DNA of 64,000 bases from assembly GCA_963818605.1 (NCBI GenBank), contig CAWFSW010000008.1:2589-66588 (forward strand). The letters are read 5' to 3'. This document shows, piece after piece, positions 1-64,000 of this stretch (within the stretch, counting starts at the first letter, position 1; each line of letters opens with the position of its first letter). Origin of the DNA: an uncultured Acidobacteriota bacterium (GTDB lineage: Bacteria; Acidobacteriota; Terriglobia; Acidiferrales; UBA7541). The notes beneath the pieces are model-generated. The model saw nothing but the letters and a program-made list of their open reading frames with translations, was not told the origin of the DNA and searched no databases. The position numbers were made by a program, and so were the translations under genes.

Positions 1-8
1 AGGATTTC

Positions 9-227
9 ATGGCAAACGATTCGCATCAGAGAGCCGCTGAGTTCCACGAGCAGGCCGCGCACGCGCATCGCGCGGCCGCGATGCATCACGGCAAGGAAGA
101 TCACCAGACGGGACACGAGCACGCCAGGCAAGCGATGGAACATGCGGCCAGGGCCTTCCGCCAATCTCAGGAAGCCCTCGAACAATCCGCCATGTTTGCC
201 GGCGGCCAGGGAACGAAGAAAAGCTGA
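9..227 (+). CDS. small His/Ala/Glu-rich hypothetical protein (72 aa)
   Basis: ATG ORF from the track. Low-complexity helical H/A/E-rich sequence with no domain I recognise. Confidence 0.4.
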   Translation: MANDSHQRAAEFHEQAAHAHRAAAMHHGKEDHQTGHEHARQAMEHAARAFRQSQEALEQSAMFAGGQGTKKS

Positions 228-308
228 CGATTCCGTTGCCGCTTCTTGCCGTGTCATTCGGACCAGCGCAAGAAGTCTCTCTTCGCGGACGCAGCCGTCA
301 AGTCGGCG

Positions 309-515
309 CTACTTTTTCGAGATCTCAGCCCTGAATCGGTTTTCGACTTCCTCGCGGCTCAGCGGATTTTTCACTTTGTCCAGCACGATCGAATAGACCA
401 CTTCGTTCTTTTCGACCTGCGCGGTGATAAACGAGCCGTTGCCGGGCAGCTCTTGATTTGTGAATTTCACTCGTCTGCCGTCTTCGAGTGTTTTGACCCA
501 TTCCTCGATAGGCAT
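309..515 (-). CDS. hypothetical small protein (about 68 aa from the internal Met MPIEEW)
   Basis: ORF 309..578. The N-terminal 21 codons look non-native, so I trimmed to the internal ATG. No recognisable domain. Confidence 0.3.
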   Translation of the reverse strand: MPIEEWVKTLEDGRRVKFTNQELPGNGSFITAQVEKNEVVYSIVLDKVKNPLSREEVENRFRAEISKK

Positions 516-881
516 GTTGTTTCTCGTCAGCGCGGTGTTGGTATTCCGCGCAGTATTGCCACGCGACAGTGATCCCATCGCCGCGAGCGCGTGCAGGCTA
601 TCACGCGCGCCGCGTTTTGTCGCGGACGACTAAGCGGCAGCGTCTGCCGGTTTCAGCAATTTGCGTCGCTTCTTTTTCAGTGCGGCGAGGATAGCAACTT
701 CAGCCCGGGCGGACGTCGCCATGCGTGGCGCCGCCATCTCCCTCTTCACTCGGGCGAGAAGTTTTCCGTTCCGCGCCTTCGTGACCGTTCTCTTACGCAT
801 ACCCGGATGATGTTCCCGAATCAGCACGAAAGCTGTTCCATAGTGCACACCCGCTGCAGCCGCCGCGTCCGCGCCGTCCGC

Positions 882-944
882 TTTCGTAGGGGCACGATAT
901 ATCGTGCCCGGCAATGATGCTTGGCGCGATGCGGCCCATCCGTC
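882..944 (-). repeat. GC-rich palindromic repeat, family B (TTGCCGGGCAnnGCATGCnnTGCCCCTAC type), inverted copy
   Basis: The reverse complement aligns with copies at 61652-61712, 63063-63122 and 63142-63203. Core hairpin is GGGCACGATATATCGTGCCC. Confidence 0.65.
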
Positions 945-1026
945 TCGTGTCACGCGCTCGAGCCTTTGATTTGTACCGCCGGCGTCTCGCCGGCTAATTC
1001 GAATCCGTTCTCCGCCGTCTCTGTGC

Positions 1027-1060
1027 CTTCTCTGTGTGCTCTGTGGTAAGTCTTAGGGGT
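1027..1060 (-). repeat. CACAGAG-type short tandem motif block (family D), reverse orientation
   Basis: ctctgtgccttctctgtgtgctctgtgg is the complement of the CACAGAG-rich blocks at 1539-1585 and 61514-61567. Confidence 0.5.
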
Positions 1061-1088
1061 TTCTCTCTGCACCTGCTTTCCCGCTCTG

Positions 1089-1382
1089 TTACACGCCCTC
1101 CACAATCCGAAAATCGCGCTTCACTTTGCCGTCGATCACCTTCAACGCCGCCTGATAACCCTCGCTGTCATACGTCGCAATCGCTTTCTCGATGCTCTCG
1201 AACTCGACCACAATCGCCGGCTCGTTCACGCCCGCCTCGTGCACGTTCGCCGGATTACCCCTGATGATCAGCCGCCCTCCCGCCGCCTCAATCACCGGCC
1301 TCGCGAGCTTCGCGTACTCCGCCATCACGCCGCCGTCCGCACCCGACACATGCAAAACAATCCAATATCCCTTCTTCGCCAT
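1089..1382 (-). CDS. DUF1330 domain protein
   Basis: 97-aa ORF. MAKKGYWIV...VVEFESIEKAIATYDSEGYQAA matches the DUF1330 pattern from memory. Confidence 0.8.
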   Translation of the reverse strand: MAKKGYWIVLHVSGADGGVMAEYAKLARPVIEAAGGRLIIRGNPANVHEAGVNEPAIVVEFESIEKAIATYDSEGYQAALKVIDGKVKRDFRIVEGV

Positions 1383-1538
1383 TGAGCTCTCCTATCCGTC
1401 GCAGTTTCCATTTCAATTTTTGCGTCGACCGACAATCTACGCGCAGTGGCTCGCGAGCGCAATCCGTACGGGCCAAGATTTGAATGTAGCGCCGCGGTCT
1501 TTAGCGCGGCACTCGACGAATCGGGCGCAGCAACAAGA

Positions 1539-1630
1539 TTTACCACAGAGAACATTGAGAAGGCACAGAGAGCACAGAGGAAGATTAAAATCCCCACCCT
1601 TTGTTGCGCAAAGAGCGGGGCACCCGCGCC
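1539..1630 (+). repeat. composite intergenic repeat: CACAGAG block (family D) followed by the family C core (AAAATCCCCACCCTT...GGGGCACCCG)
   Basis: The same two modules recur elsewhere. Family C also occurs at 3606-3727 and 6511-6624, and family D at 1027-1060 and 61514-61567. Confidence 0.6.
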
Positions 1631-1872
1631 ATCTGCTCACATACTTTCGCGGAAGTGAGGGACCCCAGCTACCCGGTTCACTGTAAAAACCACCAGCCGA
1701 GTCCCTACGTAAGAGAGACCGCGAACCATGCAGTTCTTTCGGGGGGACTAGTACGAACTCGTACCATCCGCCCCTGACAATTAAGCACTTAGTGCCACGC
1801 GATTTGGATGGCGACGTGCGCCTTGCCTTAGTAGCTGTGACACCACAGCGGAAGCGAAACAGGAGGGTAGCC

Positions 1873-2586
1873 ATGTTTGACGAACTGCTGGTTTCGGGAC
1901 CCACGGCTGATATGGCGCACACGCGCAAGCCTTGGTCGGTAGGTCTCGCCGTGATCGTTCAGTCGGCGATTCTCGGCACGATTCTACTGATACCGTTGAT
2001 CTACACGCAGACGCTGCCCAACGCGATGATCAATACGTTTCTGGTCGCGCCGCCGCCGCCCGCGCCGCCTCCTCCGCCGCAACAGGCCGTGGTAAAGCAG
2101 GTGCAGCCGAAGACTTTCGCGGTGAACCGCATGGTGGCGCCGACGATGATCCCAAAGCAGGTGGAGATCGCGAAGGATGAAGCGCCGCCGTCCGTGGCGG
2201 CGTCTGACACGGCGGGAGTGGCTGGCGGAACGGGCGATGTGCTGGGCGGAATTGGCACGGGAGTAGCGCCTCCGCCACCACCGCCGGCCGCCACACCGAA
2301 CCGCATCAAGGTCGGCGGCGACGTGGAATCTGCGTCGCTGGTGAAGCAGGTGACGCCGGATTATCCGCCTATCGCCAAGACGGCCCACGTTTCGGGTACG
2401 GTGACTTTGCACGCCATCATCTCAAAGAACGGCTCGATCGAGAAACTCGAGTACGTGTCCGGGCCGCCGCTGCTGATGGCGTCGGCGATCAGCGCAGTGA
2501 AGGAATGGAAGTACCGCCCGACGATGCTGAACGGCCAGCCGGTAGAGGTTGATACGACCGTGCAGGTGGTTTTCTCCCTGGCATAA
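1873..2586 (+). CDS. tonB: energy transducer TonB family protein
   Basis: AGGAGG at 1861-1866 precedes the ATG at 1873. N-terminal TM helix, Pro-rich linker (PPPPAPPPPP) and a TonB C-terminal domain (VTPDYPPIAKTAHVSGTVTLHAIISKNG...). Confidence 0.85.
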   Translation: MFDELLVSGPTADMAHTRKPWSVGLAVIVQSAILGTILLIPLIYTQTLPNAMINTFLVAPPPPAPPPPPQQAVVKQVQPKTFAVNRMVAPTMIPKQVEIAKDEAPPSVAASDTAGVAGGTGDVLGGIGTGVAPPPPPPAATPNRIKVGGDVESASLVKQVTPDYPPIAKTAHVSGTVTLHAIISKNGSIEKLEYVSGPPLLMASAISAVKEWKYRPTMLNGQPVEVDTTVQVVFSLA

Positions 2587-2822
2587 CAGCAAGGAGAGAA
2601 CTCAGGTGGCGCGGCGGTGATGCCATTCCGGACCATGTCAACGTATAAACGACTGGTGCCCCAGCCGCCGCGCCTGTGGGCTTTTTGATGAGAAAACTTT
2701 AATTGCCAAGATCTGGGGCGCCCGCCAATCGGTGTCCGTTTACTACCACGACAAAGTACCATCGTGCTTAACCGTTCCGTCATCCAGAGTCGTTGTGAGC
2801 CCGACTCTTGGAGGACAACGCA

Positions 2823-3566
2823 ATGAGACGCACACTGGCACTTTTCCTAGTTTCAACCTTTGCACTACCCCTATCGGCGCAACAAACGCAGACAATCCAG
2901 ATGGAATGCCGCGATATGGCCGCCAGCGGCAACTATATCGGGCCAGATGAAACAGTTATCAACGGAAGGGCTTGCCGCCAAGTTGCCGTAACCGTCAAAA
3001 CTGCGGAGCCGGTTGAAGCTGCGGCGCAACCTGAGGCAGTTCCCGCATCGGTATCGCAGCCGCCGACCGACGCGCTGGCTCCAAAAGGATTCTTGCTAGA
3101 AGACTCCACGCCTGTGCATCTCGTTATATCGGAGACCCTGTCCTCTGCAAGTGCGGTCACCGGACAAACCGTGGAGTTTGAAGTTGTGGACGACATTGTG
3201 GTGAACGGCCTGCTTGTCATTCCTCGCGGATCGACCGCATGGGCCACGGTGACGGAGGCGGAACATAAGCGTCATCTCGGCAAGCCCGGAAAGCTTGACA
3301 TCAATATCGACAAGGTACGACTTGCCGATGGCGAGAAAGCATTGCTTCGCGCGGTTAAGGACGTTCAAGGCGGCGGACACACAGGAGCGATGACCGGAGC
3401 AATAGTCGCAACTTCTCTGGTTCTGTGGCCTGCGGCACCCTTCTTCCTGCTCATGCACGGTAAGGACATCACGATCCCCAAGGGGACGCAAATTACCGCA
3501 TTTATTCAAGGTGACGTGCGGTTGGATGCGAACAAGTTCCAGAGGGAACTCGCTGTAAAGCAATGA
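2823..3566 (+). CDS. secreted or membrane-anchored hypothetical protein
   Basis: GGAGG lies 9 nt upstream of the ATG at 2823. Signal peptide MRRTLALFLVSTFALPLSAQQ, plus a hydrophobic segment near the C-terminus. No known domain recognised. Confidence 0.55.
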   Translation: MRRTLALFLVSTFALPLSAQQTQTIQMECRDMAASGNYIGPDETVINGRACRQVAVTVKTAEPVEAAAQPEAVPASVSQPPTDALAPKGFLLEDSTPVHLVISETLSSASAVTGQTVEFEVVDDIVVNGLLVIPRGSTAWATVTEAEHKRHLGKPGKLDINIDKVRLADGEKALLRAVKDVQGGGHTGAMTGAIVATSLVLWPAAPFFLLMHGKDITIPKGTQITAFIQGDVRLDANKFQRELAVKQ

Positions 3567-3605
3567 GCGATGCTCGGGTGTGGGGCCTCGCGAGGGGCTG
3601 AAGCG

Positions 3606-3727
3606 TGCCCGTGGGCTTTTCATTTCGGGGCGCGGGATGAGCGACGACGAAAAATCCCCACCCTTCGCGAAGCGAAGGATGGGGCACCCGGAAAATCAAA
3701 CACTAATGCGTGGGCCACCCGCCCGTC
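3606..3727 (+). repeat. family C repeat, long copy (about 120 nt), left boundary of the low-GC islet
   Basis: Aligns by eye at roughly 70% identity with the reverse complement of 6511-6624. The core is also shared with 1587-1630. Confidence 0.6.
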
Positions 3728-4505
3728 ATATCTTAGGGACTTTAGTTTGCGCCTCCCAAGTTGACACAATGAAGGTCGCCATAGCGCCTGCCAGGTTAAC
3801 CGCCAATTCAGCGTGACGCGGAGAGGGTTTCGGTGCCTTCTTGCCCTTGCCGTGCGCGTCGCTAAGCTTGTTCCGGAGCGCTCCGAGGCCTTCGACCACA
3901 GATTTACAGCCGCCCAGGATCTGCTTAAAAATTTGTTCTGTGTGTTGGCTAGGGCTCAAATTTAACAACTCAGCCGTTAAACCGTAGAGTTTCGGCAAGT
4001 CATTTTTCTCGTCGTAGATTACTCCACCCTCATCCAAAACGTGTTTGCAAACCGATTCAACGAGAGTTCGCGCAGCGGTGATGGCACCCTCTGGATCGAC
4101 GTTCCTGCGATCGAGCGCTTTGCGCCAAGCCTCCGCGATATGTTCCGAATCCAGCCTAGCGATAGTCTTATAGATGTTGTCGTCTGTTGGATAGTCCGCT
4201 TCCGACTCGAGGATGCTGAGGGCTGGCTCAAAGGCGTCGCGAAGGTATTTCCTTCGTCCCTCCCAGCGCGGATGAATGGGTTTGATGAAGCCCCAGATGG
4301 CATCAATATCGCGGCATGTTCGCAAGAAACTTGGAAGCTGCTCCTTGACCCGCGAGATTGCGAGCAACTCCCGCCTGAGTCGTTGATAATTTTCGTTGCT
4401 GAATTCACCGCCCGTTACTGCCGCGATCAAGCCGTTTAACAGCGCCTCCACCTTCGAAAAGAGGTCTCCCGGTTTGCCGTGTGAGGAAGCGGTAATGGGG
4501 CTCAT
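3726..4505 (-). CDS. Abi_C (abortive infection C-terminal) / HEPN-like protein
   Basis: The C-terminal segment ...VEGLGALRNKLSDAHGKGKK...AELAVNLAGAMATFIVSTW fits the Abi_C family pattern and contains R-x6-H (RNKLSDAH). Start is set at ATG 4505; an upstream TTG at 4577 is possible. Confidence 0.8.
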   Translation of the reverse strand: MSPITASSHGKPGDLFSKVEALLNGLIAAVTGGEFSNENYQRLRRELLAISRVKEQLPSFLRTCRDIDAIWGFIKPIHPRWEGRRKYLRDAFEPALSILESEADYPTDDNIYKTIARLDSEHIAEAWRKALDRRNVDPEGAITAARTLVESVCKHVLDEGGVIYDEKNDLPKLYGLTAELLNLSPSQHTEQIFKQILGGCKSVVEGLGALRNKLSDAHGKGKKAPKPSPRHAELAVNLAGAMATFIVSTWEAQTKVPKI

Positions 4506-4610
4506 CGCTTTCAGGTCAGCATAAGCGAGCCGTGGTTCGGATCGCAAGTTAGGGCCGACCCTGCTTTCATCTTGCAACCGTTTGCGCGCGCACTTGCTTA
4601 TCGCGTGGCT

Positions 4611-4976
4611 CTATTTGGGGCTGAACGCTAATCGAAATCGCGTCCGCAAATTAGGCATAGTAGGAGGATTCGTTCCAGTCTGATATGCAGGCTCAAAGGA
4701 CGGCACAAAACCAAGTTTTTCTCGGCTATAGGCTTTAATATCGTTCCGTTCCGCTTCCGCGAAACCACTCACGTTACGTATTAATTCACTCGCTCTGGTA
4801 GGGTCCTTCGAAATCATGTCTGCAATCTCTGCTACCCGATACCAATTGTTAAAACTGGCCTGTGCTTTCGCGCGTAGAGACGAGCCGGACGCGACTGAAA
4901 TGAGGAATTGAATTAAGTTCACTACGCCTAAGATAACGGAAAGCACCGCAAGAATGTCTTTTGCGTTCTTCATCAA
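4611..4976 (-). CDS. single-pass membrane protein, hypothetical (121 aa)
   Basis: N-terminal hydrophobic helix ILAVLSVILGVVNLIQFLISV, then a soluble tail. Same strand as its two neighbours with short gaps to each. Lower GC than the flanks. Confidence 0.5.
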   Translation of the reverse strand: MMKNAKDILAVLSVILGVVNLIQFLISVASGSSLRAKAQASFNNWYRVAEIADMISKDPTRASELIRNVSGFAEAERNDIKAYSREKLGFVPSFEPAYQTGTNPPTMPNLRTRFRLAFSPK

Positions 4977-5045
4977 ACACCTCGTAATATGCAGATTGGC
5001 ATATAGAACCTTGAAACCAAAATCGAACCGGTCGGACGGCTTGCT

Positions 5046-5243
5046 TCAGTTCTGCGTCGCCTCGCACGGAACGTGTGTCTCGAAAGACTCAATCGTCGCG
5101 TACAACTTGTTGCAGGAAGGGCATGAGTAGCCGCCGCCCTTAGCTGGTTTCGGAGTGACATGTGCGCCGGCATGCCCTTCTACGAGGATGCATTGACCCT
5201 GAGGGCTGGAATCTACCAACGCAGTACATTGAAACTTATCCAT
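5046..5243 (-). CDS. small zinc-finger protein with a C-x2-C-x12-H-x2-C (C2HC) motif, 65 aa
   Basis: GGGGAGG lies 8 nt upstream of the ATG. YSCPSCNKLYATIESFETHVPC has classical C2H2-like spacing. An additional Cys/His cluster sits in the N-terminal half. Confidence 0.5.
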   Translation of the reverse strand: MDKFQCTALVDSSPQGQCILVEGHAGAHVTPKPAKGGGYSCPSCNKLYATIESFETHVPCEATQN

Positions 5244-5776
5244 TGTAGTAACCTCCCCAGCGTCGTTCGCCGTCCGCTACGTCGCGCAAGGCGGCAACGC
5301 TAGGCCCTGTCTAGGCCATGGGTAAATGCCTAACGCTGCCCTGGCGCGAAACTTGCAGACCATGCGCAGGATTGTAGCAGCCCGTCGGTTGCGTGTCGCA
5401 CCTGCGGCGCTTGCCTCCCGGATGCCTGAGTTTCCTCGCCCTCACGGGCGGGGCTAACGTCTGTCGCGCCTCCGGCGCTTTACCGAAAACGGCGGGCGGT
5501 ACCAAGGCGAGGAAACGTCAACAACCCACCCTTTCCTCTCCGTAGCACCTGATCGCAACGTATTTCCGCGGCGGGTGGCTCACCCTTCAGCACTTTTGCG
5601 TTCCGCTAAATTCGTCCACCTACGAGCGGATCACACCCGCGTTACTTCGAGCCACACAGAACATTCGAGGGTGCCGCACTCTTCGTTTCCCAGAAGGGTG
5701 CGGCCTTTGCCTGTCGTCTACGTAGTTTCCACACTAGAAAGTGCGTCGAGTTTACGTCACGATAGCCCTTGACGAA

Positions 5777-5798
5777 ATTATCCCAATACTAGGATAAT
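5777..5798. promoter_or_regulatory. inverted repeat ATTATCC-N8-GGATAAT just upstream of the higB-like start; candidate operator
   Basis: Perfect 7-bp arms at 5777-5783 and 5792-5798. A TTGACG hexamer lies at 5769-5774. The -10 assignment is uncertain because GATAAT ends only 3 nt before the ATG. Confidence 0.3.
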
Positions 5799-5801
5799 TG
5801 C

Positions 5802-6188
5802 ATGGTAAGGGCGAAGCTAGCCGCGGGTGAAAAACCACTATTCTGGGTCGGTTCGGCGAAACGTGACCTGCTCGCGTTTCCTGAGCCGGTGAAAGACGAG
5901 ATCGGCGTCGCACTGAGCGTGGCACAGTTTGGCGGCAAGCACCCGAAGGCAAAACCTTGGAAGGGTGACGGGGCTGGCGTATTCGAAGTTGTGGAAGACC
6001 ACCGGGGAGATACATACCGCGCGCTCTACACGGTCCGCTTTGAAGGCGCAGTTTACGTCCTCCACGCGTTCCAGAAGAAGTCGCCGCAGGGCATCAAGAC
6101 GCGGAGAGTTGACACAGAATTAATCAGCCAGAGGCTCCGTATGGCTACGCAGGACTACGAGGTGCGATATGGCCGGGCGAAAAACTAG
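5802..6188 (+). CDS. higB: HigB/RelE-type toxin, Gp49-like (DUF891) family
   Basis: KPLFWVGSAKRDLLAFPEPV...YRALYTVRFEGAVYVLHAFQKKSPQGIKT matches the Gp49/HigB-like family pattern. Confidence 0.85.
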   Translation: MVRAKLAAGEKPLFWVGSAKRDLLAFPEPVKDEIGVALSVAQFGGKHPKAKPWKGDGAGVFEVVEDHRGDTYRALYTVRFEGAVYVLHAFQKKSPQGIKTRRVDTELISQRLRMATQDYEVRYGRAKN

Positions 6189-6507
6189 GTCGGGAATCAC
6201 GCCAAGTTCGGGCAACGTATTCACCGACCTGCGTCTGCCGAACGCGGACGAAAAGCAAACGAAGGTCCGGCTCGCAGTGGCGATCAATCAGATTATCGCC
6301 GGCCAGGAACTATCTCAGGTGGCGGCAGCGCGTCACCTGAAAATCAATCAGCCTAAGATTTCCGCGCTCGCCAATTACCGCCTGGATGGCTTTTCCGTGG
6401 AACGGCTGATGCATTTCCTCACTGCGCTTGACCGCGACGTCGAGATCGTCATTCGCCCCAAGCCCCGCTCGCGGAAAGAAGCGCGCATCCTTGTAAGCGC
6501 CGCGTAG
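6169..6507 (+). CDS. higA: XRE-family HTH antitoxin (HigA-like, HTH_37 type)
   Basis: Overlaps the toxin gene by 20 nt. NVFTDLRLPNADEKQTKVRLAVAINQII...LSQVAAARHLKINQPKISALANYRLDGFSVERLMHFL is the typical partner of Gp49-like toxins. Confidence 0.85.
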   Translation: MAGRKTRSGITPSSGNVFTDLRLPNADEKQTKVRLAVAINQIIAGQELSQVAAARHLKINQPKISALANYRLDGFSVERLMHFLTALDRDVEIVIRPKPRSRKEARILVSAA

Positions 6508-6510
6508 TTT

Positions 6511-6624
6511 CGCGCCAGGTGGTCCAGGCTTTGGCTCTTGATTTTCCGGTTGCCCCATTCTTTGCGCAGCAAAGGGCGGAGATTTTCCCTCGCCCCCACC
6601 CCTCATCAAAAAGTCCACAGGCGC
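6511..6624 (-). repeat. family C repeat, long copy in inverted orientation, right boundary of the low-GC islet
   Basis: Starts 4 nt after the higA stop. Its reverse complement aligns with 3606-3727. Confidence 0.6.
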
Positions 6625-6874
6625 CGCTTGACAATTTCGAGTCTCTCTCCTGCTAGCGTGAGTCTGGGCACTATTGCGCCCACGAGGAACCGAGATGGAC
6701 GCATTGACTCCCGCCGGTCGGCGGGGCATCAGCGCAGAAAAGCCGGCCACCGCTCGAACGCGAAGAGCGAGAAGCAGTCGGCTCTTCTGCGGCATACCGC
6801 TCTCGCTTCCTCCCGATGTCAGGGTCGACAGGAGCCACCACAAGCTAACCCACTGGCCGTCGTTTTTGGCGCCA

Positions 6875-6958
6875 AATTACTCGACACACGTGCCGAGTAA
6901 TTTTCGCCGTAGCTCACACAAAACAAAAGAAAGGGGCACATGCCAAGTGACACACAAT
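6875..6958 (+). repeat. family E repeat with an 11-bp-arm palindrome (TTACTCGACAC AC GTGCCGAGTAA)
   Basis: A near-identical ~75-nt copy lies at 56179-56257 in the same orientation. It shares the tail AAAACAAA(A)GAAAGGGGCACA. Confidence 0.65.
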
Positions 6959-7149
6959 TGGGGGTGTGTGCGCCCCCATATTTCATGGGGGACGAGCGGT
7001 CAATTTGACCGTTCGGCGTTCGTTCACGGCGAGCACAATCGGCTGCGTCGGGGCCGCGATGTGGTTCCAAGTACCAAACCTCGCTTCCCGCCCGCCAAAA
7101 TGACTACAATTGCGCGTCAGAGGAAAACGATCGTCGAGGAGCCCTGCGT

Positions 7150-7791
7150 ATGAACCCGAACAACAACGATGAACTGATGCCCACCGTGCAAGATCTGCTC
7201 GCCCGCGTGCGTCACCTGGAAGACACGCTCGAGATCCAGCAGCTGCAATCGAAATATATTCATCTCCTCTTCAAGCAGCGCTTCGACCGCATCGTAGACG
7301 AGTGCTTCGCGCACAATCTGCCCGACGTGTCCGTCGAGTTCTCCGATAGCGGCGTGTACCGCGGCTTGGAAAGCGTTCGCGCGCTTTACAAATCTTTCGA
7401 TGTGACGAAAACGATTCCGGGATTTTTCATCCTTCACATGGCCGCCAATCCGGTGGTCGAGATCGCCACCGACGGATTATCCGCGCGAAGTCACTGGCTG
7501 TCCCCCGGCGCTGCCGGCAGCATTTCGTCAGCCGCATGGATCTGGGGAACTTTTTACGTTGATTACGTGAAGGAAGATGGCCGCTGGAGGATCGCTCATT
7601 CCAACCTTGTGCCCGTGTTCCGGAACCGATACGAAACGAGCTGGACGCAGGCCCCCGATCACGGCACGGTGCGCGGCGTGCTTGCGGCCCAGCCGGACGA
7701 GCCTTCCACTCTCTACAAGCCCTACAACGAAGCCAAAAAGCAGCCGGACATGTTCGCCGGACATCCGCCGCTTCCGCAGCCGGAGCGCTAA
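7150..7791 (+). CDS. SnoaL-like / NTF2-superfamily protein
   Basis: 213-aa ORF. The pattern [14 protein letters not shown]...[13 protein letters not shown] is typical of the SnoaL_4/NTF2-like fold. Assignment is from memory. Confidence 0.65.
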
Positions 7792-7852
7792 TCACTCGAA
7801 CACGAAGATGCGCGCGAGGTCATTTCCGCAGTATGCTTTGGATGTATCTCAA

Positions 7853-9283
7853 ATGCGGAGGCACAGCGTGGACGGCAAAGCGTCGCCTGCATCAAAAGCG
7901 GGCGCACGGATTGAATCCGACAGCATGGGCAAGATCGAGGTGCCCAACGATCGCTACTACGGCGCGCAGACCGCGCGGTCGCTGATCCATTTCGATATCG
8001 GCACGGACAAAATGCCGCCCGAGCTGATTCGCGCGTTCGGAATCCTGAAAAAGGCCGCGGCGCTGGTCAATCAGGACCTCGGCAAACTTTCCGCCGAAAA
8101 AGCGAAACTGATCGTGCAGGCCGCCGACGAAGTGATCGCCGGAACGCTCGACGCGCATTTCCCGCTGCGCATTTGGCAGACCGGGAGCGGCACGCAGACC
8201 AACATGAACGCGAACGAGGTGATCTCGAATCGCGCCATCGAACTTTCCGGCGGCGTGATGGGCAGCAAGAAGCCGATTCATCCGAACGACGACGTCAATA
8301 TGTCGCAGTCGTCGAACGACACGTTTCCCACGGCGATGCATATCGCCGCGGCGTCGCGCGTGGCCGAGGCGCTGATTCCCGCCGTCGAACGGCTGCGCGA
8401 CGCACTCAACGCGAAAGCGCGCGCGTTTGGCGATGTGGTCAAAATCGGCCGCACGCACCTGATGGACGCGACGCCGCTCACCGTCGCGCAGGAGATGTCC
8501 GGCTGGTCGAGCCTGCTCGATCGCGACATTGCGCGGCTGAAGGAAGTGCTGCCCGGCCTCTACGACCTGGCGATTGGCGGAACGGCGGTCGGCACGGGTT
8601 TGAATTCGCCGCCGGAATTCGCCGAGCGCGCTGCGAAGAAGATCGCGGAGCTGACGGGGCTGCCGTTCAAATCTCATCCGAATAAATTCGCGGCGCTTTC
8701 CGCGCACGACGAAATCGTGTTCGCCAGCGGCGCGTTGAAGACTCTGGCCGCTTCGCTGATGAAGATTGCAAATGATGTGCGCTGGCTCGGCTCCGGCCCG
8801 CGCGCCGGACTCGGCGAGTTGATGCTGCCGGAAAACGAGCCGGGTTCGTCCATCATGCCCGGGAAAGTGAATCCCACGCAGTCCGAGGCCATGACCATGG
8901 TTGCCGTGCAGGTGATGGGCAACGACGCGGCCATCGGCTTCGCCGGCTCGCAGGGAAATTTCGAGCTGAACGTCTTCAAGCCGGTGATCATCCACAATTT
9001 CCTGAACTCAGTTCGGCTGCTCACCGATGCGTGCCGCTCGTTCACCGACCACTGCGTGCAGGGAATGGAACTCGATCGCCAGCGCATCGAACAGTACGTG
9101 AAGAATTCGCTGATGCTCGTCACCGCGCTGAACCCGAAAATCGGCTACGACAAAGCCGCGGAGATCGCCAAAAAGGCCCATCACGAAAAACTCAGCCTGC
9201 GCGACGCCGCGTTGAAGCTCGGCTACCTGACCGAAAAGGAATTCGACGAGCTGATTCGCCCCGAGAAAATGACGCGCCCGTAA
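7853..9283 (+). CDS. fumC: class II fumarate hydratase
   Basis: [25 protein letters not shown]..., [16 protein letters not shown] signature, full length. The start could also be ATG 7808. Confidence 0.95.
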
Positions 9284-9418
9284 GGTGAGTTTTTCCGGGC
9301 GAACGTCGCGGCTGGTTCACAGCGGCACACATTTCAGTCGCGCACGTGCCATTATGAAACATTTTCCGCCACGTTTCTCATTTTTGGAAATTGTGAACTT
9401 TCCCATGAGAAGTTCTTT

Positions 9419-9447
9419 TTGACACGCGCGTAATGCTTTACTAAATT
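9419..9447 (+). promoter_or_regulatory. candidate sigma-70-type promoter (TTGACA-17-TAAATT) upstream of the regulator-sigma-kinase block
   Basis: TTGACA at 9419-9424 and TAAATT at 9442-9447, in an AT-rich gap 42 nt upstream of the ATG at 9489. Confidence 0.35.
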
Positions 9448-9488
9448 CAATTTCCCCTTCGTAGTGTCCCCCTTCCACTGGAGCAGTC

Positions 9489-10184
9489 ATGCGTATCCTT
9501 GTCGCCGAAAGCGACTTGTCGCTCAGTGGTTTTCTGGATCGAGAATTCCGCGCCGAGAATTATGCCGTCGATCTGGCGACGGACGCGGTCCAAGTGAAGT
9601 CGCTTGCGCGCGACCGTCATTACGACGCCGCCATTCTGGACCTCCATCTCGGTCACCACGATGGCCTCGAACTTCTGAGGAGCGTGCGCGCTGCGCACGA
9701 GCAACTTCCCATTCTGGTTCTGGCTAGCCCCGGCAACGCTGAGGATCGAGTGCAGGTCCTCGATCTGGGCGCGGATGATCTCGTCTTCAAACCGTTCGCG
9801 TTCGCGGAGCTTTCCGCGCGGGTGCGCGCGGTGCTGCGCCGCGGCGGACACTATGCGGAAACGGTGTTGCGCGTCGAGGATCTGGAGCTGAGCCGCATCG
9901 AGCGCTCGGTGAAGCGCGCTGGACGGAAGATCAAGCTCACGCCGAAGGAATTCGCTCTGCTCGAGTACCTGATGCGCAACTCCGGGCAGCGCGTGACGCG
10001 GACAGAAATCATTCAGCACGTCTGGAATATTCCCTTCGACACGATGACGAATGTGGTGGACGTGTACATCAACTACTTGCGCAAGAAAGTGGACGCGCCG
10101 TGCGAGCACAAGTTGATTCACACGGTGCGGGGCGTCGGGTACCGGCTGCAGGCGCACAACCCGCGCGACGGCCGCGCGGCTTGA
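9489..10184 (+). CDS. OmpR/PhoB-family response regulator (REC plus winged helix)
   Basis: MRILVAESD...AAILDLHL...FKPF receiver, and a C-terminal LTPKEFALLEYLMRN...VDVYINYLRKKVD...TVRGVGYRL. Confidence 0.9.
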   Translation: MRILVAESDLSLSGFLDREFRAENYAVDLATDAVQVKSLARDRHYDAAILDLHLGHHDGLELLRSVRAAHEQLPILVLASPGNAEDRVQVLDLGADDLVFKPFAFAELSARVRAVLRRGGHYAETVLRVEDLELSRIERSVKRAGRKIKLTPKEFALLEYLMRNSGQRVTRTEIIQHVWNIPFDTMTNVVDVYINYLRKKVDAPCEHKLIHTVRGVGYRLQAHNPRDGRAA

Positions 10185-10215
10185 ATCGGTGAAGGAGCAA
10201 TTCAGGGGGCCAAAT

Positions 10216-11016
10216 ATGTCAGCGGGAACAGCAGCGTTGGCGAAGCAAGTGGATGCGGCGGAGCGCGAGAGGCTTCTGCTCGAGCATCTTCCGCAAGTGC
10301 AATACGTCGCACGGCGCATTCACGGCCGGCTGCCGCAGCAGGTGCTGCTGGAGGACCTCGTTCACGCGGGAATTCTGGGCCTGATGGATGCGGTGAAGAA
10401 ATACGATCCGAGCAAGAACGTTCAGCTGAAGCACTACGCGGAATTCCGGATACGCGGCGCGATTCTCGACAGCCTGCGGCTCGTGGATTGGAGTCCGCGA
10501 GCGCTGCGACGGCAGGCGCGGCGCATGGAGCAGGCAATCAATCAGTGCAAGGCGCGGCTCGGGCGCGATCCGAACGAGACAGAGATTGCGGAAGAGATGC
10601 AGGTAAGCCTCGGAAGTCTGCAGCGGCTGCAGGGAGATTTGCGCGGTCTCGATATAGGAAGTTTGCAAGCGGATGCGGACGAACCCGGTGACCGGGAAAT
10701 GTCGCAAACGCAGGCCGAGGCGACGGAAGAGGACCCTTACCATCAGGCGCTGCGCGCGGAGACGAAGGAACTGCTCGAAAAAGCAATCGGCGAGCTTCCG
10801 GGAAGGGAACGCGAGGTGCTTGCGCTGTACCACTTCCAGGAACTGACGATGAAGCAGGTCGGCGCGATGATGCGCATCGGCGAATCGCGCGTGTCGCAGA
10901 TTCACACGTCGGCGTTGCTGCGGCTGCGCGAGCGGCTGGCGGGGACGCTCTCGGTGCGTCCGCCGCTAATGCACGCGTCGCGTGAGGCCACAACCTTGGC
11001 GCGGGTGCGGGTTTGA
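10216..11016 (+). CDS. FliA/WhiG-family (group 3) RNA polymerase sigma factor
   Basis: DLVHAGILGLMDAVKKYDPSKNVQLKHYAEFRIRGAILDSLR (region 2) and ELTMKQVGAMMRIGESRVSQIHTSALLRLR (region 4.2). AGGGGG lies upstream of the ATG at 10216. Confidence 0.85.
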   Translation: MSAGTAALAKQVDAAERERLLLEHLPQVQYVARRIHGRLPQQVLLEDLVHAGILGLMDAVKKYDPSKNVQLKHYAEFRIRGAILDSLRLVDWSPRALRRQARRMEQAINQCKARLGRDPNETEIAEEMQVSLGSLQRLQGDLRGLDIGSLQADADEPGDREMSQTQAEATEEDPYHQALRAETKELLEKAIGELPGREREVLALYHFQELTMKQVGAMMRIGESRVSQIHTSALLRLRERLAGTLSVRPPLMHASREATTLARVRV

Positions 11017-12959
11017 TGGTTACGAAAGCGATTCACGCGACTGAACGCGACCGGCTCATGGCGAAGGAGCAGACGCGCCATCTCAGCGAGACCAAGGATT
11101 CGGGCGCGAAGTATCGCGGATTATTGGAAGCCGCTCCCGACGCGATGGTGGTGGTGGACGAGAGCGGGGAAATCGTACTTCTCAACGTGCAGGCAGAGAA
11201 ACAGTTCGGGTACCGCCGCGATGAACTTGTCGGGCAGAAAGTGACGAACATTATTCCGAAAGGCTTCGCGGAGAGGTTGATCGCGGACGGCACGCGAACC
11301 ACGGCCGAAGCTCTGGCACAGCAAATCGGCACAGGGATCGAACTTTCCGGACGACGGAACGACGGAAGTGAGTTTCCGATCGAGATCATGCTGAGTCCGC
11401 TGGAAAGCGCCGAAGGAATCCTGGTGACGGCGGCGATTCGGAACATCAGCGTGCGGAAGGCGGCGGAAAAGCATTTGGCGCAGATGGAAGGAAGATATCG
11501 CGGGCTCCTGGAAGCCGCTCCGGACGCAATGGTGGTGGTGAATCAGGGCGGGGAGATCGTTCTTCTAAACGTGCAGGCGGAAAAGCAGTTCGGATATCGG
11601 CGCGACGAGCTCGTGGGGCAGAAGGTCACGAATATTATTCCGGTAGGTTTCGCGGAGCGGCTGGTCGCGGACGGACTTCGGACGGCTGCAGACGCGCTGG
11701 CGCAGCAGATCGGCACGGGAATTGAACTCACGGCGCGGCGCAAGGATGGAAGCGAGTTTCCCATCGAGATCATGCTGAGCCCGCTGGAGAGCGCCGAGGG
11801 AATTCTGGTAACGGCGGCGATCCGCGACATCAGCGTACGCAAGGATGCAGAAAAGCATCTGGCGCAAATGGAAAGCAGGTATCGCGGGCTGCTGGAGGCG
11901 GCTCCGGACGCGATGGTGGTAGTGAACCGGCGCGGAGAAATCGTGCTCCTGAACGTTCAAGCGGAGAAACAGTTCGGATACCACCGCGACGAACTCGTCG
12001 GGCAAAAGATGAAGAACATCATTCCGGAGGGATTTGCGGAGCGGCTGATCTCGGATGGTCTGCGATCGCCGGAAGACGCGCTGGCGCAGCAGATCGGTAC
12101 AGGAATCGAGCTGTATGGAAAGCGGAAGGATGGAAGCGAGTTCCCAATCGAGCTCATGCTGAGCCCGCTGGAAAGCGCCGAGGGAATTCTGGTGACGGCG
12201 GCAATTCGCGATATTAGCGTGCGCAAAACGGCCGAAACTCATCTTCTGAACAAAGTCGAGGAATTGAAACGCTCCAACGAGGAACTGGGACAATTCGCTT
12301 ACATTGCCTCGCACGACTTGCAGGAGCCGCTGCGGATGGTGGCCAGCTACACGCAGCTTTTGTCGAGACGATACAAGGGCAAGCTGGACTCCGATGCGGA
12401 TGAGTTCATCGCGTTCGCCGTGGACGGAGCCAACCGCATGCAGCGGTTGATTCAGGATCTGCTGGCCTTTTCGCGCGTGGGGACAAAGGGAACAGAGCTG
12501 CTGGATTACTCAAGTGAAGAGGCGCTCCAGCAGGCGCTGATAAACCTACGCGCGACGATCGCTGATAGCGGGGCGCAGGTGACGCACGACCCCCTTCCCA
12601 ACGTTCTGGCGGACGAGATGCAGCTAATTCAACTGTTTCAGAATCTCGTGGGCAACGCCATCAAGTACCAAGGCCCCGGGGTGCCTCACATACATGTCTC
12701 CGCCGCAAGAAACGTTGAGAAAAAATGGATATTCTCGGTGAAAGACAGTGGCTTGGGGATTGACTCGCAGTACTTCGAAAAAATCTTTGGCATGTTTCAG
12801 CGGCTGCACAAGCGAGACGAGTTCGCTGGAACGGGAATCGGTCTGGCGATCTGCAAGAAGATTGTCGAGCGGCACGGCGGCAGCATTTCCGTCGAGTCAC
12901 AACCCACGCAGGGTTCGACATTTCGATTTACCCTGGACGGAATAGAGAGGAAATCATGA
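11016..12959 (+). CDS. sensor histidine kinase with three tandem PAS domains (HisKA plus HATPase_c)
   Basis: The ATG overlaps the sigma stop (TGATG). Three 128-aa PAS units, an H-box FAYIASHDLQEPLRMV, and G-boxes DSGLGI / GTGIGLAICK. Confidence 0.9.
   Translation: MVTKAIHATERDRLMAKEQTRHLSETKDSGAKYRGLLEAAPDAMVVVDESGEIVLLNVQAEKQFGYRRDELVGQKVTNIIPKGFAERLIADGTRTTAEALAQQIGTGIELSGRRNDGSEFPIEIMLSPLESAEGILVTAAIRNISVRKAAEKHLAQMEGRYRGLLEAAPDAMVVVNQGGEIVLLNVQAEKQFGYRRDELVGQKVTNIIPVGFAERLVADGLRTAADALAQQIGTGIELTARRKDGSEFPIEIMLSPLESAEGILVTAAIRDISVRKDAEKHLAQMESRYRGLLEAAPDAMVVVNRRGEIVLLNVQAEKQFGYHRDELVGQKMKNIIPEGFAERLISDGLRSPEDALAQQIGTGIELYGKRKDGSEFPIELMLSPLESAEGILVTAAIRDISVRKTAETHLLNKVEELKRSNEELGQFAYIASHDLQEPLRMVASYTQLLSRRYKGKLDSDADEFIAFAVDGANRMQRLIQDLLAFSRVGTKGTELLDYSSEEALQQALINLRATIADSGAQVTHDPLPNVLADEMQLIQLFQNLVGNAIKYQGPGVPHIHVSAARNVEKKWIFSVKDSGLGIDSQYFEKIFGMFQRLHKRDEFAGTGIGLAICKKIVERHGGSISVESQPTQGSTFRFTLDGIERKS
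11112..12263 (+). repeat. three tandem 384-bp repeats inside the kinase gene, each encoding one PAS unit
   Basis: The YRGLLEAAPDAMVVV codons recur at 11112, 11496 and 11880. The units are near-identical at protein level. Confidence 0.85.
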
Positions 12960-13423
12960 ATCTGATCGGACGCGGCGGAGTGCCAATACAGGTTTTGTTG
13001 ATTGAAGACAGCCCCGGTGATGTCCGGCTGACGCAGGAGGCCTTCCGGAGCGCCAATCCGACTATTCATTTGCATGTAGCTTCCGACGGTGCAGAGGCTA
13101 TGGCGTTTCTGAAGCATCAGGGCGCTCATTCCGAGGCTCCCCGGCCGGATCTAATTCTATTGGACTTGAATCTTCCCAAGGTGGATGGCCGCGAGGTGCT
13201 GGCTCAGATCAAGAAAGACGAAGGTCTCAAAACGATCCCTACAATCATCCTGACGACGTCCGACGCGGAAGTGGATATCGCGAAGAGCTATCAGCTCCAG
13301 GCGAATTGCTATCTTAACAAGCCCGTGCAGTTGGATCAGTTTGAGAACCTGGTGAAGAGCATCAATGCCTTCTGGCTTGTAGACGCGAAGTTGCCAAAGC
13401 AGACGCCAAGCGGACTTATATGA
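12956..13423 (+). CDS. single-domain CheY-like response regulator (Rcp1-like)
   Basis: ATGA overlap with the kinase stop. LLIEDSPGDVRL...LILLDLNLPKVDG...NCYLNKP. Confidence 0.9.
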   Translation: MNLIGRGGVPIQVLLIEDSPGDVRLTQEAFRSANPTIHLHVASDGAEAMAFLKHQGAHSEAPRPDLILLDLNLPKVDGREVLAQIKKDEGLKTIPTIILTTSDAEVDIAKSYQLQANCYLNKPVQLDQFENLVKSINAFWLVDAKLPKQTPSGLI

Positions 13424-13514
13424 GATCGAACCGAACGCCATGGATGATCGGCGCCGTTCCAGCCAACGTCCGCTTATCCGGAGATACGAATCCGCGACGG
13501 TTTGAGAGGAAGGT

Positions 13515-13952
13515 ATGCCGATAGAGGTTCTATTAGTGGAAGACAGCGCCGGTGATGTGCGGCTGACGCAAGAAGCCTTCCGGGATGCCAACAAATCGGT
13601 CCGCTTGCATGTGGCTTCCGACGGCGTGGAGGCCATGGCATTTCTGAGGCATCAGAACTCTCACTCGAATGCTCCTCGACCAGATCTTATTCTGTTGGAT
13701 CTCAACCTCCCCAAAATGGATGGTCGCGAAGTTTTGGCCCATATCAAGGAGGACGAGAGCCTGAAAACAATCCCGACGATTGTCCTGACGACCTCAGAAT
13801 CCGAGGTGGATATCGCGAAAAGCTATGAACTCCAAGCGAACTGCTATCTCAGCAAACCAGTCCAATTGGATCAGTTCGAGACCCTGGTGAAAAGCATTAA
13901 CGATTTCTGGCTTACCAAGGTCAAATTGCCGAAGAACAGGCAAAGTTCGTGA
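13515..13952 (+). CDS. single-domain CheY-like response regulator, paralogue of the preceding gene
   Basis: Highly similar to 12956..13423 along the whole length (LLVEDSAGDVRL...LILLDLNLPKMDG...NCYLSKP). Confidence 0.9.
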   Translation: MPIEVLLVEDSAGDVRLTQEAFRDANKSVRLHVASDGVEAMAFLRHQNSHSNAPRPDLILLDLNLPKMDGREVLAHIKEDESLKTIPTIVLTTSESEVDIAKSYELQANCYLSKPVQLDQFETLVKSINDFWLTKVKLPKNRQSS

Positions 13953-14072
13953 GCAGGAATCGAATCGTGGCCCAAGAGGCGAATTGCAGTTGAAATAGTT
14001 CGGAGACCCGATCAATCGCCACGGAGATTTCAAGATGATAGAGGCCGGCTTGCTACAGCAGAGGCAAAACGA

Positions 14073-16214
14073 ATGAGCGAGAAATTGATCAACGTGCTCC
14101 TTCTGGTTGAAGACGATGCCGGAGACGCCCGTCTGCTCCGGGAGATGTTCAACGAACAGGGTTCCCAAAACACGCAGTTGACGCACGCGGAGTCCATGTG
14201 TGAGGCCGAGCAGCATCTGGGGAAGCGTGTTTTTGACATTATCCTGCTCGATCTTGGTTTGCCGGACGCCCAAGGACTGGGAGCGGTGCGCCGAGCGCGA
14301 GCCGTCGCGCCCCGCGTCCCTCTGGTGGTGCTTACCGGTCTGGATGACGAGTCACTGGCTGCGCAGGCCTTGCAAGAGGGAGCACAAGACTATCTCGTCA
14401 AGGGGCAAATTGAGGCGCGGGGACTCCTACGAGCCCTGCGTTACGCGATAGAGCGAAAGAATGCGGAAGAAGCTCTGTTCCTGGAAAAGGAACGCGCGCA
14501 GGTCACACTCAACTGTATTGGCGACGCCGTCATTTGCACCGACCTCGCCGGAAATGTCACGTTCCTCAATCTCGCCGCGGAAAAGATGACGGGATGGTTG
14601 TGGGCTGAGGCCGCGGGCCGCCCGATGGCCGACATCTTCCGAATCCTGGACGCCACCAGCCGTCAAACCAATCCGAATCCGATGGAGATGGCGGTGGGAC
14701 TCGACCGGACCGTGCACTTGCCGTTGAACTGCATCCTGATTCGCCGCGACGGATTTGAAATCCCAATCGAGGACTCGGTCGCGCCAATTCACGACCGAGA
14801 GGGGAAGGCCACGGGCGCGGTGATTGTGTTCCGTGATGTGAGCGCGGCAAGGGCGATGGCGCTGCAGATGGTCCATTCGGCCGAGCACGATTTTCTGACC
14901 GGCTTGCCCAATCGAACGCTCGTGAATGACCGGGTTAACCAGGCAATTTCGTTCGCGTCGCGTCACGCGAAAAAAGTTGCGGTTCTATTTCTGGATTTGG
15001 ACGGTTTCAAGCACATCAACGATTCGCTCGGACATGCGATCGGCGACAAACTCCTCCAGTCCATCACGAAACGCCTGGTGGATTGCGTACGCGGCTCGGA
15101 CACGGTGAGCCGGCAGGGAGGTGACGAATTCGTGGTGCTGCTTTCCGAAGTCGAACGATCGGGGGACGCAGCCATAACGGCGAGAAGGATGCTCCAGGCC
15201 GTGGCGGAAGCCCATTTCATCGATCAACACGATCTTCACGTGACCACAAGTATTGGCGTGAGCGTTTATCCCGATGACGGTCTGGACGCGGAGACGCTGA
15301 TCAAGAATGCGGACACCGCGATGTATCAGGCCAAGGAAAACGGGCGGCAGAGCTATCAGTTTTTCAAACCGGCGATGAACGTGCGAGCCGTGGAGCGGCA
15401 ATCCATTGAGGAAGGCCTGCGGCGGGCGCTGGAACGGCACGAATTCGCGCTGCACTACCAGCCCAAGGTTAATCTAAAGTCGGGAGAAATCACGGGCGCT
15501 GAAGCGCTGCTACGCTGGACGCATCCCACTCGAGGGCTCGTTCCACCCATTCAATTTATTCCCATTGCCGAAGACTGCGGCCTGATTCTGCCAATTGGCA
15601 ACTGGGTCCTTCGTGAAGCGTGCAAGCAAGCTCGGGCCTGGTTGGATGCAGGACTGCCTCTGGCGACGATGGCGGTGAATATCTCGGCGATGGAATTCCG
15701 CGACGATCGTTTCCTGCAGGGCGTGTTCGCAATCCTCCAGGAAACCGGTTTGGATCCGAGCGCGCTTGAGCTCGAACTGACTGAAAGCGTGCTGATGAAA
15801 CGCGCTGAATCCGCACAAAGCATTCTCAAGACGCTCAGGGCCAGAGGAGTACAGATTGCCGTGGATGACTTCGGCACGGGCTACTCCAGCCTAAGCTATC
15901 TGCGAAAATTTCCGATTGACGCTCTCAAGATCGACCAGTCGTTCGTTCGGCAGATCACTACTGCTCCCGACGACACGACCATCGTGACTGCGATCATCGC
16001 CATGGGGCGTAGCCTCAAGCTGCGCGTGGTTGCGGAGGGCGTGGAAACACTGGAAGAGCTGGCGTTCCTTCAGGCTCAGCAGTGTGACGAAGCACAGGGA
16101 TACTATTTCAGCCGGCCAGTGCTTGCGCAGCAATTTGCCGGACTGCTGAAAACCGGAATCGCAGAAGCTATGGCCCCCGTTTGCTCGCAAGTGGTTGGAG
16201 TACGTCAAACTTAG
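14073..16214 (+). CDS. REC-PAS-GGDEF-EAL c-di-GMP turnover protein
   Basis: Receiver (LLLVEDDAGDARL...ILLDLGLPD), PAS, an intact GGDEF motif (RQGGDEFVVLL), and an EAL domain (EALLRW...DDFGTGYSSLSYL). Confidence 0.9.
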   Translation: MSEKLINVLLLVEDDAGDARLLREMFNEQGSQNTQLTHAESMCEAEQHLGKRVFDIILLDLGLPDAQGLGAVRRARAVAPRVPLVVLTGLDDESLAAQALQEGAQDYLVKGQIEARGLLRALRYAIERKNAEEALFLEKERAQVTLNCIGDAVICTDLAGNVTFLNLAAEKMTGWLWAEAAGRPMADIFRILDATSRQTNPNPMEMAVGLDRTVHLPLNCILIRRDGFEIPIEDSVAPIHDREGKATGAVIVFRDVSAARAMALQMVHSAEHDFLTGLPNRTLVNDRVNQAISFASRHAKKVAVLFLDLDGFKHINDSLGHAIGDKLLQSITKRLVDCVRGSDTVSRQGGDEFVVLLSEVERSGDAAITARRMLQAVAEAHFIDQHDLHVTTSIGVSVYPDDGLDAETLIKNADTAMYQAKENGRQSYQFFKPAMNVRAVERQSIEEGLRRALERHEFALHYQPKVNLKSGEITGAEALLRWTHPTRGLVPPIQFIPIAEDCGLILPIGNWVLREACKQARAWLDAGLPLATMAVNISAMEFRDDRFLQGVFAILQETGLDPSALELELTESVLMKRAESAQSILKTLRARGVQIAVDDFGTGYSSLSYLRKFPIDALKIDQSFVRQITTAPDDTTIVTAIIAMGRSLKLRVVAEGVETLEELAFLQAQQCDEAQGYYFSRPVLAQQFAGLLKTGIAEAMAPVCSQVVGVRQT

Positions 16215-16400
16215 CCCTGGCGGCGTCATTGAAATTTCGGCGGCCGGCGCTTGCTTCTTTGACGACAGCGGCGAAATGCGGCGGACGCGAATCGCGATGA
16301 TAGGGATACCATCGCTTTACTCCGGCGGGCCGACGCCCAGCCGACACGCTGGAAAAACTTCACGGCAAACCGGGTCAACCCGGATCAGGAGGAACACTCA

Positions 16401-16688
16401 ATGAAGAATCGGCTCATGTATTTGTTCGCGATTGTGGCCCTCGTTTTTGCGCTGGCGTTCCCCGTGGTGGCGCCCGCAGCCCCACCGACTCCGAACCCAC
16501 AACCCACACCGGCCGCTGCTGCAGCCGAGCGGCACCACCACATTCGCGAAGCTATTGAGGCGCTACGCTCTGCGCGGGCTGACCTGATGGCCGCTTCGCA
16601 CGATTTCGGCGGACACCGCGAAGAAGCGGTCCGATCCATTGATGCGTCCATCCACCAGCTTGAAATTTGCATGCAATACGACAAGTAG
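16401..16688 (+). CDS. small secreted hypothetical protein (95 aa)
   Basis: AGGAGG upstream. Signal peptide MKNRLMYLFAIVALVFALAFPVVAPAA, a Pro-rich linker and a His-containing helical tail. Confidence 0.5.
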   Translation: MKNRLMYLFAIVALVFALAFPVVAPAAPPTPNPQPTPAAAAAERHHHIREAIEALRSARADLMAASHDFGGHREEAVRSIDASIHQLEICMQYDK

Positions 16689-16705
16689 TTGGCATTCGAG
16701 CTCAG

Positions 16706-16751
16706 CCCGGCTCGCGGCGTTGTCCCCTCGCAGATGACGCCGTGAGCCGGG
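16706..16751. terminator. long GC hairpin between convergent genes; possible bidirectional terminator
   Basis: CCCGGCTCGCGGCG ... CGCCGTGAGCCGGG forms 14 bp including one G-U pair. Only a weak T tract follows. Confidence 0.3.
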
Positions 16752-16908
16752 TGAATTTCCTCGCCGCACGAAATTCTTTTCATTTCTCCATACCTCTAAG
16801 ATGGCGCGGGTGTGCCAAGGATGTCTGCCGGGCACGGTCCCGATGCTTCGGGACTACGCCCCTACAAAGACAGGTACAGCAGTCGGGGAAAATGAGACAG
16901 ATAAACAG

Positions 16909-17814
16909 CTAGCGCGTGGCGGACGTGGTGGGACGCGCGGCACTGATCTGGTGGACGATTTGCGCGGCTAGCTTTTCGCTTGTGGCGCAGGTGGACTCGT
17001 TGATGCGGCACTGCGCGATCGTCAGTTTGCAGCCACAGGTGCAGTTTTCGGAGTTCATGCGCTTTAGCGCCAGGCGCCGCTGAGCAGGCTTGAGGCCTCT
17101 GAAGTCCACGCCGGGAAGTTCGGTGGCGTTCGCGGCGTTCTTCAGAAAAATCTCGCCGCTGTCCACGAAGGTTTCGATCGGAGCATCCACGTGTTCGCCG
17201 AGCAGGGCACGTATTTCGCGGTCGTACACTTCGCTCGGGTACAACCCGACGTGTTTTTGCACGACGCGGCCATCGGTATTCACAATGAACGAAGTGGGTA
17301 GCGCCGGTACGCCGCCATACTCGCGGGAAATTCCGTTGCTGCCCATCACGATGGGATAGTTGATTTTCTGCTCGCGGGCAAAATCGCGGACTTCTTCCGG
17401 AGTCGCGTCATCGTCTTCCGAGACGCCGATGATTAGCAGGCGGTCCTTGTAGCGATTGGCGAGATCAATCATTTCGGGGATTTCCTCGCGGCATGGTGGG
17501 CACCACGTGGCCCAGAAATTCACGATCACCACTTTGCCGCGCAACTCCGCGGTCGAAAGGACGCGTCCCTCGACATCGTTGACCAGGAAGGGCGGCATCG
17601 GCTCCGGGTTACTGGCGAAGCGGATGACCTTCGGGACGTCATCGTCGTCATCGGACGAACTATCCTGCTGCGCGCCAACAGCAGCCGGAGCGCTGCGCAC
17701 AGTCGCAATGCGGTTCGCGGCCGTGACCTTCAGCGCGTGCGTAGTAGCCAGCGCGGTGGCGAGCAAGCCGAGCGCTGCCACGAACACGATCGCGACAATG
17801 TAAAGCGTTTTCAT
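16909..17814 (-). CDS. TlpA-like thiol:disulfide oxidoreductase (thioredoxin fold) with a C-terminal Cys-rich extension
   Basis: Start trimmed to MKTLYIVAIVFVAALGLLA (membrane anchor). WATWCPPCREEIPE active site. The tail NSENCTCGCKLTIAQCRINESTC carries 5 Cys. Confidence 0.8.
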   Translation of the reverse strand: MKTLYIVAIVFVAALGLLATALATTHALKVTAANRIATVRSAPAAVGAQQDSSSDDDDDVPKVIRFASNPEPMPPFLVNDVEGRVLSTAELRGKVVIVNFWATWCPPCREEIPEMIDLANRYKDRLLIIGVSEDDDATPEEVRDFAREQKINYPIVMGSNGISREYGGVPALPTSFIVNTDGRVVQKHVGLYPSEVYDREIRALLGEHVDAPIETFVDSGEIFLKNAANATELPGVDFRGLKPAQRRLALKRMNSENCTCGCKLTIAQCRINESTCATSEKLAAQIVHQISAARPTTSATR

Positions 17815-18087
17815 TTTGCGGACGCTATTGCTGGATCCATGCACCATTATGCGGCAGACGCGGACGCGGCACAACGCCACATGGTTGGACGGCTGGAAAG
17901 AGGGAAAGTCACGGAAGTAACGTCGGTTATGCGGGGGAAAATTCCAATGCGGGACGGCGTTTCCCGATTTGAATTATCCGAGCGTGAGATGGCGAAGCGC
18001 GCGGCGTTAAGTGGTTGAAAATGCGTTAGGGGAAACGCGCTGAATGGCAAATAGAGTGGGCAGCGAAATGCAATGGGTGATGGCGTG

Positions 18088-18284
18088 GGTCGCGTTCCAA
18101 CACGATCCGCATCACACTGTGAATGGGGAGGAAGGGGCCCATTCGCGGGGTGGCACGGGTCGTTCCCACCTGCCTCTGAGAGGGAAGCTGGATGGATGAC
18201 CCCATGATCCGGTCTCGCCTAGGCCGGATCACCGGAACGCGACCTTTGGGGCCCCGGATCCCAAGCTGGGGCCCCTCTTTTTTT
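18088..18284 (+). ncRNA. candidate structured RNA of unknown class ending in an intrinsic terminator
   Basis: An 11-bp long-range helix pairs 18088-18098 with 18234-18244. Nested helices pair 18104-09 with 18225-30 and 18123-28 with 18200-05, with internal hairpins. The 5-prime end is undefined. A 59-codon ORF at 18044-18223 cannot be excluded. Confidence 0.3.
18248..18284 (+). terminator. rho-independent terminator
   Basis: GGGGCCCC-12 nt-GGGGCCCC, followed by TC and seven T residues. Confidence 0.65.
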
Positions 18285-18365
18285 CTGCCGAAGATTTCCC
18301 GTCGCTGATATCAAATCACGTCGAATCGCATGCGGCTCGACGCCGTGCGATAATCGCCATGTTCC

Positions 18366-19178
18366 ATGCGCAACATCAAGCTCACCATTGCTTACGACGG
18401 GGCGGAATTCCATGGCTGGCAGTCGCAGCCGGGAATCCGCACGATTCAAGGCGCGCTCGCTGATGCGGCGTGCAAGATCACGCAAGAGAAGGTTTTCATC
18501 CAGGGCGCTAGCCGCACCGATGCCGGAGTTCACGCGCTGGGGCAGGTGGCGCATTTCAAGACGCAGTCCGCGCTTTCGGCGACTGAATTTCAGCGCGCGC
18601 TCAACGCGCTGCTGCCTCCGGTGATTCGCGTGATCGCTGCGGAAGAAATGGGCCCGGAATTCCACGCGCGCTGGCAGGCCCAAGGAAAGACGTACCGCTA
18701 CCGGATTTATCGCGGGCGCGTGCTGCCGCCGTTTGAATATCGTCGCGCGCTGCACTATCCGTGGGCGCTTGACGAAGGCGCGATGGCCGAGGCCGCGAGG
18801 AAGTTCGAAGGCGAGCACGACTTTAGTTCGTTTGCGGCGTCGTCAGGATCGGAAGAGGATGACCGCGACCGGAACATGACTCGCGTGATTTATTCGTCGG
18901 AAATCGTGCGCGAGCCGGACCGCGAGGAGATTGCGTACGTGGTCCGCGGGCAATCGTTCTTGCGTTACATGGTGAGGAAGATTGTGGGCACGCTGATCGA
19001 AGTCGGGAAGGGAAGGCTCGCGCCGGACGACATTCCGAAATTGTTCGAGTTGCGCGACAGGACGCGGTCGGGGCCGACGGTGCCGCCGGAAGGGCTTTAT
19101 TTGGTATCGCTGGAGTTTCCCGATCCTACGGATTCGCTAGCGTCCTCTGCGTCGCGGCGGCGGTCGGCACAGTCATAG
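18366..19178 (+). CDS. truA: tRNA pseudouridine(38-40) synthase
   Basis: IKLTIAYDGAEFHGWQSQPG...ASRTDAGVHALGQVAHF, full length. Confidence 0.95.
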   Translation: MRNIKLTIAYDGAEFHGWQSQPGIRTIQGALADAACKITQEKVFIQGASRTDAGVHALGQVAHFKTQSALSATEFQRALNALLPPVIRVIAAEEMGPEFHARWQAQGKTYRYRIYRGRVLPPFEYRRALHYPWALDEGAMAEAARKFEGEHDFSSFAASSGSEEDDRDRNMTRVIYSSEIVREPDREEIAYVVRGQSFLRYMVRKIVGTLIEVGKGRLAPDDIPKLFELRDRTRSGPTVPPEGLYLVSLEFPDPTDSLASSASRRRSAQS

Positions 19179-19224
19179 GGCCGGAAAATCATGTAAAATC
19201 AGCGCTGAAGACAGTTCTTCGCAC

Positions 19225-20457
19225 GTGAACCACGAACTCATCCACGATTGGAACAGCTACTCCGAGCCGGATATTCCCGCGGGGCGGCGCGTGTTGCTCA
19301 ACGACGAAACGCTGCGCGACGGTTTGCAGAACACGTCGGTGCGCAACCCTACGATCGACGAAAAAAGCGAGATCGTTCATTTGATGGATGCGCTGGGAAT
19401 TGACACGGTGAATGTCGGTCTGCCCGGCGCAGGGCCGCGAGCTTTTGCTGATGCGGAGGCGCTGGCGCGGGAGATTGCGGCATCGCGCTTAAGAATTCGT
19501 CCGCACGTTGCGGGGCGCACGCAGAAGCAGGACATCCAGGCGATCGTTGATCTTTGCGAGCGCGTGGGTCAGCCGATGGAGGCTGCGCTCTTTCTCGGAT
19601 CCAGCCCCATCCGGCGATTGACCGAGGACTGGACTGTTGATTATTTGCAGCGCACGACGGAAGAGGCGGTGACCACGGCGGTGTCGGCCGGGCTGCCGGT
19701 GATGTATGTGACCGAGGATACGGTGCGCACCGACCCCGCGACAATTGTCGCTCTGTATTCGACCGCGATTCGCGCGGGCGCTCGCGCGATCGTCCTGTGC
19801 GATACGGTGGGGCATGCGACGCCTCGCGGGGCGTACAACCTGGTGAAATTCGCGATTGACGAAGTCGTGAAGCCGTCGGGGGAAAAAATCCGCGTGGATT
19901 GGCACGGGCACAACGACCGCGGACTGGCGGTTGCGAATTCCATGGCGGCGATTGCCGCGGGAGCGGATCAAGTACACGCTGCGGCGCTGTCGCTTGGGGA
20001 ACGCGTCGGCAACACACCGATGGAAATGATGCTGGTGAATTTGCGGCTGCTCGGGTTAATTGAGCGCGACCTTTCGCAGCTGAAGCGATATTCGGAAACG
20101 GTGGCGCGCGCGACGAATACGGTGATCCCGCCGAATTATCCGATCGTGGGGCGCGATGCCTTTCGCACGCAGACCGGCGTACACGCGGCGGCGATCGCGA
20201 AGGCGTACAAGAAGGGTGATCTGGAACTGGCGAACGCTATTTACAGCGGCGTACCGGCGCACCTGTTTGGACTCGAGCAGATTATCGAAATTGGGCCGAT
20301 GAGCGGGCGATCGAATATCGTGTACTGGCTCGGGAAGCGTGGGATTTCGGCGAGCGACGAGATCGTCGAGCGCATTTTTGCCGAGGCGAAGCAATCGGCA
20401 TGCGTGCTGACGGAAGCAGAAATTTTGGCGCTGGCGGCTTCGTCGGCGCGGCAATAA
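19225..20457 (+). CDS. HMGL-like / 2-isopropylmalate-synthase-family protein without the LeuA regulatory domain
   Basis: LNDETLRDGLQN and WHGHNDRGLAVANSMAAIAAGA motifs of the DRE-TIM metallolyase family. 410 aa, GTG start. Confidence 0.75.
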   Translation: MNHELIHDWNSYSEPDIPAGRRVLLNDETLRDGLQNTSVRNPTIDEKSEIVHLMDALGIDTVNVGLPGAGPRAFADAEALAREIAASRLRIRPHVAGRTQKQDIQAIVDLCERVGQPMEAALFLGSSPIRRLTEDWTVDYLQRTTEEAVTTAVSAGLPVMYVTEDTVRTDPATIVALYSTAIRAGARAIVLCDTVGHATPRGAYNLVKFAIDEVVKPSGEKIRVDWHGHNDRGLAVANSMAAIAAGADQVHAAALSLGERVGNTPMEMMLVNLRLLGLIERDLSQLKRYSETVARATNTVIPPNYPIVGRDAFRTQTGVHAAAIAKAYKKGDLELANAIYSGVPAHLFGLEQIIEIGPMSGRSNIVYWLGKRGISASDEIVERIFAEAKQSACVLTEAEILALAASSARQ

Positions 20458-20504
20458 ACGGTTCGCAGCTTGCCAGCAGCTAACTCCCGGGAGTAAGTAC
20501 GTCT

Positions 20505-21479
20505 ATGGCGACGACGCAGCCTCAGCCTGACATCCTGATACGGCCGCTCGCGGAAACGGAGCTGGACGAGACGCGCCGCATCATCCGCGTGGCGTTTGCG
20601 ACATTTCTCGGATTGCCCGCGGACGACGCGCGCATGGGGAGCGACAGCGATGTGGCCCGAACGCGGTGGAAGACGGACCCCTCCTCCGTCGTGGCTGCGG
20701 AGCACGGCGGAAAGCTGATCGGCTCGAATTTCGCGACGAATTGGGGCAACTTCGGCTTCTTCGGTCCGCTGACGGTCGAGCCGGAATATTGGAACCGCGG
20801 CGTCGCGCAGCAGCTTCTTGGGCCGACGATGGAAATATTTCGGCGCTGGGGCACGCGGCACATGGGTCTCTATACGTTCGCGCAAAGCCCGAAGCATATT
20901 GCGCTGTATCAGAAGTTCGGATTCTGGCCGCGCGACCTGGTAGCCGTGGTGGCGAAGCAAATCGGCGAGAAGCCCGCTGCCTTGATGTCGGAAACCGCAC
21001 GCTTCTCTGAAGTCGCGCGCGACGAGCGGGGGCGCGTGCTGGCGGCGTGCCTGGAAGTAACCGACGCAAATTTCGAGGGCCTGGACGTCGGAATCGAGAT
21101 TCGGGCCATCGCCGAGCAGAATTTGGGCGACACGATTCTGGTGTGGGACGGCGGTAAACTCGCGGCGTTTGCGGTGTGTCATTCCGGCGCGGGCTCCGAG
21201 GCAGGGTCGGGAGTCTGCTACGTAAAGTTCGCCGCTGTGCGTCCGGGGCGCCGCGCCGGCGAGGCTTTCGAGCGACTGCTCGACGCGGTGGAAGCATATG
21301 CGCGCGCGGCAAAAGCGCCGAAGGTGACGGCCGGAGTGAATCTGGCGCGTCGCGAGGCATTTCTGGCCATGATCGCGCGCGGATTCCGCACCGAGATGCA
21401 GGGCGTCGCCATGGAGACAGGCGACGCGACTTCCGGTTACAATCGCGCCGGAGTTTATATTCTCGACGATTGGCGGTAG
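20505..21479 (+). CDS. GNAT-family N-acetyltransferase (two-domain form)
   Basis: IRPLAETELDETRRIIRVAF...YWNRGVAQQLL acetyl-CoA-binding pattern. 324 aa. Confidence 0.7.
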   Translation: MATTQPQPDILIRPLAETELDETRRIIRVAFATFLGLPADDARMGSDSDVARTRWKTDPSSVVAAEHGGKLIGSNFATNWGNFGFFGPLTVEPEYWNRGVAQQLLGPTMEIFRRWGTRHMGLYTFAQSPKHIALYQKFGFWPRDLVAVVAKQIGEKPAALMSETARFSEVARDERGRVLAACLEVTDANFEGLDVGIEIRAIAEQNLGDTILVWDGGKLAAFAVCHSGAGSEAGSGVCYVKFAAVRPGRRAGEAFERLLDAVEAYARAAKAPKVTAGVNLARREAFLAMIARGFRTEMQGVAMETGDATSGYNRAGVYILDDWR

Positions 21480-21570
21480 CTATCTGCGAGCGCGGTGAGA
21501 TTTGGCGTTCCGGCGGAAATACTTGCTGCGAGAAATGCGGCGCATCGGGAGGCGCTGCGCGCGCAATTAC

Positions 21571-22879
21571 ATGGAAGTCCATGAATCCGATCGCAATCTT
21601 GACGTCGCTCACGGCACGAATCGCGTGAAACACGCTCTCATCTGCTGTATCTTTCTATGGATGGCTACGCTTTCCGCTCGCGCTACCGACGATTCGCTTA
21701 CGAAACTTGCGGGCGATCCGGCTTGCGCGCGCGGCCTCCAGTGGATTGACAAAAGCGCCGCATGGATGACCGACCAGCAGATTCGCCTGACGGAAATTCC
21801 CGCGCCTGAATTTGACGAAGCGCGCCGCGGCGAGGCCCTGAAAGAACTTTTCGCGGCGAGCGGATTCGAAGTTCGCACGGACAAGACCGGCAACGTGATC
21901 GCGGAACGGCCGGGGGCTGCCACGAAGAGCGTGATCCTTCTGGCCGCGCATCTCGACACGGTGTTTCCTGCAGGTACGGACGTGAGCGTGAAGCGCAATG
22001 GCAACCGCTTGCTCGCGCCAGGGATTGCCGACAACGGCGTGGGGCTGGCGTCGCTGGCGGGGCTGGCACGCGCTTTCGCTGAATCGCGCGTGCGCACCAC
22101 GAAGACAATTGTGCTGGTCGGAGATGTGGGCGAAGAGGGCGAAGGAAACTTGCGCGGAATGCGCGCGCTGATGGACAGCCTACGGTTCGCGGCTTGCCGC
22201 GGTGATCGCGGTGGACGGACCGTCAACCGATCACATCACGACGCAGGGCATCGCTTCACGGCGGTTCGAGGCGAGCGTTACGGGGCCGGGCGGCCATAGC
22301 TGGTCCGATTTTGGCGCGCCGAATCCGATCACGGCCATCGCGCGCGGGATCGTAAAGTTTTCCGCGATCTCCATTCCCAGCGATCCGCGAAGTTCCTACA
22401 ACTTCGGCACCATTGAGGGCGGCACTTCGGTCAATTCGATTCCGTCGGGCTCCTCCGTGAAGGTTGATCTGCGCTCGGAGGATGAAGGTGAATTGGGTCG
22501 GCTGGAAGCGGCTCTGCGCGACGCAATGCAGGCGGGCGTGAAAGAAGAGATTTCGGCTACGCGGTCCGCGAGCGATGCGCTGCAGTTGAATTTCCGTTCG
22601 CTTGGCACGCGCCCTGCCGGAAAATTGGCGGATGACGCGCCGCTCGTCGCGACGATCCGCAACGTGGACCGTTACCTGGGGAATCGCTCGCGCCTTGAGC
22701 GCAGCTCGACCGACGCGAACATTCCGCTTTCAATGGGAATTCCTGCCGTGGCGCTCGGCGGTGGCGGGCGCGGCGGCGGTTCGCACACGCTCGACGAATG
22801 GTACGACCCCGCGGGCCGCGAGATGGGGCTAAGGCGCTTGTTTCTGACCGTTGTCTCGCTGGCGGGCGTCGAACGCTGA
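21571..22879 (+). pseudogene. M20-family metallopeptidase (peptidase T / ArgE-like), reading frame broken once
   Basis: ORFs 21502..22299 and 22202..22879 are the two halves (...GDVGEEGEGNLRGMRALMDS | YGSRLAAVIAVDGPSTDHITTQG...). Removing one C at about 22179-22180 restores the frame. The start is uncertain (ATG 21571 or GTG 21625 before a signal-like segment). Confidence 0.8.
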
Positions 22880-23007
22880 AGGTTGGGCAGTGAGCATGCC
22901 TCGCAGAACTCTTCTCTTTCACTCTGGCGGAACGATCGCCGTAGCCGCCACCTCACCGACGCAATCGCAGGCCAGCCCAGACTTGTAATAGGCGAAGGAG
23001 TTGGACC

Positions 23008-23568
23008 ATGACCACGCGTCAACACAAGCCACAAACTGAACTCGGCCGAGCCGCAGTCCAGATATTTGCCGTCAACGATCGCATCAGCCAGATTCTTATC
23101 GAAGAACTTGACCCTGCCGCCTGGCGAGCTACACCGCCCGGAAACGTCCGCACCATCGCGGCGATCTTCACCCACATGCACAATGTCCGCACCAAGTGGG
23201 TCAGGCTTACAGCTCCTCACCTGAAGGTTCCGCGGCAGCTCGACCGCGCGCGCTGCACTCCGCGGCAGGCCCGCGCGGGATTGGCGAAGAGCGCCGCTCG
23301 TTGCTCGGAGATGCTCGCCGAAGCACTAGACGGTCGCGGGGGCCACGTCGAGAAGTTTCTGAGAGACGGCTGGGCTCGGCCGTGGCCGGTTGGCCCGGAA
23401 ATGTTGTGCTACATGGTTTCTCACGAAGCCCATCATCGCGGGCAGGTGTGCATGCTCGCGCATCAGCTCGGATTCCCGCTGCCGAACAGGGTGACCTCCG
23501 GGATGTGGAATTGGGAAAAGCTGTGGAAGGAGTGCGGATCGCCCCGCGGCCCCGGCTACGATTCTTAA
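23008..23568 (+). CDS. DinB-superfamily protein
   Basis: AIFTHMHNVR...MVSHEAHHRGQVCMLAHQLG is the His triad pattern of the DinB_2-like four-helix bundle. Confidence 0.8.
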   Translation: MTTRQHKPQTELGRAAVQIFAVNDRISQILIEELDPAAWRATPPGNVRTIAAIFTHMHNVRTKWVRLTAPHLKVPRQLDRARCTPRQARAGLAKSAARCSEMLAEALDGRGGHVEKFLRDGWARPWPVGPEMLCYMVSHEAHHRGQVCMLAHQLGFPLPNRVTSGMWNWEKLWKECGSPRGPGYDS

Positions 23569-23685
23569 CGAATCGTGGCCCGCGCATCGAGCCACAACCT
23601 GGCTCACTCCTTCACCGTAGCGCTTCTTGCTGACGCGGCGCCTACCGCTTAGACTCGGACCCGTGAATTCGAGAAAACCGACATC

Positions 23686-24570
23686 ATGAGCAACCGGCTG
23701 CGCGCGGATTTCGCGCTGGTCATCTGCGCGCTGATTTGGGGCGCCACATTCGTCGTGATCAAGGACGCGCTTGCGGACATGTCCGTGATCGCGTACATCG
23801 CGGTGCGATTCGGAATCGCGGCGGTGCTCATGGCGATGATCTACTGGCGCGCCGTGCGGTCGCTGACGCTGCGGGAGGTTTGGGCGGGCGCGCAAATCGG
23901 CATCTTTATGTTTGCCGGGTACATGTTCCAGATTACCGGGCTGCGCTGGACGACTCCGTCCAAGGCGGCGTTCGTGACGGGCATGTACGTGGTGTTCGTG
24001 CCGATCGTGCTCGCGATATTCGGCCGGCGGCGCATTTCGATCTGGATTTGGGCCGGCGCGCTCGCAGCGCTCGCCGGTCTCTACTTTCTTTCCGTGCCGC
24101 CGGAGGGTCTGGGCAAACTAAACCGCGGCGACCCGATTGTTTTTGGATGCGCGGTGATGTTCGCATTCCACATGATTTTCATCAGCCGGAATGTGGAGAA
24201 GTATTCGGTGGCGTCGTTGAGTTTTCTGCAGGTGGCGACGACTGCGGTCCTCGCAACAGTGCTGGTACCGATCGCCGCAGCGGCGGGATGGGAACAGCCC
24301 AGGCTGGTGTGGACTCCCTACGTGATATTCGCGGTCCTGGAGACGGCAATTGGCGCGACCGTGATCTGCTTTTCGTTGCAAACCTGGGCGCAGAAACATA
24401 CGTCGGCGTCCCGTGCAGCAATCCTGCTTACGCTCGAGCCTGTGTTTGCGGCAGTCACGTCGGCGACGCTCGGCGGTGAACGTATCGGAGCGCGGATGCT
24501 GCTGGGAGGGCTGCTTATCTTCGGTGGAATACTGGTGGCCGAATGGAAGGGTTCGGCCGAAAGCCGCTAG
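23686..24570 (+). CDS. DMT-superfamily (EamA) transporter
   Basis: About 10 hydrophobic helices with a duplicated EamA-like architecture. 294 aa. Confidence 0.85.
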   Translation: MSNRLRADFALVICALIWGATFVVIKDALADMSVIAYIAVRFGIAAVLMAMIYWRAVRSLTLREVWAGAQIGIFMFAGYMFQITGLRWTTPSKAAFVTGMYVVFVPIVLAIFGRRRISIWIWAGALAALAGLYFLSVPPEGLGKLNRGDPIVFGCAVMFAFHMIFISRNVEKYSVASLSFLQVATTAVLATVLVPIAAAAGWEQPRLVWTPYVIFAVLETAIGATVICFSLQTWAQKHTSASRAAILLTLEPVFAAVTSATLGGERIGARMLLGGLLIFGGILVAEWKGSAESR

Positions 24571-24643
24571 GGCGAGATTCCCGCGTAACCTTTTGGCTCG
24601 CTCGCAGTTTATCTAGTAGAGAACGCGTCCTGCGGAGAATCTG

Positions 24644-25228
24644 TTGAAGGCTCTGAAGAAGACACCGGACGAGCGCCTGCTCATCGAGGCGGCTCAAAGG
24701 GACCCCGCCCGCTTCGCGGAGCTTTACGAAGACAACTTCGAGCGCGTATATGCGTTCGTCGCCCGGCGCGTGTACGTCCGGGCGGACGCTGAGGATTTGA
24801 CGGCGGAGGTGTTCCAGCAGGCGCTCGCGAAACTCGGCCAGTTCGAATGGCGCGGCGTGCCTTTCACGGCGTGGCTGTATCGCATCGCCTCCAACGCCAT
24901 CGCGGATCGCTGGAAACGCGCAGCCCGGGAGAAGGGAAGTCCGATCGCGGACGGCCCTCCAGATGTGTCCGGCGGCGTGGACCCGGAGGAAATTGAACGG
25001 CGCGCCAGAATGTTCCGGCTCGTTGCGGAATTACCGGTCGATCAGCGGCGCGTGATCGAAATGCGATTCGCCGAAGAGAAAAGCATTCGCGAAATCGCGC
25101 GAGAACTTCGGCGTACGAATGGATCAATTAAGCAGCTGCAATTCCGGGCGCTCACAAGATTGCGCGCCGAGCTGAATAAGAAGGCAAGCGAGAAGCCGTC
25201 CCGCAAGTCAGGTGGACGAAATGGCTAA
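24644..25228 (+). CDS. ECF-type sigma-70 family factor
   Basis: Region 2 (FERVYAFVARRV...AEDLTAEVFQQAL...FTAWLYRIASN) and region 4 (LPVDQRRVIEMRFAEEKSIREIAREL). TTG start. Confidence 0.85.
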   Translation: MKALKKTPDERLLIEAAQRDPARFAELYEDNFERVYAFVARRVYVRADAEDLTAEVFQQALAKLGQFEWRGVPFTAWLYRIASNAIADRWKRAAREKGSPIADGPPDVSGGVDPEEIERRARMFRLVAELPVDQRRVIEMRFAEEKSIREIARELRRTNGSIKQLQFRALTRLRAELNKKASEKPSRKSGGRNG

Positions 25229-26681
25229 GCAGAACCTGAGCGAAAAACTCGACTCGATCGTGGAGATGATCGTCGGCGGACGCGGCGTCGTGGCGCAGAG
25301 CGGCGACAAGAAGTTGGAGGCGCTCGCCGGCATCGCTTCTCACCTGCGCAATCTTCCGCGCGCGGATTTCAAGACACGCCTTCGGGCGGATTTGAAAAGG
25401 AGAGCAGCCATGGCAAGCAGCGCAAAAGCAGCACCCGAGGTCCGCGCAACAGCCACGCCGTACCTGAGCGTGAGGGGAGCGTCAGCGGCGATCGAATTCT
25501 ACAAGCGGGCATTTGGCGCGACGGAGATTACGCGCCTGGTCCAGCCGGACGGAAGGATCGGGCATGCTGAGATTGATATCAGCGGAGCGCGAATCATGCT
25601 CGCCGACGAGTTTCCGGAAGCTGGTTTCAGCAGCCCGGGGTCGCTGGGCGGATCGCCCGTTCACATCCACCTCGACGTAGCGGACGTTGATGCATTGGCG
25701 GGACGCGCCTTAGCTGCTGGCGCGAAAGTGGTGCGGCCGGTCGAAGATCAGTTCTATGGCGACCGTTCCGGCCAATTCGCCGATCCCTTCGGATATACGT
25801 GGGCAATCTCGACGCGCAAGGAAAGGTTGACGACGGAGGAGATGCAGCGCCGCATTGACGAAATGTCGCGGAAGCAAGGCGAGGCAGCGGCGCCCGAGGA
25901 ACAGAAATTTATCCGCGAGGGATTCCGCAGCATTACGCCGTACCTGGTTATTCCGAAGGCGGCGCAGTTGATTGACTTTATGAAGGCGGCGTTTGGAGCG
26001 GAGGAGCAGTTTCGAATCAAGAGACCCGGTGGAGATATGATCATGCACGCCGAAGTGAAGATCGGCGACTCGATGATCGAGTTGGCGGAAGCGAACGCGC
26101 AATTTCCTCCCACTCCGGCAAGCTTGGTGCTTCGAGTGAGTGACGTTGACACCGTTTACAATCGCGCTATTGAGGCTGGGGCCACGCCGTTACATCCTGT
26201 GGCCGATACGGATTACGGCGCTCGGGGAGCATCGGTGAAGGATGATTCAGGCAACAGCTGGCATATCTTCAAGCCCAATCCCGGCAATACATTATTCGAA
26301 TCTTTCCGTACCGTGACGCCGCAGTTGAATCCGCTTCGAGCGCCCGTGGTGATCGAATTCCTGCGGAAAGCATTCGGCGCAGAGGAGCTGGATCGGGCAC
26401 AATCGCCGGACGGCGTGGTGCACCACGCGCGGGTGCGGATCGGAGATTCAATTATAGGCATGGGCGAAGCTCACGGGCCGTATCAGCCGATGCCTTGCAC
26501 GCTTCACCTCTACGTTCCGGATGCGGACGCGGCCTACGAACGCGCGCTGCGGGCGGGCGCGACTTCTCTTCAGCCTGTCGCCGATCAGCCGTACGGCGAC
26601 CGCAGCGGAGGAGTGACGGACCCGTTCGGCAACCGTTGGTTCGTCGCCACGCACCTCAGAGACGTTGCGATTCCGGAGTAA
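25221..26681 (+). CDS. protein with a ~75-aa N-terminal region of unknown function followed by three VOC (glyoxalase/PhnB-like) domains
   Basis: The start overlaps the ECF sigma stop. Three repeats of the pattern ...FYK/MKAAFGA.E......G...HAE..IG.S.I... Confidence 0.8.
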   Translation: MAKQNLSEKLDSIVEMIVGGRGVVAQSGDKKLEALAGIASHLRNLPRADFKTRLRADLKRRAAMASSAKAAPEVRATATPYLSVRGASAAIEFYKRAFGATEITRLVQPDGRIGHAEIDISGARIMLADEFPEAGFSSPGSLGGSPVHIHLDVADVDALAGRALAAGAKVVRPVEDQFYGDRSGQFADPFGYTWAISTRKERLTTEEMQRRIDEMSRKQGEAAAPEEQKFIREGFRSITPYLVIPKAAQLIDFMKAAFGAEEQFRIKRPGGDMIMHAEVKIGDSMIELAEANAQFPPTPASLVLRVSDVDTVYNRAIEAGATPLHPVADTDYGARGASVKDDSGNSWHIFKPNPGNTLFESFRTVTPQLNPLRAPVVIEFLRKAFGAEELDRAQSPDGVVHHARVRIGDSIIGMGEAHGPYQPMPCTLHLYVPDADAAYERALRAGATSLQPVADQPYGDRSGGVTDPFGNRWFVATHLRDVAIPE

Positions 26682-26686
26682 CTCCG

Positions 26687-27030
26687 ATGACCGCAAACGA
26701 TTTTCGACACACGGCGCTGAGCTTTCCGGAGGCGGTCGAAAGCTCTCACATGGATCATCCTGATTTTCGGGTGGGTGGAAAAATCTTCGCCACGCTCGGC
26801 TACTTCGACAAGGGCTGGGGAATGGTGAAGCTGATGCCGGACCAGCAGGAGGAGTTCGTGCAAGGCTCAGCCGAAAGTGTTCGTGCCGGCGAAAGGCTAT
26901 TGGGGCAGGCTTGGATCCACGTGCGTGCATCTGAAAGCGTGCGAAGAAGACTACGTTGCGGAAGGCGCTTGTCGCGGCATGGCTGAATACAGCTCCGAAG
27001 AGGCTGGCCGCGAAATTTCAGAGCGCGTAG
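26687..27030 (+). pseudogene. MmcQ/YjbR-family protein, reading frame broken twice
   Basis: The native sequence is recovered across three frames: MTANDFRHTALSFPEAVE...EEFVQ | AQPKVFVPAKGYWGRLGSTCVHLKA... | LRKALVAAWLNTAPKRLAAKFQSA. One shift is near 26864, the other lies between 26935 and 26956. Confidence 0.7.
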
Positions 27031-27038
27031 TCTGACAG

Positions 27039-28088
27039 CTACTTGAGTGCCGGCGAGGGCTGTGGCTGCTCGGCAGGTTCTTCTTTTGGGCGTGCGCGAT
27101 CGATTGCGAGTCCTGCCTGCGTCGCTATCACCGTGAACACATTCAGATCTTCCACCGTAAACATGCCGCGGCGCGAGAGATTGTCCACGTAGAGCAGACC
27201 GAGGCGCTTGTCTTTGGTTCCCAGCGGCGCACACATCGCGGACTGAATTCCAGAAATGGCGATGCTTTGGCTCGCGGCGAGGCGAGGATCGGCCTGCGGG
27301 TCGGAGACGAGCAGCGGAAGGCCGCCGTGCATCACCTGCCGAATGATGCTCTGCGAAATGGTCAGCTGCGGCGCGCCCTGGCCGGGCGAGGCTTTTGATC
27401 CGGCGCGGTAGCGGATCAGCGCAGGCTCGAAGCCGTAGCCGCCCTTGCTGAAATCTCCGCGGCCAATCGAATCGCGATCGAGCAGCATGATGAAGCCGCG
27501 CTCGGCGCCGTCCATTTCGAGGACGAGGTCGAGGATGCGGCGTGCAACGTCATCGGCCGCGGTAACTTCGCTGAGGGCGCGGTTGACTCGATACAGCAGC
27601 GTCAGCAGGCGATTTTCCTGTTCGAGCGCGTTCACGCGATCCTGCGCGCTGGCGGAGCGCTCCGCCGGCGACGCCATCGCGCTTCCCACAGATTGCGAAG
27701 GAAGAAACGATCCAGAGTATGCGGACTCCGCCATCACCTTCGCGAAATTGGGAGGCAATTCCGGAGTGCCATACGTGACCATGTTGCGCGCTGCCGAATC
27801 CTCGAAATAGCGAATCCTGTATTCACCGAGAATGATCTCGTCATTGGCGCGCAGGAAGGCTTCCTTGACGGCGGTGCCGTTGACCTTCACGCCGTTGATG
27901 GCGCCGCGATCTATGATTTGCCAGCGGCCATCGGGCGTTTCGCGCACCACGGCGTGTTGTCGCGAGATGCTGGCGTTGTCGAGGACGAGATTGCTCGACT
28001 TTGCGCGTCCGACCACAATCGGGCGGTCGCCGAGCAGCTCGAAGACGCGCGAGCCTTCCGTAGCATGGTGAATGAGGAATCTAGGCAT
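27039..28088 (-). CDS. FHA-domain / GAF-domain protein
   Basis: N-terminal FHA (IVVGRAKSSNLVLDNASISRQHAVV...INGVKVNG) and a C-terminal GAF-like domain. Confidence 0.8.
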   Translation of the reverse strand: MPRFLIHHATEGSRVFELLGDRPIVVGRAKSSNLVLDNASISRQHAVVRETPDGRWQIIDRGAINGVKVNGTAVKEAFLRANDEIILGEYRIRYFEDSAARNMVTYGTPELPPNFAKVMAESAYSGSFLPSQSVGSAMASPAERSASAQDRVNALEQENRLLTLLYRVNRALSEVTAADDVARRILDLVLEMDGAERGFIMLLDRDSIGRGDFSKGGYGFEPALIRYRAGSKASPGQGAPQLTISQSIIRQVMHGGLPLLVSDPQADPRLAASQSIAISGIQSAMCAPLGTKDKRLGLLYVDNLSRRGMFTVEDLNVFTVIATQAGLAIDRARPKEEPAEQPQPSPALK

Positions 28089-28202
28089 CGGAACAACTCA
28101 ACCACGATCTTCTGCCCTGGGCATCGCTGAATCAAGGCGCGCGAGGGAAGGCTTGTCCGATGGTTAACGGGCTGATTTGCGGGAACGGGGCGGAAGGACA
28201 TT

Positions 28203-28270
28203 CTCAGGGGCTAAAGCCCCGCTCCTGCTGCGGGAGTTATGTCGGAGCTGAAGCTCCGACCCCCTAAAGA
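28203..28270 (-). repeat. family A double-hairpin repeat (GGGGCTAAAGCCCC ... GTCGGAGCTGAAGCTCCGAC)
   Basis: Its reverse complement aligns with 52831-52922. Confidence 0.65.
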
Positions 28271-28288
28271 GCATGAGACGCACTGGAA

Positions 28289-28921
28289 CTATTGGTGGTA
28301 CTTAACGTCGAGCGGAGCGTTCATCTGGGGAACGTGCAGATTTTTCTTTTCAAACGCGGTGATGTCGGCTTCGTGGACGAGAGTTAGACCGATATCGTCG
28401 AGACCCTTGAGCAGGCATTCGCGGCGGAAGGGATCAACGGTGAAGGAATATCGCAGGCCTTTGTCGTCGGTGACGACCTGCTGCTCGAGGTCAACGGTCA
28501 CGCTATAGCCTTCGTTCGCGGCCGTTCGCTTGAAAAGCTCGTCAATCTGTTCGTTTGAAAGCGTGACGGGCAGGATGCCGTTCTTGAAGCAGTTGTTGTA
28601 GAAAATGTCGGCGTAGCTGGGCGCGAGAATCGCGCGGAAGCCGTAATCGAGAATGGCCCAGGGCGCGTGCTCGCGGCTCGAACCGCAGCCGAAATTCGCC
28701 TGCGCGAGAATCACGCTCGCGCCTTTGTAGCGCGGCTTGTTCAGCACGAAATCCGGATTCGGTTTTTCGCCCGGCAGGTAGCGCCAGTCGTAAAACAAAA
28801 CGCGGCCGTAGCCTTCGCGCGTCAGCAGCTTCAGGAATTGCTTCGGCACCATCTGATCCGTGTCCACGTTCACGCGGTCCATCGGCGCTACGAGGCCGGT
28901 ATGTTTTGTGAATGGTTTCAT
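28289..28921 (-). CDS. leuD: 3-isopropylmalate dehydratase small subunit
   Basis: [31 protein letters not shown]...[15 protein letters not shown], full length. Confidence 0.95.
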
Positions 28922-28995
28922 TGGTATCTCAGTCTCTCGTAAGTCGCTTCTCGGAATCTCGCTCGTTAACTAACGTCGCTCGGATGCTGCGTCTT

Positions 28996-29184
28996 TCAGT
29001 CGATCGCAAGAATCCCGGCGACGGCCAAGGCTACGCCAATGAAGAAGGGCCGCGACAGCAACCGGGAGACCTGACGGCAAGGCCTGATGCGCGGGGTCGT
29101 GGCCAGATTGCGGAAGATCGGCCAAGTGCCCAGATTCGGGATGGCACCAAAAACGAAAACGCTGGCAATCTCGTAACGAAACAT
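28996..29184 (-). CDS. small hydrophobic ORF, possibly a fragment of a disrupted membrane-protein gene
   Basis: 62-aa ORF with two hydrophobic segments, between leuC and leuD. No homology recognised. Confidence 0.2.
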   Translation of the reverse strand: MFRYEIASVFVFGAIPNLGTWPIFRNLATTPRIRPCRQVSRLLSRPFFIGVALAVAGILAID

Positions 29185-29269
29185 CAGAACGCAAGCGCCG
29201 CGAAGCGCCCATCGGCTCCCCCTTACGGATAGGGAATGAAGAGAATCAGCAATCCGATCATCGAAAGCA

Positions 29270-29446
29270 CTAGCCGAGCGAACCCCGCTTCATGGACCCA
29301 GTTCTCATAGTGAACATGAAATTCAAAGTTCCAGCTTCAACTCGGCGGCTCGGCTGTACGAAGGGAATCATCCAGCGCGAAGACCACAGCATAGCCAGCA
29401 GTGGTATCGCGATGAGCACAAGCGAAATCCGATGCAGGGTCTTCAT
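29270..29446 (-). CDS. small membrane ORF translationally coupled to leuC, possibly frameshifted
   Basis: The ATG overlaps the leuC stop (ATGA). [21 protein letters not shown] is a TM helix. A second frame continues as ...[29 protein letters not shown]. Confidence 0.3.
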
Positions 29447-30904
29447 CGGCAATCATTGGGACTGATTCGCCGCAATTTACTCGATCTCCGTTCCTTCACG
29501 CCGCTCCACTTGCGAATGTCCACGAAGTGGCCTTCGATCGCGGCGGCCGCGGCCATCGCCGGGCTGACCAGATGCGTGCGGCTGCCCTTGCCCTGGCGGC
29601 CTTCGAAATTGCGGTTCGAGGTGCTGGCGGAGCGCTCGCCGCTGGGCAGCACGTCGTCATTCATGCCGATGCACATACTGCAGCCGGAATCGCGCCATTC
29701 GAATCCCGCGGCAAGGAAAATCTTATCGAGGCCTTCTTTTTCGGCTTCGGCTTTTACGACGCGCGAGCCGGGAACGACCAGCGCCTGCTTCAGCGATTTC
29801 GCAACATGCTTGCCGGAAGCCACTTTAGCTGCGGCGCGAAGATCCTCAATTCTTGAATTCGTGCACGAGCCGATGAACACGCGATCGAGCCGGATTTCTT
29901 CCATCGGCGTCCCGGGCTTCAAATCCATGTAAACGAGCGCGCCTTCGGCGGCTTTGCGGTCAACTGGATCCTGGAACGAGGAAGGATCGGGAACTCGGCC
30001 GGTAACTTGCGTGACCATGCCGGGATTCGTGCCCCATGTGACCATCGGAGCGATGTCCGCCGCCTGCAGCGTGACGGTCGCATCGTATTTCGCGCCGGGA
30101 TCGGTCGCGAGCGATTTCCAGTATTCGACCGCGGACTGAAAATCTTTTCCGCGCGGCGCGAACGGCCGTCCCTCGATATAGGCAAACGTCGTCTCATCCG
30201 GCGCGACCATCCCCGCGCGCGCGCCGCCCTCGATGGACATGTTGCACATCGTCATGCGGCCTTCCATGGAAAGGCCGCGCACCGCTTCGCCGGTGTATTC
30301 GACAACGTGTCCGTTTCCGCCGCCGATTCCAATCTTGCCGATGATCGCAAGAATGATGTCCTTCGCCGTGACGCCGCGCGGGCGCTTGCCCTGCACGTCA
30401 ATCTTCATGGTCTTCGATTTGAACTGCGAGAGGCATTGCGTGGCAAAACATGCTCCACTTCGCTGGTCCCGATGCCGAAAGCGAGCGCGCCGAATGCGCC
30501 GTGCGTGGCCGTGTGGCTATCGCCGCAGACGATCGTGCATCCGGGCAGCGTGATTCCCAGCTCCGGGCCGATCACGTGCACGATGCCCTGGTTCCGGCTG
30601 TTCATGTCGAAGAGATTGATGCCGTTTTCCTGGCAATTGCGCGCCAGCGCGTCGAATTGGGATTGGCGTCGAGATCGAGCACGGGCGCGAGGCGATCTTT
30701 CGTCGAGACGGAATGATCCATCACCGCGAACGTCAGCTCCGGGCGGCGGACTTTGCGGCCCGCGAGTTTCAAACCGGAGAATGCCTGCGGCGTGGTGCCT
30801 TCGTGGATCAGGTGACGATCAATATAGATCAGCGAAGGTTGTCCCGGCTCTTCGTGGACGACGTGCGCATCCCAGATTTTTTCGTAGAGTGTGCGTGGAG
30901 CCAT
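29443..30904 (-). pseudogene. leuC: 3-isopropylmalate dehydratase large subunit, reading frame broken twice
   Basis: Three ORF pieces (30602..30904, 30405..30605, 29443..30408) together give a complete LeuC: ...[14 protein letters not shown]..., [33 protein letters not shown]..., [11 protein letters not shown]|[19 protein letters not shown]... The shifts are near 30655-30665 and near 30442-30444. Confidence 0.9.
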
Positions 30905-30989
30905 AGGCCGGATTACTCCATTCCCCGACTGTATTGTAGCAATTCCGCTGAGGTGCCGCCAATCGAAGCGCCGCGACTACAGCAGGGAA

Positions 30990-31811
30990 CTATTTCGATT
31001 CTTTGAGCGCTCCGATTGTGATCACCGGAACGCAGAAAAAGATGGCGTCATTGATGATTTCGATCCGTAGAGCCTCCGCCAGCGCAGGCGTGGCATTGCG
31101 GAACAGTCGCGTCAATTCTTGGACGGCTTCAGGCGGCGTGTTTATTCGCCGTATCCATGCGGCGAAATCCATGGACCGTCCATTTTCAGTGGCAAAGCCG
31201 ATTTCCTCCGAAAATACGCGTAGCCCGGCGTCTGCGATCATGGCACGCCATTGGCTCGGGGAGTAGTTCTGGACGTGCGACGGATCGCGCAGCCTCTCGA
31301 TATGATCCCACTGTGAAGCAAGAACCGAGTCCTCCGGCGACGTGCTGTCCACAATCACGACGCGGGCGCCGGGCTTGGCCACGCGCGCCATTTCGCGAAT
31401 CGCACTGCGCACGTCGGCAAAATGATGGGGCGCCTGGCGCACTGTGACGATATCGAAGCTCGAATCCGGAAAAGGAAGCTTCTCGGCCGGGCCCTGTTTC
31501 GTCTCGACATTTGTAAGTCCGCGAGCATCAGCATTGCGCCGGGTCTCAAGCAGCATTTCCGGCGTCAAATCGTAAGCGATCACGCGCGCGACGCGCGGAG
31601 CCAACGCCAGCGCCGTATGCCCCGCGCCGGTCGCGATGTCGAGCGCCGCGTCGGTCGCTTTCGGCTCCGCGAGCTCGACGACGCGCTGCAGCGCGCTCGC
31701 ATCGGCGTGCACCAGGCTGGTGCCATAGGCCTCAGCCGCGGCCCCGAACTGCGACTGGACACGCTCGTGCACCGCAGTTTGTTCGGGCGTATCGCTAGCC
31801 GCTCGCGTCAT
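30990..31811 (-). CDS. class I SAM-dependent methyltransferase
   Basis: LDIATGAGHTALALAP (motif I) ...FDIVTVRQAPHHF. 273 aa. Confidence 0.85.
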   Translation of the reverse strand: MTRAASDTPEQTAVHERVQSQFGAAAEAYGTSLVHADASALQRVVELAEPKATDAALDIATGAGHTALALAPRVARVIAYDLTPEMLLETRRNADARGLTNVETKQGPAEKLPFPDSSFDIVTVRQAPHHFADVRSAIREMARVAKPGARVVIVDSTSPEDSVLASQWDHIERLRDPSHVQNYSPSQWRAMIADAGLRVFSEEIGFATENGRSMDFAAWIRRINTPPEAVQELTRLFRNATPALAEALRIEIINDAIFFCVPVITIGALKESK

Positions 31812-32004
31812 GATTTCGTCTCCTCGTCCGTTATAGAAAACGCGATTCAGGCATACCTGTCCAATAAAAAATCATATGTGGCACTGTGCGTCGGCGCGAC
31901 TGCCGTCGGACATGGGCATCGCTGATTTACCCGCCAAGGCGTTGTCCGAAAGAGCGGACGATCCTCTCGCGTGCTAGAATCTCCGTTCTTCATCCATTTC
32001 ATTG

Positions 32005-32819
32005 ATGCCCGCTGCCAACCACTCCTCAACTGCTGTACCTCGCCCGTGCCCGCTCTGTGGCGCGATGGATCGCAGGGTACTTACGCGGCGCGACCCGTGG
32101 GAAATTGTCGAGTGCGCGCGATGCAGCATGGTGTTCATCGGCAGCGAACTGGCCTACGACGTGCAAGCGCGGGACCACGACTGGATGGACGAGCATGCGA
32201 AAGCAGCATCGGAGCGCAAGCGGAAACAGCCGATTTTCGTTGTGCTTTCGCGGTTGCTGCGCCCGCTGCGGCCGAATACAAACGGGCGCATGCTCTCGCA
32301 GACTCTGCGCTGGAGAAGGGAAGGGAAGCTCGTTGATTTCGGCTGCGGCGACGCAGGATTCCTGGTGCTCGCGACGAAACATTTCGACGTGACGGGAATC
32401 GAGCTCAGCCCGCGCGGCGCGGAGATTTCGCGGCAGCGGATTTCCCCTGAGAAGATTCTCGAAGGCCCGGTGACCGGAGCTTGCCGGCACGCTGCCCGAA
32501 GAGTCCTTCGATGTGGTGACGCAGTTCGGCTATATCGAACACGAATGGCAGCCCATCGCGGGACTTCGCGCCGCGCATCGCGTTCTCAAGCCCGGCGGCG
32601 TCACCGTGATCAAGACTCCCAACTACGCAAGCTGGAACCGCACGATCCGGGGAATGGATTGGTGCGGATATCACGTTCCCGCGCACTGTAATTACTTCAC
32701 GCCGCGCACGCTCCGCGAAATACTTCGACGCACCGGCTTCGAGCCGCTTACGCGTCCCGCTCGCCGATTGCTTGCCCACAAGCGATTCGCTCTGGATGGC
32801 GGCGCGAAAGTTGACCTAG
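32005..32819 (+). pseudogene. class I SAM-dependent methyltransferase with an N-terminal Cys4 ribbon, reading frame broken twice
   Basis: CPLCG...CARCSMVF ribbon and the LVDFGCGDAGF motif. The frames join as ...ILEGPVT|ELAGTLPEESFDVVTQFGYIEH...FEPLTR|PLADCLPTSDSLWMAARKLT. There are extra bases at about 32476 (GG) and about 32758 (CCC). Confidence 0.75.
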
Positions 32820-32913
32820 CGCAGCGCGCAGTCCTGGCAACAGGACATTTCGCGCGGACACAAAGCGCATACAATAGCCGCGGGCCACCCGGACGAAGTT
32901 CAAGGCGGAAAAC

Positions 32914-33639
32914 GTGCGGCGCGGCATCGTGATCCTCGCATTGGTTCTGCTCAGCAGCGGGCTCTTTGCCTCGGCAAGAGTCGACGAAGATGTCCGGCAA
33001 TCTTTTCCGCTTTCTCCCGGAACGAGCTGGGTATATCGCGGATTCGTGCGCTCGTGGGAGGAAGGCTCGACGGTTGGAAAGGTAACGGGCGTGACTTGGA
33101 CGATGTCGGTCATGCGCCTCATCGAAAGAGACGGTGTTTCAGCGGCAGTGGTGAAGGGATTTCCGACTGATCTGGATTGGTCGGACGGGCATGCCGAGCC
33201 GCAGCTTTCGATTTTGGCCGAGACGCGCGATGCGAAATTTTATTTGAATTCGGAGTGGGACGCGCAGTCCGTGCTCGATCAAATTGACAACCCGAAATAT
33301 CCGCTGCAGGATCTCGCGCGCGCGGACGATTGGTTCATGCAACTGCCGCTCGCGACGGGAAGACGATTTTGCGACGACGCTGGGATGCAGCGGCCCGACG
33401 GACGTTACTGTTGGCTGACCGGAGATCCGCATCCGGCTGAGTTAAGCCACGTGAAAGGGCTGACTCCGACCGCGCGAACCGCGTACGAGATCGAATACGA
33501 TACAAACCCAGATGACGAGGAGTTCGAGTTCGTGGACGGAGTCGGCATAACGAAATATGGATACCACCATCACGGGACAACCGCGGACACGGAGTTGAGC
33601 CTGATCGAATTTCATCCCGCAGGGGATTCGAGCCGCTGA
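32914..33639 (+). CDS. secreted hypothetical protein
   Basis: Signal peptide MRRGIVILALVLLSSGLFASA. 241 aa, no recognised domain. Confidence 0.5.
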   Translation: MRRGIVILALVLLSSGLFASARVDEDVRQSFPLSPGTSWVYRGFVRSWEEGSTVGKVTGVTWTMSVMRLIERDGVSAAVVKGFPTDLDWSDGHAEPQLSILAETRDAKFYLNSEWDAQSVLDQIDNPKYPLQDLARADDWFMQLPLATGRRFCDDAGMQRPDGRYCWLTGDPHPAELSHVKGLTPTARTAYEIEYDTNPDDEEFEFVDGVGITKYGYHHHGTTADTELSLIEFHPAGDSSR

Positions 33640-33919
33640 TTTTTCTTCGCTGAACAAAAAGTGAATAACGGACGCGCGGGACACTGATCTTCGCCTGTAC
33701 GAAAACTGTACCCCGAGCACATTGACTGGAATGATGTGCTCGCATATCTTGCCTCCGCATTCGCAAGCTGAATTTCCAACGATCGGCTGCGAATGGAACC
33801 CGACATCGCTCTAACGTTGCTCTAAAGATCTTCAGGTTGCCCGCCCAGCCTTGAGGCCGAAAAAGTTTGCACGGGAGGGGTGTGTCTCGCCACTCTCCCG
33901 CGCCCGGACAAGGAGGACC

Positions 33920-35401
33920 ATGCTCATGAAGGGTCACGGAAAAATCGCGTTTGCAGCAATGCTCACGGCTTTGATGTCATTCAGTCCAATTCCCGTTGCG
34001 CGTGCACAGGGTGGCGGGCCGAACGCAGGATCGGGCGGAGGTCAAAACGGCGGATCGGGCAGCAGTTCGAGCGCGCATGATCCAGGCCCGCGCGCCGGAT
34101 CGCTTGGCGCGGGTAAGCCACTCGCGACGCTAAACGGGTATCAGCTTGAGTTTTTTCGAAATGGCCTCATGCGATTTAATCAGACAGATTCCGTGAGCGG
34201 CACACTTCCTGGCGAAAAGGGAACGGGGCTTGGTCCCGGCTACAATGCCACCAGCTGCCAAAGCTGCCATGCGCAGCCCTCTGCGGGCGGTTCGAGTCCG
34301 AGCGTCAGCGCGTATCCCCATATCGGGCCCAATCCGCAGGTTGCCGCTGCCACGGCAGATGGCGCGACCAACACGCTGCCATACTTCATCACAGCCGATG
34401 GGCCAGTTCGCGAGGCGCGGTTTCCGTACGTGGTAGATGCAAATAACAACATCACTCAGACTCCCGACGGCGGCGTGCACGACGTGTTCACCATCGCCGG
34501 CCGCCCGGACGCGCCGAGCTGCACAATGGCGCAGCCGAACTACGAACTGGCGCAACAGCTAGGCAATGTGATCTTCCGCATTCCCACGCCAATCTTCGGC
34601 GCGGGATTGATCGAGAACATCGCGGACGCGACGATTCTGAACAATATGGCCGCAAATGCGACGCTCAAACAGCAGCTCGGAATTTCAGGATTTCCGAACA
34701 CCAGCGGCAACGATGGTTCGATCACCCGCTTCGGCTGGAAGGCGCAGAACAAGTCGCTGGAAATATTCGCGGGCGAGGCCTACAACGTCGAGATGGGCGT
34801 GACGAACGAACTGTTTCCGAACAAGCGTGCGAACCCTCCGGCGGCGTGCCTGTATAACTCCACGCCGGAAGACGCGACGAATTTCAATCTTTCCGGCCCG
34901 AACATTCCCAGCGATACGGTCGCGTTTGCTGCCTTCATGCGATTCCTGGCTCCTCCACAGCCGTCCGCTCAGGGAATCCCGGGCAATCCGTCGCCGCGGT
35001 CCATTCAGAACGGAAGCAATCTGTTCACTCAGGTGCATTGCGATATGTGCCACACGCCGGCGCTTCAGACAGCCGGTTCTGCATTCACGCCCGGTCTGAG
35101 CAACCAAACCGCGAATCTGTATTCGGACCTTCTGGTTCACAACATGGGAGCCAGCCTCTCCGATCAAGTGTCGCAGGGGGCAGCTGGGCCAGCTGATTTC
35201 CGCACGGCCCCTCTCTGGGGAGTGGGCCAGCGGGTTTTCTTTCTCCATGATGGCCGCGCCACTCCTGCAAATGGCGGGTTATTGCAGGCGATCGAAGACC
35301 ACGCCAGCCAGGGCTCTGAGGCAAACGGCGTGATTACCATCTTCAACAGTCTGAGCGATTCCCAAAAGCAGGACTTGCTGAATTTCCTGCGGTCGCTCTA
35401 A
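33920..35401 (+). CDS. DUF1111-family di-haem protein (thiol-oxidoreductase / cytochrome c peroxidase-like)
   Basis: AGGAGG lies upstream of the ATG at 33920. Signal peptide. Two CxxCH sites (CQSCH, CDMCH). The overall pattern fits DUF1111. Confidence 0.8.
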   Translation: MLMKGHGKIAFAAMLTALMSFSPIPVARAQGGGPNAGSGGGQNGGSGSSSSAHDPGPRAGSLGAGKPLATLNGYQLEFFRNGLMRFNQTDSVSGTLPGEKGTGLGPGYNATSCQSCHAQPSAGGSSPSVSAYPHIGPNPQVAAATADGATNTLPYFITADGPVREARFPYVVDANNNITQTPDGGVHDVFTIAGRPDAPSCTMAQPNYELAQQLGNVIFRIPTPIFGAGLIENIADATILNNMAANATLKQQLGISGFPNTSGNDGSITRFGWKAQNKSLEIFAGEAYNVEMGVTNELFPNKRANPPAACLYNSTPEDATNFNLSGPNIPSDTVAFAAFMRFLAPPQPSAQGIPGNPSPRSIQNGSNLFTQVHCDMCHTPALQTAGSAFTPGLSNQTANLYSDLLVHNMGASLSDQVSQGAAGPADFRTAPLWGVGQRVFFLHDGRATPANGGLLQAIEDHASQGSEANGVITIFNSLSDSQKQDLLNFLRSL

Positions 35402-35756
35402 GCACGGCTCTACATTCGGCGCGCGAGTGAATTCTCCTGGCGGGTGCTCGCGCGCCGGCAGTGGCGCAGATGATTCTTCCAGCCACCGCATCAATTGACA
35501 AAAGTCGTAGGCGGCCATTCGCCCACCCAAATCTGCCGAGGCTCCGTGCCCCCTGTCCAGATTTCTCTCCAAACGTGCTAAAGTATACGTGCGCTTTCGA
35601 AGAGCCAGCCTTGCTTGTGAGTCTGCGGGAGCGCCGCGTCAGGCGTCCCCCGCTCGACTTGATCCGGTTCTGAATCGTTGATTTCGGCGCACGGCACATC
35701 GCCAGGTGCCGTGAGAGAACGCGCCAGCCTGGTACGCAGTCCAGGAAAGGACGAGC

Positions 35757-36173
35757 ATGAAAAACCTGTTTGTGGGCAACATGAGCTTCCAAACCACCGA
35801 GGGCGATCTGCGTGCGCTCTTCGAACCATTCGGTCAGGTCGCGCGCGTTCATATCGCAATGGACCGCGAGACGGGCCGGTCGCGAGGCTTCGCGTTCGTG
35901 GAAATGCCGAACGACGCGGAGGCCGCAACGGCAATGCAATCGCTCGACGGCAAGGACGTCGGCGGGCGCAATTTGAAGGTGAACGAAGCGCGTCCGAAGG
36001 AAGCATCCAGTGGACCGCGCGGGCCGCGAGGCGGTGGTCCCGGCGGCGACCGTGGAGGTTCAGGCGGCGGCCGCGGTGGGGACCGCGGAAGCTCGGGCGG
36101 CGGCGGGCGAGGCAGATTCTCGAATGAAGACTACCGCGAATCCCCGCGGCAGCCGCGCGAACCGCGCTGGTAG
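35757..36173 (+). CDS. RRM-type RNA-binding protein with a Gly/Arg-rich tail
   Basis: RNP2 LFVGNM and RNP1 RGFAFVEM. The C-terminus is RGG-rich. Confidence 0.9.
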   Translation: MKNLFVGNMSFQTTEGDLRALFEPFGQVARVHIAMDRETGRSRGFAFVEMPNDAEAATAMQSLDGKDVGGRNLKVNEARPKEASSGPRGPRGGGPGGDRGGSGGGRGGDRGSSGGGGRGRFSNEDYRESPRQPREPRW

Positions 36174-36240
36174 GAATTGATGCGAAGCGTCTGTGGGCGG
36201 CGGAGGAGTTCGCGTCCGACTTCGATTTCAAGGAGATCTC

Positions 36241-36438
36241 GTGACAACCACATTCCAGAAACGCCAAAAAGAAATGAAGCGAATGGAGAAGGCGCGCGCG
36301 AAAGCCGAGCGCCGCGCGCAGAAGAAACTCGAACCCAACTCAACGGATGAGGAAGAGCTTCAAGTACTGACCGGCCCCCGCCCGCTCGACGACGATCCGC
36401 TGGCCGATCCGCTGCCGAACATATTGGGCGAAAATTGA
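36241..36438 (+). CDS. small basic/acidic hypothetical protein (65 aa)
   Basis: AGGAG lies 5 nt upstream of the GTG at 36241. Lys/Arg-rich N-terminal half and acidic C-terminal half. Confidence 0.35.
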   Translation: MTTTFQKRQKEMKRMEKARAKAERRAQKKLEPNSTDEEELQVLTGPRPLDDDPLADPLPNILGEN

Positions 36439-36500
36439 AGAGACTATTTTAATCGGACACAGGCCGCTCGATCACAGCAGGATGCATCGGGCGACGACGC

Positions 36501-37508
36501 TTACTTCTGGAAATGCGGCATCACCTCGCTGGTGAAAAGCTCGAGCGAGCGGACGCTCTCCTCGTGGGTCAGATTCCCGTAGGCAAAGCGCGGAACGTAG
36601 TAGTTGGCTCCCGAAACTTCGATATCTCTCTCGATCTTGGCCCTTACCGTCGCCGGAGTGCCGGTAATCAAGGTCGCCTCCGCAGAACGGATGACTTCCT
36701 CAAGGCTCATCGCACTGACGTTGAATTTCCGCCACAGATAAACGAGGCTTTCGTAGAATTTTCGCGACCCGAACGCCCCTCGCTCCTGAGCGTGCCGATC
36801 TGAGTCCGCCAAATATACGAAGCGCGTGACGCCTGCACGCGGCATTTTCTTTCCGCTCGCGCCGTGCGACTTGGTCCACCCATCCTTGTAGCCGGCGATG
36901 ACTTTGGCGGCTTCAGCGGAATCAACCAGCGTGACGATGTTCATATTCTGGCGAGCGGCCTTGGCTGCGCTTTCGGCGCTGTTGGTGGCATACCAGAGTG
37001 GAGGATGCGGAAGTTGGTATGGCTTCAGTTCGATCGGCACATTGGTGAAGTCGAAATACTTGCCGTGAAAATCCACCACGTCTTTGGTGAGAGCGGCCAT
37101 CACTACTTCCATCGCCTCTCCGTACATTCCCGGCGCATCCTGCTCGCGGACGTTGAAAAATCCCAGCTCCACTCCGGAGACTCCGCGGCCGGTTCCGATT
37201 TCGAATCGGCCTTTGGTCAGGTGGTCGAGCATGCAAATCTCGGCCGCCAGACGCAGCGGGTTGTAGAGCGTTGCGATCAACACAAGCGGAGCGAAGCGGA
37301 TGTGTTGGGTAATCCGCGAGGCTGCGGCCAGGAAAACGATGGGCGAGGGCGCCAGGCCGAGTGGAGTGCTGTGGTGCTCGGTGATGTGAAACGTCGTGAA
37401 GCCGGCTTTGTCGTAGAGCTCGAGCAGCTTCAGACGGCTATCGTAGGTCTTGGCGATAGGTTCGTCCTGCCGATCCACATGGTCAATGACCCCAAACTCA
37501 ACTTTCAT
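36501..37508 (-). CDS. LLM-class (luciferase-like) flavin-dependent oxidoreductase
   Basis: MKVEFGVIDHV...FTTFHITEHHSTPLG...GRFEIGTGRGVSG pattern. Confidence 0.85.
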   Translation of the reverse strand: MKVEFGVIDHVDRQDEPIAKTYDSRLKLLELYDKAGFTTFHITEHHSTPLGLAPSPIVFLAAASRITQHIRFAPLVLIATLYNPLRLAAEICMLDHLTKGRFEIGTGRGVSGVELGFFNVREQDAPGMYGEAMEVVMAALTKDVVDFHGKYFDFTNVPIELKPYQLPHPPLWYATNSAESAAKAARQNMNIVTLVDSAEAAKVIAGYKDGWTKSHGASGKKMPRAGVTRFVYLADSDRHAQERGAFGSRKFYESLVYLWRKFNVSAMSLEEVIRSAEATLITGTPATVRAKIERDIEVSGANYYVPRFAYGNLTHEESVRSLELFTSEVMPHFQK

Positions 37509-37722
37509 CGTTTGCGCCCTTCGGAAACCTGGAGGATCGCCCGCCCGGGGGGAGCGTCTCTGGAGCGCAGAGACTTTACCCCCGAGGGAGGCGGTTGGCA
37601 AATACCCTATTGCGGACGCCCTTGGTTGTCACGGCAAGGGCCTCCTGGAGCGGGCTTGCGGTGTCAGAATGAATGCTATACTCAGATTTCCGCTGCGTCC
37701 GGTGACCAAAAGGAGTACGAGG

Positions 37723-39276
37723 ATGGGGATCGAATTTCGAGAGCTCTGGCTCTGGGCAAGAAACCGGAAATTCCTCGCGTCGTTCCTCGTCGCCTTCACG
37801 CTCTGCCTCGGCATCGTCATCGGAACTTTGATTTCGGGTCGCGCCATGGCCACACATGCGCAAGCGCCCAACGGCGCTTCGTTGCTGGCGATTCCAGATC
37901 CGATCAGCCTTTCGGGCGCTTTTTCCAGCATCTCGAAGAGTCTGGGCCCGGCGGTCGTTAACATCTCTACAACTCAGGTGATTGAAAAGCCCAAGGGCGG
38001 CGGCAGGAACCCTCACGGCCAAGCAGATCCCTCGTTTCAGGATTTCTTCGACCGCTTTTTTGATTCGCCCGACAATGCGCCGGATGCCGAGCGAAGTCTG
38101 GGTTCGGGCGTCATTGTGGATAAAAAGGGTTTTATCCTCACGAACGACCACGTAATTGACCAAGCCACCAAGATTGAGGTAGCGCTCGACGGAGATTCCA
38201 GCCACTACAGCGCGCGCGTGGTGGGATTTGATAAGGACACCGACCTTGCAGTCATCAAGATCGAAGCCGACCACGATCTGCCCGTCGCCAAGCTTGGCAA
38301 TTCCGATGGAGTGCAGGTCGGAGATTGGGTGCTCGCCTTCGGCAGCCCGTTTGGATTGAATTCCACCGTCACCGCGGGCATCGTCAGCGCCAAGGACCGT
38401 TCGAACGTCGGGCATCAGTTTCAGCGTTTTATCCAGACGGATGCCGCTATCAATCCTGGCAATTCCGGCGGGCCGCTTGTGAGTCTCAGCGGAGAAGTGA
38501 TCGGCATCAATACCGCGATCTATACCGGAAGCCGCGGATTTGAGGGAGTCGGCTTTGCGCTGCCGTCGAATACCGCGATCACGGTCTACAACCAGCTCGT
38601 CACCGCCGGCAAAGTCGTTCGCGGCTCGATCGGAGTCACGTTCCAGGAAGAGAACAGCAACAACCCGGTCTTGATGCGGGAACTTGGCGCGCCGTACGGA
38701 ATCGTCCTCGAAGCAGTCGAGCCGGGCAGTCCGGCCGACAAAGTTGGCCTGCAAGCTGGAGACGTAATCACGAATGTGAACAACCAGCCAGTGCATAGCG
38801 GCGCCGATCTTGTGAATCCAATTGCGCAGACTCCGATTGGCCAATCAGTCCAGGTTCGCTACGTGCGCAATAAACAGGCGAAGGACGTTACGATTACCGT
38901 CGCCGATCGCACGAAGATTTTCCCGCAATCGGCTCAGGATGATGCGGAGCAGCCCGATCAGGCCGAGGAACCGGGACAGTTTGGCCTGCACGTGGAGGAA
39001 CTGACTCCTGACCTCGCGCACAAACTGAGCATGGGAACGATCGAGGGCGCCGTCGTGACGGAAGTCGAGCCGGCGACCTTTGCAGAGGATGTCGGATTCC
39101 TGCGCGGCGACGTGATCACCGAAATCAATCACGTGCCGATCAAATCGCTCGCGGACTACCGTACGCAGATGGCGAAGCTTCAGCCGGGCGCGGACGTGTT
39201 GTTCCGAATCGCGCGCCGCTCCGATGCCGACCGCGTGTTGAGTTTGTATCTGGCCGGTTCCATTCCGGCACACTAA
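37723..39276 (+). CDS. HtrA/DegP/DegQ-family serine protease with two PDZ domains
   Basis: AGGAG upstream. TM anchor. Catalytic motifs TNDHV, DLAVIK and GNSGGPL. Confidence 0.9.
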   Translation: MGIEFRELWLWARNRKFLASFLVAFTLCLGIVIGTLISGRAMATHAQAPNGASLLAIPDPISLSGAFSSISKSLGPAVVNISTTQVIEKPKGGGRNPHGQADPSFQDFFDRFFDSPDNAPDAERSLGSGVIVDKKGFILTNDHVIDQATKIEVALDGDSSHYSARVVGFDKDTDLAVIKIEADHDLPVAKLGNSDGVQVGDWVLAFGSPFGLNSTVTAGIVSAKDRSNVGHQFQRFIQTDAAINPGNSGGPLVSLSGEVIGINTAIYTGSRGFEGVGFALPSNTAITVYNQLVTAGKVVRGSIGVTFQEENSNNPVLMRELGAPYGIVLEAVEPGSPADKVGLQAGDVITNVNNQPVHSGADLVNPIAQTPIGQSVQVRYVRNKQAKDVTITVADRTKIFPQSAQDDAEQPDQAEEPGQFGLHVEELTPDLAHKLSMGTIEGAVVTEVEPATFAEDVGFLRGDVITEINHVPIKSLADYRTQMAKLQPGADVLFRIARRSDADRVLSLYLAGSIPAH

Positions 39277-39407
39277 CGACCCAGCGGATTCCGGTTGGTT
39301 CGCTCCGGGAGCTGTCACATTCCATTTGGATTGTGAAGCCGCTCTTCGTCCAAAAGATCTCTCGCGGCGTTGACTCACCTCCTTCGACAAACTAAGATGT
39401 GCGTCTA

Positions 39408-41663
39408 ATGCCGGAGACACCTTCTCTGATCGGACAGACTTTTTCGCATTACCAGATTCTCAAACAGATCGGCGCTGGCGGAATGGGTGTGGTGTACGAA
39501 GCCCAGGATTCGCAGCTCGGCCGCCGCGTGGCGCTGAAGTTTCTTCCGCCCGAAATGGCGCAGGACAGCCAGTTGCTTGAGCGTTTTCAGCGCGAGGCGC
39601 GCGCGGCTTCGTCCCTAAACCACCCCAACATCTGTACCATCCACGCGATCGAGCAGCATGAGCGCCGTCACTTCATCGTGATGGAGTTACTGCAGGGCGA
39701 GACACTGGCGCAGAAAATGACCCGGCAGCCGATGGAAATTGAGAAGCTGATCCCGATATCCATCGAGATTGCTGACGCCCTCGAATCGGCTCATGCCAAG
39801 GGAATCGTTCATCGGGATATCAAGCCCGCGAATCTTTTTCTCACCGAACGCGGGCAGGTGAAAATTCTCGACTTCGGTTTGGCCAAGGTGAACCAGGGCG
39901 AAATCGCGAGGGGCGTTTCTGCCGAGCAGGCGGAGACGATGGTCGCCGGGATCGAACTCACTTCGCCGGGATCGGCGGTCGGAACCGTCACGTATATGTC
40001 GCCGGAGCAGGCCCGCGGCCAGCTTGTGGACGCCCGGACCGACCTTTTTTCCACGGGAACGGTGCTCTACCAATTGGCCACGGGAACGCTCCCGTTTCAG
40101 GGTGATACCTCTGCAGTTATTTTCGACGCCATCCTGAACCGCGATCCCAAACCAGCCGCCGATATAAATCCATCATTGCCGCCTGATTTCGTGCGCATCC
40201 TGGACAAGTCGCTCGAAAAGGACCGCAATCTGCGCTGCCAGACGGCCACCGAACTGAAAACCGACCTCAGTCGCCTGAAGCGCGATCTCGAATCGGGCAA
40301 GAAACGCGCGAAAGAAAAAACTGATTCGGATCCGGCGGTTCCCAAGCAGACGGGAAAATCCGTGGCCGTCCTCTATTTTGAAAATTTGAGCGGCGCCAAA
40401 GAAGACGAATACCTCCGCGACGGCATCACCGAAGACATCATCACCGAACTCTCCAAGATCCGCGGACTGAACACTTTTTCGCGTCCCACAGTTCTGGCTT
40501 TCAGGGACAAGCCGGTGACGCCCGCGCAGATCGGCCAACAGCTTGGCGCGGCCTATGTCCTCACAGGCACGTTGCGCCGCGCCGGCGCGCGCTTGCGGAT
40601 CAACGCCCAGCTCGTGGACACGCACACCGATTTTCCGCTGTGGTCGGAGCGCTTCGATCGCGAGATGAAAGATGTGTTCGAAGTGCAGGATGAAATGGCA
40701 CGCAAGATCGCGGAGGCATTGCGCGTGACGCTTTCGCCGCAGGAGCTGGAAGCGCTGGCGGTGAAGCCGACGGAAAGCCTGCAGGCCTACGATCTCTACC
40801 TGCGCGGCAAACGATACGCACGGCGGCAGACGCGCCAGGACCTCGAATTCGCGTTACAAATGTTCGAAAACGCCGTGGCCATGGATCCAGCTTTCGCACT
40901 GGCACACGCGGCCTGCGCCAATGCATGCGCGATGTTTTACAGCAACTACAGCCGTGACACTGTCTGGGTGGAACGCGCGCGCGAAGCCTCCGGCAAAGCG
41001 GTCGCCCTGCGCTGGGACCTGCCCGAGGTGCAAGTGAGCCAGGCCTGGGTACTCTATGCCGCCGAGCTGCACGATGAAGCGGTACGGATGGTGCGAAAGG
41101 CGATCGAGCGCAAGCGCGACTGCGAGGGCGCGTATTACCTGCTTTGCCGCGCACTGTTCGCCGCGGGCCGCTATCAGGAAGTTGTGGACGTGACGGATGC
41201 CGCCATCGAAGCGAGCGGCGAGGATTACAACGTCTACGTGCCGATCATGAATTCGCTCGGCGCGATGGGCAAGGAAGAAGTGCGGCGCAACATGGCGCAC
41301 CGGGTGATCGTCGCGCTCGAAAATCATCTGAAACAGGTACCTGAAGACGCTCGCGCGCGTGTGTTGCTGGGAGCGAACTACGCAGATATCGGACGGCCGG
41401 ACGACGCCTTGCGCGAACTTAACCTGGCCGTGACGTTGCGAGCCAACGAGGCCTCCATTCTCTATAACGCCGCTTGCGTGTACTGCGGTCTGAAAAGAAA
41501 GGCGGAAGCGGTAGACGCGCTTCGCAAAGCGTGGGAGGCCGGGTTCAGGGACGCTGTGTGGGCCCGCCGCGACCCAGACCTCGCGCTCCTTCACGGTGAA
41601 GCGGAGTTCGATCGGTTGTACCCAGAGCCTCCCCTGACGGCGCCCGCATCCAATTCCCACTGA
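39408..41663 (+). CDS. Ser/Thr protein kinase with a central TolB-N-like module and C-terminal TPR repeats
   Basis: [25 protein letters not shown] and SPEQ motifs, followed by [13 protein letters not shown]... and TPR-like helices. Confidence 0.9.
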
Positions 41664-41696
41664 GCGTTCCCGCGAACCAACGTACGTGACGCGATC

Positions 41697-42071
41697 ATGG
41701 ACGAAGCCAGCATTTACGGAATCATCGGCGAAGAAGGTTTTACGCGCCTTGTAGCGGCGCTTTACCGCCAGGTCCCGCTAGACGACATTTTGTCGCGCAT
41801 GTATCCAGCGGATGATCTAGCGGGCGCGGAGCAGCGCCTTCGGGATTTTCTGATCTATCGATTTGGAGGTCCGCAGCGATACATCGAAGAGCGCGGGCAT
41901 CCGCGCTTGCGGGCGCGACACATTCCATTTCGAGTTGATCAAACTGCCCGCGACCGCTGGATGCACCTGATGAGCAATGCGTTTGCGGATGCTGCCCTGC
42001 CGGTTGATGTGGAACAACTCCTCCGGGCGTTCTTCGAGCACATGTCCACGTTCATGATCAATCAGCACTAG
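41697..42071 (+). CDS. group II truncated haemoglobin (globin family)
   Basis: FTRLVAALYRQV...RLRDFLIYRFGGPQRY...RGHPRLRARHIPFRVD...RDRWMHLM pattern. Confidence 0.8.
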   Translation: MDEASIYGIIGEEGFTRLVAALYRQVPLDDILSRMYPADDLAGAEQRLRDFLIYRFGGPQRYIEERGHPRLRARHIPFRVDQTARDRWMHLMSNAFADAALPVDVEQLLRAFFEHMSTFMINQH

Positions 42072-42197
42072 CCTTTAGTGCAGGGCTGAAGCGCGCCATA
42101 GCGGGTCAGTTCGAAGAATCATCGGTAGCCGGCAGCATTAATCAGCCAGCGGGCTACGGCCAAGGCAGAGTTTCGGTTACACTCGCATGAACTGACA

Positions 42198-42542
42198 ATG
42201 GCGAAGCGTCTCGCAGCCGCACTGTACGCCTTGACGGCATTTGCCACGCTGAACGTGGGTCTGGCAAGTTTCAACTCCGTTTCCGCGATACTCTCGCCAA
42301 TTGACAATCGGTGGCTGCTGCCTACGTATGCCTTCATTCATTTTTCAGCACCGACGATCTTTCTTTTCGCAAGCATCTCCGCTATATGTTCAACCGACAA
42401 AACAACAACGTCGCGGTGGATCACTACGTCAGTCGTGTTCGTAGTGTTGATGCTGGTTTTTATTCACCATCGCCCGGGGTGGAAACTGTTCTCGGAAGCC
42501 GCCGGTGCCATAATATCGGTAGTTGAACCTCTACCCCAGTAA
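42198..42542 (+). CDS. hypothetical membrane protein, lower-GC orphan
   Basis: 114 aa with 3-4 hydrophobic helices. Visibly lower GC than its neighbours. Confidence 0.4.
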   Translation: MAKRLAAALYALTAFATLNVGLASFNSVSAILSPIDNRWLLPTYAFIHFSAPTIFLFASISAICSTDKTTTSRWITTSVVFVVLMLVFIHHRPGWKLFSEAAGAIISVVEPLPQ

Positions 42543-42621
42543 CGGCAGTATTGCTAGGAATCTCCGACGCGTGTCATACTTTCGTTCCCCGCTACTAGGC
42601 GTGTAATAGGGAGGATTTGCT

Positions 42622-43498
42622 ATGCGAATTCCGGTGCGTTTCTCATTTATTCTAGCCGCCGCGGTGTTGGTGTGTTGTGGCGCAGTTATTCCGTCAGCTA
42701 CGTTTGCGGGCGGCGGCGATCCCGCCAAACCGGCAGCTTCGCCGAAGCCGGACAGCCAGAAAAAAGTTTGGACGAATGACGATGTGGAGCGCCTGAATCC
42801 TGAGTTTGTAGTTGATCGCGCCCCGCACGGCGGCACAAACTCCGCCGCAGCGCTGCCGATTGTCGTTGTGCAGCCCATGCGAACGGCGCCAAAGCCTAAT
42901 GCGCACCGCGCGCCGCTCGATCCGCAGCAAGATCCTCTGTGGTATGGCCAGCAGGTGACCGCGCTGGATGCCGAGCTTTCAGCCATTGACGACCGCGAGG
43001 AACAATTGCGCGAGTTCCGCGCCACGGAGCGCGGGATTGCCGACCGGGCTCGTGCTGAACGCACCCGTCGAGGGAATTACGACCGACAATCTGATCGCCC
43101 AGCTCGAGTCTCGCCGGCAGGAAATCGCGCAGCAAATTGACGCGCTCGGCGATCTGGCTCGGCAGAACAATTTGCCGTCTGGAATTCTGGTGGAAGGGCG
43201 CGGCCTCGTGCAGGTCGCGGGCGAACCTTCCGTCGCGGAGCAAAGGGCAGTTGTGGCCCTGCTGGCGCAAGATGCCTCGGACCAGCTTGCGCAAGTGCAA
43301 GAAGTCGTCGCCGGCATGCAAGAGCAGCTCGCGGCGAAGGGAATCACCCTGGTTCAGCCCACGCCGGGAGAAGGCGGCAATATGACCACCGATCTTCTCG
43401 ACAGGCTCGACAGCCGCGCGGACGCACTCCAGAGCGTAATCAGCGAAGTGGACGATGCCGCACGGGGCTTGGGCGTCCCTCCCGGCGATCTGCGCTAA
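42622..43498 (+). pseudogene. secreted coiled-coil hypothetical protein, reading frame broken once
   Basis: ORFs 42622..43140 and 42968..43498 join as ...EEQLREFRATERG|LPTGLVLNAPVEGITTDNLIAQLE... if one G of the run at 43033-43035 is removed. Signal peptide present. Confidence 0.55.
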
Positions 43499-43652
43499 TT
43501 AGCGCTGGCGAGGCTTTTCGCCGTTACCTCATACGTCCCCCTGTTGGCCCCGCACCTTGAGTCGCCCGGCCAAATCCGGATAATTGAAGTAGGGAAGTCG
43601 GATCGGGCAGCGAAATCCGGCGGATAAGCGTCGAAACAGAGGGACAAATCAG

Positions 43653-44183
43653 ATGAGATGGCTTCCGATCATCGCGTCTTTGGCGATTGCATGCGCGCCG
43701 TCAGCGGCTGCAGCCGCTCCGCGTCCCTCGCCGCAGACGAGCACCTCCACGTCGTCCACGCCCGCGAAACCTGCGAGCCACAAGAAAAAGCATCACTCGA
43801 AGCGTGAGCCCACTCAAAAAGCTCCCACGGCTGATCGCATCTCCGAAATCCAATCCGCGCTCGCGCACGGTGGGTATTATCAAGGCGAGCCCAACGGCAA
43901 ATGGGATTCGAACACAGTCGCCGCCGTGCAGAAGTTTCAGTCAGCCAACGGCATCGAAGCCAACGGCAAGCTGGACGCTCCTACGCTCCAAAAACTTGGG
44001 CTAGGCTCGGACATCGCCGGCGTCTCGGCACCCAAGGCCGCCGCACCGCCAACCTGCTGTTCCACGGCCCCTGCTGCGCCGCCTTCCAGCCAGACTTCGA
44101 CGACGTCTCCCAGAGGTCAAATCGCATCAACAAACCCGTCCTCGGATGGTACCAGCGCACTCCCCAAGGCTTCAGAACACTGA
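43653..44183 (+). CDS. secreted peptidoglycan-binding-domain (PG_binding_1) protein
   Basis: Signal peptide. ISEIQSALAHGGYYQGEPNGKWDSNTVAAVQKFQSANGIEANGKLDAPTLQKLG. Confidence 0.75.
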   Translation: MRWLPIIASLAIACAPSAAAAAPRPSPQTSTSTSSTPAKPASHKKKHHSKREPTQKAPTADRISEIQSALAHGGYYQGEPNGKWDSNTVAAVQKFQSANGIEANGKLDAPTLQKLGLGSDIAGVSAPKAAAPPTCCSTAPAAPPSSQTSTTSPRGQIASTNPSSDGTSALPKASEH

Positions 44184-44588
44184 TCGCGTTGGATGGGAAC
44201 AGAGGCGCAAAATATCGTCATGGCCCAAAGCACGAAAGAGCGAGGTTTGTGCAAGGCAGCCAAGGAAGTTGCTCACCTTATGGCGGTATCGCTCTCACAA
44301 TTTCCGTCATACGAGCAGCAACGGCGGTTGAATGTGATTCACAGGCTTGCGCTCAGCGTTCCTCTGCGTTCTCTACGCCTCTGCGGTAAATCCTAGTTTT
44401 TCTCCTCCGGTTAGCTGGCGTTCAGTCCCAATCGTTCGGCTAAACGGCACCAGCACCTAATAGCAGCGCGATTTGACGCCGCCACTGCGCGATTGCTACT
44501 CTGAATCTTCGCTATTTCTGCATCATCGAATCGCAATGACGAACACACACGCGCCGCAAGCTCACTAGAGCCGCTGGGAGGACCGACC

Positions 44589-46089
44589 ATGGCCACTTCA
44601 TCTGCCCCGAAACTTTTCAAGAACTATATCAACGGTGAGTGGGTCGAAGCCCGCGGCGGCAAGGCTATTGAGGATCGCAATCCGGCGAACACCGCTGAAC
44701 TTGTCGGGATGTTTCCGGCGTCCGGACCCGAGGACGTTGATCTGGCGGTCGAAGCCGCGAAAGCTGCTTACAACAAATGGCGGCTGACGCCTGCGCCCAA
44801 GCGCGCCGAGATTCTGTTTCACGCCGCGGAGATCCTGGTTGCACGCAAAGAAGATTATGCACAGGACATGACTCGCGAGATGGGCAAGGTTCTCGCCGAG
44901 ACGCGCGGCGACGTTCAGGAAGCGATTGACATGACCTATCTAATGGCAGGCGAGGGGCGCCGCCAGTTCGGTCATACGACTCCGTCCGAGCTGCCCAACA
45001 AATTCGCGATGGCGGTTCGGTCGCCCATCGGCGTTGCGGGCATGATCACGCCGTGGAATTTTCCGATGGCGATCCCGTCCTGGAAGGCGATGCCCGCGTT
45101 GATTTGCGGCAATACGATCGTGCTCAAGCCCGCTGAAGACACTCCGCTATCTACGTACAACCTCACGCAGGTTCTTGCGGAGGCGGGCCTTCCACCGGGC
45201 GTCCTGAATGTTGTGTTTGGTTACGGTCCTGATGCCGGCGGGCCGATTCTCAATCATCCGGATGTCGGTCTCGTCAGTTTTACCGGTTCCACCGAAGTGG
45301 GCCGCATCGTGAGCGAGGCGTGCGCGCCGACGTTTAAGAAATGCCATCTCGAAATGGGCGGCAAGAACATCATCATTGTGATGGACGATGCCAATCTCGA
45401 CCTCGCCATTGAAGGAGCAGTCTGGGGCGGCTTTGGCACTACCGGACAGCGCTGCACGGCTGCAAGCCGCGTCGCGGTGCAGAAGGGTGTCTACCGCGAG
45501 TTTGTCGAGAAATTCGTCGCGCGTGTGAAGGCGCTAAAGGTTGGCGGCGGCCTCGACCCCGCGACGCATATGGGTCCGTGCATCAACGAGCAACAGCTTC
45601 AGACGGTGATCAAGTACGTTGGTATTGGCAGTAGCGAGGGCGCGAAGCTTTCCGCGGGCGGCCACCGGCTCGAGACTGGCGCACATGCGCGCGGGTGGTT
45701 CCACGAACCGACGGTCTTCACCGATTGCGACCCAAAGATGCGCATCTGCCAGGAAGAAATCTTCGGCCCAGTCGTCTCCGTGATTCCTTTCGACTCATTT
45801 GACGACGCGATTTCGATTGCCAACGGCGTGAAGTACGGACTTTCTGCCGCAATCTACACGCGCAACGTGAACCAAGCTTTCCGCGCGCAACGCGATCTGG
45901 AGACCGGCATCGTCTACGTGAATGCGCCGACCATCGGCGCTGAAACGCATCTTCCATTCGGCGGTACGAAGAACACCGGCAACGGACATCGCGAAGCCGG
46001 AGCTCGCTGCGCTCGATTTCTACTCCGAGTGGAAGACCGTCTACGTGGATTATTCCGACAAGCTTCAGCGCGCCCAGATTGATAACTAG
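44589..46089 (+). pseudogene. NAD(P)-dependent aldehyde dehydrogenase, C-terminal frameshift
   Basis: Complete ALDH (EMGGKN, catalytic Cys in GQRCTA). The last ~28 residues are recovered in the +1 frame ([26 protein letters not shown], stop at 46087-46089). The shift is near 45999-46010. Confidence 0.85.
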
Positions 46090-46104
46090 CGCGGCTCGAT
46101 CGAA

Positions 46105-47895
46105 TTACACGTTCAGTCCCGCCAGGCGCATGAGTTCGAGGGCATTGCTCTTGGTAACCACGCCATCGCGTAGCTTGTAATCGAATCGCATCTTGCCGTC
46201 TTCCACGTAGTCCTCGAAGTGAGCGTTTCGCACGACAGTTCCCAGCGATTTGGTCATCTCCGTCAGCGCAAGGTCGTGCGTGGTCACGATGCCGATGGCC
46301 CCACGCTCGATGAGCGCCCCGACCAAACTCTCCGCGCCAATCCGCCGGTCGTGCGAATTCGTTCCGTCGAGTAATTCGTCGAAGAGAAATAACACAGGCG
46401 CGCTTGCATTCGTCATTTCGAAGACTTGCCGAATGCGGAGCAGCTCGGTATAGAAGGTCGAGCGCCCTTCCTGCAGTGAGTCCGTGCTCCTCATGCGCGT
46501 CCCGAGCGCGAGAGGCGTGAGCCGCAAACGCTTTCCACGGATGGGCGCTCCGGTCATGGCGAGGATCGTGTTGATGCCGACCGTTCGAAGCAGCGTGCTT
46601 TTTCCCGACATGTTCGAGCCGCTGATTAGCAACACCCGAGTAGTCGCGTCGAGCCGCAAGCTATTCCGGACGCACTTGGAGGCTTCGATCAACGGATGAC
46701 CTAATTCTTCTCCGTCGAAAACCGCAGAGGAATCATCCGCCCCCACCAATTCGGGGAAAGAATCGGCCGGGTGTTCGAAAGAATAGGTCGCAAGCGAGAG
46801 CAGCGCTTCTGCCTCGCCGGCTACATCGATCCACGTTCGCATTTGCGGGCCGCATCTCTTTCGCCACGCTTCCGCAGCTAGCCCGGTCTGGATTGAGTAA
46901 AGTAGCGGCACGTCAATTATTCGGACGATGAGGCTGTCGTGGGCGTCGATCCAGTTGACGATTCGTGCGAATCGTCGAACGCTGCGCGAGGCAGGCTCCG
47001 CGCCGCGTTTCAAGTCCGCCACGAGTTGCTGCAGCCGGGGCGCCGCGAAGGGCTCGCGTTCGAAGCGCTCGAGAATCTGCGAAAACAATACCACGCCCTC
47101 GGAGTTGCAATTCACTCCTGAAATGACCCCCATAGCACGGCGCCGCATTCCACGAAACAAAATCGCCTCCACGACCACAATGGCGAGGAACGGCCATAGA
47201 TTTCCGGTATGGACGAAATAAACGAAGCATGTGGCGGCGACAACCGCAAAAGTAGCTGTGATCGCGCGCACGACCGGCCCTCCAAGAACCGGCGGACTCC
47301 CGCACCATTTCGTGAGCGATTCCGGATTCAGCCGCGCCTTCAAATCTTCTCCGGTCACCGCCAAGTCTTCGCGCAGTTCTAGTCTTGGGCGCAGTTCCGC
47401 GATCAAACCTTGCCGCTCGATGACGGCGCTCACCGGAGAAGGCGACCGCAACCAGTCGGCCAGGCGGTTTTCGCCCATGGGCATGCGCGCAGTAGAAACG
47501 AGTTCGAATAAGCAGCCGTGGCCGAACACATCCAAGTCGTCCGCGTAGACGTGTTTGGAGTCGCGGAACCGGTCCCCGCTTGCACCCGTGCCGCTCCAGC
47601 GGTCTTCCATCCGCGCAAACCCTCTGCGATAAAGTTTGGCCGCAGTTTCCGCGTGCGTGCGAGCGCGGACAATTTGCTCGTGCACAACTCCCAGCACAGC
47701 GTAGACGCCGATGGGCGCGAGCAGCCAGTAGCCGTTGAATGGGTGCCGCGCGAAGTAGAACCAAACGAAGACGATGAATACAGCGATCGCCGCCAATTTC
47801 AAATATCCCAGCAGAATGTGCTGGCGTTCCCTCCTCGCAATTGTCTCGAGTCGCGCGTCCAGACGCTTTCGATATTCCTCGCTCGGATCCAGCAC
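46105..47895 (-). CDS. MutS-related ATPase (domain V only) with N-terminal transmembrane helices
   Basis: Walker A GSNMSGKSTLLRT, STFYTELLRI, Walker B LFLFDELLDGTNSHD, TTHDL. GGGAGGG precedes the GTG at 47895; ATG 48003 is an alternative start. Confidence 0.8.
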   Translation of the reverse strand: MLDPSEEYRKRLDARLETIARRERQHILLGYLKLAAIAVFIVFVWFYFARHPFNGYWLLAPIGVYAVLGVVHEQIVRARTHAETAAKLYRRGFARMEDRWSGTGASGDRFRDSKHVYADDLDVFGHGCLFELVSTARMPMGENRLADWLRSPSPVSAVIERQGLIAELRPRLELREDLAVTGEDLKARLNPESLTKWCGSPPVLGGPVVRAITATFAVVAATCFVYFVHTGNLWPFLAIVVVEAILFRGMRRRAMGVISGVNCNSEGVVLFSQILERFEREPFAAPRLQQLVADLKRGAEPASRSVRRFARIVNWIDAHDSLIVRIIDVPLLYSIQTGLAAEAWRKRCGPQMRTWIDVAGEAEALLSLATYSFEHPADSFPELVGADDSSAVFDGEELGHPLIEASKCVRNSLRLDATTRVLLISGSNMSGKSTLLRTVGINTILAMTGAPIRGKRLRLTPLALGTRMRSTDSLQEGRSTFYTELLRIRQVFEMTNASAPVLFLFDELLDGTNSHDRRIGAESLVGALIERGAIGIVTTHDLALTEMTKSLGTVVRNAHFEDYVEDGKMRFDYKLRDGVVTKSNALELMRLAGLNV

Positions 47896-48091
47896 AACCA
47901 ACCCTCCCGACCGTCGGCCGTAGTCTACTCCAGACGCTACTGCCAATTGACACTTTGACTTAGTGCCCGCAGAATACCGGTGCGGTGGGCAGCGGGCAGA
48001 CATTCTCGCCCAGGGGCAGCTTTCCAATCGCAATTCTATTCGGATGGCGACGTGTGTGCGCACCCGCTTCATCCGGGCGAGGACTTGTCCC

Positions 48092-50248
48092 ATGATTCGA
48101 GGTTTGAAGTTTGCGTTTGCGGCCCTTTTGTTGATCGCGTTTCCGATGTTGCTCGCCGCGCAGTCTTCCAGTTCGAAACACACCGCGGTTAGCGAAGCGC
48201 AGGTCGCCGCTGGTTGCACCAGCTTCATTGCGGCAACTACGACCGTCGGCGGATCCGGCTCGGCCGCGCCGGGCGACAACAGCAAACCATCTCACGGCTT
48301 CGACCTAGCGAATCTCGACCGCTCGGTCACGCCTTGCAGTGATTTCTACCAGTTCTCGTCCGGCGGTTGGATGAAGAACAATCCAATCCCCGCCGATCGT
48401 TCCACGTGGGCGGTTTTCAGCACGCTCAACGCTTCCAACGAAGACGCCTTGCACCAGATTCTCGAGGATGCCGCCAAGGACAAGTCCGCGGCGCCCGGCT
48501 CAAACCGCCAGAAGATCGGCGATTTCTACGCGAGCTGCATGAACGAGCCGCAAATCGACGCGACTGGCACGAAGCCGCTTGATCCGGAGTTCGCGCGCAT
48601 CGCCGCGATCAAGGACATACCAAGCCTGCAGGCCGAGATCGCGCATTTGCAGCGCATCGGCGTGGATGCGGTTTTCGGATTCGGTTCGCAGCAGGACTTC
48701 AAAGACAGCAAGCAGGTCATTTTCGCTGCCGGGCAGGGCGGGCTTGGGATGCCCGACCGGCAGTATTACCTCGATGACGACGACCGATCCAAACAGCTTC
48801 GCGCCGGTTACGTCCAGCACGTCACCAATATGTTCAAGCTGTTGGGCGATGACGACGTCACGTCCGCCGCGGAAGCCAAAGTCGTCCTGGATATCGAGAC
48901 CGCGTTCGCCAAAGCCGCCACGAAGCGCGAGGATTTGCGCGACCCCGAGAAAAATTACCACATGATGGCGCTCGCTCAAGTTGCGGATCTCACTCCGCAT
49001 TTCTCCTGGCCCGAATATTTCAAGGAGGTCGGCGCTCCTAGCGTGTCGGAAGTCGATGTCGCCCAGCCCGATGCTATGAAAGCCGTGGATGCCGCTCTTG
49101 CTTCCGTATCGCTCGCGGACTGGAAGACATATCTCCGCTGGCACCTGATTCACAACGACGCCCACACGTTGTCCTCGAAGTTTGTTGACGAGAATTTCGA
49201 CTTTTACGGAAAGCAGCTCACCGGCGCAAAAGAGAACTTGCCACGCTGGCGCCGATGCGTGGAAGCGACCGACGGGGAACTCGGCGAAGCCCTCGGCCAA
49301 TTATATGTCGAGCGCTATTTCCCGCCGGAAGCCAAGGCTCGCGCAACTGAGCTGGTCCGCAATCTGATCGCTGCGCTGCGCGAGGATCTCTCGACTCTCG
49401 ATTGGATGAGCCCCGCGACCCGCCAGCAGGCCCTCCACAAGCTCGACGCCATGAACCTCAAGATCGGCTATCCAGACAAATGGCGGGACTACTCCGCTTT
49501 TCGCGTGGATCGCGGCGCATACGTGGAAAATGTCACCCGCGGCGATACGTTCGAACAGGCTCGCGACCTGGCCAAGATCGGCAAGCCCGTTGACCGCAGC
49601 GAATGGCGGATGACGCCTCCGACCGTCAACGCCTACTACACGCCTCTGCACAACGAAATTGTTTTTCCCGCGGGGATTCTCCAGCCGCCGTTCTTCGATG
49701 CCAAGGCGGACGATGCATTCAATTACGGCAGCATCGGCTCCGTGATCGGTCATGAAATGACGCACGGCTTTGACGATCAGGGTGCGCAGTTCGACGCCGA
49801 CGGCAATCTGAAGAGCTGGTGGACGCCGGAGGACTTGAAGAACTTTAAGGAGCGCGGCGACTGCATCGAGAAACAGTTTAGTGCTTTTGAAGTTGAACCA
49901 GGCTTGCACGGCAACGGGAAGCTGGAGGAAGGCGAAAGCATCGCCGATCTCGGCGGACTCGTGATCGCCTACGCCGCATATCAAAAGACGCTCGCCGGTA
50001 AGCCCGCTCCTCCAGACATAGACGGTTTCACGAGCGACCAGCGTTTCTTTCTTGGTTACGCCGCACACTGGGCTGCGAACTTCCGGCCCGAGGCGGCGCG
50101 TCTTCGCGCCAAGACGGACCCGCATCCACTGAACTCTTTTCGAGTGGACGGCCCCCTTTCGAACATGCCGATATTTGCAAAAGCGTGGGGATGCGCCGCG
50201 GATTCGAAAATGGTGCGCCCCGACGCGATTCGCTGCCGCATCTGGTGA
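48092..50248 (+). CDS. M13-family zinc metallopeptidase (PepO / endothelin-converting-enzyme-like)
   Basis: Signal peptide MIRGLKFAFAALLLIAFPMLLAAQ, HEMTHGFDD zinc site, and ENIADLGG-like EGESIADLGG. Confidence 0.9.
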   Translation: MIRGLKFAFAALLLIAFPMLLAAQSSSSKHTAVSEAQVAAGCTSFIAATTTVGGSGSAAPGDNSKPSHGFDLANLDRSVTPCSDFYQFSSGGWMKNNPIPADRSTWAVFSTLNASNEDALHQILEDAAKDKSAAPGSNRQKIGDFYASCMNEPQIDATGTKPLDPEFARIAAIKDIPSLQAEIAHLQRIGVDAVFGFGSQQDFKDSKQVIFAAGQGGLGMPDRQYYLDDDDRSKQLRAGYVQHVTNMFKLLGDDDVTSAAEAKVVLDIETAFAKAATKREDLRDPEKNYHMMALAQVADLTPHFSWPEYFKEVGAPSVSEVDVAQPDAMKAVDAALASVSLADWKTYLRWHLIHNDAHTLSSKFVDENFDFYGKQLTGAKENLPRWRRCVEATDGELGEALGQLYVERYFPPEAKARATELVRNLIAALREDLSTLDWMSPATRQQALHKLDAMNLKIGYPDKWRDYSAFRVDRGAYVENVTRGDTFEQARDLAKIGKPVDRSEWRMTPPTVNAYYTPLHNEIVFPAGILQPPFFDAKADDAFNYGSIGSVIGHEMTHGFDDQGAQFDADGNLKSWWTPEDLKNFKERGDCIEKQFSAFEVEPGLHGNGKLEEGESIADLGGLVIAYAAYQKTLAGKPAPPDIDGFTSDQRFFLGYAAHWAANFRPEAARLRAKTDPHPLNSFRVDGPLSNMPIFAKAWGCAADSKMVRPDAIRCRIW

Positions 50249-50326
50249 CGATCCGATCAGGATCGTCACCCCGAGGCGGGCGATTTTGCCCGCCGAAGGG
50301 TTGGCGATTGGCTTTTCGCGGTTTCG

Positions 50327-50840
50327 CTACTTCTTCTTTTTCGCCAGGATGCGTTCGATCTGCTCGAAGTGGTTGATGTCGTGGCCCGAGAACATTCGCG
50401 CGATCATCTCGACGCTCTCTTCGCCGCGTTCGTTGTGCATCCCGGCGTGCTTCCACTGTTCCGGACTCAGTGATTTCAGCAGCGCGAGATTGGCTTCCCG
50501 CAGCGCGCGATACTGCGCGAACGAATTCTTCAGGTTGCGCTTGTCGTAGTGCAGCGCTTTCACCCACACATCCTGATCGAAGCCGATGATTTGCGTTCCC
50601 GGCTGCTCCCAAAATTGCGCGGATGCGGTATCCGCCGACGAGTTCCGTGTCCGCGATGTGCGCCACGATCTCTGAAATGGACCATTTGTCCGGCGCGGGG
50701 CGCTTGCGTGCCTTCGCCGGGCTGACGCCCCGCAGCAACTTCGCGAGTCTCGCCGGCGCCGCCGCTTGCAGCTTCAGCGGGTCGCGCCCTTCCATGAAAT
50801 CGAACATCCGCTTCTTGTATTGCTCCGCCGTTTCCTGCAT
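50327..50840 (-). pseudogene. DinB-family protein, reading frame broken once
   Basis: ...WSISEIVAHIADTELVGGYRIRAILGAAG|TQIIGFDQDVWVKALHYDKRN...MIARMFSGHDINHFEQI. An extra base sits in the CCC run at 50598-50600. Confidence 0.7.
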
Positions 50841-51131
50841 GGTTCTGCTCCTTCCCGAACAGTAGGATAGCCGATTGTAAGGCACCGCCCAGCCGCCAGC
50901 CATGAATGGAGCGTGACTTTCGGGCGCCTTTCAGAGACAAATTGGCGGTCAATCCGCCGGAACACCCCGCGCTGCGGCCGGTATTTCCCATTCTGGAAAC
51001 TGAGCTTGCCAACCGGACCGGGCCAACTACGCCTGCATCGTACAATTTAAGGGTGTTTCCGGGGCTGTGCGGCGTCTCGGGATGCAGTCCGCCGCGATCC
51101 CTGTTGCAAGTGACTCTCAGAGGCGAAGACC

Positions 51132-51914
51132 GTGGCCTTGAAGACGGCGGATACTCGTCCGGCCAAACCCGAAGATCAGGAGCTTGCTCTCAAGCTCGAA
51201 GAGCAAGCCACGCTCGAAGCCGAGCTTGCCGATCGCGAACTGCGTTCGGCCAATCTGCGTGCCGAGCTGTCGGCGTTCGAGCGCCAATACCTCCATTTTG
51301 TCGGCTCGCGCTATGCCGAACTCGATGAATGGAAGGCCCAAATTGCCGAGCGGTTGGTCACTGAACAGCCCGGAAACGAACGCGCGCTGCACGCGGCGCG
51401 TGAGGCTCGCGGCCGCGCCGGCGAGACGAAATCCGTCGCGGGAGAGAAATCGGAGCACGAGCCCCGGTCTTTCCACGCCTCTCCCGAAATGAAGAGCCTC
51501 TATCGCGAGGTTGCGCGCCGCGTGCACCCCGATCTCACCTCGGACCGCGACGACCGCGCCAAGCGCCAGCTATTGATGGCCGAAGCCAATCAGGCGTATG
51601 AGCGTGGAGATCAGGCGCGCCTCGAAAAAATTCTGACGGCCTACGAGCACAGCCCCGAAGCAGTCGAAGGCGAAGGACCGGGCGCGGAGCTGATTCGCGT
51701 GATTCGTCGCGTCAGCCAGGCGCGCGGCAGGCTCGCGGAAATCGAAGCGGAGTTGCAAGGCTTGCTGCGCTCCGATCTGCATCAGCTGAAATCGCGCGTG
51801 GACGAGGCCGAGAAGAGCGGCCACGATGTGCTGAAAGATATGATCGCGAAGGTGGACGAACAGATTGCGCTCGCGAAGCAGCGCCTTGAGGCGCCTGCTC
51901 CGCTCTCCCGCTGA
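51132..51914 (+). CDS. J-domain (DnaJ-like) protein flanked by coiled coils
   Basis: MKSLYREVARRVHPDLTSDRDDRAKRQLLMAEANQAYERGDQARLEKIL contains the HPD tripeptide in a J-domain context. GTG start. Confidence 0.7.
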   Translation: MALKTADTRPAKPEDQELALKLEEQATLEAELADRELRSANLRAELSAFERQYLHFVGSRYAELDEWKAQIAERLVTEQPGNERALHAAREARGRAGETKSVAGEKSEHEPRSFHASPEMKSLYREVARRVHPDLTSDRDDRAKRQLLMAEANQAYERGDQARLEKILTAYEHSPEAVEGEGPGAELIRVIRRVSQARGRLAEIEAELQGLLRSDLHQLKSRVDEAEKSGHDVLKDMIAKVDEQIALAKQRLEAPAPLSR

Positions 51915-53206
51915 TGGAAACCCAGGAAAAATCTCCGGCGAAGCAGATTGTGCGCGCGCCCGCGCAGGCGCTGGCGGTGCGCTCGGCGGCATTGGTGACG
52001 CGCGGCTTGCGCGACCTCGCGCGCGATTCCAATTGGCTGATCAAGAAAGTGTTCACAGGCAGATCGTCGCAGCTCGTGATTTCACCAGCCGGTGAAGTGT
52101 GCGCCCTTTCGCCGCTGGTGCGGCAGGGAACCGAGCGAATCGCGCTCTACGACATCGAGCGCGGCGTACCCACGATTGCTCTCGCGGTTCCGGGCGAGCC
52201 GGACGTATGTCCGCCGGGCCTGCCCGCTGCGTTTGCGTGGTCGCCGACGGCGCGGCACCTGGTCGCCGCATGGGGCGGCTGGCTGCCTGAGCTGCACGCC
52301 TTCGATCTCCACGGAAAAGTTTTTCTCGGCGGCTTTGGCGACTTCAAGAGTTTTCCCTCATGCGTGACGTGGTCGGACACGGGGAACTATTTCGCTGCGG
52401 CGTCGCGCGGGGGCGGGGAAGCACGGCTTCGATTGTGGCCGGCGTCCAAGCAATCAGCCGCCATGCCGTTCGCTGCAGACCCGGTTGCCGAACTTCGTGC
52501 GCCCATCTCAAGCGACAATTGGTTTCAGACTCAATCAGTGGACGCGGAATCCGGCGACGAGGGCGTGTTCTCTGGTTTCGGCCGCACCGCTTTCAGCCCG
52601 GACGAAGGCACGCTCGCGAGCGTCGTTGAAATCGAAGGCGAGTGGGCGGACGATTCGATCGTTCTGTTGGACGTGCCCAGCCTTCGACGGCTGCAGGTGA
52701 TTCCGGCGCAAGGGCGCATCACCGACATCGCGTGGACGCCGGACAGCCGCCAGCTGATCTACTGCTCGGCCGGGCAGGCATATCGTCTTGCGGCGGGAGC
52801 CGCGGCACAGGTTCCCGAACGTCTCCGCAGTTTAGGGGGTCGGAGCGGAACTTGCCCCGAGCAAAGCCGAGGGGGCTCCGACATGACATCCACGCCTCCA
52901 TCAGGGGTTTTAACCCCTGAGGCATCGGCTTTGGCCTCTCCCGCGATCTCGGAAGCCGAGTCGCTACCTTTCGGCGCCGAACTCTGCGCCTGCCATCCGC
53001 AATTGCCGTTGTGCCTGTGCTTCAGTTCGTGGCTCAAGAATTCCGCCAAGGGCCGCTTGTTCCTCGTCGATTTGAACCGGCTCACGGTTTTCGACGAATA
53101 CGCCGCCGAAGGCGTCGTCAACATTCGCTGGTCGCTCGACGGCTCCAAAGCCTACGCCGTCACCGCCGACGGCCTCGCCTACATCTACGACCCCCCGCTT
53201 CTTTGA
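51914..53206 (+). CDS. beta-propeller-like (WD40-like) repeat protein, hypothetical
   Basis: The ATG overlaps the J-domain gene stop (TGATG-type overlap at 51912-51916). There are repeated strand-like motifs (AFAWSPTARHLVAA, VTWSDTGNYFAAA, IAWTPDSRQLIYC, IRWSLDGSKAYAV). Confidence 0.55.
   Translation: METQEKSPAKQIVRAPAQALAVRSAALVTRGLRDLARDSNWLIKKVFTGRSSQLVISPAGEVCALSPLVRQGTERIALYDIERGVPTIALAVPGEPDVCPPGLPAAFAWSPTARHLVAAWGGWLPELHAFDLHGKVFLGGFGDFKSFPSCVTWSDTGNYFAAASRGGGEARLRLWPASKQSAAMPFAADPVAELRAPISSDNWFQTQSVDAESGDEGVFSGFGRTAFSPDEGTLASVVEIEGEWADDSIVLLDVPSLRRLQVIPAQGRITDIAWTPDSRQLIYCSAGQAYRLAAGAAAQVPERLRSLGGRSGTCPEQSRGGSDMTSTPPSGVLTPEASALASPAISEAESLPFGAELCACHPQLPLCLCFSSWLKNSAKGRLFLVDLNRLTVFDEYAAEGVVNIRWSLDGSKAYAVTADGLAYIYDPPLL
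52831..52922 (+). repeat. family A double-hairpin repeat lying in frame inside the propeller-like CDS
   Basis: TTTAGGGGGTCGGAGC...GCTCCGACAT...CAGGGGTTTTAACCCCTGAG matches the reverse complement of 28203-28270. It encodes about 30 low-complexity residues (LGGRSGTCPEQSRGGSDMTSTPPSGVLTPEA). Confidence 0.6.
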
Positions 53207-53365
53207 ACACCGTAAGACCCTATTCATTGATTCGGTCGGACAGGCACTCTCTTCTGCCTTCTTGCGAGATGCTCCGATATTTAATCAGCATGTTAAGGAA
53301 CTGTATGGGATATACTGCGCGGCGCTGACGATCTCTTCGAAAGATCCGGAGGCACCGTCTCCGCG

Positions 53366-54979
53366 ATGGTTTGCGCAAATTGCGGCCTCAATAACATCGA
53401 TGGATCGAACTTCTGCATCGGCTGTGGCCACGCCCTGAAGGCTGCCGCTTCTGACAGCTATGTGGTATTGGTTAGCGATCTTCCTGATTCTTGCCGTGCC
53501 CGCCTGCTGGAGGCCGTTAAGAATCCTCCGCCCGAAACCTTCGTCATCAGTGAATCGAAGTCGGGCTGGGCCATGGCTACCCTCATAGGAAGCGTTTTTG
53601 GAATCTTCATTGTGGTAGCCCAAGCCAACGCTTACAAGTGGCAACAAGAAGAGGTACTCATCTACCTGGCGGTTACGGTCGGGTGCTTCGTTGCTGGATT
53701 GTCCGCACTGCGATACTTGCTGAGGTTTTTCGGTGCGGATTTCAGGGCTCACGCGCTCATAAATCCGCTCTACTTTCTCCGAATTCGATTTGGTCGGATC
53801 GATGTCGTGAGCCTGCTGAGTCCCGACGCCTGGCGCGTAAGCCACAAGAAAGACTTGCAGGGCAATTACGGAGGCTCGATTTTCTCGTTTCGGGGTGCCG
53901 AAGGCCCGCTCAAACTGAAGGTCGAGGCTATGCCAGCCGCGAATCAACTGGTGTCGGCCCTGAACAGGTTTCCAAGTTTCATTGCAGAACTGTTCGAACG
54001 CGAGGACTTCGACAGGTTGCGGGGGCTCGATCTTCTGTTTGAATGGCGGCAACGGGAGAAATCGTTTCCGCGAGCTTCTCCTAGCTTAAATTCACGACGC
54101 AGGACCCTCTGGAGTCACCTCGGCCCCGCTGCGTCCGCGGCAGTTGTTGCTGCGCTTGTCTTTTACTTGGCAATTTCACCCTTTAACGATCACTGTGACG
54201 ATGAACTCCGATGGGGAACCGCCAAGACGACCGCTACCGCGACGGCGTATCGCCTGTATACGGCATCCAGGCCGAATGGTGCGCACGTTTCAGATGCTAC
54301 GGAGGCAATCTCCGCACTTTACGACCAAGCTGCTGTGAGTTACCGGGAGTCGGGAGGCCAGGCCACGTCGGCTGGTATCGAGGCAATAATCAAGATTCTC
54401 GGATACGCAAAACGCACAGGTCGATACAAGGTAGTCGTTCTTTTCACCGACGACAACGAAATCCCCGATGACATCGATCAGCGCATCGAGGCGCACTACG
54501 GAGTCTCTAAGATCGTCCCCGTACTTCCGTCTTTCAGTCCTTCGATGAACCAGGCGCGACAGGAGCGGATTCTACAGCGAATATCGTCCAGCTTCGGAAA
54601 CGTCATCCCCGGAGACATCCTACAATTCGTCCATGGAGAGGCAGGCCCTAGAGATCCAGTGTTCAACATCACGTATGTCATCACCGCAAGCGGGGATCTC
54701 TACTATCCGGAGAAGCAACGACTCCTCGCTGAAGCACGCCGCGACTGGTACACTGGAATTTCGTTTGTGTGGAACTTCGATATTAGTGTGCCAGACGCCA
54801 ACGCCTCGAAATTCAAGTTCTCGCTAACGTCAAACCCAGCGGAACAGTTCAACGTGAGCTACGAGCAAGCTGGCGGAAGCGATGCGGGATTTTCGCCTGT
54901 TCAGGCATACGGTGCCATGGCCGACAGCGCATTTGACGATTTTGGTTCAAAACTTCTAGCTGAGTTGTCGGTGAGGTAA
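53366..54979 (+). CDS. zinc-ribbon membrane protein with a large uncharacterised C-terminal domain, lower-GC orphan
   Basis: N-terminal CANCG...CIGCG ribbon, about 3 hydrophobic helices, and a ~280-aa C-terminal region with no domain I recognise. Confidence 0.55.
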   Translation: MVCANCGLNNIDGSNFCIGCGHALKAAASDSYVVLVSDLPDSCRARLLEAVKNPPPETFVISESKSGWAMATLIGSVFGIFIVVAQANAYKWQQEEVLIYLAVTVGCFVAGLSALRYLLRFFGADFRAHALINPLYFLRIRFGRIDVVSLLSPDAWRVSHKKDLQGNYGGSIFSFRGAEGPLKLKVEAMPAANQLVSALNRFPSFIAELFEREDFDRLRGLDLLFEWRQREKSFPRASPSLNSRRRTLWSHLGPAASAAVVAALVFYLAISPFNDHCDDELRWGTAKTTATATAYRLYTASRPNGAHVSDATEAISALYDQAAVSYRESGGQATSAGIEAIIKILGYAKRTGRYKVVVLFTDDNEIPDDIDQRIEAHYGVSKIVPVLPSFSPSMNQARQERILQRISSSFGNVIPGDILQFVHGEAGPRDPVFNITYVITASGDLYYPEKQRLLAEARRDWYTGISFVWNFDISVPDANASKFKFSLTSNPAEQFNVSYEQAGGSDAGFSPVQAYGAMADSAFDDFGSKLLAELSVR

Positions 54980-54989
54980 TAGGCAACGG

Positions 54990-55865
54990 CTACCTTAGGC
55001 GCTGGCCGATCATTTTCTCGGTCCATTGCCAGATTTCGGCGTGACACTTTTGGATCCCGCGAGAGCGGGCTGGATTTGGCTTTTCCTTCGATTTGACGAA
55101 GTATTTTCCGGCCACCTGAGCGACGTCCGGGGAAGTCGCCGCGTAGAGTGTGCACTCGGCGCCCCGCTTCGAATCGAGCATGAAGGGTCTCATCAGCGCC
55201 ACAATCACTTTGAAAGCGCCGCGCGAACCGTTGAAGATATTCGTGGCCACCACCCCCGGATGCAGGCAGTTGCACGTTACGCCCGTTCCCTCCAGCCTTT
55301 GCGCCAGCGCGAACGTAAACGCGTTCATCATCAGTTTCGACCGGCCATACATCGCCAACCCGCCCATGATCCCTGGCTCCGCAGTCTGCACGCGGCTTAT
55401 CTCAAGCTGTTTCGCGCTTCCATGCGCCTCGGACGAAACATTGATGATCCGCGAGGGCGCGCCGGCTTTCAGCAGATCGAGCACCAGAAAAGTCAGCAGC
55501 GCCGCACCAAGGTGATTTGTCGCCAGCGTTAATTCGATGCCGTCGGCCGAAAGTTGTCCCGCTCCGGCGCCCCCGCCCGCATTGTTGATCAGCACGTCGA
55601 GCCGCGCATACTTCTCGTGAATCTGTTTTGCAAGCTCGCGCACGGACGCCTGGCTCGACATGTCCGCAATCAGCAGGTCAACTTGCGAGCTTCCCGATTC
55701 GCGGCGAACGTCCTCGAGCGCCGCTTTACCTTTTTCGACGTTTCGGGAAACCATCACGACGTGCGCGCCCATTTGCGCGAGGCCCAGCGCAGTCTCTTTC
55801 CCGATCCCGCTATTCGCTCCCGTCACGACGCATATCTTCCCGTTCATGTTCGCGCGTTCGCTCAT
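54990..55865 (-). CDS. short-chain dehydrogenase/reductase (SDR)
   Basis: VVTGANSGIGKE, NNAG, and the S...Y...K region. Start set at MSERANMNGK with GAGGG upstream. Confidence 0.9.
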   Translation of the reverse strand: MSERANMNGKICVVTGANSGIGKETALGLAQMGAHVVMVSRNVEKGKAALEDVRRESGSSQVDLLIADMSSQASVRELAKQIHEKYARLDVLINNAGGGAGAGQLSADGIELTLATNHLGAALLTFLVLDLLKAGAPSRIINVSSEAHGSAKQLEISRVQTAEPGIMGGLAMYGRSKLMMNAFTFALAQRLEGTGVTCNCLHPGVVATNIFNGSRGAFKVIVALMRPFMLDSKRGAECTLYAATSPDVAQVAGKYFVKSKEKPNPARSRGIQKCHAEIWQWTEKMIGQRLR

Positions 55866-56178
55866 CTCATCCCTCGCCCTCGCTCCTACCCAAAAAGTCC
55901 ACAGGCGCAGTTCCGCTTGCTTTTCGCTCGGCATGTTAGCGTGATTTTGGAATGAAAGGAATGTGACGATGCAACCAGCAGTTGTGGTGAGCACAGCCGA
56001 ACCATCGGCATCGCGAGTCCGCCCACGGCGGAGGAGCCGAGGTATCTCTCTTGGCGGGCACTTCAGCCGACCTCGGCATCTCCTCACCCGCGGTGCGCCG
56101 ATGACCAGAATATGCGGGGTACCGTCCGACGTCGAACACGGCCGCTCCAGCCGTCGGCGGTGCCGCGAATCACGTCGC

Positions 56179-56257
56179 AATTACTCGACACACGTGTCGA
56201 GTAAATTTGTCCGTAACTTACTGAAAACAAAGAAAAGGGTACACAATTACTCGACAC
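56179..56257 (+). repeat. family E repeat with a perfect 11-bp-arm palindrome (TTACTCGACAC AC GTGTCGAGTAA)
   Basis: Second copy of the element at 6875-6958. Lies between the tsaD stop and the SDR start. Confidence 0.65.
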
Positions 56258-56289
56258 AAAAACGAGGGGTGCGCGGATCGCGGAAAACG

Positions 56290-57417
56290 CTACGCGAGGG
56301 GCAGATTTGCTTCGGCGTTCAGCGTGTAATCGGCGCGTTCGCCGGCCACGAAACGCGCGTATCCCGCCGCTGCGATCATCGCGGCGTTGTCCGTCGAAAG
56401 CGCGCGGCTCGGGAAATAGACTTCGATTCCACGGCGCACGCCTTCCGCCTCAAACGAACGGCGAAGCTCGCTATTGGCCGCCACGCCTCCCGAAACCAGA
56501 ATGGTGCGTGCGGCGTGCTTTTCAGCCGCTGCGAGCGTGCGCGAGAGCAGGTTATCCACCACAGCACGCTGGAAACTTGCGATCAGATCGAGAGTCTCCG
56601 CGCTCGAAAGCGCGCGGAGTGCGTCGGCGCTTCGGTCGCCACGCGCAAGCGCCTGCCTTCGCGCCTCGATTTCGGGCTCGAGCTGCGGGTTGCGGCGCAG
56701 GTGGTACAGCACCGCAGTCTTGATTCCGCTAAAGCTGAAATCGAACACGTTTCCGCTCATCTTCGGCTCGTTGAAGCGGATCGCTTGCGCGTTTCCGTGC
56801 GCCGCAAGGCGGTCAATGATCGGACCGCCGGGATAGCCCAGCCCGAGCATCCGTGCGACCTTGTCGTAGGCCTCGCCGGCGGCATCATCGCGCGTGCCGC
56901 CAATTCGCGCATAGGAAAACTGCTCGCCGCCATTCGCGCGCTCTTGCTTCACGTGGTAAAGAATCGTGTGTCCGCCGGAAACAATCAGGCAAACCGCAGG
57001 CAGCTTCGGCTCGCGCCCGGCGGCATGCGCTTCGAGAAACACGGCGTGGACGTGCCCTTCCAGATGATTCACTCCGATCAGCGGCTTCCCGAGCGCCTGC
57101 GCCAGCACCTTGCCGTAGGTCACGCCGACGAGCAGCGCGCCGACCAACCCTGGCCCGTGCGTGACGGCCACGGCGTCCACATCTTTCAGCGACAGGTGCG
57201 CTTGCTCGACCGCTTCCCGCACCACCGGCACGATTTGCCGAAGGTGCTCGCGCGACGCAAGCTCCGGCACCACGCCGCCGTATTTGCGATGAATCTCGGT
57301 CTGCGACGCGACTACGCTCGAAAGAATTCGCCGGCCGCCGGCGACGATCGCCGCGGCTGTCTCGTCGCACGAGGATTCAATACCGAGAATCGTGTATTCG
57401 TCTGCGATCACAACCAT
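56290..57417 (-). CDS. tsaD: tRNA N6-adenosine threonylcarbamoyltransferase
   Basis: ILGIESSCDETAAAIV...HLEGH...GGVAAN pattern, full length. Confidence 0.95.
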   Translation of the reverse strand: MVVIADEYTILGIESSCDETAAAIVAGGRRILSSVVASQTEIHRKYGGVVPELASREHLRQIVPVVREAVEQAHLSLKDVDAVAVTHGPGLVGALLVGVTYGKVLAQALGKPLIGVNHLEGHVHAVFLEAHAAGREPKLPAVCLIVSGGHTILYHVKQERANGGEQFSYARIGGTRDDAAGEAYDKVARMLGLGYPGGPIIDRLAAHGNAQAIRFNEPKMSGNVFDFSFSGIKTAVLYHLRRNPQLEPEIEARRQALARGDRSADALRALSSAETLDLIASFQRAVVDNLLSRTLAAAEKHAARTILVSGGVAANSELRRSFEAEGVRRGIEVYFPSRALSTDNAAMIAAAGYARFVAGERADYTLNAEANLPLA

Positions 57418-57504
57418 GCCTCAATCTTCGGAGTGACTCAAAAACGCTATGTTAGCATAGGCAGGAAGGCGCGCCGATCCGGGCCGGCCTTCCCAAAATA
57501 AAAT

Positions 57505-58398
57505 ATGACCTCGAAAGCCAAGAAAGTACGCAAGGCCGTCCTGCCCGTGGCAGGACTTGGGACGCGATTCCTGCCGGCGACGAAGGCCATCCCTAAGGAA
57601 ATGCTGACCGTTGTGGACAAGCCGCTGATCCAGTACGCGGTCGAGGAGTGCATCGCATCCGGTATCGAGCATGTGATCTTCGTCACCGGCCGCCACAAGA
57701 GCGCGATCGAGGATCACTTCGATTTTTCGCCGGAGTTGGAAAGTTTTCTCGAGCAGCGGGGAAAAGCCGATCTCGCTCAGTTGGTCCACGATATCTGTGC
57801 CGGAGTCCAATTCAGCTATACGCGCCAGAGCGAAGCGCTGGGTCTTGGCCACGCGGTGCTCTGCGCGGCGGAGCTTGTCGGCGACGAGCCGTTCGCCGTT
57901 CTCCTCGGCGACGTGATTATGGAAGGCGCTGTCCCCGCGACGCGCGAGCTTGTGGAGATCTACGAGGCGACAGGCTCGGGAGCAATTCACGTGGAGCGCG
58001 TGCCGCGCGAACGCGTGCATCTTTATGGAATTGTGGACGCGCAGCCGGAAAAAGAATCGCGCTGGGGCGAGAAAGTTCTGCGCGTCAAGAATTTGGTGGA
58101 AAAGCCGAGCGCCGAAAAGGCTCCTTCAAACCTTGGAGTCACCGGACGCTACGTCCTGCCGCCGGAAATCTTCGATTACCTTGCGAAGACGAAGCCCGGC
58201 ACGGGCGGCGAAATTCAACTGACCGATGGTCTTTGCAGATTGGCTGAGGACGATAAAATGCTCGCGTGCGTCTACGACGGAAAAGTCCACGACGCGGGAG
58301 ACAAACAAGGATTTCTCCAGGCCACCGTCAATTTTGGACTGAAAGATCCGAAACTCGGAAAGGATTTCCGTGCGTATCTGAAGGGACTCAAGCTCTAG
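57505..58398 (+). CDS. galU: UTP--glucose-1-phosphate uridylyltransferase
   Basis: KAVLPVAGLGTRFLPATKAIPKEMLTVVDKPLIQY... Confidence 0.95.
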   Translation: MTSKAKKVRKAVLPVAGLGTRFLPATKAIPKEMLTVVDKPLIQYAVEECIASGIEHVIFVTGRHKSAIEDHFDFSPELESFLEQRGKADLAQLVHDICAGVQFSYTRQSEALGLGHAVLCAAELVGDEPFAVLLGDVIMEGAVPATRELVEIYEATGSGAIHVERVPRERVHLYGIVDAQPEKESRWGEKVLRVKNLVEKPSAEKAPSNLGVTGRYVLPPEIFDYLAKTKPGTGGEIQLTDGLCRLAEDDKMLACVYDGKVHDAGDKQGFLQATVNFGLKDPKLGKDFRAYLKGLKL

Positions 58399-58401
58399 CG
58401 T

Positions 58402-58773
58402 TCACTTCTTTTTGCGATTCGAAGAGCCCTTGCTGGAACTGTCGGAGGCCGCGGGCTTCGACTCGGTCTTGGATTCGGATTTCGATTCGGTGGATTTGTC
58501 CGAGGATTTATCCGAAGATGTGTCCGCTGACTTTTCCGATGTTTTCGCCGCTGCGGAATCGCCGGAACTCTCGCCCGAAGCCGGCGCGGACTTTTTCCCT
58601 CCGTAATCGGTGACGTACCATCCCGAACCCTTGAACTGAATCGCCGGCGCCGACGCCATACGAGGCGCGCGAGCGCCGCATTTCGGGCATTTTTTCGTTT
58701 CCGACGCCGAAACGCTTTCGATCTTCTCGAAGCGATGGCCGCACTTCACGCACTTGTATTCGTACAACGGCAA
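58402..58773 (-). CDS. FmdB-family zinc-ribbon protein with a Ser/Lys-rich tail
   Basis: A TTG start gives MPLYEYKCVKCGHRFE...KCPKCG. GAGAGGAG upstream. Confidence 0.8.
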   Translation of the reverse strand: MPLYEYKCVKCGHRFEKIESVSASETKKCPKCGARAPRMASAPAIQFKGSGWYVTDYGGKKSAPASGESSGDSAAAKTSEKSADTSSDKSSDKSTESKSESKTESKPAASDSSSKGSSNRKKK

Positions 58774-58816
58774 CGGGAAGCTCCTCTCGTATCTACTTGC
58801 GGTGTGAACGCCGAAG

Positions 58817-59044
58817 TCAGGCTTGCGCGACCCGCCGAAGCACCGGGATCTTCGCTTCGCGCAGCACATGCTCGACTACCGTCTCGCGCAGACGTGAAGC
58901 GTCGTAATCGAAGTGCAAGTGATTGGTCTTTTCGTCGAAGCGAAACTTCTGCAGCCCGTAGGTATTCGCGAACTGGCCGAGCGCCCGGAACTGGTCAGCC
59001 TTGAGCGGATTCTGCAATTCGTACGTCACGGTCATGAATGTCAT
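58817..59044 (-). CDS. hypothetical small protein (75 aa)
   Basis: ORF trimmed to MTFMTVTYEL.... Same strand as, and upstream of, the FmdB-like gene. Confidence 0.35.
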   Translation of the reverse strand: MTFMTVTYELQNPLKADQFRALGQFANTYGLQKFRFDEKTNHLHFDYDASRLRETVVEHVLREAKIPVLRRVAQA

Positions 59045-59098
59045 GCCCGCATTATAGCATCGGCATCCAGCGGGATTCACACCCGGAGCTGTGGACTT

Positions 59099-61441
59099 TC
59101 AGAGCTTGAGGCTGCGGAGGCGCAGGGCATTGCCGATCACGGAAACGGAGCTGAAGGTCATCGCGGCGCTGGCGAGAATTGGACTGAGCAGCCACCCGAA
59201 AATCGGGTAGAGCACGCCGGCGGCAATCGGAATTCCGATGGAATTATAGAGGAATGCAAACACGAGATTCTGGCGGACGTTGCGCATGGTGGCGCGGCTG
59301 AGCGCGCGAGCCCGCGCGATGCCACGCAAGTCGCCTGCGAGCAGCGTAATGCCCGCGCTCTCGATGGCGACGTCGGTTCCCGTTCCCATGGCGATGCCGA
59401 CATCGGCTTGGGCAAGCGCAGGGGCGTCGTTCACGCCGTCACCCGCCATGGCGACAACATGGCCTTCGGTCTGCAGCCGCTTGACGATTGCGCCTTTTTG
59501 ATCGGGCAGCACGCCCGCGATTACTTCGTCTATGCCCAGCGTGCGAGCGACGGATCCGGCGGTCGCTCGGCTGTCTCCAGTCAGCATCACGATGCGGACT
59601 TTTTCGCGGTGCAGGCGCTCAATCGCTTCCGGAGCGGTTGCTTTCAGGGGATCGGCGACGCCGATGATTCCCGCAAGTGTTCCATCCGCAGCAACGAACA
59701 TCACGGTTTGCCCTTTGGCTTCCAAGGATTTCGCGCGTTCGTTGAGATTTTCCACTGAGACGCCGATCTCGGCAAACAGCGCGCGATTTCCAAGCGCCAC
59801 CTTTTGTCCAGCCGTTGTTCCCGTGACGCCTTTGCCCGTGAGCGAATGGAAGTCGGCGATATCTGCTGGCGCAACGGCGCGTTCCTTCGCCCCTGCAAGG
59901 ATTGCTGCCGCGAGTGGATGCTCGCTGGCGCGTTCCAGTGTCGCGGCGAGGCGAAGCACCTGTGCTTCATTGTGGCCGAGCGCCGCGACAATCGTGGTGA
60001 CACGCGGGTGACCTTCGGTCAGCGTGCCCGTCTTATCCACGACCAGCGTGTCCACCCTCTCAAGAATCTCGAGCGCCTCCGCATTCTTGATCAGGACACC
60101 CGCAAGCGCGCCGCGTCCCGTGCCGACCATAATCGCCATGGGAGTGGCGAGCCCAAGGGCGCAGGGGCAGGCGATGATGAGGACGGCGACGGCGTTGAGG
60201 AGAGCGTGCGCCATTTTCGGCGCAGGTCCGAAAACAGACCAAACGGCGAAAGTGAGCGCAGCTACCAGCACGACGGTCGGAACGAAGTAGGAGGAGACGC
60301 GGTCGGCGAGTCGCTGCACCGGCGCGCGGCTGCGCTGCGCTTGACCAACCATGCGCACGATTTGCGCGAGCAGGGTTTCGCTGCCCACGCGCTCGGCGCG
60401 CATCAGGAAAGTTCCGGTGCCATTGACGGTTCCGCCGGTCACGCGAGCCCCGGCGATTTTCTCCACGGGTATCGGCTCGCCAGTGACAAGCGACTCGTCC
60501 ACGGAACTCGATCCGTCGGTTACCGAGCCATCCACTGGCACTTTTTCGCCGGGCCGCACACGAAGAACATCTCCCGGCGCGATGTGCTCCACGGGCACGT
60601 CAATTTCAGTGCCGTCGGCGCGAACCAAGCGCGCGGTCTTCGGCGACGATTTCAGGAGCGAGCGGATTGCAGCGGACGTTCGACTACGCGCGCGAAGCTC
60701 TAGCACCTGCCCGAGAAGGACCAGCGCCGTGATCATCGCAGCTGCTTCGAAATATACCGGGACTTCGCCATCCGCCATGCGGAACGAGGCAGGGAAGAGG
60801 CTGGGCCAGAGAACCGCGATCGTGCTGTAGATGTAGGCCGTGCCTGTGCCGAGGGCGATCAGAGTAAACATGTTCAAGCTGCGATTGACGAGCGACGCCC
60901 ATCCGCGTTCGAAGAACGGCCAACCGGCCCAGAGGACTACGGGAGTCGTGAGCGCGAGCTGAATCCATCCGATCACATGCATGGACAAAGCCCGCTGCAC
61001 GGGCTGGCCGGGAATCATGTCCGACATGCCGAGCGCGAGGACGGGAATCGCCAGAGCCACGCTCGTCCAAAATCGCCTGGTCATCGAGACAAGCTCAGGA
61101 TTTTCTTCCTCTTCCGCTGCTGCCGTGCGCGGCTCGAGCGCCATGCCGCAGATCGGACACGAGCCGGGTTTCGAGCGGACAATTTCCGGGTGCATCGGGC
61201 AGGTGTATTCGGCGGAATTTGCCGCAGCGGCTGGAGCGAGTTTAAATTCGTCGAACTTAACGAGATCAGCCCGCCCAGGGGGCAGAGTTGCTTGCGGTGC
61301 AGCGAGATATTTCTCTGGCTCCGCACGGAATTTGGCGGCGCAGCCAGCGGAGCAGAAATAGTAGGTCGTTCCGGCGTGCTCGGTCGTGGCTGCGGCACGA
61401 GCTGGGTCAACCGTCATCCCGCAGACTGGGTCGCGTTCCAT
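59099..61441 (-). CDS. copA: Cu(I)-translocating P1B-type ATPase
   Basis: CPC ([13 protein letters not shown]), DKTGTLT and GDGVNDAP motifs. The N-terminus carries a YHS/TRASH-like DPVCGM...CSAGC and a CPMHPE...CPICGM metal site. Confidence 0.95.
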
Positions 61442-61513
61442 GAACGTCCATTATCGCCTGAGTGTCAAAGGATCGACCAATCAACGTGACGGGAGGCGGA
61501 AAACCGAAAAGGC

Positions 61514-61567
61514 TTACCACAGAGGCCACGGAGACGGCACAGAGAACACAGAGAACACAGAGAAGAC
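61514..61567 (+). repeat. CACAGAG-type motif block (family D)
   Basis: ccacagaggccacggagacggcacagagaacacagagaacacagagaag. Confidence 0.55.
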
Positions 61568-61651
61568 TGCAAGACTCACCGCACCATTCCTCCGTCAGGG
61601 CAGGGAGACGCAGGGGTCGCAGAGAAAGGCGGGAGAACATTTGAGACCGGT

Positions 61652-61712
61652 GGCAGATGGCGGGGCGATGCCAAGCACTTTTGCCGGGCATGGCATGCCA
61701 TGCCCCTACAAA
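61652..61712 (+). repeat. family B GC-palindromic repeat
   Basis: ...GCCAAGCACTTTTGCCGGGCATGGCATGCCATGCCCCTACAAA. Confidence 0.7.
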
Positions 61713-61831
61713 TGCAAGAAAAGGGGCTCGCCTCAAGCGCCGTCGCTTGGAAGGCGAACCATGGAAATCTCCGTGCGGAACATTTCCGGCGGGGCTTACG
61801 TATCTATGCTTGGAACGTCGAACGGTGGTAG

Positions 61832-63025
61832 ATGGGGGCGTCCGTGGAATCGAATGGCGGCAACGGCAAGAACGGCAGGAAGAAGCGCAAGCGCTGGATC
61901 GTGCTGGGGAGCGTGACCATGGCGCTGGTCGCGGTGGTGGTGATTGCCACAGCGGCATTGCGCCCGACGCATACGATTGAACCCGACAAGCTGGCCGGCG
62001 TGGAGCGGGGAGACATCGCGCGGTCCGTAGTCGCCACCGGCAAGATCGAGCCACTCACGAAAGTGGAAGTGAAATCCAAAGCCAGCGGAATCGTCGAGAA
62101 AATCTACCTGGACGCCGGAGACAAGGTGAAGACCGGTCAGGTGCTCGCCGAGCTGGACAAGGAACAACTGCAGGCCAGCGTGGCTGAGTCCCGGGCGAAT
62201 CTGGAAGCGGCCGAAGCGTCCTACCAGAAAAACCTGGTGGATGCGGAAGGTCCGGACGTGCCGTTCCTGAAAAACGACGTGGATCGGGCGCACGATCTCT
62301 TCAAGCAGGGATTGATCGCATTGAATGTGATGCAGGACGCGGAAAAAAACTATCAGCTCGGGCTGAACCGGCAATCGTCCGCGGTGCGGTCCACGCAAAT
62401 GAGCAAGGCGCAGGTAGCGCAGGCCAAGGCGGCGCTCGACAACGCCGAGGAAAATCTCCGGTATTCGACGATCACCAGCCCGATGAACGGGGTGGTGCTA
62501 TCGAAGGATGTGGAAGTGGGAGATGCGGTCAGCTCGATTCTGGTTCTCGGCTCGCAGGCTACGCTGGTGATGACGCTGGGCGATACGAGCGAAGTGTACG
62601 TGCTGGGCAAGGTGGACGAGGCCGACGTCGGCAAAGTTTATCTGGGGCAGAGCGCGCGAATCGTGGTCGAGTCGTTCAAAGACAAGAAATTCGAAGGAAG
62701 AGTGACGAAGATCGCGCCGCTAGGCCAAGAAAAAGACAACGTGACTACATTCGAGGTGCGCGTTTCCATCCAGAATCCGGGCGGCGAACTCCGAGCCAAC
62801 ATGAGCGCGAATGCCGAGATTATTCTCGAAGAAAAAAAGAGCGTTCTGCTGATTCCGGAAGGCGCGGTGATTTTCGACAAAGATAAGAACGCAACCGTGG
62901 AAGTCGCCGACCCGAAGGGGCCGGATGGCCGCAAGAAACTCGCGGTGAAGCTCGGCATCACGAACGGGGTAAAGGCCGAAGTGCTCTCCGGCTTGAACGA
63001 GGGGCAGAAAGTGATCTTGCAATAG
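61832..63025 (+). CDS. efflux transporter periplasmic adaptor (HlyD/MacA family)
   Basis: N-terminal anchor, then coiled-coil, barrel-sandwich and beta-barrel patterns (VATGKIEPLTKVEVKSKASGIVEKIYLDAGDKV...). Confidence 0.85.
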   Translation: MGASVESNGGNGKNGRKKRKRWIVLGSVTMALVAVVVIATAALRPTHTIEPDKLAGVERGDIARSVVATGKIEPLTKVEVKSKASGIVEKIYLDAGDKVKTGQVLAELDKEQLQASVAESRANLEAAEASYQKNLVDAEGPDVPFLKNDVDRAHDLFKQGLIALNVMQDAEKNYQLGLNRQSSAVRSTQMSKAQVAQAKAALDNAEENLRYSTITSPMNGVVLSKDVEVGDAVSSILVLGSQATLVMTLGDTSEVYVLGKVDEADVGKVYLGQSARIVVESFKDKKFEGRVTKIAPLGQEKDNVTTFEVRVSIQNPGGELRANMSANAEIILEEKKSVLLIPEGAVIFDKDKNATVEVADPKGPDGRKKLAVKLGITNGVKAEVLSGLNEGQKVILQ

Positions 63026-63062
63026 TGCCACCAGAATAGGGTGGCAAGCTGGCGGTGCCGAT

Positions 63063-63203
63063 AGATGGGCGGCGCGGCGCCAAGTAAGTTTGCCGGGCGC
63101 AGCATGCTGCGCCCCTACGAACCGTCTGTACCAAGCGGATTTAGATGGGCGGCACGCAGCCAAGTATGTTTGCCGGGCACGGCATGCCGTGCCCCTACAA
63201 AAC
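63063..63203 (+). repeat. two tandem family B repeats between the adaptor and permease genes
   Basis: 63063-63122 and 63142-63203 share AGATGGGCGGC.CG..GCCAAGTA.GTTTGCCGGGC...GCATGC...GCCCCTAC. Confidence 0.75.
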
Positions 63204-63265
63204 CGTTCGCATCGCGTGCACTTGATCGGTGGGCGTTAGTACAGCGGGAATCAACAGCGGCGACC

Positions 63266-64000
63266 ATGAATCTTAGCGATCTTTTCAAAGACACGATTCG
63301 TACCCTCTGGGCACACAAGCTGCGCACATTTCTCACCATGTTCGGAATCACGTGGGGAATTATTTCAATCACGCTGATGGTTGCGGCCACGGAAGGCTTG
63401 CGCGTGGGTTTGAAACGCAATTCGGAAAGCTTCGGCAAAGACATCATGATTTTCTTTGCCGGGCGCACCACGCTTCAAGCAGGCGGGATGCGCGCCGGGC
63501 GCGACGTCCACATCGGCGAAGACGACTATCAGGCGATCGACGACCAGTCGCCGGCGTGCCGCTTCGCGCTGCCCGAAATCGCCAATCAGGTGCAGCTGCG
63601 GAGCCGTTACAACAGCGGCACCCTGGAAGTTTCGGGATCGCTGCCGCCCTTTGCCGAAGTGCGCAGCCTCGACGTGGGAGAGGGCAGATTCTACGACGAT
63701 GCGGACGTGGCGAACGTCAACCGCGTGGCATTTCTCGGCAGCGATACGAAAAAGCAGCTCTTCGGCAGCCGGGAGGCGCTCGGGGAAACGGTGTGGCTAA
63801 GCGACATTCCGTACACCGTGATCGGCGTGATGAAACCGAAGGACCAGAATTCGTCGTACGACGGCCCGGACATTCGAAAGATTTTCGTTCCCTATAGCGC
63901 CGTGGTGCGCGATTTCCCGAATCAGCCGCCCGCTCCGCCGCACACGGTCGATCATCTCCTGGTAGTGCCGAAATCGCTGGCGCTGCACAAGGATTGCAAG
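63266..64000 (+). CDS. MacB/FtsX-type ABC transporter permease, 3-prime partial (runs off the window)
   Basis: Hand translation from ATG 63266 stays open to 64000. MNLSDLFKDTIRTLWAHKLRTFLTMFGITWGIISI..., then a MacB periplasmic-domain-like sequence. Absent from the ORF track because there is no stop. Confidence 0.8.
   Translation, partial: MNLSDLFKDTIRTLWAHKLRTFLTMFGITWGIISITLMVAATEGLRVGLKRNSESFGKDIMIFFAGRTTLQAGGMRAGRDVHIGEDDYQAIDDQSPACRFALPEIANQVQLRSRYNSGTLEVSGSLPPFAEVRSLDVGEGRFYDDADVANVNRVAFLGSDTKKQLFGSREALGETVWLSDIPYTVIGVMKPKDQNSSYDGPDIRKIFVPYSAVVRDFPNQPPAPPHTVDHLLVVPKSLALHKDCK

Follow-up and report, generated by a model that had tools for sequence, protein, structure and literature searches.

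A predicted AbiJ/SadR-type single-gene HEPN RNase beside two small, probably unrelated cargo genes in a low-GC stretch of an uncultured Acidobacteriota bacterium

In a 64-kb stretch of DNA from an uncultured Acidobacteriota bacterium, referred to here as the window, three adjacent same-strand genes, designated A, B and C in their 5' to 3' order, probably constitute a low-GC accessory islet in which gene C encodes a self-contained single-gene protein of the AbiJ/SadR type, and genes A and B are unrelated cargo and not its required partners. An earlier note on this DNA had proposed that the three genes form one abortive-infection system. They are not regarded as a single three-part anti-phage system, because A, B and C travel separately in other genomes, and gene C is the only recognisable defence module of the three. 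According to the favoured explanation, three genes of independent histories would have come to lie head to tail by chance in an acidobacterial chromosome, with A and B as separate mobile-element cargo in a variable slot between higBA and gene C.

All three genes are encoded on the minus strand. Gene A (5046-5243) is a 65-aa ORF, gene B (4611-4973) encodes 120 aa when read from the ATG at 4973 or 121 aa from a TTG (4611-4976), and gene C (3726-4505) encodes 259 aa from the ATG at 4505, with an alternative TTG start (3726-4577) giving 283 aa. The ATG at 4505 is favoured as the start of gene C because of the alignment of homologues and the conserved sequence upstream of it. A Shine-Dalgarno sequence GGGGAGG is located 8 nt upstream of the start of gene A, and that of gene B is GAGGTG. 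The intergenic gaps are 69 nt between A and B and either 33 or 105 nt between B and C, depending on the start of C. These gaps, the common strand and the lower GC content, all described in the earlier note, were confirmed from the ORFs and from GC values in 1518-nt windows. The GC content of the three-gene stretch is 52.1% and that of gene B is 46.8%, as compared to a mean of 59.5% for the window (sd 2.2%, 1518-nt windows), and the three-gene stretch is the GC minimum, with no equally low 1518-nt window elsewhere in the 64 kb. The dN/dS of gene A is estimated at 0.16-0.18, that of gene B at 0.12-0.14 and that of gene C at 0.05-0.10, and hence purifying selection acts on each of them. Based on the same strand, the short gaps and the common low GC, read-through co-transcription of A, B and C may occur in this genome; a terminator scan revealed a weak terminator-like site 3' of gene A and none 3' of gene B.

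The assignment of the last gene to the Abi_C family with an R-x6-H motif was borne out by profile searches. The gene C product matches Pfam Abi_C (PF14355) with 87.6 bits (cut-off 24; E 5.8e-25) over profile positions 1-82 of 83, corresponding to residues 195-271 of the 283-aa form. Its motif LRNKLSDAHG has the R-x6-H spacing and is a catalytic-type HEPN motif, in which R211, N212, D216, A217 and H218 do not vary among 26 diverse homologues (54-80% identity). In PADLOC, the AbiJ model aligns to residues 134-273 at 9e-22 (profile positions 137-276 of 281), and PHROG 23253 matches the full length at 2.3e-68. Thus, of the checks suggested earlier, the PF14355 search recovers gene C, and PADLOC likewise recognises only gene C, with A and B giving no match. 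The N-terminal region (approximately residues 1-135) is helical and conserved; no Pfam family was matched by these 135 residues even at E <= 10, and therefore the Pfam AbiJ N-terminal-domain models are not represented. Structural backing for a HEPN fold is weak: in the all-helical AF2 model (pLDDT 78), confidence is low over residues 188-219, a stretch containing the motif. When this model was compared with the PDB by Foldseek, nothing was found at E <= 0.001, and the matches with the best probability were HEPN domains, 3o10 (0.85) and 1wol (0.63), at E of approximately 0.9-1.8. A profile search of PDB sequences with gene C gave no match.

On sequence grounds, gene C is a member of the already known AbiJ/SadR-type single-gene HEPN RNase class, and its description as part of an uncharacterised system did not stand. 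Its family comprises more than 6000 proteins from many phyla, plasmids and prophages, annotated as "abortive infection family protein", the AbiJ model of PADLOC matches gene C over the HEPN half, and SadR of Staphylococcus aureus, an Abi_C RNase, provides defence as one gene (Nat Commun 2026, PMC13590631). Like AbiJ (Abi-859) of Lactococcus lactis pND859, for which the phenotype has been shown (PMC13064643), and like other members of the PF14355 family, gene C encodes one polypeptide in which the Abi_C HEPN domain is C-terminal and carries an R-polar-x-H motif. AbiJ-family HEPN genes also occur as solo genes in defence islands and in restriction-modification (R-M) operons, as does the gene C family, with the N-terminal domain modelled as a sensor/antitoxin (Anantharaman et al. 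2013, PMC3710099). However, similarity of gene C to lactococcal AbiJ (PADLOC PDLC02347) does not extend over the full length, since the HEPN half alone aligns, and the host of AbiJ is lactococcal whereas that of gene C is an acidobacterium. The motif RNEYGDAH of SadR and RNKLSDAH of gene C have the same R-N-x5-H spacing, a comparison made at the level of the motif, and in SadR, mutation of R, N or H abolishes defence as well as RNase activity (PMC13590631). Gene C further fits the largest Abi_C class defined in the SadR study, that with "no recognised N-terminal domain", to which 2257 of 2815 proteins belong (PMC13590631).

While the activities of SadR were measured, and in a different phylum, the RNase activity of gene C, the sensor role of its N-terminal region, its phenotype against phages and the structure of its transcript are inferred. 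As judged from the family, the C-terminal HEPN domain would dimerise to form an RNase site from R211, N212 and H218, the helical N-terminal region would silence this RNase until a phage cue is sensed, and cleavage of RNA would then lead to the arrest of the infected cell.

Gene C would be transcribed from its own promoter, with transcription ending at its own terminator hairpin. A 54-nt segment located 5' of the gene (4506-4559, minus strand) moves with gene C: it lies at the end of the homology block shared with two of the collected loci, L005 and L019, and is conserved although the upstream genes differ. It contains a promoter-like sequence TTGCGA-N18-TATGCT ending 12 nt before the ATG, and the transcript of gene C would be near-leaderless. 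Directly 3' of the gene C stop codon, a G+C-rich terminator-like hairpin with a T-run is present (3645-3719, minus strand), and the terminator scan identified a 13-pair stem at 3684-3656. A REP-like element occurs in three copies, of which this hairpin is one and the others lie at 1587-1626 and 6518-6592. The 75-nt inverted repeats 3645-3719 and 6518-6592 were also considered as the ends of a mobile element carrying the three-gene cassette together with higBA. This unproven reading was rejected, because each repeat is a terminator-like hairpin that immediately follows a stop codon, and because of the third copy at 1587-1626 and of the L019 homology blocks, which end elsewhere.

Matches to the gene C family were found in at least 484 stretches of a species-representative genome collection, 203 plasmid records and 34 viral contigs. 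No recurrent partner gene was observed beside the homologues of gene C; the closest relatives (77-81% identity) adjoin MarR or Shedu SduA and not A or B, and plasmid copies are situated in defence islands or adjoin R-M genes. In 13 of 80 genome loci, type I R-M genes lie at most 5 kb away, the typical order being hsdM-hsdS-C-hsdR. This arrangement, with the gene for a HEPN-type RNase between hsdS and hsdR, is that of prrC, and resembles the PrrC/RloC anticodon nucleases in type I R-M loci. Together with the known occurrence of AbiJ solo genes in R-M operons (PMC3710099), it could suggest that gene C is a PrrC-like back-up of R-M, latent in the R-M complex, released upon phage inhibition of restriction, and an orphan in this genome. 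This is nevertheless unlikely, as 66 of the 80 loci are without any of the tested defence genes nearby and most members of the family are not linked to R-M. Furthermore, relatives of hsdM, hsdS and hsdR are absent from the entire 64-kb window, gene C is without the N-terminal ABC-type ATPase domain of PrrC/RloC, and it is intact and under strong purifying selection.

Gene B had been described as N-terminally anchored with no recognisable domain, in agreement with the present results: one strong hydrophobic segment spans residues 7-25 (Kyte-Doolittle 19-residue maximum 2.64), and searches of Pfam, NCBIfam, PHROGs and PADLOC gave no match. As judged from its hydropathy and distribution, the gene B product spans the membrane once, through an N-terminal anchor, and the gene is independent accessory cargo. 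Its family includes 19 close homologues and 67 representatives of the same architecture, of approximately 120-170 aa, with the motif AYSRE(K/H)LxFxP, and a metagenome scan added only 4 further loci. A relative in L008 is the passenger of an IS1595 element 2.5 kb in length that has perfect inverted repeats of 24 bp and a target duplication of 8 bp; a search for this inverted repeat in the window gave no match.

Whether B might itself be a defence gene was weighed on its approximately eight distinct contexts, a very small sample. In three of them, known defence genes lie no more than one or two genes away: besides Abi_C, which begins 105 nt downstream in the window, in L007 an OLD/AriA/GajA-like ATPase is encoded 187 nt downstream in the same orientation, and AbiU/AIPR and a type II R-M system are present in L103. 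In addition, A and B together occupy the slot held by Shedu in L019. B, with or without A, could accordingly be a defence-island gene acting alone or pairing in a modular manner with a downstream nuclease or ATPase effector, which we consider improbable. The neighbours of B are never alike, the other contexts are IS1595 elements or genes that are either ordinary or unassigned, and accessory hotspots collect unrelated cargo as well as defence genes. B also has no domain, PADLOC or PHROG match, and scans of viral contigs revealed no relatives of gene A or gene B. The genes adjoining A and B relatives mostly gave no matches in Pfam and PADLOC scans, and the small ORFs among them have no similarity to one another or to A, B or C. 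It is equally doubtful that the B family as a whole is a defence-island component, either a stand-alone membrane exclusion/Abi factor or a portable membrane partner upstream of different effectors. If it were, its spread as IS1595 cargo would be possible, and A and B would themselves be new defence cargo and not helpers of C.

In gene A, the C-x2-C-x12-H-x2-C spacing reported for this 65-aa protein is present as C41-x2-C44-x12-H57-x2-C60 and accompanied by a second set, C6/C18/H24/H28. The motif is invariant in 5 intact homologues, as are all 8 Cys/His residues, with 37 of 65 columns invariant overall (P=0.008). The spacing is like that of C2H2/C2HC fingers, with weak matches to zf-C2H2_jaz, zf-C2H2_4 and zf-C2H2_6 (E 0.009-0.13). 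Unlike in classical C2H2 fingers, the last ligand is Cys, the second invariant C/C/H/H set is located upstream, and the Pfam C2H2 models match only below their cut-offs (E 0.003-0.25), the best of them with 12.8-16.7 bits against cut-offs of 22.6-27. The AF2 prediction from a 6-sequence alignment has a pLDDT of 49, too low for assessment of a beta-beta-alpha fold. We regard gene A as independent accessory cargo that encodes a putative zinc-binding protein of small size. Its family has 5 other cluster representatives in 5.8 billion, of which 4 are intact, and its distinct contexts number only three, a small sample. In L012 the relative lies in an island adjoining tmRNA and an integrase, and in L010 in a transposase-rich region.

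Upstream of gene A, on the plus strand, a HigB-like toxin gene (5802-6188; Pfam Gp49, 4e-20, 72 bits) is followed by a HigA-like antitoxin gene (6169-6507; Pfam HTH_37, 4e-27, 94 bits). The two overlap by 20 nt, and their order, a toxin followed by an overlapping HTH antitoxin, is that of HigBA-type pairs. The spacer between gene A and the HigB-like gene contains an Acido-Lenti-1 RNA motif (5434-5479, plus strand; Rfam RF01687, 48.4 bits versus a gathering score of 37), a neighbouring element not assigned to any of the genes. The adjacency to a toxin-antitoxin (TA) pair, pointed out previously as typical of defence islets, was confirmed by the Gp49 and HTH_37 matches; with it, and with the presence of Shedu in the same slot of L019, the locus resembles a small islet of defence genes and mobile DNA.

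Co-occurrence of the three genes was examined in 140 collected loci (1.17 Mb), in which tblastn with A, B and C as queries located C in 122, B in 14 and A in 6. All pairwise overlaps are due to L006 alone, an identical copy of the window. Neither A nor B accompanies C in any of the 121 other C loci, and A and B are not found together in the other loci with A (5) or with B (13), which is an outcome that the earlier note had named as refuting its proposal. At the DNA level, homology is divided into separate blocks ending at gene borders, C at 3749-4559, B at 4611-4984 and A at 5056-5256, with further blocks for higBA (5712-6516) and fumC (7806-9222), and every block matches different loci. Locus L019, a metagenome-assembled genome of Candidatus Acidiferrales, is syntenic with the window, with identities of 80% for HigB, 87% for HigA and 81% for C and an amino-acid identity of 62% for FumC (83% at the DNA level), and carries Shedu SduA in the slot held here by A and B.

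These data bear directly on the proposal that A, as a zinc-finger sensor or regulator, B, as a membrane component, and C, as a HEPN effector, together make up one novel abortive-infection system of three genes. The common strand, short gaps and low GC, the conservation of all three as coding genes and a composition matching no PADLOC system would speak for it. Nevertheless, it has become very improbable, since the three genes never occur together outside L006 among the 140 loci, each is a separate homology block and C has its own conserved promoter region. Moreover, no partner is conserved across the several thousand proteins of the C family, the syntenic L019 retains C without A or B, and Abi_C proteins act alone, as exemplified by SadR (PMC13590631). 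The observation that no described system combines a finger, a membrane protein and Abi_C stands insofar as this composition is absent from PADLOC, but it is absent because it represents a one-off juxtaposition and not a system.

Least probable of all is that C is the toxin of a TA pair with an upstream RNA (type III, as in AbiV/AbiF), protein B or protein A as its antitoxin: although HEPN proteins are often TA toxins, an HEPN RNase is the growth-arresting component of HEPN-MNT and type III (AbiV, AbiF) systems, AbiV is a type III TA system (PMC13064643) and B and A lie directly upstream, no tandem repeats occur anywhere in 3400-6700, in folding, the B-C spacer does not surpass shuffled sequence (z = 0.77), A and B are missing from all other C loci, and gene C has no MNT-type partner, repeat-RNA antitoxin or conserved neighbour.

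With the favoured explanation of a low-GC accessory islet with a self-contained gene C, a false lead is removed, that of the finger, membrane and HEPN triad. Brought together by chance in an accessory slot prone to recombination, the triad therefore has no place in catalogues of defence systems and does not call for cloning as a unit. At the same time, a small membrane-protein family, that of gene B, is identified, which is carried in IS1595 elements and found beside defence genes, and a concrete variable defence slot is delineated between higBA and the Abi_C gene in Acidobacteriota. The gene C subfamily itself, with proteins of approximately 250 aa, is very widespread, retains 52-60% identity across phyla and is often located inside type I R-M operons, and thus offers a simple target for the study of how solo Abi_C RNases are triggered.

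Within 3726-5243, three minus-strand ORFs were found exactly at the positions that the earlier note gave: gene A, encoding a small Cys/His protein (5243-5046, 65 aa, strong GGGGAGG ribosome-binding site), gene B, encoding a membrane protein (ATG 4973-4611, 120 aa, ribosome-binding site GAGGTG), and gene C, encoding the Abi_C/HEPN protein, whose stop codon ends at 3726 and whose candidate starts are TTG 4577 or ATG 4505. An alignment to 25 homologues, together with the upstream conservation pattern, favours ATG 4505 as the probable start, giving 259 aa. This segment has a GC content of 52.1% (46.8% in B) as compared to the window average of 59.5%, the minimum among all 1518-nt windows of the 64 kb, consistent with the lower GC than the flanks reported previously. 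Values of dN/dS against relatives (A, 0.16-0.18; B, 0.12-0.14; C, 0.05-0.10) indicate purifying selection on all three, and hence they are real genes. Every detail of the initial sequence observation was thus borne out.

The earlier note had further proposed that the three genes constitute one abortive-infection system. The surroundings of relatives of each gene, 140 loci amounting to 1.17 Mb, were searched with all three proteins as queries. Of these loci, 122 contain C, 14 contain B and 6 contain A, and every pairwise intersection consisted of only L006, a 2.2-kb contig of the same sequence as the window. The lack of any other co-occurrence among these loci is the outcome which that note had itself named as counting against its proposal, and the triad is not a system. 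DNA homology blocks end at gene borders, each matching different loci: C (3749-4559) matches L005, L019 and L001, B (4611-4984) L007, A (5056-5256) L010 and L012, and both the toxin-antitoxin pair higBA (5712-6516) and fumC (7806-9222) L019.

The latter locus, from a Candidatus Acidiferrales metagenome-assembled genome, has amino-acid identities with the window of 62% for FumC, 80% for HigB, 87% for HigA and 81% for C, and its higBA-C interval holds the Shedu gene sduA at the position taken by A and B in the window. Given this synteny with SduA in place of A and B, C and higBA are the longer-standing residents and A and B fill a variable slot; the fumC/higBA/Abi_C locus marks a recombination-prone defence slot. 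When L019 1-5800 is compared with window 3700-9300, higBA is inverted in L019, and a 213-aa ORF at window 7150-7791 is missing from it.

Protein B contains one N-terminal hydrophobic helix followed by a conserved soluble part and has no match in Pfam, NCBIfam, PHROGs or PADLOC, in agreement with its description as N-terminally anchored without a recognizable domain. Its family comprises 19 close relatives, and 67 representatives at 50% clustering. One relative is carried by an IS1595-family element of approximately 2.5 kb (L008 3879-6380), whose 24-bp terminal inverted repeats are perfect and which is flanked by an 8-bp target duplication (TTAGAAAT); others immediately follow an IS1595 transposase (L015-17), lie upstream of an OLD/AriA/GajA-like ATPase (L007), adjoin AbiU/AIPR and a type II restriction-modification (R-M) system (L103) or are found amid unknown genes (L099, L101). 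The L008 element is complete, with a transposase and three small passenger ORFs, one of them the B-family membrane protein. A short lysine-rich ORF with the motif GPKP...K(I/V)(D/E)GDWR.AV....KKPA.GW.K adjoins B homologues in two distinct IS1595 settings (L008 5846-5977 and L015 2136-2345), preceding the homologue in one of them and following it in the second.

Protein A has five relatives among other cluster representatives, four of them intact. Its eight Cys/His residues (C6, C18, H24, H28 and C41-x2-C44-x12-H57-x2-C60) are all invariant in five intact homologues, as against 37 of 65 columns overall (P=0.008), and it is probably zinc-binding. Of the suggested C2H2-like finger, the C-x2-C-x12-H-x2-C spacing is present and invariant, but Pfam C2H2 models match only below threshold. 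One relative (L010) has IS110 and DDE_3 transposases around it and an unrelated membrane protein after it, and another (L012) belongs to an island adjoining tmRNA and a tyrosine integrase, with a truncated PDC-S33-like gene directly downstream. The latter gene, a 131-aa ORF (L012 5572-5967) that overlaps the A homologue at its end, aligns with no more than the first 75 of 349 positions of the PADLOC candidate PDC-S33 and appears to be what is left of a larger defence gene after truncation. Given such mobile contexts with changing neighbours, A and B are independent accessory cargo of mobile DNA, which is all we commit to for either gene. The most interesting further possibility, albeit an improbable one, is that B-family proteins are defence-island components in their own right.

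The assignment of an Abi_C-type domain with an R-x6-H motif to the last gene withstood examination. Protein C scores 87.6 bits against Pfam Abi_C (cut-off 24), and R211, N212, D216, A217 and H218 of LRNKLSDAHG are invariant in a 26-sequence alignment (54-80% identity), so that it passes as Abi_C on both profile and motif. A single PHROG covers its whole length (2.3e-68), and the PADLOC AbiJ model matches the HEPN half only. The N-terminal 135 residues are conserved and confidently helical in the AF2 model, with no Pfam family match even at E <= 10; C fails as AbiJ sensu stricto, because the AbiJ N-terminal domain is unmatched. Nor does its architecture resemble that of PrrC. The HEPN fold of C is a predicted one: Foldseek hits of highest probability in the PDB are HEPN domains, though at E of approximately 0.9-1.8, and the AF2 model has low confidence across residues 188-219, where the motif lies. 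AbiJ-type HEPN domains are predicted RNases, whose N-terminal domains were proposed to sense phage components and keep the toxin in check (PMC3710099). The S. aureus Abi_C protein SadR, whose motif RNEYGDAH shares its spacing with C, alone degrades RNA and blocks phages and plasmids, with both activities lost in R, N and H mutants (PMC13590631). What is known of lactococcal AbiJ amounts to its phenotype and to escape mutations affecting phage ssDNA-annealing proteins (PMC13064643). C is best filed as a further member of this known Abi_C/AbiJ/SadR kind and, by homology, would be a one-gene abortive-infection RNase, whose RNase activity, trigger and phenotype we infer.

Gene C is probably autonomous. 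Despite different upstream genes, conservation with L005 and L019 extends over the 54 nt that precede ATG 4505. This stretch contains TTGCGA-N18-TATGCT, ending 12 nt before the ATG, which we infer to be the promoter of C itself, giving a nearly leaderless transcript. A 13-pair G+C hairpin with a T-run directly follows the stop codon; antitoxin-like RNA repeats and a structured leader for C were looked for and none is present. Three REP-like copies of such a hairpin and T-run (1587-1626, 3645-3719 and 6518-6592), all in the first 7 kb, look like common intrinsic terminators or a small dispersed element; two directly follow the stop codons of C and higA, in inverted orientation to each other. 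An Acido-Lenti-1 RNA motif (RF01687; 5434-5479, plus strand; 48.4 bits, gathering score 37), the sole Rfam match in the 64 kb, sits in the 558-nt A-higB spacer; a search of 13 related loci gave no match to it. Elsewhere on the plus strand, a 384-nt tandem repeat (11125-12244; 2.9 copies, 80% identical) accounts for a series of PAS-like modules in a 648-aa protein (ORF 11013-12959). This protein, probably a multi-PAS sensor kinase, is preceded by a response-regulator gene (9489-10184) and by an ORF of 275 aa (10189-11016).

When all ORFs lying no more than 2.5 kb from a C homologue in the genome and metagenome C loci were clustered, no universal partner emerged; the sole recurrent neighbours, confirmed by Pfam, are type I R-M genes. 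With one query each for HsdM, HsdS and HsdR, such genes were found within 5 kb in 13 of 80 genome loci, usually in the order hsdM-hsdS-C-hsdR, a position matching that of prrC in the EcoprrI locus. Examples include L021, L024, L025, L028, L030 and others (approximately 2000-9000 in each), typically in the hsdS/hsdR interval. Solo AbiJ-type genes are frequently located within R-M operons (PMC3710099). The same queries found no R-M system anywhere in the 64-kb window, and hence C is a solo gene here. Alongside its nearest relatives, at 77-81% identity, lies either a MarR gene or the Shedu gene sduA. Annotated plasmid copies, labelled 'abortive infection family protein', either adjoin a helicase/methyltransferase R-M pair or lie in an island with PIN, PLD, DUF4435 and ABC-three-component genes.

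The family of C exceeds 6000 proteins at E <= 0.001. Relatives are encoded by at least 484 stretches of the species-representative genome collection, distributed over Acidobacteriota, Pseudomonadota, Planctomycetota, Verrucomicrobiota, Cyanobacteria, Campylobacter, Chloroflexota, Bacteroidota and Actinomycetota, and further members are present in 203 plasmid records and 34 viral contigs. The value of these results lies in the removal of a false lead and in drawing attention to an Abi_C subfamily that is conserved and very widespread, and whose N-terminal region is unclassified.
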